From Mobula hypostoma (Eukaryota): DNA of 64,000 bases. A program made the position numbers and the translations under genes. The notes under the pieces are model-generated. The model saw only the letters and a program-made list of their open reading frames with translations, ran no database searches and was not told the DNA's origin. Below are positions 1 through 64,000 of this stretch, piece after piece (position 1 is the first letter of the stretch; every line of letters starts with the position of its first letter). The DNA lies in assembly GCF_963921235.1 (NCBI RefSeq), contig NC_086097.1, forward strand, positions 2,356,001 to 2,420,000. The letters run 5' to 3'.

Positions 1-2087
1 AGAACCCCGCCCCAGCCTTCCCTCCATACCCACTGACCCCTGTAGCCACAAGGGCCATATCTAACTCCCTCTTAAATATAACCAATGAACTGGCCTCAAC
101 TGTTTCCTGTGGCAGAGAATTCCACAGATTCACCACTCTCTGTGTGAAGAAGTTTTTCCTAATCTCAGTCCTAAAAGGCTTCCTCTTTATCCTCAAACTG
201 TGACCCCTCGTTCTGGACCTCCCCAACATCGGGAACAATCTTCCTGCATCCAGCCTGTCCAATCCCTTTAGGATTTTATACGTTTCAATCAGATCCCCCC
301 TCAATCTTCTAAATTCCAACGAGTACAACCGTAGTTCATCCAGTCTTTCTTCATATGAAAGTCCTGCCATCCCAGGAATCAATCTAGTGAACCTTCTTTG
401 TACTCCCTCTATGGCAAGGATGTCTTTCCTCAGATTAGGGGACCAAAACTGCACACAATACTCCAGGTGTGGTCTCACCAAGGCCTTGTACAACTGCAGT
501 AGTACCTCCCTGCTCCTGTACTCGAATCCTCTCGCTATAAATGCCAGCATACCATTCGCCTTTTTCACCGCCTGCTGTACCTGCATGCCCACTTTCAATG
601 ACTGGTGTATAATGACACCCAGGTCTTGTTGCACCTCCCCTTTTCCTAATCGGCCACCATTCAGATAATAATCTGTTTTCCTATTTTTGCCACCAAAGTG
701 GATAACTTCACATTTATCCACATTAAATTGCATCTGCCATGAATTTGCCCACTCACCCAACCTATCCAAGTCACCCTGCATCCTCTTAGCATCCTCCTCA
801 CAGCTAACACTGCCGCCCAGCTTCGTGTCATCCGCAAACTTGGAGATGCTGCATTTAATTCCCTCATCCAAGTCATTAATATATATTGTAAACAACCTGG
901 GGTCCCAGCACTGAGCCTTGCGGTACCCCACTAGTCACTGCCTGCCATTCTGAAAAGGTCCCGTTTATTCCCACTCTTTGCTTCCTGTCTGCTAACCAAT
1001 TCTCTATCCACATCAATACCTTACCCCCAATACCGTGTGCATTAAATTTGCACACTAATCTCCTGTGTGGGAACTTGTCAAAAGCCTTTTGAAAATCCAA
1101 ATATACCACATCCACTGGTTCTCCCCTATCCACTCTACTAGTTACATCCTCAAAAAATTCTATGAGATTCGTCAGACATGATTTTCCTTTCACAAATCCA
1201 TGCTGACTTTGTCTGATCATTTCACCGCTTTCCAAATGTGCTGTTATCACATCTTTGATAACTGACTCCAACAGTTTCCCCACCACCAACGTTAGGCTAA
1301 CTGGTCTATAATTCCCCGGTTTCTCTCTCCCTCCTTTTTTAAAAAGTGGGGTTACATTAACCACCCTCCAATCCTCAGGAACTAGTCCAGAATCCAATGA
1401 GTTTTGAAAAATTATCACTAATGCATCCACTATTTCTTGGGCTACTTCCTTAAGCGCTCTGGAATGCAGACCATCTGGCCCTGGGGATTTATCTGCCTTT
1501 AATCCCTTCAATTTACCCAACACCACTTCCCTACTAACATGCATTTCGCTCAGTTCCTCCATCTCACTGGACCCTCTGTCCCTTACTATTTCTGGAAGAT
1601 TATTTATGTCCTCTTTAGTGAAGACAGAACCAAAGTAATTATTCAATTGGTCTGCCATGTCCTTGCTCCCCATAATCAATTCACCTGTTTCTGTCTGTAG
1701 GGGACCTACATTTGTCTTTACCAGTCTTTTCCTTTTTACATAGCTATAAAAGCTTTTACAGTCAGTTTTTATGTTCCCTGCCAATTTTCTCTCATAATCT
1801 TTTCTCCCCTTCCTAATTAAGCCCTTTGTCCTCCTCTGCTGGACTCTGAATTTCTCCCAGTCCTCAGGTGAGCCACTTTTTCTGGCTAATTTGTATGCTT
1901 CTTCTTTGGAATTGATACTATCCCTAATTTCTCTTGTCAGCCACGGGTGCACTATCTTCCTTGATTTATTCTTTTGCCAAACTGGGATGAACAATTGTTG
2001 TAGTTCATCTATGCAATCCTTAAATGCTTGCCATTGCATATCCACCAGCAATCCTTTAAGTGTCATTTGCCAGTCTATCTTAGCTAA
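1..2087 (-). mobile_element. Young 5'-truncated CR1 LINE, ORF2 (tether, RT, C-terminus); 3' end runs off the window
   Basis: ORF 876..2174 has KSPGPDG, PLFKKG, NYRPVSLT, QHGF, YLDFQKAFD and GVPQGSVLGP. After a 1-nt frameshift near 897 the frame continues through FADD (827-838) with no stop to position 1. Same family as 55602-56148. Confidence 0.95.
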
Positions 2088-2185
2088 ATTATACATTGTG
2101 ACTATCAAACATTTTCCAAATAATTCTTGAAAGGGATGGATCGTTTCTACTTCCACCCAGCTCTCAGACATCAAGCCAAAAGTCT

Positions 2186-2950
2186 TCTCTTCTTCTTCAG
2201 TTGTCTATCGAAATCCGATGACGATGTCCACTCCTTTAACGGTGAGATCTTCAATGACTATACAGTCCTATCCTGGACCCACAAGCTCTATTGCAGGTGG
2301 GACATGTATATGTGATAGTGGTGGCAACCGTGGCTGCATTTCTTCTGGCTCTCTTCTGCTGTCTTTTGGTTGTTTTTTCCATCTCCAGAATACGAACCCC
2401 GTCCCTACACAGCTGTTGCCAAGTGGTACGGTCAGCAGCAACATCCTCCAGGTCCTCACATCTGATCTTGCACTTCCTTAAAGCATTCTTCATCTGATCC
2501 TTATAGTGCTTCTTCTGCCCTCCAGCTGAGCGTCGACCATGATGTAGCTGGCTGTATAACACTCTGCGGGGTAGCCGACATGGGGGCATCCTTATCACGT
2601 GCCCCAGCCACTGCAGCTGACACTGGGTGATCATGGCCTCAATACTCCTGCAGTTGGTCTTTACAAGTATTTCAGTGTGAAGCACCCGCTCACGCCAGGT
2701 AATTCCCAGGATGCGCTGGAGGCAGCTTATATGGAAGCACTCCAAGGACTTGATGTGATGGCTGTAGGTTACCCAAACTTCACAGCTATAAAGGAGGGTG
2801 GTGACACAGACCGTTTGGTATACGGCGACCTTTGTGGAGGGACGAAGGCTCCTGTTCTAAAAGACTCTACGCCGAAGTCTCCCAAAGGCAGCTTATGCCT
2901 GTTTAATGCAGCTCTGGGTGTTGTTGTCAATGCCGCTATCCTCAGAAGAG
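2186..2950 (-). mobile_element. RTE-clade LINE 3' fragment
   Basis: ORF 2251..2745 has QLQWLGHVIRM, GGQKKHYKD and a C-terminal CPTC..H zinc motif. Upstream frame reads AFGRLRRRVF..TLLYSCEVW. (GAA)n tail at ~2186-2198. Confidence 0.9.
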
Positions 2951-3000
2951 GAGACTTTGGGCTTAATGTCTGAGAGGCTGGGTAGAAGTAGAAATGATCC

Positions 3001-4580
3001 AAAGTAACTATGTTATAAAGGTACATATATGTCACCATATACAACCCTGAAATTCATTTTCTTGTTGGCAGACTCAATAAATCCAATAACCATAAAATAA
3101 TCACTGAAAGACTGCACCTACAGGGTGGACAACCAGTGTGGAAAAAAACAACCAATGTGTGAAAGACAACAAACTGTGCAAATACAAAAAATAAAGGAAA
3201 TAATAATACAAATAAATTACGAATAAATATCGAGACCATGAGATGAAGAGTCTTTGAAACTGAGTCCGTAGGTTGTGGGAATAATTCAATGACGGGGCAA
3301 GTGAAGTTGAGTGAGGTTATCCCCTTTGGTTCAAGAGCCTGATAGTTGAGGGGTAAAAACTGTTTGTGAACTTGGTGGTGCAGGTCCTGAGACTCCTGTA
3401 CCTTTTTCCTGATGGCAGCAGTGAGAAGGGAGTATGGCCTGGGTGGTGGGGGTCTCTGATGATGGATGCTGCTTTCCTGAGACACCATTTCATGTAGATG
3501 TGCTTAGTGAGGGGAGGGCTTTATCAATGGTGGTCTAGCCGTATAAGATTCTTCTTTTTATAAGATATTCCGTTCAAGGGCATTGGTGTTTCCATACCAG
3601 GCTGTGATTCAGCCAGTCAATATACTTTCCCCCATACATCAATAGAAATTTAACAAAGTTTTAGATTTGGCCTGACATCTTTGCAAATGCCTAAGGAAGT
3701 AGAGGTGCTGCCATGCTTTCTTCATAATTGTACTTAACAGCTGGGGCCCAAGACAGTTCCTCTGAAATGATAACACCAAGGAATTTAAAGTTGCGGACCC
3801 TCTCAATCTCTGATCCTCTGATGAGGACTGGCTCATGGACCTTTGGTTTCCTCCTCCTGAAGTCAATAATCAGCTCCTTGGTCTTGCTGACAGTGAGTGA
3901 GAGGTTGTTGTGGCACCATTCAGCCAGATTTTTAATCTCCCTTCTATATGCTGATTCGTCACAAACAAGAGAAAACCTGCAGGCGTTAGAAATCCAAGCA
4001 AACACACAAAATGCTGGAGGAACTCAGCAGGCCAGGCAGCATCTACAGAGAAGAGTACAATCGATGTTTCGGCCCGAGACCCTTTGGCAGGACCCAAAAT
4101 GTCGACTGTTCTCTTTTCCAGAGATGCTGCCTGGCCTGTTGAGTTTCTCCAGATTTTTGTGCGTGTTGCTCATTCATCACCTTTGATTCGGTCTACGACA
4201 GTGGTGTCATCAGCAAACTTGAATATGGCAGTGGAGCTGTGCTTAGCCTCACAGTGATGGAGATCGTGGAGATGTTGTTGCCAGTCTGAACTGACTGAGG
4301 TCTGTAAGTGAGGAAAACCAGGATCCATTTGCACAAAGCGGTGTTGAGGCCAGGATCGATTAGTTCTGAGGCGATGATGGTATCCTGATATACGCACCTT
4401 TCCTGTCTGGATGTATCGCTACTAGATGGTAGTCACTGAGGCAGGTTACCATGTTCTTTAGGCACTGGTAAAATTGAAGCCTGCTTGAAGCATGTAGGTA
4501 CCACCGAATGCCAAAATGAGAGATTAAAGATATCTGTAAACCTTCCAGCCAGTTGATCAGCACAGGTCTTCAGTACTCCA
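3001..4580 (-). mobile_element. Rex1/Babar LINE fragment (RT to 3' UTR), interrupted at ~3963-4167
   Basis: [11 protein letters not shown] (ORF 4170..4397), SKTKELIIDFRR..FKFLGVIISEELSW (ORF 3691..4005), HLYFLRHL; AT-rich 3' UTR shared with other copies in the window. Confidence 0.88.
3963..4167. mobile_element. Penelope pLTR-derived fold-back element with degenerate hammerhead motif
   Basis: Arm ACACACAAAATGCTGGAGGAACTCAGCAGGCCAGGCAGCATCT and its reverse complement. Flanked by imperfect direct repeat GCTGATTCGTCAC (3950-3962) / GCTCATTCATCAC (4168-4180) inside a Rex element. Confidence 0.8.
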
Positions 4581-4748
4581 TCTCAGCCATACACATATTA
4601 AGTGTCATACAGCAAAGAAACAGGCCTCTCAGCCTATCAGCACCCTGCAAACCAATATGCCCACCTAAGCAAGCACCATTTGCCTGTGTTTTACCCATAT
4701 CTCTCTAAACCTTTTCTATCCAAAATCTCAATGATATCTAAATGCTTC

Positions 4749-5660
4749 TGTTGGGTATTTAATATTGGAGTAACATTGTAAATATATTTTTTGATTAAGC
4801 ATTCTCTGTTGCTTACATAATTCATTGCAAGTTATATGTAGAAGTATGTGAATGGCGTACGTCCTCATGCACCCACATCATGGATGCTTGAATCATTAAG
4901 TTTAAATCGAAACTAAGACACACATTCCCAGCTCCATGTTTTTAGAAACATAGAAAACCTGCAGCACAATACAGGCCCTTGGCTCACAAGGCTGTGCCGA
5001 ACATGTCCTTACCATAGAAATTACTCAGGGTTACCCATAGCCCTCTACTTTTCTAAACTCCATGCACCTATCCAGGAGTCTCTTAAAAGACCGTGTCGTA
5101 TCCGCCTCCACCACAGTTGCCGGCAGTCCATTTCACACACTCACCACTCTTGGCATAAAAAAAAAACTTACCCCTGACATCTCCTCTGTAACTATAGTTT
5201 GATTAGTTTCCTGTTTTGAAACTATAAAATGTAACAGTGGTGATGAGGTATTTTAAAATGAACCCAAGACGAATACATACCTGTTAAAGAGCAGATATTC
5301 GACTTAAAGAGAAAGAGTACAACAAAATATTAGAGGTTTTAAAAAAAATCAGCACAGTACGTGTCTCTTTGCAAGGGACTGAGGAAAAACAGTCAACTTT
5401 AAAAAAGACAGAAAATGGACAAGTTAATGTGTATATAAACAGTGAATACCAGGTGATGATAATCATAAATTATAAAAAAGTAGAACCAAAATCATTGTTG
5501 ATAGCAGAATGCTTTAGGTTTCATAAGTGGAATCAAAAGAAACAGATGCCCATTTCATGGCTGAACTGAAGTTAGGCTTAATGATGCACTGAGCAATCAT
5601 TTAGTTTGTGCAATCTTACAAAAAGGCATTCAAAAACTGGCTCCTAACTGAAGCACAAAC
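4749..5660 (+). mobile_element. Gypsy LTR retrotransposon 5' end: LTR (4749-5236, split by a CR1 tail), PBS-like site and gag remnant
   Basis: TG...TAACA, then TGGTGATGAG (5238-5247). Downstream peptides EPKSLLIAECFRFHKWNQK and LLTEAQ resemble Gypsy gag PKPLVIAERFRFHKRNQ. A homologous LTR lies at 19531-19740. Confidence 0.75.
4944..5190 (-). mobile_element. CR1 3' end inserted into the Gypsy LTR
   Basis: TAGAAACATAGAAA tail and body matching 12391-12692 and 60722-61790. Confidence 0.85.
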
Positions 5661-6092
5661 TTGGGTTGTTTTCTCTGGAGAGGCTGAGACTGAGGGAGAT
5701 CTGATGGGGGTTTATAGGATAATGAGAGGCAAAGATAGAGTAGACAGACCGTGTCTTTTTCCCAGGGTTGAAATGTCTAAAACCTGCATGAATTGAAGGT
5801 GAGAGAGGGTAATTTCAAAGGAGATGCAAGGGGCAAGATTTTTTTTTAAAACACAGAGTGGTGGGTGCCTGGAATGCGTTGCTTGGAGTGGTGGGTAGAG
5901 GCAGATACGTCATGGACTTTTAAGGGATGTTTACATTGACACATGAACATGAGGGAAATGGAGGGATATGGGCATTATATAAGCAGAAGGGATTACTTTA
6001 GTTATCCATTTGATTACTAATTCATTCAGCTTGGCACAACACTGTGGGCTGAAGGGCCTGTTTCTGCGCTGTACTGTTCCGTGTTCTGTGTT
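5660..6092 (+). mobile_element. Old CR1 3' fragment
   Basis: GDLMGVYRIMRGKDRVDRPCLFPRVEMSKT and 3' UTR GGGCTGAAGGGCCTGTTTCTGCGCTGTACTGTTC. Confidence 0.8.
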
Positions 6093-6879
6093 CAGCCACC
6101 AACATGAGAGAGTATTTACTGCAGCCAATTAGACCAGCAGGCAGCACAGTGTTTGGCAAGCAGGAGGGGTGCCATGCAGTCAGAGGCAGAAAGGGCAGTG
6201 CCAGAAGTCAGAGTCCAACCCGGCTGCAGCAGCAGTATCGTTGGAAACTCTCAGCCTCTACGGGCTGGGCTGGGCTGGGCTGGGCGGTTGAGTGTGGCCC
6301 AGTGGGGCTGATCTAATGCAGGAGCTGGTGGGGACCTTGGGGCATGGGTATGCATAGTACTTCCCTGAGTCTCTCAGATCGGGCCAGTGGAATTAGAGCC
6401 ATTTCGTTCCTGTGTTTTTATTATAATTGCATTATTTATCTTGTGTTTTTTTTTGTGCTGCATTGGATCTGGAGTAGCAATTATTTTGTTCTCCTTTACA
6501 CTTGTGTACTGGAAATAAAACTAAACAATCTTAAATCTTGAACCTTGGACAATGAGTTTCAAGTTGCTGAGCAATGCACAACAAGGAACCGCTCCACAGG
6601 AAATGGGCCGTGCGCCTAATGTAGCAATTACTTCATGGTCAGGAGGGGGGCTAAGGACAGGAATTGCCCAAACGAAAATTTCAAATCAACCTTCATTGTG
6701 GGGAGAGGCAGGGAGAGGGTACCAATTTTCGACTGCCTAAATACTAAACAAAAAGTTACTAAATTCCGTGGTAGAGCTGTAGTTTCAAGCCATCATAATA
6801 GAGAAAAAAATTGAGTGATGCTGGGTGGATTGGTGAGAGCTAACTGGAATCAGTAAGATTCCAGAATTTGGATAGAAGA

Positions 6880-7255
6880 ATCAGATTTAACATTACTGGT
6901 ATATGTCGTGAAATTTGTTGTTTTGCGATACCAATGCATAATAATAAAAACAATAAATCAGAATAGGTATTGCAAAAAGCAAGCAAAAAAAAGAAAAAAA
7001 ATTAAGTGAGGTAGTGTTCATGGATTCATTGTCCATTCAGAAAGCTGGTGGCAGAGGGGAAGAAACTGTTCCTGAATTGTTGAGCGTCTTCAGGCTCCTG
7101 TACCTCCTCCTTGACAGTAGCAATGAGAAGAGGGCATGTTCTGGGTGATGGGGCCCTAAATGATGGATGCTGTCTTTTTGCACAATCACATTTTGAAGGT
7201 GTCCTCAGTGCTGGGGCGGGGGGGGGGGGGCTCGAGTCCATGATGGAGCTTTCTC
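6880..7255 (-). mobile_element. Rex1/Babar 3' fragment
   Basis: FRNSFFPSATSFLNGQ C-terminus; (CTGATT)-type tail at ~6880. Confidence 0.75.
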
Positions 7256-8119
7256 TGATCCTGTGCAATAATTGCTCCAGACGGACCACAAGTTTTAAGC
7301 TTAGATCCAAAGTTTGGATAATCTTGACTTGAAAATGAACTCAGAGCACATCATCGTGCAGATGAGTAAATACAGAGAGGGCAGGGGTGAACAAAGATCC
7401 CTTCCTGTAATACATAAAATCCATGATTTTAACAAATCACATTCTTTCAGACTAATTCAAACTCAGCTGTCTTAATAAACAGCATTATAATCAACACATA
7501 GGTAAAGGCCAAAACTTTATCTTTGTTCTAAATAGCTCAGAATCCCATTTACTACTACTGACAGATGACGCAAAATTTGTGTTTGGAAAGAGGGCAACCC
7601 CATTTATTATTCCTTGAAAGGGAAGATGCTTTGCACAATGTTCATTACAAAAATTATATATTTAAAACCACAATAACCACACTTACGTCGATCTTGAACC
7701 AACCTCGTAATTACGACACAGTTCAAACGCTCTCCTTTTTCGGAAGCAGTTTACACAGTAGGTGTTGCCAAGTCTACTTCGTGGAAAAACTGGTTGTCAA
7801 AAAAAAACTAGATGTCCAACTGAAAGTCAACACACACAAACGTGACAAAAAGCTATTGTTCTTCTTCAAAGGAAGTTAAATATTCACAGGCGCGTTCATG
7901 TCCCATTAAAACTCGTGATGCTCTGCATCATGAGGGAAGGGAGAAAGCAGTTCTGGCTGACGACTGGAATTTGAAAGTGGCTCATTCTTCAGTAAATGTC
8001 ACAATATCACCAGAACAGATGAGGAAGGGCAGTGGGCAAAATAAACCAACCCACCAAACCTGTTGTGACGAGACCCACAGCTCAATTCTTTTGTCACAGT
8101 CTTTGTAAACATTGGGCTA

Positions 8120-8690
8120 GTTCAAGGTTCAAGACTGTTTAATGCCATTTCCTGTACACAAGTGTAAAGGAGAAAAAAATTGTTACTCCAAATACAAAGC
8201 AGCAAAAATAAACAAAATAAGATAAAGAACACAAAAATAAATGTAGCACAATAAGTATAAATACATAAGATAGTTTATATACATATATTGATTGTACCTT
8301 CATAACTGACACTAGACACAGGAGCGTCTGACAGAAGGTGATAAAGTAGTGGTGGTTGGGGCTGTGGAGGGGTGGGTTAGTGGGTGGAGGTGTTGATTGG
8401 CCTCACTGCTTGGGGAAAGTAAGTGTTTTTGAGTCTGGTGGTCCTGCCAAGGATGCCAGGAAGCCTCCTCTCTGATGGGACTGGGACAAACAGCCCATGA
8501 GCAGAACGGGTGGGATCCTTCATGATGCAACTGGCTCCTTTCTCATAACATGTCCATGACACTGTATAGCTGGGTGCAGGTGATATGCTAGACAGTTTCA
8601 GTTACCCGTTGCAGAGCCTTCCTGTCCGCCACAGTGCAGTTTCCATCCCATGCAGTGATGCAGCTCGTCAGGATGCTCTCTAGTGTGCAT
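8120..8690 (-). mobile_element. Rex1/Babar 3' fragment
   Basis: IMKDPTRSAHGLFVPVPSERR..RTTRLKNTYFPQAVR. Same subfamily as 20290-20735. Confidence 0.8.
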
Positions 8691-9529
8691 CAGGAATAAA
8701 TCTTGAACAGGCTTTTATCTGATTGTGTTTATGGTACCTTCCCAGAACACCAGTGCTCTAGAACACTACTTTTAGAAGGCCTTTCCATTCGAGGACATTG
8801 GCATTTCCACGCCACACCATGATGCAACCAGTCAGTATATTCTCCACCAGATATCTATGGAAGTTTGTTAAAGTTTTAGATGGCATGCTGAATCTTTGCA
8901 AACTTGTAAGAAAGTAGAGGTGCTGATGTGTCTTCTTAGTAACGGCACTTATACGCTGGACCTAGGACCCAGGACTTCACACAACATCTGAACAATTTCA
9001 GATTTTCTTTCACAAAATCTATGATGAAATGTTTTTAGTTCAGACCCTTGAAATGCAATCGTGGGAAAGGTAAACATCTTTGCCCACGTAGCCTTTGCAA
9101 TGACAGCACCAGGATCTAGAATGGAACGTAGAACAGAACAGGGCCTTTAGACCACAATATGGTGCTCAACCAAATCAATCAAGAATCAAAGTAGCCAACC
9201 AAACTAGTCCTTCCTGCCTACACAATGTCTATATCCTTCCATTTTCCTCGCATTCATGTGCGTATCTAAATAGCAAGGGCGCTTCTCACCATTACCCAAG
9301 CAAATTCATAGTGCTTCTTTGAAAGCCCTGGTGTTCTGTCAAATAATTTTAACAACTTTCCACCAAAGACTCTTCCTCGGCATCCACCATCTAATTTTCT
9401 CCACAGGCTGTCAGGCTGCTGCACGCACAGCACAGCCTGATCTATGGTTACAAACGACTCTCCGCACAAACTTTCCTTGAAGGAACAGATGACATAGTTA
9501 GGTCTAGCTTAAATAAGCTTTCATGGAAT

Positions 9530-9945
9530 TGTTTGCAAAAAGTAGTGGGTATGGCCCAGTCCATCACAGGTAAAGCCCACCCCACTACTGAGCACATCCA
9601 TAAGGAGCACTGTGGCAGAAAATCAAGACCCCCAACCTTCGGGCTGCTTCCATCAGCAGGGGGGTACAGGAGCCTCAGGACCCACACCACCAGGTTCAGG
9701 AAGCACTATTACCCCTCAACCATCAGGCTTCTGAACAAAAGGGGATAACTTCACTCATACCACAACCCATCGACTCTTTTTCAAAGACTGTACAGCTCAA
9801 GTTCTCAATACTTATGACTTATTTGTATTGTTCTGTTTTGTTCTTTTCCTTTTGTATTTGCACATTGGTTGTCCAAGAGAAAGTGAATCTCAGGAACGTA
9901 TATGGTGACATATACGGTATGTAATGTTGATAGTCATTTTGAAGT
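9530..9945 (+). mobile_element. Rex1/Babar 3' fragment
   Basis: QKVVGMAQSITG..YRSLRTHTTRFRKHYYPSTIRLLN. Confidence 0.8.
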
Positions 9946-9949
9946 CAGA

Positions 9950-10380
9950 GAAAAGAACAGCACAAAAACAGGCCCTTGAGCCCAACTAGTCCATGCTGAA
10001 CCATTTCAACTGCCTACTCCCATTGACCTGCACCGAAACCATAGACCTCCATACCCCGATCAACCACGTACCTATCCAATCTTCTCTTGAACATTAAAAT
10101 CGAGCTTGCATGCACCATTTGCACTGGCAGTTCGCTCCATACTCTCTCAATCCTCTGAGTGAAGTTTCCCCTTATGTTTCCCTTAAACTTTTCACCTTTC
10201 ACTCTTAAGCCATGACTTCTGGTTGTAGTCCCACCCAACCTCAGTGGAAAAAGCCTGATTGCATTTACCTTATCAATGCCCCTCACAATCTTGTACACAT
10301 CTCCCCTCAATCTTCTACATTCCAAGGAATACAGTCCTAACCTATACAATCTTTCCTTCCTGGCAAATTCTTGTAAATTT
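9950..10380 (-). mobile_element. CR1 3' fragment
   Basis: ORF 10014..10349 RLGLYSLECRRLRGD..HGLRVKGEKFKGNIRGNFTQR. Confidence 0.85.
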
Positions 10381-12390
10381 ACTTTAAACTTTGAATATAG
10401 TCGGATGGATCCTTTGCAACACTAGGAACAGAGAAAAACTATGTGTGCAAATTGCAAACACAAGGGTTGACATGGCTGTACATAACAGAAGCCATCAGGT
10501 CACTTCGGATGCACTCTTTCCCAGGATATCTGAACTTCCCAGTGCTGAGGACACAAATCATTTCCAATCTGCAGATAAAATGGATTACAGTTCAGGTGAC
10601 CATTGCACAGCAGGAGACTGGTGCAGGATACACCTGTATCATGTAGCACATTACCAAGAACACCACTCATCTCATGCCCAGATACTTTTCTGGGATCCAG
10701 AGGGATTGTTGCTTCCAGACTCAGAATTTATGCTTCTGTTTCTGATACAGGCTTTGGTTCTTCCAAACCATATCACCATAACTTTCAGGTGACCAGACCT
10801 GACAGTGGATCAGCTGGAGAAATTGCCAAAGACACAGGTAGATAAGGAGGTATCCATCAGTAACAACCCTCACCATCTGGGACACATGTCTTATGATCTT
10901 AGATCTCTAGCATTTTGTCCTTAGCCTTCTATACTTCGGTAATTAAGTGTTGATCTAGATTCTTCCTAAAACCTATGAGTGTCTCTGACACCCCCACCAA
11001 GCAGTGCTTCCCAGGTTCCTACAACCATCTGGGTCATTGTCACAGAAATATGTCCTTTGGCCACCATATCCATGGCAACCTGTTAGCTGCCCATCTGCTG
11101 TATTACAGCCGTATCCCTCGATGTCTGGTGCCAGTCTAAATGCCCCCTTGAACGTAGAGAACATATCTGATTCCACCAGCTCCTCTAGTTGCAAGTCTGC
11201 AGATGTCAGCACTCTCTGGAAGAAGTCAACCACTAAGGATCAGGGAGAGACATCTGAATTCTAGGCGTGACATAAGGAGTAAATAGATTCATGTATGCAT
11301 GGAAACAAATCCATTAATCCGAAGTACAGGTGCAAAAAAGGCAGTTACAGGAAGTAATTAAATAGGCCGTTGGAAAACTGATGCAAGAAAACTGGAATGT
11401 GAGGAAGTACTCCATTTATTTTCCACAGTCACACCCAGCATCAAATGGACTTTCATTTCCCAACCACAGGATTCCTGAAATGCCACGAGTTCCTGTGCAA
11501 TATTACTTCCCTTTTGCTCTCCTTGAGGAACAACTGAGAAAAAAAGCACGCTCTGAAGCTGTAGCATCTGCTGCGAAGGAAGCCCCAGCAGGGCTTTGCA
11601 TTAACAGAGTCCCCATTTTTCCATGGGAAACTTCAGCTTCCTGTGGTGCTGCCTGACAACCACAGAAACATCAGGAGTCTTTCAGGACTAGGTTTCTAAA
11701 GCACAAACTGGGCCGATTACAGCTAACAGCACCTTATTGGAATATTTGACACCTGCAATAAAATATCTTAATTTTTCTTCATTGCCGAGGACAGGGCTCT
11801 GGTCTGTCCGGTGCTTCACATATGACAAAACACGAGAACACGCTAATGGTGTTGAAACCAGCAGCTTGACTGGGCATTCGTCTGGATCCAAAAGGTTGGG
11901 TGATTTTCCCACTGATTGCTCATACTTTAAACTTTAAACTATACAAATTGATTTTGCTGCTTTCGAGCTTCAAATTTTGGTGTTGGAAAATTAACTAGTC
12001 CCTTTGTTCTATTGTTGGAACTTCCTGCTCTTTTCACCATGACCTCAAGAGGACAGCTGTCTTCACAGGGCCACTGGTTTTAAATAGAACATGTGTACAA
12101 ATAAGGTACAAAGAAAACAAATGGTTTTACCATCGAAACTTTCAGAAATATTTGCTGCTTTTGGGTGGATTTCAACGGCGTAGGTAATGGCATCAGAGAA
12201 AGGCAAGAATACAGCTAAAAAAGAGCAAAGTTTTTGCCCCATCAAGAAGGTGAGCAGCACTATCAAGGAGGGGGCTGAGCAGCATACACAGAAGATCGAC
12301 TGCTGCTCCTCACCAGTGACCCTGACTCAACTCCGACCTCCGGCAATGTTGTTGCGCAGTTTGCAAGTTCTCCCCGTGATCACTGGCGTT

Positions 12391-12692
12391 TAGAAACATA
12401 GAAAACCTACAGTACAATACAGGCCCTTCGGCCCACAAAGCTGTGCCAAGTATGTCCCTACCTTAGAACTACCCAGGCTTACCCATAGCCCTCTATTTTT
12501 TCTAAGTTCCATGTACCTGTCCAGGAGTCTCTTAAAAGACCCTATTGTATCCGCCTCCACCACCATTGCCAGCAACCCATTCCACGCACTCACCACTCTG
12601 CGTAAAAAACTTACCCCTGATATCTCCTCTGTACCAGCTCCCAAGCACCTTAAAACTGTGCCCTCTCGTGTTAGCCATTTCAGCCCTGGGGG
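12391..12692 (-). mobile_element. Young CR1 3' end
   Basis: TAGAAACATAGAAA tail; FKRLLDRYMELRK; near-identical to 60722-61020. Confidence 0.9.
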
Positions 12693-13056
12693 AACCACAT
12701 GATAGTTTCTCTGGCTTCTTCATACTTTATTAATGTCCTTTTGAGCAGTTACAAAATGCACTGCAGTTATTCACCAAGGCTATTCTTATATCACTGCCCA
12801 GATCTAGATTCACGTTCATTTATTTTGTCACATACACTTCAAAACATACAGTGACAACTAACACAACCAAGGCTGGGCTGGGCACAGCCCGCAAGAGTTG
12901 TTACACGTTCCAGCAGCCTGTCCACATTCTTCGGAGAACAACTCAAACATTAACACAACAACAGAGAACCAAGCCCTATAGCCTCCAACCCCAGGACAAG
13001 ACATCGCTAGCCGGCAGCCTTCAGTGGAATCTTTGGACTCTTTTTCCAAGAAAAAA

Positions 13057-13555
13057 TGTGCTGGTATTGGAGAGGGTCCAGAGGAAGTTCATGAGAATGA
13101 TTCCAGCAATAAAATGGTTACTGTATCAGTAGCATTTGATATCTCTGGGTCTGTACTCACTGGAGTTCAGAAGAATGGGGGGGGAATCTCTTCGAAACCT
13201 ATTGAATATTGAGATGGCTAGACGTTGTTTATGTGGAGAGCACATTTTCTATAGAGCATGAGCCTAGAAGCAGAGAGCACAGCCTCAAAATAAAGGGACA
13301 TCCCGTTAAAAAAGAGATGAGGAGAAATTTCTTTAGCCAGAGGGTGGTGAATCTGTAGAATTCATTGCCACAGACAGCTGAGGAGGCCAAGTCATTGCAT
13401 ATACTTAAAGTGGAGGTTGATAGATTCTTGATTATTAAGTCACAGGTTACAGGGAGAAGGCCGGAGAATGCAACTGAAAGGAATGGTGGCACAGGCCTGA
13501 TGGACCAAATGGCCTAATTCTGCTCCTATATCCTGTTGTCTTATAGTCTCATGGA
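13057..13555 (+). mobile_element. CR1 3' fragment
   Basis: LERVQRKFMRMIP; TTTAGCCAGAGGGTGGTGAATCTG; 3' UTR AATGGCCTAATTCTGCTCCTAT. Confidence 0.8.
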
Positions 13556-13587
13556 TTCGCAGATCCCCAAACACTCGTGTCAAGAAA

Positions 13588-14535
13588 GACCACAAGTTAT
13601 AGGAGCAGAATTAGGCTCTTTGGCCCATTGAGGCTGATCTACCATATCATCATGTCTGATCCATTTCCCTCCAGCCCCAATCTCCTGCCTTCTCCTCATA
13701 TCCCTTCATGCCATAACCAAACAAGAATCTATCAGCCTCTGCCTTAAATATACATAAAGACTTGGCTTCCACAGCTGCCTGTGGCAAAGAATTCCACAGA
13801 TTCACCACTCTCTGGATGAAGAAATTCCTCATCTCCATTCTAAAAGGACACGCCTCTATTCTGAGGTTGTGTCCTCTGGTCTTAAACTCTCTCACTATAG
13901 GAAACATCCTCTCCACATCCACTCTATCAAGGTCTTTCACTATTCGATAGGTTTCAATGAGGTCACCACTCATTCTTCTGAATTCCAGTGACAAACTATT
14001 CAATCCTAGAATCATTTTTGCGATCCTCCTTTGAACCCTCCCCAGTTTCAGCATATTTTTTTCTAAGATAAGGAGCTTAAAACTGCTCACAATACACCAA
14101 GTGAAGCTTCACAAGTCCTTTATAAAGTCTCAACATTACATCCTCGTCATCGAAATCATTGACGTATAACAAAAAGAAGCAGTCCCAATACAGAACCATG
14201 TGAAACACCACTAGTCACTGGCAGCCATCCAGAAAAGGTTTCCTTTATTCACACTCTTTGCCTCTTGCCAATCAGCCACTGCTTTATCCATGCTAGAATC
14301 TTTCCAGTAATATCACAGGCTCAGCTTGTTAGTAGCCTCATCTGTGGCACCTTGTCAAAGGCCTTCTGAAAATCCAAGTGCACAACATCAATCAATTCTC
14401 CCTTGTCTATCCTGCTTGTTATTTCTTCAATGAATTCTATCAGCTTTGTCAGACAAGATTTTCCCTCGAGGAAACCATGCCAGCTATGGCCCATTTGATC
14501 ATGTGCCTCCCAGTAACCTGAAACCACAACATCTG
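13588..14535 (-). mobile_element. CR1 fragment (RT and 3' end, internally deleted)
   Basis: ORFs 13650..14090 and 14321..14707 (HGFLEGKSCLT, HLDFQKAFDKVP). Confidence 0.85.
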
Positions 14536-14619
14536 TAGCAATCGACTCCAAAAAACAGATAAAGACATTTGGTCCATGGGTATGGCAATACCCACCTGTT
14601 CCCCACCAAGTAACACCCT

Positions 14620-15540
14620 GTAAGACCATAAGACATAGGGCAGAACTAGACCATTCAGCCCATCGAGACTGCTCTGTCATTCCATCATGGCTGATCCCAG
14701 ATCCCACTCAACCCCATACACCTGTCATTTTTATCATATCCTTTGATGCCTTGACACTCAGGAAATGATCAACTTCTGCTCTAAATATACCCACATACTT
14801 GGCTTGACAGCTGTCTGTGGCAGAACATTCCAAAGATTTACCACTCTCTGTCTGAAACAAATTCCTCCTTACCTCTGTTCCAAAAGCTAGTCCCTCAATT
14901 TTGAGGCTGCACCCTCTAGTTCTGGACACCCCCACCATAGGAAACATCCTCTCCACATCTACCTTATCTGGTCCTTTCAACAACTGGAGAGTTTCAATGA
15001 AACCCTCGTCCACCCACATTCTTCTAAATTCCAGTGAGTACAGGCCCAAAGCTGCCAAACACTCCTCGTATGTTAACCCCTTCGTTCCCGAAATCATCCT
15101 CGTGAACCTCCTCTGGACTCTCCAATGACAACACATACTTTCTGGGATATAAGGCCCAAAACTGTTGATAATATGCCGAGTGCAGCCTGACTAATGACTT
15201 ATAACGCCTCACCTCTCCTTGCGTTTATATTTTATTCTCCTTGAAATAAATGCCAACATTGCATTTGCTTTCTTTATCACAGACTCAACCTATAAATTAA
15301 TCTTCTGGGATTCTTGCACAAGGACTCCAAAGTTCCTCTGTACCTCTGATGTTTTAATATTCTGCCCATTTAGATAATAGTCTACACTATTGTTCCTTTT
15401 ACCAAAATGCATTATCATAAATTTCCCAACACTGTATTCAATCTGCCACTTTCTTGCCCATTCTTCCAATTTGTCTAAGCCCTCTGCAATCACATTGCTT
15501 CCTCAGCACTACCTACCCCTCCACAAATCTTCGAATCATC
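14620..15540 (-). mobile_element. CR1 3' fragment
   Basis: ORFs 14708..15136 and 15290..15493 (LDKLEEWARKWQ). Same subfamily as the CR1 starting at 31370. Confidence 0.85.
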
Positions 15541-16339
15541 CACAACGCCTATCATCACCAATTGTTCATCATTACAGGATCTAAATCCAGGAACACTCAA
15601 TCCAGGAACACTCAAGCCAATAGTAGTGGGGAAAGATCTTCACCAAGAATACTTTAACAATTCAAAAACATCGTTCACCACAACTTAACAAGGATGGATA
15701 CTTTGAAATAAATGGATACACTGAAAAAACATTATTCAGGGAATAATGGGAAAGACAAAAACATAGCTTTGGAACATAGCTAGGGGTTAAGATGGAAGCC
15801 CATTTTTCATGTGGAGTTCCAAACATGAGACAGTTACAATCCATTCAAAAGCATATCATCTGTAATTACACTGAGACACTGAAGCTTTATTCTGGGTGTT
15901 AATCAAATTATTTCATGAAGATGTACACATGGTCTGAAAACATGACAGATATTGCTCCTCACATTTTCCACTTAGTGTTTCCTCGAACTTGATCAGTAAT
16001 TCTTTATGCAGAAACCTTTGAAGTGGGATGATTATGACCAACATTTCTCTTCATACAACAGATACCATCTAAAGGTCAGAAATTTTGCACCGCTAATCAC
16101 ATGTGAAAACGTCTAGAAAGTTACAACTAAAGGCCATATAATGGAACGAGATGATGCAAAAACATTACAACCGGAGCATCCAGCAGCTGCAGTCTGATTT
16201 TATCTTTCCTGTTTCTAAGTATTTGCCTCCAAAAATTCATTTTAATTGCTTAATGCTTCTTGTCCTCTTCATCTAGAAACTAAATACAGAACTTTCTAAG
16301 CTACCATGCAACGTAAGCACAGACCAGTTTCTATGTGAC

Positions 16340-16460
16340 AGCACACAAACAAGAGAAATTCTGCTTGCCAGAGTTTCAGCCTGAAAAATTGACTGTACTT
16401 TTTTCCATATCTGACTGCCTGGCCTGCTGAGTTCCTCCAGCATTTTGTGTTGCCGTGTGT
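16340..16460. mobile_element. Penelope pLTR/hammerhead-family fragment
   Basis: ACAAACAAGAGAAATTCTGC..GACTGTACT..GCCTGGCCTGCTGAGTTCCTCCAGCATTTTGTGT. Confidence 0.7.
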
Positions 16461-16564
16461 GACAGTATTTATGTTGTCCCACACAGTGGAAGAGATCAAT
16501 GTTAACACTAAAACTAAGACTGAATTCTACGTGGCAATATTTGGTTGTCTCACACAGTGGAACA

Positions 16565-17130
16565 GACCACAAGACCATAAGATACAGGAGCAGAATTGGG
16601 CCATTTTGCCCTTCGAAACTGCTCTGCCATTTCATCATGGCTAATCTAATTTTCCTCTCAGCCCCAATCTCCCGCCTTCTCCCAAATCCCTTCATGCCCT
16701 GACCAATCACGAACCTATCAACTTCTGCCTTAAATATACATAAAGACTTGGCCCACACAGCTGCTTGTAACAATGAATTCCACAGATTCACCACTCTGGC
16801 TGAAGAAATTCTTCCTCATCTCTGTTCTAAAAGGACACTGCTTTCTCCTGAGGCTGTGTCCTCTGGTCTTAGTTTCTCCCACCATAGGAAACATCCTCTC
16901 CACATTCACCCTTCGATAGGTTTCAGTTAGGTCACCTCTTATTCTTCTAAATTCCAGTGAATACAGGCCCAGAGCCATCAGATGTTCTTCATATGACAAG
17001 GCATTCAGTCCTAGAATCATGAACCTCCTTCAAACTCTCTCCAGTTTCAGCATATCCTTTCTCAGATAAGGGGCCCAAACCTGCTCACAATACTCCAAGT
17101 GAAGCCTCGCCAGTGCTTTATCAAGTCTCA
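16565..17130 (-). mobile_element. CR1 3' fragment
   Basis: ORF 16730..17020 LSYEEHLMALGLYSLEFRRIRGDL; (CTTATGGT)-type tail. Confidence 0.85.
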
Positions 17131-17915
17131 AAACTCTGTGTAAAAAACTTACCTCTGACATCTCCCCCCCCCCCCCCGATATTTTCCTCCAATTACCTTA
17201 AAATTATGCCCCGGTATTGAGGAAAAATTGGGACTTCCCCAATTTGAGCAACAATGTCTAAACGATCGACAAACTCAAAATGCAGAACAACTTTTTGGAA
17301 AACACTCCTGAATGAAAGTTGTCAAAAAGAAAACTTAAAAGGTGTAAAGTGCCCCACAAATGCAGAATTCAACTATTTTCCTTAATACATATTACATTCA
17401 TCTGGGAAAAGGAGACAAAATACCACTGCCATCCATTTGAAAATGAGCAAAGTGGATCATGAATTCACATCCCTGTCAATCAGGATGTTAGCCTAGAGCA
17501 CGAGTCCTGAAGAAACCAATTAATGGAGGCACATGATCTCACAACACTCCTGATCCAGACTTCCATTGCAAAATAATCAGCAGAGGGTTGCATCCCGTAA
17601 AAAAAAAATGCCAATGTAGATTTAGGATCGTTAACCATCAGAGTACAGAGCTCCACGTAACAATGTACCACCTCACACTCTGCACTAAGACGACAGAAGT
17701 ATCTAGTGTAGTGATCTGCCTAATGAAATTAGAGATATCAGCAAGATCAGATGGAAAGTTGGAGTTTATAGGTCAGCGGGTGGGGGGGGGGACTGTGGTA
17801 TATTTAATATTTCAAAGTTCAAAGTAAATTTATTATCAAAGTATATATATAGGTCACCCTGAGATTCATTTTCTTGTGGGCATACTCAATAACTCCACAA
17901 TAAAGTAATAGCCAT

Positions 17916-19139
17916 TGTACGGGGTCTTTTTTTTTGTGTGTTAAATTTAAAATGGCTTCTTTGTTATGTTAAATGCTGAGAGAGTCTCTAGCGAGACATT
18001 TGCTTGGGTTAATACAGATAGCAGGGTGTTATTAGCCAATGGGTATTCATGTTATCATTTTTTTGGGGTGATAATGCTGTCTCATATGACTGGGGACGGG
18101 GTTTTGGGGGGGTAGTCGGAGGAGAGACGGGGAGGACGGCGGACGGGGTTTTTGGCGGGGAGTCGGAGGACAGACAGGGAGGACAGCGGAGAAGCGGGGA
18201 GTCGGAGGGGAGGTGGGGAGGACGGAGGAGAGGTGGGGAGGACAGAGGAGAGGCGGGGAGTCGGAGGAGAGACGGCGAGGATGGTGGACGGGGTTTTTGG
18301 AGGGTCGGAGGAGAGATGGGGAGTCGGAGGAGAGACGGGGAGTCGGAGGAGAGACGGGGAGGATGGTGGACGGGGTTTTTGGGGGGAGTCGAAGGAGAGA
18401 CGGGGTTTTTGGGGGGGGAGTCAGAGGACAGACGAGGAGTCGGAGGAGAGATGGGGAGGACGGTGGAGAGACGGGGAGACGGTGGAGAGACAGGGTTTTG
18501 ACGGGGAGTCGGAGAAGAGACGAGGAGGACGGTGGACGGGGTTTTTGGGGGGAGTCGAAGGAGAGACGGGGTTTTTGGGGGGGAGTCGGAGGAGAGACGG
18601 GGAGACGGTGGAGAGACGGGGTTTTGACAGGGAGTCGGAGGAGAGACGAGGAGGACGGTAGACGGGGTTTTGACGGGGAGAACGGTGGACGAGGTTTTTG
18701 GTGGGGAGTCAGAGGAGAGACGGGGAGGATGGTGGAGAGACGGGGAGTCGGAGGAGAGACGGGGAGGACGGTGGATGTGCGAAAGGCTCCAGTTGATCAC
18801 TCCGGGTGGTCTCGAGCCTGGAGTCGACAGGATCCGGGTGGTCGTCAGGAATTGATTGAGTGCCAACAGTTGTGCACGAAGAACTTGGACTTTGATAAGT
18901 CTGGTGCCTTTTTTTTCCATTACTTCCTTTTCTGTATCGAATTTATATTAATGTCATAGACTTAGTAATATCTATAAGGTGTGCTTGGTAAAACGGACTG
19001 GGTGTGCGGGCTGATGATTGATGTTTGGGAATGATTTGGGCGGCAGTGGTGCAGCGACCGACTCAGTGGGAAGCGTTCAGGCCGGGGCTGGGTGGGATTT
19101 CCCCTAGACATATACGAGCCAATATAACTGAGCGTTACA
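17916..19139. mobile_element. Solo LTR (1224 bp) with 4-bp TSD
   Basis: Starts TGTACG and ends CGTTACA. CCAT is duplicated at 17912-17915 and 19140-19143. Cleanly interrupts a Rex 3' UTR. CpG-rich, with CCAAT boxes. Confidence 0.85.
18091..18776 (+). repeat. G/A-rich modular VNTR inside the solo LTR
   Basis: Shuffled modules GGGGAGTCGGAGGAGAGAC, GGGGAGGACGGTGGAC and GGGGTTTTT(G)n. Confidence 0.92.
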
Positions 19140-19530
19140 CCATTATAGAATCAATGAAAGACCACACTGATTTGAGTGTGCAAAAGGTAACAAACTGTGT
19201 AAATACAAAAAGAAACTAATAATAATAATAATAATAATAATAAAGTAAGCAATAAATATCAAGAACATGAGACGAAAAGTCCTTGAAAGTGACTCCACCG
19301 GTTGTGAGAACAATTCAGTGATAGGGCAAATGAAGTTGAGTTTAACTATCCCCTCTGGTTCAAGAGCCTGGTGGTTGTGGGGTTATAACTGTTCCTGAAC
19401 CTGGTGGTGTGGGTCCTGAGTCTCCTGTACCTTCTTCCTGGTGGCAGCAGTGAGAAGACCGCTTGGCCCGGATAGTGGGGGGTTCCTGTTGATGGATGCT
19501 GCTTTCCTGCGACAGCACTCCACAGGAAAG

Positions 19531-19740
19531 CATTTCAGTAATATTGTAAGTATATTCTTAGATTAAACATTCTTTGTTGTTTACATAATTCACTGTGGGT
19601 TGTCTGTAAAAGTATAAGAATGGCATATGTCATTACGTTACTATGTCATATGAGCACATCTCACTAAAGTAAAAGTGGACACATTATTCCCAGCTCCGTG
19701 TTTTATTTTTGATTAATTCCTGGAGTTACAAACCATAACA
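19531..19740 (+). mobile_element. Gypsy solo LTR (5'-clipped), related to 4749-5236
   Basis: Shares AGTAAYATTGTAA..TTACATAATTCA..GAATGGC..ATTCCCAGCTCC; ends TAACA with no PBS after it. Confidence 0.7.
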
Positions 19741-19884
19741 CTCTCATTCTGCAACCTCTCATATTAGGTCATTGGTTACAGTAGTGATTGTTTAAATACT
19801 TGCCTAAAAGTAGCACCATTTCAACTCAAACACATTACCAATGCATCACTGGCACCATCAAGAATATATATATTAGCGCATACT

Positions 19885-20282
19885 CAAGCAGCTCCTTTTT
19901 GGGGAACTCTCTGCTGGAAGACGCTTGCATGGAGGGCAGAAGAAACGTTACAAAGACACACAAAAGGCCTCCCTGAAGTCATTTGACATAGACACAACCT
20001 CCTGGGAAATGCTGGCACAAAACCGCCCTACCTGGCACGGCCTCATCCACAAGGGCTGTCAAGCTGACGAAGCAAGGCGCATTGCTGAAGCACAACATAA
20101 GCGCGAGCTGCACAAGTCCAGAGCCACCAGCGCAACAACTGCAGTGCCTACACGTCTGCCCAACATGAGCCAGGATATTCCGTGCCTGAATTGGCCTGAC
20201 CAGTCATCTTCGGACACACCGCATCCAGTCTCAAAGTGACTAATGGTGTCGAGGTCTTCATCGACGGCGATGGACGAACCAC
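19885..20282 (+). mobile_element. RTE-clade LINE 3' fragment
   Basis: QLLFGEL..HGGQKKRYKDTQKASLKSF..WEMLAQNRPTW; frameshifted zinc finger; 3' end GTCTTCATCGACGGCGATGGACGAAC. Confidence 0.85.
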
Positions 20283-20289
20283 ACGTCCA

Positions 20290-20735
20290 GCCAGGTCCCA
20301 GGAAAGGGCCAGGAACATCATGAAGGATCCCACCCACCCTGCTCATGGACTGTTTGTCCCACTGCCAACAGGGAGGAGGCTACGTAGCATCCGTGCCAGG
20401 ACCACCAGACTCAAAATCAGTTCCTTTCCCCAAGCAGTAAGGCTGATCAACACCTCCACCCACTAACCCACCCCTCCACAGCCCCCACCATCACTGCTTT
20501 ATCATTTCCTGTCAGAGTCACTTTATGTAGACACTCCTGTGCCTAATGTCACTTTGTGGACATACATGAATAGCTTATATCCATTGATTGATAGTATTTA
20601 TATTTATTGTATTGTTTTATTATTGTGATCTTTATCATACTGTGTTTTTGGGGGGGCTGTATCAGTTCCGGAGCAACAATTATTTCATTCTCCTTTACAC
20701 CTGTTTACTGGAAATTATATTAAACAATCTTGAAC
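20290..20735 (+). mobile_element. Rex1/Babar 3' fragment
   Basis: RARNIMKDPTHPAHGLFVPLPTGRRLRSIRARTTRLK..FPQAVRLIN; tail TAAACAATCTTGAA. Confidence 0.85.
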
Positions 20736-20889
20736 AAGCCTAAATACCCTTTGGCTCCATACAGTTGTAGAATCAACAGCCTTTATCTTGCACAACACAA
20801 AATGAACAACATCTTGGCACATTGAGGTGTCAGGTCCCACCTCTCAGTCACGGGCGATGTGAGGTGTGACATAATAAGAAAAAGGTTGT

Positions 20890-21063
20890 GCAACACACTC
20901 AAAATGTTGGATGGACTCAGCAGTCTAGGCAGGACTGCTGAAAGGTTTCGGGCTGAAACGTCAACTGTACTCTTTTCCATTAATGCTGCCTGGCCTGCTG
21001 AGTTCCTCCAGCATTTTGTGCGTTGCTCGGATTTCTAGCATCTGCAGATTTTCTCTTGTTTGT
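20890..21063 (+). mobile_element. Penelope pLTR-derived fold-back element with hammerhead-like core variant
   Basis: CTGCTGA (20935-20941), AAGGTTTCGGGCT, GAAAC-GTC (20955-20962), then the family arm ending TTTTCTCTTGTTTGT. Confidence 0.75.
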
Positions 21064-21289
21064 AATGTAATTGACTATCAAAGTGCTGAAGTTTTGAAAA
21101 GTATTATACAAGGAAAGGCAACGCTGCAACAAAACCATCTTATTTTGAAAACCCAAAGGCCAAAATGCTATTTGCTTTCTTAACTGCTTGTTGGACTTTG
21201 AATGACATTCCGCTGCTCCCCTGTTAGTTATTCTCATTACACAATGCCAACACTGCTGTCACAAAAGCCTATTGAAAAGAGAATGAAAC

Positions 21290-21625
21290 AAAGGGAACAC
21301 TGTCCACGCTGTTCCTTATAGCCAGGGTGGTGAAGGGAACAAGCTCCCACTACTATTAAATGTTCCCAATGGTGTGTCTCAAATAGCCTCTGACAACCAA
21401 GTTCAGCTCCTGGCCTTCACGTGTGGAACTAGTAAGCCTCATGGAACCATTTCTTCTGACGGAAGGGGCAAAGACAGGTCACTGGTGCCTTAAGATGAGT
21501 TGCTTTGGGCAGATGGAGCTCATCAGCTGTGGCTGGCAGCTCATCAAGGAGAAGGAAATCTCTGATCTCAAACCTCTGCTTCCTTATGGCTATATCCACT
21601 CATGGGGAGGGCTTGGGAGTAAAAG
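21290..21625 (+). mobile_element. Probable 5' UTR region of an RTE-type retroelement
   Basis: Resembles from memory RTE 5' UTR motifs (CAGCTCCTGGCCTTCACGTGTGG; GGCAGCTCATC..GGAGAAGGAAA..CTGATCTCAAACCTC). No ORF support. Confidence 0.4.
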
Positions 21626-21959
21626 AACATGGCCACTTTCTCACTGTGGTTCAGAGTCTAATTCAGACTGGCTGCAGAGGCTTGTCAATCCCTCCAAAGA
21701 GATCGAAGATCCAAGCAAATCTGTCGAATGAGGTTTTGACCTGGGAGCGTCCATTTTATATCCATATCCATATTCCTGAAGTCAAAGGTCTCAATATAAT
21801 CAGCAAACAAGTCAGAGAAAAGGGAAGAATAGCCTCATTCCAGCACTTATAAAGAAGCTTTCTTGCCTTTATTTGTCGAAACACTGAGTTCAAAAGTCAG
21901 AAAAATACGTTCCAGTTTTATAAAACTCTACTTGTGCCACATCTGGAGTATTATATATA

Positions 21960-23551
21960 CAAATCCCATTTCCAGAAAAGTTGGGATATTTTCCAAAATG
22001 CAATAAAAACAAAAATCTGTGATATGTTAATTCACATGAACCTTTATTTAGCTGACAAAAGTACAAAGAAAAGATTTTCAATAGTTTTACTGACCAACTT
22101 AATTGTATTTTGTAAATATACACAAATTTAGAATTTGATGGTTGCAACACACTCAACAAAAGTTGGGACAGAGTGAAAATAAGATTGAAAAGTGCACAGA
22201 ATATTCAAGTAACACCAGTTTGGAAGACCCCACATTAAGCAGGCTAATTGGTAGCAGGTGAGGTATCATGACTGGGTATAAAAGTAGCGTCCATCAAAGG
22301 CTCAGTCTTTGCAAGCAAGGATGGGTCGTGGCTCACCCCTTTGTGCCAAAATTCGTGAGGGAATTGTTAGTCAGTTCAAAAGGAACATTTCTCAAAGCAA
22401 GATTGCAGAGAATTTGGGTCTTTCAACATCTACAGTACATTATATTGTGAAAAGATTCAGAGAATTCAGAGACATAGTGCGTAAAGGGCGAGGTTAGAAA
22501 CCACTGTTGAATGCGCATGATCCTCGAGCCCTCAGGCGGCACTGCCTAAGAAACCGTCATGCTACTGTGACAATTATAGTCACCTGGGCTCGGGAGTACT
22601 TCGGAAAACCATTGTCACTCAACACAGTCCGTCGCTGCATCCAGAAATGCAACTTGAAACTGTATTACGCGAGGAGAGAGCCATACATCAACTCTATGCA
22701 GAAACGCCGGCAAGTTCTCTGGGCCCGAGCTCATCTCAGATGGAGCAAAAGACTGTGGAACCATGTGCTGTGGTCAGATGAGTCCACATTTCAGCTAGTT
22801 TTCAGAAAAAACGGGCGTCGAGTTCTCCATACCAAAGATGAAAACGATCATCCAGATTGTTATCAGCAAAAGGTGCAAAAGCCAGCATCTGTGATGGTAT
22901 GGGGGTGCATCATTGCCCACGGCATGGGTGAGTTGCGTGTATGTGAAGGTACCATTGACTCTGAGGCGTATATTAGGATTTTAGAGAGACATATGTTGCC
23001 ATCAAGGCGACGTCTCTTCCCGGGACATCCATGCTCATTTCAGCAGGACAATGCCAGACCACATTCTGCACGGGCTACAACAGCGTGGCTTTGTAGACAC
23101 AGAGTGTGTGTGCTTGACTGGCCTGCTGCCAGTCCAGATCCACCTCCTATTGAAAATGTATGGCACATCATGAAGAGGAGAATCAGACAACCGAGACCAC
23201 GGACTGTTGAGCAGCTGAAGTCTTGTATCAAGCAAGATTGGACAAAATTTCCAATTGCAAACCTACTACAATTAGTTCCAAAATGATTAAAAAGTATTAT
23301 TAAAAGGAAAGGTGATGTAACACAATGGTAAACATGCCTCTGTCCCAACTTTTGTTGAGTGTGTTGCAGCCATCAAATTCTAAATTTGTGTATGTTTACA
23401 AAATACAATTAAGTTGGTCAGTAAAACTACTGAAAATCTTTTCTTTGTACTTTTGTCAGTTAAATAAAGGTTCATGTGAATTAACATATCACAGATTTTT
23501 GTTTTTATTGCGTTTTGGAAAATATCCCAACTTTTCTGGAAATGGGATTTG
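21960..23551 (+). mobile_element. Full-length Tc1 (DD34E, IR/DR type, Tzf-like) DNA transposon
   Basis: 214-bp TIRs at 21960-22173 and 23338-23551, each with AAAAGTTGGGA at outer and inner ends. TA TSD at 21958-21959 and 23552-23553. Confidence 0.97.
22321..23331 (+). pseudogene. Tc1 transposase with two in-frame stops
   Basis: MGRGSPLC.. paired-like HTH; WSDES, QQDNARPH and SPDPPPIENVW with 34 residues between D and E. TAG at 22495-22497, TGA at 23284-23286, natural TAA at 23329-23331. No frameshift. Confidence 0.93.
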
Positions 23552-23574
23552 TAGTTCTAGTAACCCCATTATAG

Positions 23575-23990
23575 AATTAGAATTTATTGAAATCTTACAT
23601 CCATCCCACAATGTGAGGGAGTAAAAATCTTTGTGTTATGACTCTGTCGCAATGTACAGACATCTGAATTTAAAAGTCTAATGGCTTGTAGAAAGAAGCC
23701 TGTTGGTCCTGGCTTTAATGCTGCGGTAGCATTTGCCAGATGGAAGTAGCTGAAACAGTTTATGGTTGGGGTGACCAGTGTCCCCGATGATCTTCCAGGC
23801 CTCCTTTCTGCACCTGCTGCTGTAAATGTCCTCAGTGGAGGGAAATTCATGTCCACAGATGCGCTGGGCTGTCCGTACCACTCTCTGCGTGCCCAGCAAT
23901 CAAGGTTGGTGCAGTTCCCGTATCAGGCAGTGATACAGTCAGTCTGTATATCTTAATGGGGCCCCTGTAGAAGGTCCTGAGGATTTGTTG
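23575..23990 (-). mobile_element. Rex1/Babar 3' fragment
   Basis: QRVVRTAQRICG..IIGDTGHPNHKLFQLLPSGKCYRSIKART. Confidence 0.85.
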
Positions 23991-24258
23991 CGGTTACAGA
24001 AGAGGTTTATCAGGATGCTGCTTGGATTAGAGGAGAGGGCACGTGCTGTAACGAGAGGTTTTACACACTTGTGTTCTTTTCTCTGGAACAGCGGAGGCTG
24101 AGGGGAGATCTGATGAAGGTTTATAATATTATGAAAGGCACAGACAGGGTGACAGACAATACCTTTTTCCCAGGGTTGAAATGTCTAATACTAGAAACAC
24201 CTGTTTAAGGTGAGAGGGGGTCATTTCAAAGGAGATGTGAGGGGCAAGTTGTTTTTTT

Positions 24259-24263
<5 letters not shown>

Positions 24264-24318
<55 letters not shown>
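24264..24318. repeat. (CA)n microsatellite
   Basis: Perfect CA run inside a CR1. Confidence 0.97.
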
Positions 24319-24322
<4 letters not shown>

Positions 24323-24719
24323 GTGGTGGGTGCCTGGGGTGGAGGTACAGGCAGATACATAAGGGATATGCCCCAAAGATATTTAGAATGTGTGAAACAT
24401 GGAAGGATTGTGGACATAGTGTAAGCAGAAGAGATTAGTTTCATTCGTTTCATCACAAACTTAATTGATTCAGCACAACACTGTAGGCCGAAGGACCCGT
24501 TCCTACTATATGTTGTATTTTTTCCATTTCCCATTCTTAACACCGCACTATTGATACTCGCATTGCGAAGTCGTAGCTAACCGTGGATTCCTCCACCAAA
24601 CCAGATTTTGCAGTCCACGCCCATACAGTATGTGCAATATTCCATCAAAGACACTATTTATCAAACATATTCAATCAAGATTTTCACCCTGTTACAGATG
24701 AATCCACTTGCAGATATTC

Positions 24720-25192
24720 AGAATCTGAGTTAGTATCACTGGAATATGTTGTGAAATTTGTTTTGTGGCAGCAGTACAATGTAATAATATAATAATAAAC
24801 TATAAATTACAATAAAAATACATGAAAAATTAAATTAAATTAACAGAGCCTGAGCAGCAAATAAAAAGAAATCTGGAGGTTGTGTTCTTGGGTTCATTGT
24901 CCATTCAGAAATCTGATGGTGGAGGGGAAGAAGCTGTTCCTAAAATGTTGAGAAGTCATGTCCTGGGTGATGAGGTCCTAAATGATGGATTCCATCATTT
25001 GGAAGCATTGCCTTTTGAAGATGCCCTGGACGCTGGGGAGGCTGGTACCCATGATGGAGCTGGCTGAGTTTGCAACGCTCTGCGGCTTTTTCTGACCCTG
25101 TGCATTGCCCTACCACCCCCCCCCACCCCCCAGACCAGACAATGATGCAATCAGTTCCAATGCTCTCCACAGTACATCTGTAGAAATGAGTA
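24720..25192 (-). mobile_element. Rex1/Babar 3' fragment
   Basis: FYRCTVESI..CIIVW; UTR homologous to 6880-7080. Confidence 0.75.
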
Positions 25193-25629
25193 CTCACAGG
25201 TATCCACTTCCATCCTGCTCACCGGCAATCACATCTCTGATTAGAACAAGCTGTCTGAGATTACTCTCAGCACAGAACCGATCCTGGTGAATCATGATTC
25301 TCAAAACAGCGTCACTCAACTGCAGGAAACTTTGAACAGAATTCTGTAATCCACATTAAAAAGTAGAAAGTGTCACTTTAGTCCTTTTCACCTGTAGTTG
25401 AGGGTGATGGTTCCTTCCTCAATAATTCCAACATGCCAATAGTTAGGGCATGGAGCCAGACCTGCTGACAGCAAACTGCTACTTTCACGGTAAGTTCCCT
25501 CAAAGGAATAGACAAAACTTTGTCAAATTGTCTAGGCTACATGGACAGACACAGGAATGAAAGGCAATAAGGGACAAAGAGCAAAATTCACCTCCCAGCA
25601 GTTCCACAGGCTGCACTCCTGTCCGTGAG

Positions 25630-25995
25630 ATACTTTATACTTTACTGTCGCCAAACAATTGATACTAGAATGTACAATCATCACAGTGAAATTTGATTCT
25701 GCGCTTCCTGCTCCCTGGAGTACAAATTGATAGTAAATATTAAAAATTTTAATTATAAATCATAAATAGAAAATAGAAAAATGGGAGTTAAAGTAGTGCA
25801 AAAAAACCGAGAGGCAGGTCCGGATATTTGGAGGGTACGGCCCAGATCTGGGTCAGGATCCGTTCAGCAGTCTTATCACAGTTGGAAAGAAGCTGTTCCC
25901 AAATCTGGCCGTACGAGTCTTCAAGCTCCTGAGTCTTCTCCCGGAGGGAAGAGGGACGAAAAGTATGTTGGCTGGGTGGGTCGTGTCCTGAATAT
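25630..25995 (-). mobile_element. Rex1/Babar 3' end (distinct, CpG-retaining subfamily)
   Basis: (ATAAAGT)n tail. Minus strand reads IQDTTHPANILFVPLPSGRRLRSLKTRTARFGNSFFPTVIRLLN. Confidence 0.8.
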
Positions 25996-26244
25996 CCTGT
26001 CTAAGACTAACTAAACAACTAACTATTAACTAAACTACTAACTAAACAAGACACTATTCAACTTCCATTCCTTCAGAATGGAGATTGTTCCATTACATTT
26101 AATGACAGAAGCTTTAATAACATGTAAAAGAAACACAAGATAGGGAACATAATAGCTGATCCACACAAAACATTCAACTACACCCAAAACCAATAAGTTG
26201 CCTGAAATCAGAATCTTTCCGACAGCAGTCAGTGAAATCTGGAT

Positions 26245-27820
26245 AAAGAACACAGAACAGTACAGCACGGGGACAGGTCCTTCAGCGCACAGTGTTGTGT
26301 CAAACCAGATAAGTAATGAAATGGCCAACTAAACTAATCCCTTCTGCCTACACAACGTCCCTATCCCTCCATTTTCCTCACATTCCTAAACCATCCCTTA
26401 AAAGTCCCTGACGTATCTGCCTCTACCAGGCAGCACGTTCTGGGCACCCACCACTCTCTATATAAAAAAAACTTGCTCCTCACATCTCGTTTAAAATTTC
26501 CCCTCTCAGTTTAAATGCATGCCCTCCGGCATTAAACATTTCAACCCTGGGAAAAAAAGATAGTCTGTCTACTCTATCTGTGCCTCTCAATCTTATAAAT
26601 CTCTATCAGATCCCCTCTCAGCCTCTACCACTCCAGAGAAAGCAACCCAAGACACCACTTTCAAGGAAATCCAGACCGGTATTGCCAGATCCCTTTGTTC
26701 TACTGCATTCCTGAATGCCCCGATCATTTACTGCGCAAGACCTACTCTGGTTGCTCCTCCCATAGTGGAACACCTCACACTCGTCTGCATTAAACTCCAC
26801 CTGCCATTTTTCAGACATTTTTCCAGCTGGTCCAGATTCTGCAGCAAGCTTTGATCGTCTTCCTCTCTGTCCACTACACCTTCAATCTTGGTATCATCCC
26901 TAAATTTGATGATGTAGTTAACATTATCATCCAGATCACTGATATAGATGACAAACAACAGCAGACCCAGCACCAATCCCTGCACCACTCTACTTGTCAC
27001 AGGCCTCCAGTCAGCAAGGCAACCACTCCCTGGTTTCTCCCACAAAACCAATGTCTAATCCAATGTACTACCTCAGCCTAAATGCCAAGTGACTGAAGCT
27101 TCTCGACCGATCTTCCATGCAGGACCTTGTCAAATGCCTTGCTGAATTCCATGTAGACAACATTCACTAATTTGCATCAACTTTCCTGGTAACTTCCTCA
27201 AAAAACTCTGAAGATTAGTTGGACATCACCGACCACACACAAAGCCATGTGGACCATCTCTAATCAATCCCCGTCTATCAAAGTACTCATATCTGGTCTC
27301 TGAGAATGCCTCACAATAACTTTCACACCACTGACGCCAGACTCACCAGCCTATAATTTCCTGGTTTACTTTTAGGTCCTTTCTTAAACAGCAGAACAAC
27401 ATCGGCTATCCTGTAGTCCTCCAGTACTGTGCCTCACCTGTCAGTAAGGATGGTTTAAATATCTCTGCCAGGGCCCCTGCAACTTCCGCACTTGCCGCCT
27501 ACAAGGTCCAAGGAAACATTTTGTCAGGCCCTGGGACTCTGTCCACCCCAATTTGCCTCAAAACAGCAAACACCTCCTCCTCTGTAATCTGTATAGTCCA
27601 TGACCTTGCTGCGGTTTTGCCTCACTTCTTTAGATTCTGTGTCCATCTCCCAGCTCAATACAAATGCAAAAAATCCACTTAAGATCTCCCCCAAGTCAAT
27701 TGGCTCCACACATAGACGACCATTCTGATCTTCCAGAGGACCAGTTTTGTCCCTTGCTATCCTTTTGCTCTTAATGTATTTGTAGAATCCCTTAGGATTC
27801 TCACTGACCATGTCTGCACG
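26245..27820 (-). mobile_element. Decayed CR1 ORF2
   Basis: [53 protein letters not shown]. Confidence 0.85.
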
Positions 27821-29989
27821 ACCTAACCTGGGCCCAACATATCAATGTAGCCATAAAGAAGGCAAGGCAGTGGCTGTATTTCATTTTGGAGTTTGAGATT
27901 TGGCATGTCACCAAAAGCACTCACAATTTTCTACAGATATACTGTGGAGAGCATTCCAAATGGCTGTATCACCACCATCTGATATGGGGGTGGGGGAGAG
28001 GAGGGTGGAACAATTTTTTCATTCTCTGTTAAAATTGTATACTGAAAATGACATTATACAATCATATATCTTGTCTTGATGGAGATGAATCATTGCCTAG
28101 TATTCTATAAATGTTACCATCGACTTTTAGCCCACGCCTAAATTTTGTCGCATGATCCAACAGAATTAATTGACTGTGCTTCCTTACAGACTGATAGGCT
28201 GCACGCAGAACATGCTGGAGGAACTCAGCGTTTTCTCTTGTTGGAGACTGACTGGCTGACAAGCTTGAAAAGATTTCTGAGCAGTCCATGTGTATGACCT
28301 CATCGTTCCTTTCAGCTTCCGAAGAGTCAGGGTCATAGAAAAGCACAGCACAGAAATGGGCCCTTTGGTCCAACTAGTCATTGCCAATTTTTGAACAATT
28401 TACTTTTGCAAATCACTGCTCCACTGCTGCCCCAAAAGAACAAATTTCATGCCATACTCTAACTCAGAGGTAATAAACCAGATTTGATACAGCAGCAGGC
28501 TACATCACAGGACCGAGCCTGTTCTGCATTCACTTTCACATCTGCTCTGACCGTTGGCCTCAAATTCATTTTCTAATCTGATCCCATCAGGTACAATTTC
28601 CATTTTCCAAAACTTTCTTTCCGTCTTGAACATATTTGACAACTCAACTCCACAGCTACCCAAGTTAGAGAATTTGAAAGATTCAATCCTCAGGGAAAAT
28701 AACACTATCCAAAATAAGATTACCTTACTACAGATGAACCCGTGCTAGCTGCACAGATTTACACGTCAGGGAAAGCAGGTACCAATGACAGGAATGGGAT
28801 GCCAAAACCGCCTGAAGTGCATATCCAAAATCACTCAAAGAACAAAGACCTCTATCTCACACTCTTTCACCTCTCATCCTCTTAGCAATGCTGCAAGATT
28901 TACTGACAAACCCAATAAGTTTTGGATCATTTAGATTCAGATTTATTTTATGTACACTGAAATACACAGTAAACTAAATCCATTTTGTGCGTTAGCAAGG
29001 ATGTACCTCAAGCCCACAGGTGTCAACACGTAGTCCGGCACCAACAAGTGCTGCTCACCACGCAGAGTTTACAACAAGTACTGAGCTAGCCATCCAATTT
29101 AGCTCAATTTGATACAGCTTTAAGAATTGAAATATGGACAATTAGACTGGACTGACTTGCATCGTATCTGCTTCATGCTCCCACTCAAAAACAGAATACA
29201 ATTTGCGATAGCAAAGGGAAGGAGGAACGTGGGAGGAAAGCAATTACATTGATTATTCAGACAGTTTTCATTTTGACTTGGTCTGCAACCTAATTTATCT
29301 TAAAAGGTGATCATTCTGATACTACTAATCTCATGGAGCAAAGGATGAGATAACTAGCTGTTAAGTCAATGCAAGGCTTATTTTTACATTCTGTTGTGAA
29401 GTTATACTATAAAATCTGTAGGCTTTGTACTAAATAGCCACTGACACAAGTCTCACTGAATTTCACAGAACCAATATCTTTCTGCAACAGCACGATCACT
29501 ACCTTCAATCTTTTACCCACATGCAACCAATTGCACCTTCAGTCAGTTAATGGTGAGCACAAAATTATTTGAGTGTTATTTATAAAAAAAAACACAAGGC
29601 TCACCAACGTCCGTCCAAGATGCAAATTTGGCATCATTACCAAGAAGTGCCTTCAAACTTCACAGTGCAGTTGACACTTCAAAAATGTTTAAAAAACGTA
29701 CAAAGTAAATTTATTATCGAACTACATAAATGTCAGCATATACTAACTATGCCGAGATTCACTGTCTTGTGGGCATTCACAGTAAACAGAGAGAAACAAC
29801 AGAATTAATGAAGGACCACAGGCAATAAGACGAACACACAAATAGCTAGTGACTACTTGGCACATGAAATGCAGAATCCTTGAAAGTGAGTCCATAGGTT
29901 GTGGAACCAGTTCAGTGATGGGGTGAGTGAAGTTATCCCTTCACTCCCAATCTACACCACCTATCTTGGAGTGGGGGAGGCGCGGAGGG

Positions 29990-30243
29990 GCCACAAAGCA
30001 AATGTCTAATCCAATTTATTACCTCATCCTGAATGCTGAACAACTGAACCTTCTTAGCCAGCCTCCCATGTGAGACCATGGCAAATGCCTTACCGAAGTC
30101 CATGTAGACAACATCCACTGCCTTCCCTTCATCCATTTTCCTGTTAACCTCCTCAAAAAACTCTACAAAATTGGTTAGACACAATCTACCATGCACAAAA
30201 TCATGATGAGGATCACTAATCAGTCCCTGTCTATCCAAATACT
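29990..30243 (-). mobile_element. CR1 RT fragment
   Basis: LCLTNFVEFFEEV..AVDVVYMDFGKAF. Confidence 0.85.
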
Positions 30244-30245
30244 TA

Positions 30246-30305
30246 CACTGCCAATAAAAAGTATTCAACCCCACCCCCCAGAAGTTTTCATGTTTTATTG
30301 TTTTA
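30246..30305 (+). mobile_element. Orphan Tc1-type terminal inverted repeat fragment
   Basis: TA|CACTGCCAATAAAAAGTATTCAACCCC..GAAGTTTTCATGTTTTATTG resembles Tc1 termini (CAGTG..AAAAGTATTCA.CCCC). Confidence 0.6.
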
Positions 30306-30324
30306 AAAAAAGTACGTGAAGAGC

Positions 30325-31278
30325 AAGAAGATAAGACATGAGAGGATAGGACCAAGCAAGTGTGACAGTGTGTATGGAACCGGAGGAGATAGCAGAGGTA
30401 CTTAATGAATACCTTGCTTCTGTATTCACTATGGAAAAGGATCTTGGCAATTGTAGGGATTACTTACAATGGATTGAAAAGCTTGAGCATATAGACATTA
30501 AGAAAGAGGATGTGCTAGAGCTTTTGGAAGGCATCAAGTTGGATAAGTCACCGGGACCGGACGAGATGTACCCCAGGCTACTGTGGGAGGTGAGGGAGGA
30601 GATTGCTGAGCCTCTGGCAATGATCTTTGCGTCTTCAATGGGGACAGGGGAGGTTCCGGAGGATTGCAGGCTTACAGATGTTGTTCCCTTATTCAAGAAA
30701 GGAAGTAGAGATAGCCCAGGAAATTATAGACCAGTGAGCTTTACTTCATTGGTTGGTAAGCTGATGGAAAAGATCCTGACAGGCAGGATTTATGAACATT
30801 TGGAGAGGTATAATATGATTAGGAATAGTCAGCATGGCTTTGTTAAAGCCAGCTCGTGCCTTACGAGCCTGAATGAATTTTTTGAGGGTATGACTAAACA
30901 CATTGATGAAGGTACAGCAGTAGATGTAGTGTATATAGATTTCAGCAAGGCATTTGATAAGGTAGCCCATGCAAGGCTTATTGAGAAAGTAAGGAGACAT
31001 GTGATCCAAGGGGACATTGCTTTATGGATCCAGAACTGGCTTGCACACAGAGGCAAAGAGTGGTTGTGGACGGGTCATATTCTGCATGGAGGTCGGTGAC
31101 CAGTGGTGTGCTTCAGGGATCTGTTCTGGGACCCCTACTCTGTGATTTTTATAAATGACCTGGATGAGGAAGTGAGGGAATGTGCTAGTAAATTTGCTGA
31201 TGACACAAAGGTTTGGGGTGTTGTGGATAGTGTGGAGGGCTGTCAGAGGATACGACAGGACATTGATAGGATGCAAGA
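30325..31278 (+). mobile_element. CR1 ORF2 RT fragment
   Basis: ORF 30362..31099 with KSPGPD, PLFKKG, NYRPVSFTS, QHGF and YIDFSKAFD; FADD in ORF 31103..31318. Confidence 0.92.
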
Positions 31279-31904
31279 GGATGTGAGAGAGAGTGCAAGA
31301 GCACGCACACGCGCGTGAGAGAAAGAGAATGAAACACAATTCTGACACTAAAGTTGCTTAGTGACTTGGACCACAAGACATTGGAGCAGAGTTAGGCCAT
31401 TCAGCCCATCGAATCTGTTCTGTCATTCCATCATGGCTGATCCCAGAGCCCACTCAACCCCATACACCTGCCTTCTCACCATATCCTTTGATGTCCCGAC
31501 CAATCAGGAAACTATCAACTTCCACTTTAAATATAACCACAGAGTTAGCCTCCACAGCTGTCAGTGGCAGAACATTCCACAGATTTACTGCCCTCTGGCT
31601 TGAAACAAATTCATCCTTACCCCGTTCTAAAAGCTAGCCCCTCAATTTGGAGGCTGTGCCCTCTCATTCTGGACTCCCCCACTATAGGAAACATCCTCTC
31701 CACATCCACCCCATCTCGTCCTTTCAACATTCAGTAGTCTTCAGTGAAATCCCTCAAGCATTCTTCTAAATTCCTGAAAGCTCTCAAAGGCTTACATGTT
31801 AACCCCTTCATTCCCAGAATCATGCAAGTGAACCTCCTTTGGTCTCTCTCCAATGACAACATGTCCTTTGAGATATGGGGCCTAAAACTGTCAACACTTC
31901 TCCA

Positions 31905-32013
31905 AGGAACTCAGCAGGCCAGGCAGCATTGTCGACTGATGCCTGGCCTGCTGCCTTCCTCCAGCATCTTGTGTGCGTTGCTTGTATTTCCAGCATCTAC
32001 AGATTTTCTCGTT
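31905..32013. mobile_element. Collapsed pLTR fold-back element
   Basis: GGAACTCAGCAGGCCAGGCA..GTCGACTG..TGCCTGGCCTGCTG..TTCC palindrome inserted in a CR1. Confidence 0.7.
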
Positions 32014-32298
32014 TATAACTATACTGCAAGTGCAGCCTAACTGGTATCTTCCAAAGACTCAGCATTATCTCCTTCCTTTTATATTCTATACCCTTTAAAA
32101 TAAATGCCAACATTGCATTTGCCTTCTTTACCACAGACTCAACCTGTAAATAACCTTCTGGGAGTCTTGCATGAGGACTCCTATGTCCCTCTGCACCTCT
32201 GATGTTTGAACCTTCTCCCCATTTAGATAATAGTCCGCACTATTGTTCCTTTTACTAAAATGCAATATCATACATTTCCCAACACTATATTCCATGTC

Positions 32299-32838
32299 AA
32301 AGAGAAAATCTACAGATCAGGTACCATCTATGGAAAAGAGTACAGTCGATGTTTTGGTCTGAGACCCTTCAGCAGGACTGAGAAAAGAAGACGGAGTCAG
32401 AGTAAAGGATGGGGGGGAGGGAGAAACACGAGGTGATAAGTGAAACCGGGAGCAGTTAGGAGGGGGGGGGAAGAGGGGTGAAGTAAAGAACAGGGAATTT
32501 GATTGGAGAAAGAGATATAGGGCTGGATAAGGGAGAATCTGATAGGACAGGACAGAAGGCCATTGAAGAAGGGGAAGGGGGTGGATGACCAAGAAAGTGA
32601 AGAGAGGTGTTAGAAATGGACCAGGTAAATTTGAGGCAGGGCGGATATTGGAGGTAAAGTTAATGAAGTCAACTAGCTCGGCATGGGTGTAGGAAGCAGC
32701 ACCAATGCAGTCGACGATATAGTGTAGGAAAAGTAGGGGAGTACCCCAGTGTAGGCTTGGAACACAGAATGTTCCATATAGCCAACAAACAGGCAGGCCT
32801 AGCTGCGACCCATGTGAGTGCCCATGGCTACACCTTTT
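32299..32838 (-). mobile_element. Penelope-like element fragment (RT piece joined to 3' UTR and pLTR with hammerhead motif)
   Basis: Minus strand KGVAMGTHMGRS*ACLFVGYME..FLHYIVDCIGAAS (PLE RT, YIDD decayed). CAGTC-CTGCTGA..AAAC-ATC-GACTG at 32343-32380. Confidence 0.85.
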
Positions 32839-32879
32839 TTGCCATCTACTTTTTTTGCCCCTTCTTCCTATTTGTCTAA

Positions 32880-33883
32880 GGCTACGTCCACACTAGACCG
32901 AATAATTTTGAAAACACTGGTTTCGAGTAAAAACGACAGGTGTCCACACTAGGCGTTTTTCAAAATATCTCTGTCCACATTAAAACAGATATTTGGGTGA
33001 ATCTATTCCTGCTAGGCATGTGCAGACACATCTACAGAAAACAAGCGAAGAGGAAACGGTGTAGTATTTACGTTTCCGCGGTGGCGTGTTATTTCCATTG
33101 GTCAAAAACTAGAGTACCAACAACAACAGCGAAAGAAAGTTTTCAACAATGTCTTCGAGGAATACAAGAAAACCTCTGCTGAAAAAAGCAGACCGGACTT
33201 CTTCGTTTAGAAAGACAATGAAGTCGAGCTGTTTCTGCGAGTTACACATGACTACAAAGTCAGCAGAGGAGTGGAGAACGTGGAGATGTTTAACTCCAAA
33301 CAAGCTATTAACATAGACAACAAAGTAAATAACACACGCATGAAGCTGTCCTCTACCCAAGATCAACAAGAGAGTGGAATCTTCTGCCGCCAGACCTGCG
33401 CAGTATTTCTGACATTAATATTTTTAAAGACTCAATCAAATCAATTTAGGGGATCTAATCAAAAAAGCTCACTTTACAATTCAACTTTCAAGCCATTCAC
33501 ACCGACTGCGCGTTATAGTTACACTCTATTCTTGGTTGGTGCAGCTGTAATGAAACCAAATTTCCCTCAGGATTAATAAAGTAAATCTAGCTATCTAGCT
33601 ATCTATCTATAACAGCCGTCCGGCAGTGCTTGCGCAGTACCAAACAGAAGCAGAAAAAGCATTGTTGTTGTGGTGTTGTCATGACAGCGTTTTTAAATAT
33701 CTCCATTTACCCCATCCACACTACAACGTGCAACAATCGTTTTCAAATTTACACATTCTGGAGAGCGTTTTAGAAAAGCTCCGTTTTCGGGGGATGAAAA
33801 CGCCGTTTCAATGTAGACGGAGGGTCAAAATGAAGAGAAAAAGCTTCATTTTCAAAATTATCTGACGTAGTGTGGATGTAGCC
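32880..33883 (+). mobile_element. Non-autonomous PIF/Harbinger element (1004 bp)
   Basis: TIRs GGCTACGTCCACACTA / TAGTGTGGATGTAGCC, extended by ATAATTTTGAAAA. 3-bp TSD TAA/(C)AA restores the host CR1. Myb/SANT-like remnant inside. Confidence 0.88.
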
Positions 33884-35419
33884 CAAGTCCTGCTGCAATC
33901 GTAATGCTTCCTCAGCACTATCTACCCCTCCACCCATCTTCATATCATCCACAAATCTTGCCACAAACCCATCAATTCCATTATCCAAATCATTGACAAA
34001 CAATGGGGAAAGCAGAAGTCCCAAAACTGACCCTGAGGAACACCATTAGCCCTTGAATATTGAAGTCCCCCATTACAATTGTGTCATTACCATTACATGC
34101 CTTTTCCAGCTCCCTTTGCAATCTCAACCCCACATCTTGGCTACTATTTGGAGGCCTATATATGATTCCTATAACTTTTTTACCCTTGCAGTTTCATAAC
34201 TCCACCCACAAAGATTCGACATTCTCTGACCCTATGTCACTGCTTTCTAAAGATGTAATTCCATCTCTTACCAACAGAGCCACACCACTGTCTCTGCCTT
34301 CCTGCCTGTCCTTTCAATACAAAGTACATCCTTTGATGTTAAGCTCCCAACAATGACCTCCTTTCAGTCACAACTCGGTGAAGCCCAGGTCATACCAACC
34401 AATCTCTAATTTGGCCACAAGTTTGTCCACCTTATTCCGAATGCTGTGCACATTTAAATACAGTACCTGCAGTCCTTCATTCTTCACCCTTTTGAATTTT
34501 GCCTCTGTGGTACAATTTAACTCTTCGCTGTGTCTGCATTTGTATCCAATCACTGGCTTCTCCTTCCTTACATTCATGTTACACGCATCATCTACTCAAC
34601 CTGCTGACTCATCCTCAGCTCCATCATACTGGTTTTCATCTCCTTGCCAGGTTGTCCAAGTGACTTATCCACCTCAAGACCTTTCAGTTTGCCTCACATT
34701 CTTCCCTGTGCGATAGCAATGGCACCCACTACTGCTCGCTGACCCTCACGGACCTCTGGCACACTGCCAATGTCTTTCACAGTGAAGACAGATGTAAAGT
34801 ACCCACCAAGTTTACCTGCCATTTCTTCTTCCCCCATTACTACCTCACCAGCATCTTTTTCCAGTGGTCCAGTATCAGTTCACACCTCCCTTTTACTCTT
34901 TATATAACTGGAAAAAACTGTTTATTATTAACTAGTTTGCACTCATATTTCATCTTTTCCCTTCTTCTGGCTTTTTAGTTGTCTTTTGTTGGATTTTAGA
35001 AGCTTCCCAGTCATCCAACTTCCCACTCACTTTTGCTGCCTTATATGACTTGCATATAAAACTGCACATTCCCCTGTGGTCAAAGAAGAAAGAGCTAGCT
35101 TGGCCAGGTGGAAACTGTCTAACCGAGATCATTAACATGATTTTCAACATCCAGCCAATTTTCACACTTCACTACAATTGTTAACAAAACTCCCCCTGGT
35201 TAAAACATGTCACAATATAACAATCTTATGTCTTCAATTAAACAGATTATATTTTAACCAGATAATAGACAGAGTCTATTCTTGTGTGAAAAACTAAAAA
35301 AATACAATCCAATTTAGAAAAAGGACACGGTGTTTAAGCTAAATTAAACCTTTAACCCAGTATAAATGTGCTATAAAAAAGGGGGTTCTTTCCATGAAAT
35401 ATTAAGCAAGGGGTCTAGC

Positions 35420-35489
35420 CAAGGGGTTCCCAACTTTGTTATGCCATGGACCAATAGCATCAAGCAAGGGGTCAGGTTGGGAACCCCTG
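35420..35489. mobile_element. Tiny hAT/Charlie-type MITE
   Basis: AGGGGTTCCCAAC...GTTGGGAACCCCTG inverted termini; left flank TCTAG resembles the Charlie target preference. Confidence 0.65.
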
Positions 35490-35841
35490 TTCTGGAGGAT
35501 CTAAGATAATGAAGACTCAGCTATCAGGACAGGTCTGACTGTAACCCTGCTCTTCAGTAAGGATCGAGGTTGAGAACGGCAGTCAGGTGCTGCAGATCTC
35601 CCCATTGTGTTTTCCATTTTAATTTACCATTTTTCAATCAAGTTTCAGGTCTTCAAACACCAAAGGCCACAAATATTTAAATGTTGAAAGGCAGAACCCA
35701 AAGGCAATTGAAAGAACAGCCCGACAATTTTACGAGAAGCAGGAACACTGACTGGACAATTGTTCGAGACTTCAAAATCCTGATGAAAGTACAGTCAGGA
35801 AACAGGAAATTAGCTTATCTCAATGTAATGAGTTATTTAAA

Positions 35842-36440
35842 TCCAAAGTTCAAAGTGAATTTATTATCAAAATACATATACAAACCCGAGATTCATTTTC
35901 TTGCAGGCATTCACAGTGAATACAAAGAAACACAATAGAATCAATGAAAGATAAGTTGGACAAGCAATCAGTGTGCAAAAGACAACAAACTGTGCAAATA
36001 CAAAAAGAAAAACACAAAAATCAGAATAGATAAATAAACAAATATTGAGAACATGAGATGAAGAGTCCTTGAAATTGAGTCCATATGCTGTGGGAGCAGT
36101 TCATTGGTGGGGTGAACAAAGTTATCCCCTCTGGTGCAAGAGCCTGATGGTTGAGGAGCAAAAACTCCCCAGAACCTGGTGATGCGAGTCCTGAGGCTCC
36201 TGAACCTCCTTCCTGATGGCAGCGGCAAGAGGAGAACGTGGTCTGGATAGTAGGGGTTCCTGATGATGGATACTGCTCTCCTGGGACAGCGCTCCGTGCA
36301 GATGTGCTCAATGATGTGGAGGGCTTCACCTGTGATGGACTGGGAGAAACTCATACTTTGTGTAGGTTTTTTCTGTACAAAGGGCATTGGTGTTTTCATA
36401 CCCCATGCTGTGATGTAGCCACCACACATCTACAGATTTT
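35842..36440 (-). mobile_element. Rex1/Babar 3' fragment
   Basis: ORF 35968..36429 SIIRNPYYPDHVLLLPLPSGRRFRSLRTRITRF. Confidence 0.82.
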
Positions 36441-37171
36441 TCTGCACCGTACCCAGTCCAGCAGGGTAGAAAGTGTGAAATGAAGACTCGTGCTACAAAC
36501 TCTTCTTGTCCAATGTACTCAGAAACCTCAGCTTTGCAAAACTGTACTTTATAGAGAGTGCATAAAAATGGAGTCCTTTCCCACTCTGCTTAGTATTGGG
36601 AAATTATGCCAGTGATATTAAACCTGAGCATTGGCTCTCACACACAGACACTGATACACACGTATGCGCACACACACACGCACGTAAACACAAACTCACT
36701 CGCATGTGCTATTAAAAAGTGGATGCTGCAGCTTCAGCTGGAGAGAGTGATTAGTGGCAGATGCCAGTGGAATTTTTCACCCTTCTATTCTATGCAAGGC
36801 ATGTTGTCACATTTGTTAATGACCAAATTGAGTTATCCCAGGGGCATCTGATTGCCAACGTGAACTTAATTCATTGTGAAGTAAAAGAAATAAGTTATTA
36901 GCAATTTGCAAACTATACTGCACCTTAACTATAAAGGCGTGTACCTCAAAATTCAAGAGAAACTTAAAAAAAAGTTCTTCTCATCTGTAACAACCAAGAG
37001 ATTGTGAGCAGGTTGCTTGGTGTCACTCAGGAATTCTGACATAGCACAAGTCACACACTTTCCATGAGTTCGGTATTTGACGAATGTAGGATGGTACAAT
37101 TCCTGGGTAGTTCTCCCTTTGCTCTGTGACACAGACGAATGAATACTGTGTCACAACCAAGGTCTTATGTA

Positions 37172-37472
37172 AAGGGGTGATAAAACAGTGTCGAGGTATG
37201 CAGAAATGAGTTCGGTGGGGGAGGAGCAAGCTGAGACAATAGGTCGGCCAGGACAGGCAGGTTTGTGGATCTTGGGTAGGAGGTAGAAACGGGAAGTGCG
37301 GGGTGTGGGAACTATAAGGTTGGTAGCAGTGGATGGGAGATCCCCTGAGCGGATAAAGTCGGTGATGGTGTGGGAGACAATGGCCTGGTGCTCCTTAGTG
37401 GGGTCACGACCGAGGGGTAAATAAGAGGAGGTATCCGCGAGTTGTCGCTGTGCTTCGGCAAGGTAGAGGTCA
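37172..37472 (-). mobile_element. Penelope-like element RT N-terminal fragment
   Basis: YLAEAQRQLADTSSY..DPT..FYLLPKIHKPACPGRPIVSAC..TELISAYLD, typical of PLE RT; no stops. Confidence 0.92.
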
Positions 37473-37648
37473 AATCTGCAGATGCTGGAAATCCGAGTAA
37501 CACACACAAAATGCTGGAGGAACTCAGCAGGCCAGGCAGCATCTATGGAAAAGAGTACAGTCGATGTTTAGGGCCGAAACGTTGACTGTACTCTTTTCCT
37601 AGATGCTGTCTGGCCTGCTGAGTTCCTCCAGCATTTTGTGTGTGTTGC
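37473..37648. mobile_element. Penelope inverted pLTR fold-back with hammerhead cores deleted at the fusion point
   Basis: ~70-bp near-perfect arms around GTTTAGGGCCGAAAC. Confidence 0.85.
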
Positions 37649-38705
37649 AATGTCTAATCCAATGTACTACCTCATCTTGAATGTCGAGTGACAGAACCTT
37701 CTTGACCAACCTCCCCTGCGGGACCTTGTCAAATGCCTTGCTAAAGTCCATGTAGACAACATCCACTGCCTTGTTTCATCAACTTTCCTGTTAACTTCCT
37801 GGAAAGATTCCATAACATTGGTTAGGCTTGATCTACCCACACACACAAAGCCATGCTGACTATTCTTAATTACTCTATCTGGTCCCTTAGAATACCTTCC
37901 AGACTCACCAGCCTATAATTTCTTGGTATATTCTTAGAGCCTTTTTTTTAAAAAAAACAGCAGAACAACATTGGCTATCCTCCAGTACCTCTCCTGTCAC
38001 CAAGGATGATTTAAATATCTCCACCAGGGCCCCAGCAATTTCTGCATTTGCCTCCCGTAGGGTCAGAGGGAAGACCTTGTCAGGCCCTGGGAAATCACCC
38101 ACCCTGCTTTATCTCAGGGTAGCAAACACCTCCTCGCTGTGATCCGTACCGGCTCCATGAAATGGTGCTGCTTTGCCTCACCCCTATCGACTCTGTATCC
38201 ATCTGCCTCACTTCTTTAAACTCTGCGTCTGTCTCCTGAGTAAATATAGAATAGATGCAAAAAATTTATTTAAGATCTTCCCCCATCTGTTTTGACTTTA
38301 CACTCTGGACTTCCAGAGGATCAGTTTTGTCCCTTGCAATCCTTTTGCTCTTAGCATATCTTAACAAACCCCTTCCAATTCTCCTTCATCTTATCTACTA
38401 GAGCAAAATGCCTTCTTTTAGCCCTCCTGATTTCTTTCTTAAATGTTCTCTGGCATTTCTTATACACCACAAGCACCTCATTTATTCCAACTTGCATTTA
38501 CCTCCTTCTTTCCCTCTTAATATATCTCGATATCTCTTGAAAACCAAAGTTCCCTACACTTATTATCTTTAACTTTTATTCTGACAAGCACATACAAGCT
38601 TTGTACTTTCAAAATTTCACTTTTGAAGACCTGCCACTCACCAATATACCTTTGCCAAAGAACAGCCTACCCAATCTACACTTGCTAGATCCCTTCTGGC
38701 CATCA
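37649..38705 (-). mobile_element. Decayed CR1 ORF2
   Basis: FPGPDKVFPLTLREANAEIAGAL; CTAAAGTCCATGTAGACAAC reads VVYMDF on the minus strand. Confidence 0.8.
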
Positions 38706-38709
38706 AGAT

Positions 38710-40035
38710 GGCATCATGGGGGGAGATGATCTACCAGAGGGTTGCCACATCGATTGGGTCTCTGGCACTGTGGCTCGAAAGGGAAGGGGAGGAGAAGAGG
38801 ACTTTAGTAGTGATCAGGGACTCCATAGTTAGAGGAGCAGACATGGGCTTCTGTGGATGCAAGAAACACCTGGATGGTATGTTGCCTACAAGGTACCAGG
38901 GTTAGGGGGTGTCTCTAATGAGGTCTACAGCATTCTAAAGGGGGAGGGAGAGCAGCCAGAAGACTTGGTACATATTAGCACCAATGACATACGTAGAAAG
39001 ATGGAGGAGGTCCTGAAGAGAGAATTTAGAGAGTCAGGTAGAAAGCTGAGCAGCAGAACACCAGTGCCTGGGCCATGCACCAGACAGGGCAAGAATAGGA
39101 TGATTTGGCAGATGAATGTGTGGCTGAGGGACTGGTGCAGGGGGCAGGGTTTCAGATTTCTAGATCATTAGGATCTCTTCTGGGGAAGGTATGACCTATA
39201 CAAAAGGGATAGGTTACATCTGAGCCCAAGGGGTACTAATAATCTTGCTAGAACTGTTGGGGAAGGCTTAAACTAATTTGGCAGGGAGATGGGAAACTAA
39301 GTGATAGGGCTAAGGATGGGGCAGAGGCAGTGTGTAGTGGAAGGACAGGCAGATTAGGAGGCATAATTGCAGTCAGTGGGATTAGCTACAGTGTAACAAG
39401 GGGACAAAATCCAAAAGGGTACGAATACAGGACTGACGGCGTTACATTTGAATGCCTGCAGTGTACCGAATAAGTCATAGTCATACTTTATTGATCCCGG
39501 GGGAAATTGGCTTTCATTACAGTTGCACCATAAATAATAAATAGTAATAAAACCATAAATAGTTAAATAGTAATATGTAAATTATGCCAGGAAATAAGTC
39601 CAGGACCAGCCTATCGGCTCAGGGTGTCTGACCCTCCAAGGGAGGAGTTGTAAAGTTTGATGGCCACAGGCAGGAATGACTTCCTATGACGCTCTGTGTT
39701 GCATCTCGGTGGAATGAGTCTCTGGCTGAATGTACTCCTGTGCCCACCCAGTACATTATGTAGTGGATGGGAGACATTGTCCAAGATGGCATGCAACTTG
39801 GACAGCATCCTCTTTTCAGACACGACCGTCAGAGAGTCCAGTTCCATCCCCACATCACCGGCCTTACGAATGAGTTTGTTGATTCTGTTGGTGTCTGCTA
39901 CCCAGCAGACACCAGCAGGAATAAAAGTGATCTGGAAGGGTATGAACACAGGACTGATGGCGTTACATTTGAATGCAGGCAGTGTACTGAATAAAGCAGA
40001 TGATCTGGAAGTGCAGTTGGAGATTGGCAGGCATG
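38710..40035 (+). mobile_element. CR1 ORF1 SGNH/GDSL esterase remnant plus start of ORF2, split by a Rex insertion
   Basis: VVIRDSIVRG, VHISTNDI, MNVWLRDWCRGQGFRFLDH, YKRDRLHL; LHLNA..LNKADDL endonuclease start. Confidence 0.85.
39474..39918 (-). mobile_element. Young Rex1/Babar 3' fragment
   Basis: (GACTAT)n tail; RKSFLPVAIKLYNSS; GAATAA TSD at 39468-39473 and 39919-39924. Confidence 0.92.
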
Positions 40036-40791
40036 TCCTTGTGCACCTGTTAAGTCACCTCTCATCATCTTTTGCCTGAGCTCACTCAATCTTTCTTCAT
40101 AAGACACGCTCTCTAATCCAAGCAACGTCTTGTAAATAGAAAAATAGAGGAATATGGGTAACCCCGAGAAATTTCTAAAGTAAGTACATGTTTGGCACAG
40201 CATTGTGGGCCAAAGGGCCTGCATTGTGCTGTAGGTTTTCCATGTTTCTATTACATGACAGCGTTTGAACAAAATCCCATGACTAATGAAGGCAAACACA
40301 CTATACACCTTCACAACCACCTGTCAACTTGTGCAGCAACTTTGAGGGAGAGATAGACGGCAGGATCTGTGTTCCTCCACACTGTTAACAAACCTACCAC
40401 TAGCCCTGTATTCTGCCTTCAAGTTCAAAGTGTACCCTCTTGCACTTTTCCACAACACCACCAATCTTTGTGTCAATTACTAACCGACCCTTCCACTTCC
40501 TTACTCAAGTCATTTATAAAATCACAAAGAAAAGGAGTTTCAGAACAATCCCTGCAGAATACCACTAGACACCGACCTCCAGGCAGAATATATGCCATCT
40601 GCTACCACCTTCTGCCAAGGTATCTGAACATAATGTGACTAACAGGAAATGATAAAACTGACAAAATGACTCTTGGCAAGAGGAACTCCTCTGGGCAGCA
40701 GCAGGGCAAATGAAACATTTAAACAATGAGATAATCTTATGTAAAAGTACAATAGAAGGAATATTGTGTTAACACCAACTCTGTTAACTGC

Positions 40792-41170
40792 ATGATCTTA
40801 TTGAAACATATAAGATTATTAAGGGATTGGACACACTGGAGGCAGGAAGCATGTTCCCGCTGATGGGTGAGTCCAGAACCAGAGGCCACAGTTTAAGAAT
40901 AAGGGGTAGGCCATTTAGAATGGAGTTGAGGAAAAACTTTTTCACCCAGAGAGTGGTGGATATAGGAATGCTCTGCCCCAGAAGGCTGTGGAGGCCAAGT
41001 CTCTGGATGCTTTCAAGAAAGAGATGGGTAGAGCTCTTAGGGATAGCGGAATCAAAGGTTATGGGGATAAGGCAGGAACTGGATACTGATTGTGGATGAT
41101 CAGCCATGATCACAGTGAATGGCGGTGCTGGTTTGAAGGGCCGAATGGCCTACTCCTGCACCTATTGTCA
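40792..41170 (+). mobile_element. CR1 3' fragment
   Basis: ORF 40827..41099 GESRTRGHSLRIRGRPFRMELRKNFFTQRVV. Confidence 0.88.
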
Positions 41171-41667
41171 TGACTGGCCTCACCCTCCCAGCTCTTACTG
41201 AGCACTAATAATCAGTACAGAACAATACCACAACTGATCTAAGAGCTTCAGACAACTGATTAAAGTGGTTCAGATGGCAGCATACCAAAGTCAGTCAAAT
41301 CACAATTATACTGAGATTGCTTGGATTGGGAATCTAAACCTATAGAATTCAGTCCTAAATTGGATTTCTGTTTCCACTAAGGTTTGACCTACTGTCCAAC
41401 TTTTTAAAAAGTCTTTGTAGGCAATTTGTTCAATATAGTGAAATGTGTGTTCAAGGGGGCCAGGACAGAAAGAGGGAAATACCATTCAAATGGACCGGGT
41501 GCCTTGCTAGTTCATGAGTGCCCATAACAACACAAACTTTGAGCTCATTTTCTAAGAAGCTGTAAAACCTTGTAAAAGTCTGCTTCATTTAAGATTCCTT
41601 CAAAAGCTGTAATGTGCTTCATTTAAATTTTTGCTTCATTCAGTTAGAGAACCAGGTCTGTTGTTTT

Positions 41668-41800
41668 ACTGAAGAAGAGTCTCATCCCAAAATGCCGACT
41701 GGTTATTCACTTCCATAGATGCTGTCTGGCCATCTGAGTTTCTGCAGCATTTGAATGTGCTGTCCTAGATTTCTAGTATTTACGGAATCTCTTGTGTTTT
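41668..41800 (+). mobile_element. Decayed Penelope pLTR/hammerhead copy
   Basis: CTGAAGAAGAGTCTCATCCCAAAATGCCGACTG followed by the family arm. Confidence 0.6.
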
Positions 41801-42538
41801 CTGATTTTATTCCTGTTTTAAATGTTTGACTGGCAAAACACTTCCCTCCACTGCACCTCAGATGTCCTTTTGACAGTCCTGAGCACTGAATCAGTATTGA
41901 CGTGTAATAATTATAATTTTCATGTTACACATTTTGCTGCATTCTCTACTGAAAGCGAACTACTGCCCAACTGCACAAGCTGCTGATTCAAAAGCAGACT
42001 TATTCAGTGAGCAAATAGCCAATGGGAAGAGCTCAACAATGGGAAAACACTGTGCAACTGATCTTGGAGGGAAACATATCGAAAAACATATTCATACGCT
42101 GCCAGCTTCCTGATACAATCTGGGATGCATTTTCTCCCAAATGACATCTCCTTCCTCTGCCTCCCCAGTTCCAGATAAATATAAATGCAAAAATAAACAC
42201 TCAACAGAACGTCTGTTGCTGGAATTCCCACAATGTAAAAAGTTTAGAGAAAAAAATCAAGTTCACTTTACATTTCCTGCCAGCTTACACTACTCTATTT
42301 CTTTCTGTAACTCTATCAGACTTGCTGAGACAGGGTAGCACGTAAAGAGGGCATGATTCTTTGGCTTGGCCTCAGCATTTTCCTAATAGAAATCAGGTTC
42401 CCAAATAGATCTGGGACATGACCTAGCATCTGGACTGAGGTTGGAGAGGGAAGGTAGCTTTTATTAAGAGGGGTGAGACAAGGGCACATAGATAACCCAA
42501 ATACATTTCCAGCCAAAGCTAATTTTTCATGAATAATT

Positions 42539-43272
42539 ATGAGCAATCTCAAAGCAGTATGGCAGAAGGATCTTGGAAGCGATATTGAAGATAATGAGTG
42601 GTCAAATATTTTATCAAATGTGGGTAGACATATTAGGGAAGCGAGAGGGAAATTTATTCAGTATAAAATAGTACACAGATATTATTGGACACCAACTAGA
42701 CTCTACAAAATGGGGATTGTTGATAATAATTTATGCTGGAAATGTAAAAATGAGGTGGGCACATATTTTCACATGATTTGGGAGTGTTCCATGGTTCGGC
42801 CATTTTGGTGCAAAGTTCTTGATCTGTTGGGGAGTTGGTTGGGTTCCACACTGCCCTTGTGCCCACGGCTTTGTCTCCTGGGTGATAGGACAATGATACC
42901 TAATGTAAACAATGACAATTTTACTATTTTAAAGGTGGGTCTCATCACAGTTGCAAGAATTATACTGCAAAACTGGGAAAAACCCAGATGTCCCACTGTG
43001 AAGGAATGGACTGAGGAAATGATTAAGATTTCATCATATGAACACATGTTGGAAAGAATTAATGGTGAGGGAAAAGTGCAAGACGTGTGGGACCAATTTT
43101 GTTTGTATGTTAATTTAAACTTAAATTAGAACTTCTTTCTGTCTCTAAGATTTATTGTTTTCCTGTCATGGGATGGCTGTGTAAATATGCTGTACTGTAT
43201 CTGCCCTATGACATGCTGCGCTGCTTTGTAAAATAAGAATAAATAAAATGAGAATTTGAATTATATAAAAAA
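42539..43272 (+). mobile_element. L1-clade LINE 3' fragment (C-terminal zinc-knuckle domain, 3' UTR, polyA signal)
   Basis: 196-codon open frame QYKIVHRYYWTPTRL..CWKC..H.IWEC..FW; AATAAA at 43238 and short A tail. Confidence 0.9.
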
Positions 43273-43586
43273 TAATGTTTGGCTTGGTGAGTTCATTGCA
43301 TCTCTCAGTGTCACTTATCTCAGGCCACTGATATTCAATGGTAGTGCAATTCTGCCAATATACCGAGCACTAATTCAAAGGTATCATGGTTAAATGTTAC
43401 AATGCTGCTCTGGAGCGACCAGAATTTACTGACAGCATCCGTAAATAATTCCGAAATGTAGGATTCTAGGTCCTGACTACAAAGAGGAAATATAAAAGCT
43501 CTTTCTAGCAGATACACATCAAAATCTCAGAGTCAGGTGTATTATCACCGGCATGTGTCGTGAAATTTGTTATCTTAGTTACTATT

Positions 43587-43588
<2 letters not shown>

Positions 43589-43632
<44 letters not shown>
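43589..43632. repeat. (CA)n microsatellite
   Basis: Perfect AC run. Confidence 0.97.
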
Positions 43633-43634
<2 letters not shown>

Positions 43635-43904
43635 CAAGCTTATGTATGTGTGTTACTCTACCGGAGACAGTGTTAGGCCATACTTTTCTTCCCAGTTTCA
43701 AAGATTCTTCCCGTCACTCCCGTTTCAAGTAGTTGAATTGTACATTTTCTTTCTGTGTTGATAATGCCCAGGCTCACTGAGATCACTGATCACTGGCACC
43801 AAACATAACATCCTTTAATGAGTGCTCCATCTGCCTTTGATTTTCCACCATCACCCACCTGCCTCTGACTCCAATCTCTATCCCTCCCACTTCATCGGCT
43901 GCCC

Positions 43905-44062
43905 ATCATTTACTGATTTACAGTGAGGAACAGGCCCTTCTGGCCCAACGAGCCACTCCGCCCAGCAACCCATTGATTTAACCCTCGCCCAACCACAGGC
44001 CAATTTACAATGACCGATTAACCTACTGACCAGTACGTCTTTAGATTGCGGGAGGAAACTGA
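43905..44062 (-). mobile_element. V-domain SINE 3' half
   Basis: Minus strand GTTTCCTCCCGCAATCTAAAGACGTACTGGTCAGTAGGTTAATCGG with CR1-like tail GAAGGGCCTGTTCC. Confidence 0.7.
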
Positions 44063-44102
44063 GTTCCTTCAGCCCCTCTGTCACTATCTGATCCTAGCAA
44101 CA

Positions 44103-44835
44103 AACATAGAAACATAGAACACCTACAGCACAATACAGGCCCTTTGGCCCACAAAGGGTCCCTACCTGAGAAATTACTAGACTTCCCCATAGCCCTCTAT
44201 TTTTCTAAGCTCTATGTACCTATCTAAATGTCTCTTAAAAGACCCTATCGTATCCATCTCCACCACCGTTGCCGGCAGCCCACTCCACGCACTCACCACT
44301 CTCTGAGTAAAAATCTTTCCCCTAACATCTCCTCTGTACCTACTCCCCAGAACCTTAAACCTGTGCCCTCTTGTGGCAGCCATTTCAGCCCTGGGAAAAA
44401 GCCTCTGACTATCCATACAATCAATGACTCATCATCTTACACACCTCTATCAGGTCACCTCTCATCCTCCGTCGCTCCAAGGAGAAAAGGCCGAGTTCAC
44501 TCAACCTATTCCCATAAGGCATGCTCCCCAATCCGGGCAACATCCTTGTAAATCTCCTCTGCACCCTTTCTATGGCTTCAACATCCTTCCTGTAGTGAGC
44601 CAACTAGAATTGAGCACAGTTCTCCATGTGGGGTCTGACCAGGGTCCTATATAGCTGCAACATTACCTCTCGGCTCCTAAATTCAATTCCACGATTGATA
44701 AAGGCCAATACACCTTCTTAACCACAGCGTCAACCTGCGCAGCTGCTTTGAGTGTCCTATGGACTCGGACCCCAAGATCCCTCTGATCCTCCACACTGCC
44801 AAGAGTCTTACCATTAATACTATATTCTGCCATCA
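44103..44835 (-). mobile_element. Young CR1 3' fragment
   Basis: ORFs 44177..44416 and 44421..44603; near-identical to 60722-61470. Confidence 0.92.
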
Positions 44836-45030
44836 ACAAGTAACCTGCTGGTGGAAGTCAGTGGTTTGAGCTGATTCTGTGGAAGGAAAAGAACTTTTGA
44901 TGTCACAGGTTAGAGCCCTGCATCAGGACTTGACAATCCCTTTCCTCCTACAGATACTGCTCAACCCACTGAACTCCTCCAGCAGATAGTTTGCTGGTCC
45001 AGATTCTTGCATCTGCAGTGCCTTGTCTTT
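44836..45030. mobile_element. Older Penelope pLTR fold-back element (second subfamily)
   Basis: Arms CTGCTGGTGGAAGTCAGTGGTTTGAGC / GCTCAACCCACTGAACTCCTCCAGCAG; minus-strand AGTCCTGATGCAGGG core variant. Confidence 0.6.
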
Positions 45031-46032
45031 CCAGCTTCACCCCTCTTTACAGCCGCTACCTTCCCATTCCAGTCCCAGCCCCAATTTTGAGTCATGACCC
45101 AATCCAACAGTTCCTTTCGATGAGTTCCCCTCCATCTCAGCCCCAACCACAATATTACTTGACCTGATGAGTACCTCCAGCAGTCTGTATTAAAACCTTT
45201 AGTGAGATGCCTTGTTTCTGGGATCAATAATCTATCAAATTCAATGCAACTGATTCAACTTTTTCTGTCTTCATTCCCTTTTTGGGTGGCCCCCTCCATA
45301 CTGGCCCACAATACCACCCTTCACATTCTCCCCTCTCCCCTCTTTCACCGAGGAGAAATACGAAAGCTTGAAACCACCAGACCAAGCTCCTACCTCACTG
45401 TTATAGGTCTTTCGAAAGATCTCTTGTATGATAATGATGAACTCTTGACATTACAGTCCACTATATCATGTCTTTGTACCTTACTATCTACCTGCTCTGG
45501 ACTTACTCTGTAACTACAGCACCATATCCTACATCCTATATACACTAACAATCTACTATCTGTTAGTACCTCAATGTAGAGTACTTGTTCAGAAATGCAA
45601 CTTGCCACATAAGAATGCTGACTTTGCCGAGTCATATTTCACAATTTCAATCCCTGTATAGTATTGGAGGCTGCCACTTGACCCATCAAATATATGCCTA
45701 CTGTTAAAGACTAGCTTGAAAAGACTAGCTCTATTATGTACTTGTTTCCCTGTAAACCGATTCTCTTTAACATACCCATCAAATACCCTCTGATACTCCC
45801 AACGCCCGGCTCAACTAGGGGTAATTTACAGCAACCAGCTGACCCAGCAACACATCTGGAGGAAGCCTGATCTCCAGGGAAACCATGTGTACTCACAGGA
45901 GAAATCCAAACCTGAGACAATCACACTATCTCCAGTACAATGGTGCCACCACAATTATTCGTGGAAGTATAATCACTATTAGCTCAGTAGCACTGAGCTG
46001 GGTCAAAATCCTGGATCTCACTACCCAACAGC

Positions 46033-46585
46033 ACAAAGGGAGAACCTCCACCATTGAGATGTAGGTCCACTACACAACAACACCGGGAGCACCTCCACCG
46101 TGGAACTGACCACACAACAACACCGGGAGCACCTCCACCATGGAACTGACCACACAACACCAGGAGCACCTCCACCATGGAACTGACCACACAACAACAC
46201 CGGGAGCACCTCCACCATGGAACTGACCACACAACAACACCGGGAGAACCTCCACCATGGAACTGACCACACAACAACACCGGGAGCACCTCCACCATGG
46301 AACTGACCACACAACACCAGGAGAACCTCCACCATGGAACTGACCACACAACAACACCGGCAGAACCTCCACCATGGAACTGACCACACAACACCAGGAG
46401 AACCTCCACCATGGAACTGACCACACAACACCAGGAGAACCTCCACCATGGAACTGACCACACAACACCGGGAGCACTTCCACCATGGAACTGACCACAC
46501 AACAACACCGGGAGAACCTCCACCATGGAACTGACCACACAACACCGGGAGCACTTCCACCATGGAACTGACCACACAACACCAA
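46033..46585. repeat. Minisatellite: 13 units of 37 or 40 bp plus one diverged leading unit
   Basis: Unit CACCRGGAGMACCTCCACCATGGAACTGACCACACAA(CAA), counted from 46081 to 46579. Confidence 0.97.
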
Positions 46586-48074
46586 GGGAGGACCTTGCAA
46601 AGGTTCATTTATTTTTAAAGTATGAATGTAGTCTGCAACTGTAAGATTCGTCTTCTCCAAATTGCTACGAAACAAAGAAAACCATGGAGATCGTCAAACC
46701 CAGCCACCCCTGCACAAAAAGGGCCACATGATCAACACCCAAACCACCCTCCGCTGCATAAAAATTACTAAAAAAAAGACATGCCAAGCAGCAAGAACAT
46801 TAACCCCCAAACCCCCTCATCTTGCATGAAGATAAACTAACAAATTGCATCACAGGACAACCCAACTCCCTTCCCTCACATAAAAAAAATGAAGAAACAA
46901 TTATACCCATATGACCAATTAACCTATTAACACATATCTTTGGAATGTGGGGGTGGGGAAACCAGAGTGAACTCGCATGATCACGGGGAGAATGTAGAAA
47001 CACTTTACAGACAACAGCGGGAACATAGAAAATAGGCATGCACAACAATAGGCTCTGAATGTCATTGTTATTCATTGCAACTGATAATCTTTATAGATTG
47101 CTAAAGATAAAGGTCTTTGCTCCCAACGTCATCAAGCTACATTTTTGAAAGTAGTAGTCAATGCAGTTTTTCATTCCCACAGCATACTCCTTTTGTAATG
47201 TAGCGTGCTTGAGTTAATGGTAAATAACTGGACAGGGCAGGGCTGTCGATGGAATTAAAGATTAGAGTCATGCTCTAAAGCTGTCTCACCACCACAGGTC
47301 TGAGTGCATTCTCCCAATTCATGGCTATCGTTGCAATTATACTGTACATGCAAAGATTTCCATCAATAACGCATTTACTACTCATGTATAAAGTAAACCA
47401 CCCACTTAAAAAGACAAAAATAAACCAAGCTGAATGTAAAAGCACAAAGAAATAGTTACGATTCCACTTAAAAAGTTTTTTTTAATTCATACCTTGGAGT
47501 CAATGTGATTTGATCAGCTCTGTTGTTTTATAATCTCCAACTCGCAGGTGCTTTCTTTATCAGACACTATTAGGATTCTTTAAAGAGCAATTTATAATCT
47601 GATCTCTAACACACTACAGTCTCTTCAAAGTGATCACTGTTTGTCTGAAGTATGTTACTCATTTGGAGATGAACATCACCTGGAGAGATACACTGCATCA
47701 CCAAGGCTTTATCTTCACGTGAACCATGAAAGGATCACCCTTACCTCAGTGACAAAATTGTCATGCTTGACCTCAGGGCACTGAACCTCATTCTCCTGCC
47801 TTCTCCCCTTGATCACCCTGACTAATCAAGAACCTATCAAGCTCCACTTTAAATATACCCAATAACTTGGCCTCCACAGCCATCTGTGGCAACGAATTCC
47901 ATAATTCATCACCTGCAGGCTAAAGAAATTCCCCTTCATCTCCATTCCAAATAGATACCCCTCTATTCTGAACTGCAGGTGATAGACATACATTTATTTT
48001 GTTCTTTAATGAATATACCAGGAAGCAGCGTTTAAACAGATGTTTTCAATGGATATCAGGAATATTTTCTTCAT

Positions 48075-48408
48075 CGGGGGTATAGATATGTAAATACAAG
48101 CAAGCTTTTTCCACTGAGGTTATAACCAGAGATCGTGGGTTAAAAGTGAAAGGTGAGAAGTTTAAGGTGAACATGAGGGGAGGGTCACTCAGGAGGGTGA
48201 TGAAAGTATGGGATGAGCTGCCAGCACAAGCACTACATGCGAGCTCAATTTCGACATTTAAGGGAAGTTCGGACTGGTACACGGATGGAAGGGCTATGGC
48301 GGGCGATGGTCGGTGCAGGTCCATGGGCATAGGCAGTTTAAATGGTTTCGGCATGGATTAGATGGGCTGAAGGACCTGTTCCTGTGCTATATTTCTCTTA
48401 CTCTATGA
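48075..48408 (+). mobile_element. CR1 3' fragment
   Basis: KGEKFKVNMRG..VWDELP..ASSISTFK; same subfamily as 9950-10380. Confidence 0.8.
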
Positions 48409-49357
48409 CCGTACATTATTTTCCAGGACAAAGTCTGGTCTCCCCCAAGTTCATCCAGTTGTTTTCAATATTTGATTTCCCTTTTGTTGAAATTTCTGAC
48501 TCCCACACCCCCCACCTAATTAAAGCTTCTTCTTTTTACTGCATTCTCACCTCAGGAAAGCCACAGATTATTTCAGTGACCACACCTCAAAGCACACTCA
48601 GGTTTGGCTGTAAGAGTAGTGACATTATCCATGAACTAAACAGGATTTCTGGGTCAGTAACCGAAGTCTGAGAATTTTGCACCTAATACCAAGGGCGCTG
48701 TGAACCAGTCCACCCAAGCAAAATTCCTGGGAACTAGCAGTCTAATGAAATGAGGAGATGGTAAAGTAAATCGAGAATCTAAGGAAATAGGGCCCTTGTT
48801 GTACTGTGCGCCAGCAATGTGGTGTCCAATTATTAACACGCTAAATTAAAAAGAAATAGAATTCATGAAATTACAATTCGCTCCAGGTTTACTGGAGTAT
48901 AGAAAGGTGAGCTTACAAAAAGAGATCATCAAACGAGAACTGGTTGTTACTTGGTCAATTCTCACCATACCATGATTACACACACAAGACACGTGACACA
49001 ATCCATGACTGGATTGTGGGTGACATTAAGGTAAGAAGATAAAGAAAGGCAATATCCGGTTACTGGAAATGCAGATATCAGATTACAGGTTGGCAAATAC
49101 AATTATACCTACCTCTGATCAGTATAACCACACACACACCAAACTGTAAGAACACTGGGCATAGAGCAGTTACTGCTCAGGTAACATTCCAATTTACAGT
49201 ACTGACCCCAAGCAGCAACTGGATTCTTGCTTAGCAGAACAGCTCCATTTAGTAACCAAATAAGAGTCTGATTCTGTGGTGATGTACCACTTTACCTCAC
49301 TTTTGTCCTACCCTAGGCTTTGTCTTTGCTTTCCTAGGCTGTCCCAACAGACCTCAC

Positions 49358-49891
49358 CACAACCTTTAACATCTGCCGGACGATGCTGAGGATGTTCTAC
49401 GAGTCTGTGGTGGCCAGTGCTATCATGTTTGCTGTTGTATGCTGGGGCAGCAGGCTGAGGGTAGCAGACACCAATGTTATCAACAAACTCATTTGTAAGG
49501 TTAGTGATGTTGTGGGGATGGAACTGGACTCTCTGACAGTGGTGTCTGAAAAGAGGATGCTGTCCAAGTTGCATGCCATCTTGGACAATGTCTCCCATCC
49601 ACTACATAATGTACTGGGTGGGCACAGGAGTACATTCAGCCAGAGACTCATTCCACCGAGATGCAACACAGAGCGTCATAGGAAGTCATTCCTGCCTGTG
49701 GCCATCAAACTTTACAACTCCTCCCTTGGAGGGTCAGACACCCTGAGCCAATAGGCTGGTCCTGGACTTATTTCCTGGCATAATTTACATATTACTATTT
49801 AACTATTTATGGTTCTATTACTATTTATTATTTATGGTGCAACTGTAATGAAAACCAATTTCCTCCAGAATCAATAAAGTATGACTATGAC
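49358..49891 (+). mobile_element. Young Rex1/Babar 3' fragment
   Basis: ORF 49383..49754 MLRMFYESVVASAIMFAVVCWG..; tail AATAAAGTATGACTATGACT. Confidence 0.93.
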
Positions 49892-50004
49892 TGGAAGGTT
49901 CTGTGATGGTGTGAAGTGTAAAAGTGATTCAGTGACAATCAAAAACACAAGAGTTTCTGCAGATTCTGGAAATCCAGGGCAACACACACAGAATACTGGA
50001 GGAG

Positions 50005-50042
50005 CAATCAATGTTTCAGGTCAAGACCCTTCATCAGGGCTG
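50005..50042 (-). ncRNA. Minimal type-I hammerhead ribozyme motif (degenerate)
   Basis: CAGCC-CTGATGA-AGGGTCTTGACCT-GAAAC-ATT-GATTG. Confidence 0.65.
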
Positions 50043-50061
50043 GCTCCCATTCCTGGCTTTC

Positions 50062-50099
50062 CGGTCCTGATGAAGGGTCTCGGCCTGAAATGTTGTCTG
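50062..50099 (+). ncRNA. Minimal type-I hammerhead ribozyme motif (degenerate)
   Basis: CGGTC-CTGATGA(50067-50073)-AGGGTCTCGGCCT-GAAAT-GTT-GTCTG. Confidence 0.65.
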
Positions 50100-50277
50100 T
50101 TTATTGATTTCCATAGCTGCTGCCTGACTTGCTGAGTTCCTTCAGCGTTTTGTGTGTGTTGTTGCAAATCAACATTGCATAGTGAACAAATACCAGAATG
50201 AAGGGTCGTCCTTGAGGTGAAAATAGTTACTGCAGAGTAGAGAGAAGCAATAAGCCGGAAAGCACTGACGTATGGAA

Positions 50278-50781
50278 TAGTCATATTTTATTGATCCCGA
50301 GGGAAATTGGTTTTCGTTACAGTTGCACCATAAATAATTAAATAGTAATAAAACCATAAATAGTTAAGTAGTAATATGTAAATTATGCCAGGAAATAAGT
50401 CCAGGACCAGCCTATCGGCTCAGGGTGTCTGACCCTCCAAGGGAGGAGTTGTAAAGTTTGATGGCCACAGGCAGGAATGACTTCCTATGACGCTCTGTGT
50501 TGCATCTCGGTGGAATGAGTCTCTGGCTGAATGTACTCCTGTGCCCACCCAGTACATTATGTAGTGGATGGGAGACACTGTCCAAGATGGCATGCAACTT
50601 AGACAGCATCCTCTTTTCAGACACCACCGTCAGAGAGTCCAGTTCCATCCCCACATCACTGGCCTTATCAATGAGTTTGTTGATTCTGCTGGTGTCCGCC
50701 ACTCTCAGCCTGCTGCCCCAGCACACAACAGCAAACATGATAGCACTGGCTACCACAGACTCGTAGAACATCCTCAGCATC
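50278..50781 (-). mobile_element. Young Rex1/Babar 3' fragment
   Basis: ORF 50412..50807 nearly identical to 49383..49754. Confidence 0.93.
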
Positions 50782-51491
50782 TTACTCTTTAATTGCCCCC
50801 ACTTCACACATACAAAAAGACAACAGTATCTCAGATATTTCCCAGATCGGTAAATGTTCCTCTCTTTACCACTGCTGCATGACTGGCCAACTATTTACAG
50901 AATTGTGTGTTCCAGTTCTAGGAAGTCAGACAGCTTTGGCACAAGTTTACCCTTTAATTACACTTGACACTGTAAACATGAACATAGAGATTAATACTGA
51001 AGAGACCCATCCAGTACCAATCATCCTCATTGTAACTCGAGTCCTGCTTCCTGCTTGAGAGGGAGCAGTGAAACAAGGCTCCCTTCTTAACGACAAACAA
51101 TACACATCACAATGGGTCTGTCTATCTGAACATCAGATCCAGCATGGTGTCCCAGCAATTCAAACTCTGGGGACACTGAAGGGTTGAGATTTGGGTTTTC
51201 TTTAAGAGAATTGCACTGTAAGGAAGGTGACATAAGTGTCCAAACCAGATTCACATGGTTATTGCATGATAACATTTGAGATTTTCCATCACCCAGGATG
51301 GATATCCAGTTTCTCATTGCTACTATCAGGTACAGGAGCTTGAAGACACACACTCAACATTTCAGGAACAGCTTCTTCCAGTCCGCTATCAGATTCCTGA
51401 ATGGATAATAAACCCAACAGCACTACCTCATGATTTTTTTTAAAAACTCTCTTTTTGCTCAACTTACTTAATTCAATTTTTTTTATATATG

Positions 51492-51815
51492 CAGTAGATT
51501 CCAGTTAATTAGGCACAAATTGGGACCAGTGCATTTTGGACCAGTTGAGCAGCTGCCCCAATTAGCCAAAGCTTCATGAAAATAATTAAGTAGTATTTTT
51601 AAAAAAGCCAAACTGAGTAAGAAATTATGTATTAAAATGGAATACGGAACAACCAATAGTCCCATGGTGCTATAAAACTGGGTACTAGTTCCTAATAGAA
51701 ATCAAAGGAGGAATTCATCCAGCGTATACAATGAACAAAATTGAGGCAGACACTCAGTGCGGATACCGGATTGACTTCATACAATGCTATTGACAATTGT
51801 ATTGTCCAAATCTTC
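51492..51815. mobile_element. One end of a Tc1/mariner-pogo-type non-autonomous element
   Basis: Starts CAGTAGATTCCAGTTAATT after a TA-rich flank, with repeated subterminal AATTRG motifs. No partner TIR seen. Confidence 0.5.
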
Positions 51816-52229
51816 ACCACATGCTGGACCGTTGTGCCTCCTTTGTAATTACATCAATATGTTGGGTGCAGGATAGATCTGCAGATCTCAGCAGCTTGGA
51901 AGTGCTCACCCATTCCACTCCACTGCTGATCCCTTCATGAGGACTGGTGTCGTGTCCCCATATTGGTTGGCAATGGAAACTCAACACCAGAATGAGGCTC
52001 TAACCATGCAGCCCAACATCCACCAAGGAGCCAATCATTAATGTAGTAGCACAGTTAAAAGAAAATAATCCAAGAGACATCGTCTCCACTCCCAGTACAT
52101 TTACTGAGTGTGCATGCGCCCTTTCAACAGGAAGCCCAATTTTGTTGACTAATTTGAGAGACCGAAAGTAAAAACACTTGAAATAACATTTTTGTCTGAG
52201 TCCTGTTATTTATATCTTGCACAGCTTAA

Positions 52230-52966
52230 GTGCTATCTATAAAATTTGCTGATGATATCGGCAGAAACTCAGATGGTGACGAGAGGGCATACAGGAGTGA
52301 GATACATCAGCTAGTTGAGTGTGTTGTATATCTATGTTACTTAAAATCCATTTTGTATATGCTGATTAAGATTATTCCAATCTCTCTGTACCAACTTTGT
52401 TATTGTGTTTATAATTTTGTAAATTAATAAAAAGATTTAAAAAGAAAGAAAAAGATGTGTGTTGCAGCAATAACCTTGCACTCATTGCCAGTAAGATCAA
52501 ATTGTGGATTTCAGAAAGGGTAAGAAGAGGGAGCACACCAGTCCTCATAGAGGGATCGGAAGTGGAAAGAGTGAGCAATTTCAAGTTCCTGGGCATCAAT
52601 ATCCTGGGTCCAACATACCAGTGCAGCCACAAAGAAGGTAGGACAACAGCTACATTTCATTAGGAGTTCGAGGAGACTTGGCAAGTCCCCAAAAGCAATC
52701 ACAAATTTCTACAGATGTACCATGGACAGCATTCGAATTGGCAGCATCACCATCTGGTGGGGGGGATCAAAATAAGTAGCAGAGTTGCAAACCTAGTCAG
52801 CTGCATCATGGGCACGAGACTCCATAAGTACACAGACATACACATCTGATATTGATGTGTATATACACTTACTGTAATCCATTTTGTCTCTATTACGTAT
52901 TGCATTGTACAGCTGTTGTAAAAACAAATTTCACAACATATGCCAGTAATATTAAACCCGATTCTG
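52230..52966 (+). mobile_element. Rex1/Babar fragment (RT to tail)
   Basis: KFADD..GDERAYRSEI; PVLIEGSEVERVSNFKFLG. Confidence 0.82.
52327..52456 (+). mobile_element. 130-bp retroposed 3' tail (L1/Tx1-type) with 8-bp TSD
   Basis: AATAAA and (AAAG)n tail; GTGTGTTG duplicated at 52319-52326 and 52457-52464. Confidence 0.7.
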
Positions 52967-53188
52967 GGGCCGGCTGGTGGCGCAATGACATCAGCGCTGG
53001 ACTCCAGAACGAAGGCTCTCGGGTTCAAATCCACTCAGGGCCGCTCCCGAGGACGTTTTCCATCCGTGCCGGGTTGAGTGTCGAGATCGCAACTCGACCT
53101 CGTAAAGTAAAGGGAAAAATACTGCGAGATGTCTGTGTGAGGAGTGGTGCACCACTCAGTCTCTCCCCCTCCCCGCACACGCAAGAAA
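52967..53188 (+). mobile_element. tRNA-derived SINE
   Basis: A-box TGGCGCAATGA (52978), B-box GGTTCAAATCC (53022); flanked by an AACCYGATTCTG direct repeat; CpG-rich. Confidence 0.8.
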
Positions 53189-53434
53189 TAACCTGATTCT
53201 GAACTCCAACACATTAAACCAGTCAAAAGGAAAACAAGGGAGGGCTGAGGAGTAACTTGTCTACTTTGTTTTTACTTTTAGTGAGATGCACAAATATGAC
53301 CTGGTGGTGTGATAGTCATAGTCATACTTTATTGATCCTGGGGCAAATTGATTACAGTACAGTATGTCGTTCATGTACTTTTACATATACCTGCAATGAA
53401 TTAAACAAAAAATGCTTAATCAAACAATATTTAC

Positions 53435-54855
53435 AATAAGATATATGGGAGCAGATTTAGGCCATTTGGCCCATCTGTTCTGCCATTTCATCATGGCTGA
53501 TCCATTATCTCTGTCAACTCCAATCTCCTGCCTTCTCCCTGTGTCCCTTCATGCCCTGACGAATCACAAATCTATCAACCTCTGCCTTAAATATATGTAA
53601 AGACTTAGCCTCCACAGCTATCTGTGGCAAAGAATTCCACAGAATTCGCTAAAGAGATTCCTCTTAATCTCAGTTCTAAGAGGATGCTCCTCTATTCTGA
53701 GGCTGTGTTCTCTGACCATATAAGACATAGGAGCAGAATTAGGCCATCTGGCCCATTGAGTCTACTCTGCCATTCAATCATGACTGATCCTTTTTTCCCT
53801 CCTCCTCAACCCCAGTTCCTGGCCTTCTCCCCGTAACCTTGGATTCCATGTTCAATCAAGAACCTATCAATCTCTGCCTTAAGTACATACAACGACCTGG
53901 CCTCTACAGCTGCACGTGGCAACAAATTCCACAAACTCACCACCCTTTGGCCCCGCATCTCTGTTTTGAATGGGTGCCCCTCTATCCTGAAGCTGTGCCC
54001 TTTTGTCCTAGACTCTCCCACCATGGGAAACATCCTTTCCAAATCTACTCTGTCTAGGCCTTTCTACATTCAAAAGGTTTCAATGAGATTCCCCCCTCAT
54101 TCTTCTGAATTCTGGTGAATACAGGCCCAGAGCCATCAGACGCTCTTCATATGACAAGCCATTCAATTCTGGAATCATTTTTGTGAATCTCCTTTGATCC
54201 CTCTGCAGTTTCAGCACATCCTTTCTAAGATAAGGGGCCCAAACCTGCTCACAATACTCCAAGTGAGACATCACCGGTGTTTAATTATAAAATCTCAGCG
54301 TTACATCCTTGCTTTTATATTCTAGTCCTCTTGGAATGAATGCTAACATTGCATTTGCCTTCCTCACCACAGACTCAACCTGCCAATTAACTTTAGGGAA
54401 TCCTGCACAAGGACTCCCAAGTCCCTTTTGCACCTCAGTTTTTTGTATTTTCTCTCCATTTAGAAAACAGTCAACCTTTTTATTTCTTCTGCCAAAGTGC
54501 ATGACCATAAACTTCTGGACACAACATTCCATCTGCCATTTCTTTGCCCATTCTCCAAACCTGTCTAAGTCTTTCTGTAGCCTCTCTACTTCCTCAAAAC
54601 TACTTGCCCTTCCAACTATCTTCAAATCATCTGCAAGCTTTACAACAAAGCTATCAATTCCATCATCCAAATCTTTGACATACAATGTAAAAAGAATTGG
54701 TATCAGCTCAGACCCCTGTGGAACACCACTAGTCAACAGCAGCCAGTTAGAAAGGGCTCCCTTTATTCCCACTCTTTGCCTCCTGAAAATCAGCCACCGC
54801 TTTATCCTTGCTCAAACCTTTCATGTAATACCATAGGCTCATTGCTTGTTAAGCA
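53435..54855 (-). mobile_element. Two tandem CR1 fragments (3' ends at ~53435 and ~53715)
   Basis: ORF 54281..54772 TSGVPQGS..KLADDLK; ORFs 54080..54274 and 53806..54042. Confidence 0.88.
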
Positions 54856-55601
54856 ATATTTCTGTAATATTTCAGAAATATTAAATACACACCCCCAACC
54901 CCCACACACAAATAACCGAGCAATTATAAACAGGAAAAGAGGATACGCAAGAAGGAATCATTAGTATACAATTTATTCCTGGTCAGATACAACTAACAAA
55001 TCCTAAACAAGTTTCAGACTCTGCAGTTTGTCTGAGTATTCCTCTGTGTATTAGTATTTTATGGTGCAAACATGAAGCCTGAACCACATCTTGTATATAA
55101 TAGAACATACCATGGATTTTGGTCAACACAAAGTGTAATTTGTGTAATGGCAAGCTTAAACAACACACTGCATATCTGTGACATGTGACATCAAGCAACG
55201 TTGAAAGATTAATGTCTGCTCTTGTCTGAGACACAACTACTCCAAGCTCTCACACTTGGTCCCAGATAAACAGATCGCAATGACAAGAAGCTAGGAGCAG
55301 GGGCAGAGGAATTAAAACCAACAACAGCCACAAGTTTGCTGTCAGTCGATGAGATAGAACGGGCTCATCAAACAGTACAGCACAGGAATAGGCTCTTCAG
55401 CCCACAATGTTGTGCTGATCTAACAGCCAACTATACCAATCTCTTCTGCTGACATAATGTCCACATCCCTCCCCTTTCTTCGCATTCCTCTGCCTACCTA
55501 AAGGTCTCTTAAAAGTCTCTAATGTATCTGCCTCTACCACCACCCCAGGCAGTGTATTCCAGACACCCACCACTCTGTAAAAAAAAACCTCCCTCTCTCT
55601 A

Positions 55602-56148
55602 ATTGTGTCCAGTTTTGGTCCCCTAATCTGAGGAAAGACATCTTTGCCATAGAGGGAGTACAAAGAAGGTTCACCAGATTGATTCCTGAGATGGCAGGAC
55701 TTTCATATGAAGAAAGACTGGATGAACTGGGCTTGTACTTGTTGGAATTTAGAAGATTGAGGGGGGATCTGATTGAAACGTATAAAATCCTAAAAGGATT
55801 GGACAGGCTAGATGCAGGAAGATTGTTCCCGATGTTGGGGAAGTCCAGAACGAGGGGTCACAGTTTGAGGATAAAGGGGAAGCCTTTTAGGACCGAGATT
55901 AGGAAAAACTTCTTCACACAGAGAGTGGTGAATCTGAGGAATTCTCTGCCACAGGAAACAGTTGAGGCCAGTTCATTGGCTATGTTTAAGAGGGAGTTAG
56001 ATATGGCCCTTGTGGCTAAAGGGATCAAGGGGTATGGGGGGAAGGCTGGTACAGGGTTCCGAGTTGGATGATCAGCCATGATCATACTGAATGGCGGTGC
56101 AGGCTTGAAAGGCCGAATGGCCTAATTCTGCACCTATTTTCTATGTTT
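55602..56148 (+). mobile_element. Young CR1 3' fragment
   Basis: ORF 55679..56071 open to its natural stop; TTTCTATGTTTC tail; same family as 1-2087. Confidence 0.93.
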
Positions 56149-56163
56149 CGCACTTCTCCTTAA

Positions 56164-56597
56164 GTCATAGTCATACTTTATTGATCCTGGGGAAATTGGT
56201 TTTTGTTACAGTTGCACCATAAATAATAAATAGTAATAGAACCATAAGTAGTTAAATAGTAATAGGTAAATTATGCCAGGAAGTAAGTCCAGGACCAGCC
56301 TATTGGCTCAGGGTGTCTGACCCTCCAAGGGAAGAGTTGTAAAGTTTGATGGCCGCAGGCAGGAATGACTTCCTATGACGCTCAGTGTTGTATCTCGGTG
56401 GAACGAGTCTCTGGCTGAATGTACTCCTGTGCCCACCCAGTCCATTATGTAGTGGATGGGAGACATTGACCAAGATGGCATGCAACTTAGACAGCATCCT
56501 CTTTTCAGACACCACCATCAGAGAGTCCAGTTCCATCCCCACAACATCACTGGCCTTACGAATGAGTTTGTTGATTCTGTTGGTGTCTGCCACCCTC
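56164..56597 (-). mobile_element. Young Rex1/Babar 3' fragment
   Basis: ORF 56300..56599; (GACTAT)n tail. Confidence 0.92.
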
Positions 56598-57084
56598 ATT
56601 ACCCCCCCCCCACCTTAAATGCGTGTCCCTTGGTATTAGACATTTCAAACTTGGGAGAAAATATTGTCTGTCTACTCTATGTCTCATAAATTTATAAACC
56701 TCAATCAGATCTCCCCTCAGCCTCCACCGCTCTGGAGAAAACAAGCCAGGTCTGTCCACCCTCTCATTACAGCACCTGCCCCACCGTGGAGCTCACTGGG
56801 AAAATGGAGTGGGCACAGTTACCAGGAAGAATGACCTGCACCAGTTACAATCCCTTTCCCCAAGCACAAATTAACTACTGATCATTTGCTTTACTCCTAA
56901 GCAAAACTGAAATGACACAGACTTGTTGAAAAACTACCTCCAAGGCAGTCTGGAATCACTCCTGCCTGCACATTCCAGTCCTACCAAGTCAAAACTAGAG
57001 AAACATTTGCCTCCACTCAGTAATGGCAATGCCAACTTCTACATTCGGGCCACAAAAGTTAGCGCAACACTACAACAGAAGTTT

Positions 57085-57760
57085 GCACGTTCTCACCATG
57101 ACGACTAATTTTACCCTATCATCTGCCTGTTCTTCCTGACAGTCTTACTAAACTGCATCTAGTTGTACACCAACTGCCCCGTCCTCAGCACTATCACTCC
57201 AGTCCCATCCCCCTGCCAAATTACTTTAAACCTTCCGAAAAATAACTAGTAAACCTGACCGCAAGGATATGACTGATCTTCAGCCCCCTTTTCCGTACGA
57301 ACCCCAGAGACAACGTCAGTATGGCTTTGCCCTGGTAGGTAGTAAACTCCAACAGTATCCAAAGTGATATACTTATTGAAGGGAACAGCCACAAAGCTCT
57401 CTGCACTGGCTGCCTATTTCCTTTCCCACTCCTGACAGTCCCCCAGGTACCTGCCTCGTGCAACTTGGGGGTGGCTACCTCCCTGTTGCTCCAATCTATC
57501 AGCTCCTCAGTTTCCCTCATCAGCTGAAGGTCGTCGAGCTGCAACTCAATACACTTCGTGCAGATAGTTATCAGGAACGCTGGAGGTCTCCCAAATTTCC
57601 CACATCTCACACAAGGAACATACGGAACTACCTCCGGATCCATTCTCAGTGCACGAACTATGTACTAGAACTTACTTGGAACCTCTGCCTGAGCTTTCCA
57701 AGCCCGCTGAGCCAACGCCAGATCACTCTAACACGAGTCCACCGACACAATGGCTGCTCC
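57085..57760 (-). mobile_element. CR1 5' region / ORF1 N-terminal zinc finger and coiled-coil remnant
   Basis: ICTKCIELQLDDLQLMRETEELID..EVATPK..WGTVRSGKG. Confidence 0.75.
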
Positions 57761-58049
57761 AAGAGCAAATTGTGCATGTCCCATGGATTAGGAAAGGGTT
57801 TAGGAAGTGGGGTATCAGAGAAAGGGAGGGAATTGAGGATTGGAGTTCACAGAAAAATGTGGAATACAAGGTTTAATGGGGTAGTGAGTTACAGCGTGGT
57901 GACTGGAGTAAAGGTCCTGCGATTGCCACGGCTACTGCAGCACATCACCGATGAAGAAGTGTGCACACTGAGAATGTGTGTTCACATGTCCTCGGACAGG
58001 AGGAGGTACGGCAAAGGAGAAACGCAGCTGCGACTGCCACCCCAATGAA

Positions 58050-58307
58050 TGCGGCACTGTAGTGTAATGCTTTACAGTTCAGGCAACCCAGGTTCAATTC
58101 CCTCTGCTGCCAGGAAGAAATTTGTACCTTCTCCCTGTTACCTCTGGCTCCTCCAGTTTCTTCCCACAGTCCACCGGTTGGTAGGTTAACTGGCCGTTGT
58201 AAATTGTCCTGTGATTATGCTACGATTACAACCAGGGATTGCAGGGTGGTGTGATCAAAGGACCAGAAGGGCCTGTTCTACGTTGTATCTCAATAAATAA
58301 ATAAATA
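58050..58307 (+). mobile_element. V-domain tRNA SINE (HE1-like)
   Basis: B-box GGTTCAATTCC; V core CCAGTTTCTTCCCACAGTCCA..GTAGGTTAACTGG; tail GAAGGGCCTGTT and (AAAT)n. Confidence 0.75.
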
Positions 58308-59179
58308 GTTGCAATGCCATATCCAAATCTCACTAGCCCACAGAAATAAGGGAGTGACTAAAAATAATGTCAACATTTCTTGTTTCTTTTGCATTCTTGT
58401 TCTTGTATTTTCCCCACATAAATTCCAACAGAGCAAATTTTATACCTTATCTCAGAATGTTTGGATACTGATTTGTGAAACAGCCTGAACGCAGGGGTTT
58501 CCTGCACGATCACTGGACAGCAAAAGGCAAACACAGGAGAACACTAAGTAGAGTGGCACTAAACAGGCAGAATACTGCTCAGTGCAGCGTTACAGGGGCG
58601 GAAAACAGGCTAGTCCATCCACTGACTCCAGGAAGAAGGGAAGATGGAGAAGGAACAGCTTGAAACCATTTAGAATAATGACGCAGTTAATGGGACTGAA
58701 AACTACTCCTATGGCAGCAGAAGATTAAAATGCTTTAACTATAATAGATAGCAAAGGATTTTGACCATACAGAGGAAAAGCACAAATAGAAAGCTATTTT
58801 AGGAGCAGAATTTAAGGAACATTAATTTATTGGGTCAGAGTTTCAGTAATAAAACAAAAACAGTCACCATCGATCCTGGAAGGAAAAGATCAGAGACAAT
58901 GGAAATGAATTACTGACAAATATGGGGTCATAGTTTCTATCAGAGCTGTATACTGATAGAGTGGGTTTAACTTGGCCAAAACAAGGTAGAATAGAGACAA
59001 GACAATGCAGATGCTGGAATCTGACACAAACAAAATGACGTTAATGAGTCTCCCCACCCACCTTTTTAACTAATTGTTAGAGGAGCACCATCGAGCATGT
59101 CCTCACCATCTGCACCACCGTCTGGACAGCAATTGTTGTGGAGATAGAGGCGAGTGAGGCTTCCTCTCAACTTCTTATT

Positions 59180-59695
59180 CTAACCAATTGTTACAGGAGT
59201 ATCCTGACCAGCTGCATCACTGTCTGGCATGGGAATTGCAAGGCATCTGACTACAAGTCCCTACAAAGGATTGTAAGGACTGTGGACAGTATCACTGGGG
59301 TCTCTCTTCCACCTATCAGAGATATTTACCAGGAGCACAGTGCACAAGGTCCCTGAGCATTGTCAATGATCCCTCACATCCATCCAACAATTTCTCTGAC
59401 CCCCCCCCCCCCCACCGCCATCAGGCAGGAGATACTGGAGCGTTAGGATGGGAACAGCTTCTTCCCCCAGGCCGTGAGAGAACTGAACTTCCTGCCACCA
59501 CCCAGATCTCATCACATATGAAGCACCAGTACTGTTTTATTGGTTACTTTTTAAACTAGTTAATGTATTTGTGGTAATATTACTTTATGTGTTGTGTATG
59601 AGTTGTATGTACTGTGTTGTGCATCTTGGCCAGAAGGAATGTTGTTTTGTTTGATGGTTCATGAACACGGTTGAATGACAATAAACTTGAGTTTG
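59180..59695 (+). mobile_element. Rex1/Babar 3' fragment
   Basis: SILTSCITVWHGNCKASDYKSLQRIVRT. Confidence 0.82.
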
Positions 59696-60011
59696 ATGGT
59701 GGAGGTCACTCAGCGTACCAGACAGAGGGAAATGGCCAATGTTTCAGATCGAGATCTTTCATCTGGAGCAAAGGATGGCTGAGTTTTATAGAAATATAGA
59801 AAATCTACAGCACATTTCAGGCCCTTTGGCCCACAATGTTGTGCCGACCATGTAACCTACTCTAGAAGCTGCCTAGAATTTCCCCATCGCATAGCCCTCT
59901 ATTTTTCTAGCTCCATGTACCTATCTAAGAGGCGGGAGAACCCATCAAAAATACCTCCTCCGAGAAGATGTTCCTGAATTGATTGGTTTGGAAACTGGCA
60001 TCCATTTCATG

Positions 60012-60130
60012 ATAAACATGAGATTCTGCAGATGCTGGAAATCCAGAGCACACACAAAATTCTGGAGGACCTCAGCAGGTCAGGGAGCATCTATGAAAAG
60101 GAATAAACCCTTCTTCAGGACTGGAAAGGA
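60012..60130 (-). mobile_element. Penelope pLTR half-copy
   Basis: Family arm TCTGCAGATGCTGGAAATCCAGAGC..; minus-strand CAGTCCTGAAGAAGGGT. Confidence 0.6.
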
Positions 60131-60374
60131 AGGTGAAAGCAGCCTCATGGTGAAGAAGGGGAATGAAATAAGCAGCAGGGAGGTCAACAATAACCCAAAC
60201 AGGCTGACAGCAGACAGCTCTTACAGAACTGCTAAATGAAATACATACAGCATTACAGTGAAGATGTGAACCAAGGCATTACACAGGCAAAAATGATAAT
60301 AGGCTGGACACCTCCTTATTTTGTTTTTATTCACTTATTCATTCATTCAAAGATACAGAGCAGAATAGGCCAAA

Positions 60375-62012
60375 AGACCACAAGACAGGAGCAGAATTAG
60401 GCCATTTCTCTTCTCCACCATTTCATCATGGCTGATCCATTTTCTCTCTCCTACACATTTTTCTGCCTTCACCCTGTAACCTTTCATGCCCTGATTAATC
60501 AAGAACCTATCAACCTCCGCCATAAATATGTCCAGTGACTTGGCCTCCACAGCCACCTATGGTAACAAATTCCACTTATTCACCACTCTCTGGTTAAAGA
60601 AATTCCTCACCTCCATTCTAAAGGAAAGTCCCTCTATTCTGAGATAATGCTCTCTGGTCCGAGACTCCTCAATTATAAGAAACTTCCTCTCCACATCTAC
60701 TCTATCCAGGCTTTTCAATATTAGAAACATAGAAAATCTACAGCACAATACAGGCCCTTCGGCCCACAAAGTTGTGCCAAACATGTCCCTACCTTAGAAC
60801 TACCTAGGCTTACCCATTGCCCTCTATTTTTCTAAGCTCCATGCACCTATCCAAAAGTCTCTTAAAAGACCCTATCATATCCACCTCCACCACTGTTGCC
60901 GGCAGCCCATTCCACACACTCACCACTCTCTGAGTAAAAAACTTACCCCTGACATCTCCTCTGAACCTACTTCCCAGCACCTTAAACCTGTGTCCTCTTG
61001 TGGCAAGCATTTCAGCCCTGGGAAAAAGCCTCTGACTATCCACACAATCAATGCCTCTCATCATCTTATACATCTCTATCAGATCACCTCTCATCCTCCG
61101 TTGCTCCAAGGAGAAAAGGCCAAGTTTACTCAACCTGTTTTCATAAGACATGCTCCCCAATCCAGGCAACATTCTTGTAAATCTCCTCTGCACCCTTTCT
61201 ATGGTTTCCACATCCTTCCTGTAGTGAGGTGACCAGAACTGAGCACAGTACTCCAAGTGGGGTCTGACCAGGGTCCTATATAGCTGCAACATTACCTCTC
61301 GGCTCCTAAATTCAATTCCACGATTGATGAAGGCCAATACACCGTATACCTTCTTAACCACAGAGTCGACCTGCGCAGCTGCTTTGAGCGTCCTATGGAC
61401 TCAGACCCCAAGATCCCTCTGATCCTCCACACTGCCAAGAGTCTTACCATTAACACTATATTCTGCCATCATATTTGACCTACCAAAATGAACCACTTCA
61501 CACTTATCTGGGTTGAACTCCACCTGCCACTTCTCAGCCCAGTTTTGCATCCCATCAATGTCCGCTGTAACCTCTGACAGCCCTCCACACTATCCACAAC
61601 ACCCCCAACCTTTGTGTCATCAGCTAACTTACTAACCCATCCCTCCACTTCCTCATCCAGGTTATTTATAAAAATCACAAAGAGTAGGGGTCCCAGAACA
61701 GATTCCTGAGGCACACCACTGGTCACCGACCTCCATGCAGAATATGACCCGTCTACAACCACTCTTTGCCTTCTGTGGGCAAGCCAGTTCAACAGGTTTC
61801 AATGAGATCCCCCTCAATTTTCAAAAAAAAATTGACCCAGAGCCATCAAATACTCCTCATATGTTAATCCTTTCATTCCTGGAATCATTTTCATGAACCT
61901 CTTCTGAACCCTCTCGAATGTCAGCACAGCCTTTCTTAGATAACGGGCCAAAAACTGCTTATAGTACTCCAAGTGAGGCTGTGGTGTGACTAACAAAGCC
62001 TCAGCATTACAT
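60375..62012 (-). mobile_element. Older CR1 3' fragment hosting a younger CR1
   Basis: Segments 60375-60721 and 61789-62012 are contiguous in CR1 terms. Confidence 0.78.
60722..61790 (-). mobile_element. Young 5'-truncated CR1
   Basis: ORFs 60810..61361 and 61469..61792 ([17 protein letters not shown]); TAGAAACATAGAAA tail. Confidence 0.93.
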
Positions 62013-63117
62013 CCTACGCCTCCAGTAACCTGCAACAATGCCCGACTTAACCCTAACCTCATCATGGCACAATTTATAACGACCAATTAACTTCCTAGCC
62101 CATACATCCTTGATACCTAAACAACTTAATCATCGACTCCTGTAATCCTGCCATTCTCTCTTTCACGCCTTCCATCAGGAAGATACTAAAACCAGGAAGC
62201 ACATATTTCCAGGTTCAAGTACAGCTTCTGCAGCTGTAATGTGTACATCTTGGTTAGTTGTGTACAACTTTTCATTGTTGTGAAATTACTGTGAATACCC
62301 AGTATCTCAGGGTTGTTCTGTGAATCTCAGGGTTGTATATGATGACATATATGCACATTGACAATAAATTTCTTGGAACTTAATCTTGTGGTTACAAGAC
62401 TATCAAACAGTGTTTGCTTGGTGCATGCCCTCTATTGCTTGCTCAGTGGAATATCATGCTGGTCCAGGACAACTCAGGGACTTGGACAATATTATGTTTG
62501 TTATCTTTGTGACTGTTCTTCTGAAATCATAATCATCTGTGCTATGTAATGTTGGTAAAGTGCTTTGCACCTTGATCCTGGAGAAACTCGTTTGGCTATG
62601 TTTATGTATGGTTGAATGATCATTAAACCTGAAACTTGAATTTGAACGAACCTTGTTAAGACCCTGTGGACTTTATTGTCCACAATTACTCTGTGTCTGG
62701 AACACCATATTCTGCATTCTGGTATTACTTTTCCCTTGTACTACAATGTACTCATGTAATTAAATGATCTGTATGGATAGCACAGTTTCTCACTGTACAC
62801 ATCAGTACATGTGACAAGCAACAAATGACAAAGTACAGAAAGCAGGGGGAAAGAAATTTCATTCCAGAATCCAGAGTTGGTATTAATTGGAGGATTCAGA
62901 AGCAAAGGACATGCTAACTTCACCAACGATGGTGTGGGAGTTGTGGTAAAGCATGGGTTAACATAGTGTCCAAGCAAGGATACACTACAAACAGAGTGGA
63001 GAGAGTCCAGACAAGAGCATAACTCCCTTTACATAGCAGTTTATGCTTATGGGAGATGAGATAAGAATAGAATATAACAAAAGGATGTGGAACACACACT
63101 AAGGGACAATCGTTTTA

Positions 63118-63718
63118 CAGGTGTGCGCCGCTTAACGTCCATTCGGACAACGTCCGATCGCAGATTCGTCTGTAGTCCTGATCGGAGAACGTGACGTAGC
63201 GGACGTAACCAATCTCGTGTATCATGCGACTCTTGAGTTTAGTAGCATTATCCCTCTGCTCAATTTTCTTTTGAAAATATTACCGTAAAGTGCATCCTGG
63301 CTTCCAAACACAGCAAAACCACTCTTAGTGATAGCAGCACCAAGAGGGAAAGGAAAAGTATTGATTTGGAAGTGAAACAAAAGGTTGTTAAACAACGTGA
63401 AGGTGGAAAACCAGTGAATGCTATTGCTCAGGATTTAGGCATGTCGCACTCAACAATCACGACGATCCTGAAAAACAGAGAAAAAATTCTCAAAGCTGTT
63501 AAAGGATCGGCTTCACTGAAAACTACAAAGTTCACGAAAATGCGAGAGGGACCTATATCGGACATGGAGAAATTGCTAATGAGATGGATTTAGTCAATAC
63601 AGGTACACTACAGTAATCCATATAGGTTTGCTAGGTATATAAGTGTTCACACAACGTCCAAATCACATAACGTCCGATTTCACAGAATGTATCGCGGAGG
63701 TTACGCGGTGCATACCTG
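63118..63718 (+). mobile_element. Internally deleted pogo/Tigger (Tigger3/Golem-like) element, 601 bp
   Basis: TIRs CAGGTGTGCGCCGCTTAAC / GTTACGCGGTGCATACCTG, with TA on the left and (C)A on the right. Frame KRERKSIDLEVKQKVVK..IAQDLGMSHSTITTILKN..MEKLLMRWI is a CENP-B/psq HTH. Confidence 0.9.
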
Positions 63719-64000
63719 CATTAACTTCAAAGTGTCACCCGTTGTCAGCTTGTAGTTTTGATCGACTTTTAACACCTTTAACGCGAATGATGATTGTTCT
63801 TACAAATAAGGAATTCAAACAGTTTGCCAAAAGGTCAATATCCGTAAGTGCTAGTCAATTCTACATAAAAATGGCATTTCTCTGTTCAGAACTCGGAATA
63901 GTGTGGGTGACAGCAGCCACGGTGTTCTCCTCGTGCACAAGTAAAATAAAGTGCATTTCAGTCTGTTCTGGGTCCAGTTGTTTTATTTTATCGTCAATGA

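Follow-up and report, generated by a model that had tools for sequence, protein, structure and literature searches.

The 64,000-nt stretch of the Mobula hypostoma genome analysed here (contig NC_086097.1, positions 2,356,001 to 2,420,000, referred to as the window in the rest of the text) carries near 50.0 kb a ~220-bp fold-back element that contains no ORF and consists of a head-to-head pair of truncated pseudo-LTRs (pLTRs), with one hammerhead ribozyme motif on each strand. In all likelihood, this element is an insertion that was dead on arrival and has since decayed, derived from the 3′ end of an endonuclease-positive Penelope-like element (EN+ PLE) that is present in high copy number and probably belongs to the Penelope/Poseidon type. 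The presence of one hammerhead per strand would then be a by-product of the insertion.

Anatomy of the fold-back element

The first-pass annotation had described the focal locus as an ORF-less inverted pLTR pair, a description that our analysis supports, although the two arms are unequal, the left one having lost ~37 nt internally and carrying a tail of ~37 nt (Table 1). The arms are mutually identical at 50 of 63 positions. No direct repeat of the unit was found within positions 48000–52000; the arrangement is a head-to-head pair and not a head-to-tail tandem. The tail-less end at which the right arm stops is shared with the short arms located at 4168, 20890 and 37648. Contigs from other copies run on past 50161 into the tail in all four contig runs (706–1343 loose ends per run), indicating that the family continues beyond this position and that the right arm is a copy without the tail. 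The hexamers flanking the element obtained a duplication score of 6.0, which was reached by 6% of 400 random site pairs. Since none of the contigs listed in the four runs spans the whole element, its junction is attested by the assembly alone.

Table 1. Coordinates of the focal element, its predicted hammerhead motifs and two supporting loci (window positions)
Feature	Positions	Strand	Remarks
Left arm	49943..50043	-	5′-truncated pLTR with tail; ~37-nt internal deletion just 3′ of the hammerhead
Tail extension, ~37 nt	49943..49979	-	Left arm only; from alignment
Junction spacer	50044..50057		3-bp mini-hairpin; origin unmatched among other window copies
Right arm	50058..50161	+	5′-truncated pLTR stopping at the tail-less end TGTGTTG
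Candidate target-site duplication, left (AATCAA)	49937..49942		6/6 match with 50167–50172; weak
Candidate target-site duplication, right	50167..50172		Weak
Hammerhead motif, plus copy	50062..50099	+	Core intact; pair 10.1-11.1 is G-U; stem I with a U.U mismatch; stem III with U-G; cleavage predicted after 50094
Hammerhead motif, minus copy	50005..50042	-	Core intact; pair 10.1-11.1 is G-U; stems I and III each with a C.A mismatch
Supporting locus	32300..32837	-	Broken PLE RT segment 32837–32590, pyrimidine-rich 3′ region, then hammerhead pLTR 32378–32317
Supporting locus	37175..37648	-	Inverted short arm, pLTR, partial tail, directly into PLE RT segment 37471–37175

The repeat family across the window

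Repeat loci were defined by a BLAST search of positions 49891–50280 against the 64-kb window, which placed the repeat at ten loci, near 4.0, 16.4, 20.9, 31.9, 32.3, 37.5, 41.7, 50.0, 59.7 and 60.1 kb. Six of them (4.0, 16.4, 20.9, 31.9, 37.5 and 50.0 kb) are head-to-head inverted pairs and the other four are single arms. The tail, corresponding to the last ~25–45 nt of the repeat, is found on one arm only in every inverted pair, and in five of the six the other arm ends at or within a few bases of TGTGTTG, the arm at 31.9 kb ending earlier. The junctions differ among all six pairs, and both hammerhead cores are whole in the focal pair only. The hammerhead-bearing repeat was very abundant in all four contig runs, and strand-switch joints were located at several places in the contigs.

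Target-site duplications were clear at two of the eight loci tested, 3949/4167 (12 of 14 nt) and 16334/16458 (8 of 8 nt), whose scores were reached by 0.5% and 1.25% of random pairs (n = 400), respectively. Five of the eight loci, all scoring 5.5 or less, showed nothing beyond chance. An apparent duplication at the 37.5-kb locus was rejected as spurious because the element runs on into RT sequence there.

Two of the inverted pairs have particular shapes. At 16345–16452, the left arm is reduced to ~25 nt of tail and an exact 8-nt direct repeat flanks the pair, while 37175–37648 is a nearly perfect fold-back (z = −18.8) whose long arm goes from the tail to the middle of the PLE RT frame, open over 99 codons, and then ends. 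Long hairpins also occur at 13498–13630 and 44845–44985, with weak matches to microRNA models; both were absent from the BLAST results for the hammerhead repeat and are possibly fold-backs of other repeats.

Link to Penelope-like elements

RT remnants adjoin the pLTR at two of the ten loci. The remnant 32837–32590 is frameshifted and precedes the pLTR (tblastn with P0008, E = 2.4e-16), and the remnant 37471–37175 continues directly from the tail at 37.5 kb (tblastn with P0016, E = 2e-31, 59.6% over 99 aa). The repeat is thus found both after and before ORF sequence, as expected for the pLTR of a tandem PLE. These sequence comparisons identify the repeat as the pLTR of an endonuclease-positive PLE with one minimal hammerhead per pLTR, in agreement with the earlier assignment of the repeat to Penelope-like pLTRs and of the motifs to PLE-type minimal type I hammerheads, and the parent element was probably of the Penelope/Poseidon type. 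No intact parent element was seen in the window.

A 40-residue piece of the remnant at 32.6–32.8 kb matched six proteins with phmmer, four of which are true RT fragments; P0002 and P0004 were discarded because repeated stretches, 10 and 4 in number and belonging to Fn3 or unknown domains, had produced their matches. One RT fragment led to 14 longer relatives, the named ones coming from Rhincodon, Stegostoma, Hypanus, Chiloscyllium and Pristis, which pointed to a cartilaginous fish as the most likely host. The shark and ray relatives of the remnants, including P0008, have RT plus GIY-YIG, and an RT with a C-terminal GIY-YIG is the domain order given as defining canonical EN+ PLEs (10.1101/2021.04.23.441226). 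P0016 has the DKG motif named as diagnostic in the same article. P0014, from Stegostoma, ends in a read-through peptide resembling the translated hammerhead at 32370; tblastn matches of its low-complexity tail near 18.1–18.9 kb were compositional and were set aside.

Other searches returned little. Pfam matched no family in the single-frame RT remnant, the Atlas comparison of the RT remnant was uninformative (best 0.78), and the four PDB matches of P0016 (E = 0.46–0.5) are at the level of chance. A degenerate 33-nt motif had no match in viral contigs and none in metagenome contigs.

Within the remnant at 32300–32837 (minus strand), the RT core jumps to the 3′ region, the rest of the RT and the endonuclease being missing, and a further deletion lies between hammerhead and tail. 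PLE RT sequence is also contained in P0003 and P0011, public shark and ray gene models annotated as a SLAM-like protein and a protein with a divergent kinase domain; P0011 has GIY-YIG-like sequence as well, and the PLE parts of both are probably mis-predicted exons.

The two hammerhead motifs

CTGATGA..GAAA cores had been reported on both strands, and both were found where they had been placed. In the plus motif, the 5′ strand of stem I (50062–50066) is followed by CTGATGA (50067–50073), an extra A (50074), stem II (50075–50078 with 50083–50086), GAAA (50087–50090), TGTT (50091–50094, H17 being 50094) and the 3′ strand of stem I (50095–50099). The minus motif runs from the 5′ strand of stem I (50042–50038) through CTGATGA (50037–50031), GAAA (50017–50014) and CATT (50013–50010) to the 3′ strand of stem I (50009–50005), with a candidate cut after 50010. 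CUGANGA and GAAA cores and an NUH triplet are present in both copies, the triplets being GUU and AUU. Each motif has an NUU triplet, a 5-position stem I, no stem III loop and one extra, unpaired A between positions 9 and 10.1 (50074 and 50030). The short stem II that had been noted is 4 bp long in each copy. The proposed GAAAC, however, is found in the minus copy only, the plus copy reading GAAAT, and the proposed separation of ~20 nt holds for the ends of the stems I (19 nt apart) but not for the cores (29 nt apart).

A strict minimal-core descriptor found exactly two cores in the 64-kb window, namely these two. In 200 dinucleotide shuffles, the same descriptor found a mean of 0.49 cores, and 9.5% of the shuffles held at least two. 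Lone cores are thus modest evidence, since shuffled windows often yield them, and the weight of the motif pair comes from its context and not from the cores alone. The two motifs form a 35-nt inverted repeat that is 83% complementary (folding z = −10.9), and a degenerate 27-nt pattern of the family had five matches in the window versus none in 100 shuffles. The covariance search against Rfam suggested in the first-pass annotation matched no hammerhead family, neither among its 14 window-wide matches (E up to 5) nor among its five local ones (E up to 10), presumably because stem III is missing. Its microRNA and plastid matches reflect hairpins, scored below the gathering thresholds and were disregarded.

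Decay and predicted state of the ribozymes

Taking the majority of the window copies as reference, the plus motif differs at four of 38 positions and the minus motif at eight; three and five of these differences, respectively, are of the CpG type, which bears out the CpG decay that had been proposed. The G10.1-C11.1 pair has become G-U in both focal copies (C is found in 6 of the 11 window rows at that column). Likewise lost is the 15.2-16.2 palindrome, which would form the dimeric stem III: it reads U-G in the plus copy and C-A in the minus copy versus C-G in the window majority. Four of the five stem I pairs remain in each focal copy, and CpG decay accounts for most of the pairs lost from the two motifs. 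In all four contig runs the family-majority letter is A at 50063 and at 50096, which restores the stem I pairs of the plus copy; in run X1 the majority letters at these two positions hold 93% and 95% of summed contig depth, a measure of depth and not of copy number. Counted over 14 rows and 62 cells of decayed paralogues with ragged edges, 77.4% of stem I and II cells were paired versus 73.6% in shuffled data (33/500), and four pairs were changed on both sides (14/500; score, 5/500).

The predicted probability of the hammerhead fold in a monomer was 0.003 for the plus copy, 2e-05 for the minus copy and 0.018 for the window majority. Double-hammerhead energies, which like all the folding energies given here are secondary-structure estimates that ignore tertiary contacts and protein help, were −0.4 kcal/mol for plus/plus, +10.2 kcal/mol for minus/minus and −18.5 kcal/mol for the window majority. 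In a plus/minus heterodimer (−4.2 kcal/mol) only one pair in 22 would be broken, and the majority motif itself lay 13.8 kcal/mol above its cofold minimum. In a full transcript of either strand, one motif is in sense orientation and the other in antisense, and the core was predicted to be unpaired with a probability of at most 0.002. Pairing of the sense motif with the antisense copy would thus block the fold without supplying a partner for a dimer, and this transcript geometry would be a more decisive argument for inactivity than the energies. Against inactivity, all catalytic core letters survive in both copies, and H17 = U is described as common in natural min-HHRs (PMC4209133). On these predictions, the focal copy most likely does not cleave; cleavage by the parent motif was probably weak, occurring in a dimer or with help from the element's protein.

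Neighbourhood and age of the insertion

In organisms B, C and D, contigs span the right flank and extend 28 letters into the right arm; as this is below the 31-letter rule, a shared insertion is a hint only. Those of C and D depart from the stretch at 50279 and run on for another 150 letters, which hints that the right LINE piece may be younger than the PLE pair. X1 contig cover is zero over 50232–50290.

The element is flanked, tail to tail, by two LINE-like 3′ pieces (49382–49892 and 50277–50781, 388 nt apart), putatively of the Rex1/Babar type. They are 94% identical over 508 nt and 98% over 320 nt, and could pair into a hairpin of ~500 bp enclosing the PLE pair; further copies lie at 39473–39903 and 56163–56598. 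Pfam found no family in the flanking LINE frame. We rejected the reading that the flanking pieces are the two arms of a single larger palindrome: within the intervening 388 nt, self-complementarity is confined to the PLE pair, and the two additional LINE copies in the window also speak against it. Elsewhere in the window, positions 22498–23286 (plus strand) hold the remnant of a Tc1-type transposase (DDE_3, E = 1.2e-12; HTH_Tnp_Tc3_2, E = 6.9e-08), and tandem-repeat tracts with long low-complexity open frames on both strands occupy 18009–18959 and 45984–46693.

Origin of the inverted pair

The insertion of the focal pair could have proceeded as follows. The element's protein would nick the target, reverse transcription would begin at a tail-defining internal site, and synthesis would halt just past the hammerhead. 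The new strand would then fold back or switch template, so that the same pLTR would be copied again in reverse, as far as the tail-less end, and the product would be joined in, perhaps with a short duplication. Later erosion by CpG deamination and the ~37-nt deletion would represent neutral decay. Because the six junctions differ and only one pair keeps both cores, each pair would have been made at its own insertion from a pLTR with a single hammerhead. No arm among the 14 aligned has its start at the cut, a result in keeping with an uncleaved template; the supplied ranges limit three of these starts (focal right, 32.3 kb and 60.1 kb). Counting against this explanation are the weakness of the focal duplication, the unexplained 14-nt spacer and the lack of an intact parent in the window. 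The first-pass annotation had invoked an ancestor able to self-cleave on either strand. Such an ancestor is not needed, since one pLTR copied twice during insertion would suffice, and it is disfavoured by the differing junctions of the six window pairs and by the sequestration of the motif predicted for read-through RNA.

Put more fully, this ancestor would be a non-autonomous fold-back family that propagates itself, each strand having a functional hammerhead, so that its units would be cut from transcripts of both polarities and mobilised by PLE proteins. The two intact cores, symmetric about a short spacer, the abundance of the repeat in all four contig runs and the existence of non-autonomous PLE derivatives with hammerheads (10.64898/2026.07.22.740005) would all suit such a family, but we regard it as highly improbable: none of the five other inverted pairs keeps the focal junction or both cores, strand-switch joints occur at several places in the contigs, the antisense arm sequesters the core, and the retrozymes described in that article are head-to-tail tandems. 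Two independent pLTR fragments inserted side by side in opposite orientation, or a later local inversion, could account for the 50/63 identity of the arms, the weak duplication and the spacer between them. This is nonetheless very unlikely, as the one-arm tail and the standard tail-less end recur in other pairs, six abutting pairs among ten loci are improbable as independent hits, and the arm differences are largely of the CpG type. The strong hairpin (z = −10.9) and the contigs of three other organisms that enter the right arm from the same flank by 28 letters might suggest co-option by the host, as a hairpin RNA or a regulated ribozyme. Such a role is hardly credible given the absence of compensation, the mismatches in both stems I, the partial deletion of one arm and the density of repeat remnants in the neighbourhood; moreover, 28 letters fall short of the 31-letter threshold for a bridging contig.

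The insertion mechanism that we favour leaves room for a role of the hammerhead that would be structural and independent of cutting, its hairpins and palindromes acting as the site where RT stalls and folds back and so shaping the inverted insertions. Among the ten arm starts fixed by an inverted junction, nine fall within the 38-nt motif or on its upstream edge, the remaining one is 23 nt downstream, and none coincides with the cut; the 37.5-kb junction is located in a near-palindrome spanning stem II and GAAA. Ten arms from one window cannot distinguish such stalling from an ordinary bias towards short products, very short arms being hard to detect, and we consider the idea rather doubtful. 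The role of PLE hammerheads in general is called unclear in 10.1101/2021.04.23.441226. The focal locus is one relic among many copies and matters little alone, but the family is a useful resource, since a genome rich in fold-backs would allow a direct count of junctions at hammerhead hairpins versus junctions at the cut.

Comparison with known systems

The arrangement described here is already known, inverted pLTR pairs arising from a PLE insertion pattern in print. An inverted, 5′-truncated copy with a one-sided tail of 30–40 bp has been described for EN+ PLE insertions (Craig et al. 2021, 10.1101/2021.04.23.441226), head-to-head inverted pLTRs with 8–10 bp duplications have been ascribed to self-priming (Arkhipova et al. 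2013, PMC3846280), and both the inverted copy and the one-sided tail are listed among the known peculiarities of PLEs (PMC8969392). As in the canonical complex EN+ PLE insertions of these accounts, the pairs in the window have head-to-head inverted pLTRs, a tail on one arm and, at some loci, short duplications, and the focal junction has a mini-hairpin. Unlike them, the focal element has no ORF between its arms, measures ~220 bp in all and shows a duplication that is a candidate only. Among the titles listed in our search of openly accessible papers on cartilaginous fish, none dealt with fold-backs of the hammerhead PLE family, which is weak evidence of absence.

The definition and consensus of min-HHRs date from 2014, in a report that also describes dual motifs on opposite strands ~100–700 bp apart and a min-HHR at the 5′ end of a truncated element (PMC4209133). 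The focal motifs share with the min-HHRs of that report the CUGANGA core, one extra base before stem II, short stems I and II, the lack of a stem III loop, and U-rich 5′ and AU-rich 3′ flanks. They differ from its dual motifs in that the focal cores are only 29 nt apart, and from its consensus in that both copies have lost the G10.1-C11.1 pair and the 15.2-16.2 palindrome. Supplement file 2 of that report contains none of the words shark, Callorhinchus and Leucoraja.

Non-LTR retrozymes, reported from one chondrichthyan genome, resemble the focal element in being non-coding, derived from PLE pLTRs and equipped with a type I hammerhead (Li et al. 2026, 10.64898/2026.07.22.740005). As described there, they are head-to-tail tandems of hammerhead units, unlike the single head-to-head pair found here. 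The protein of Poseidon from Anolis carolinensis (PAc) nicks AT-rich DNA and initiates reverse transcription from two internal positions, which delimit the tail. The PAc hammerhead, within which the ORF starts, cuts only with the protein and is not required for in vitro insertion (Frangieh et al. 2024, PMC11167929). As in the PAc system so described, two alternative 3′ ends define the tail of the repeat in the window, the hammerhead lies in the pLTR, and an uncleaved RNA was apparently copied.
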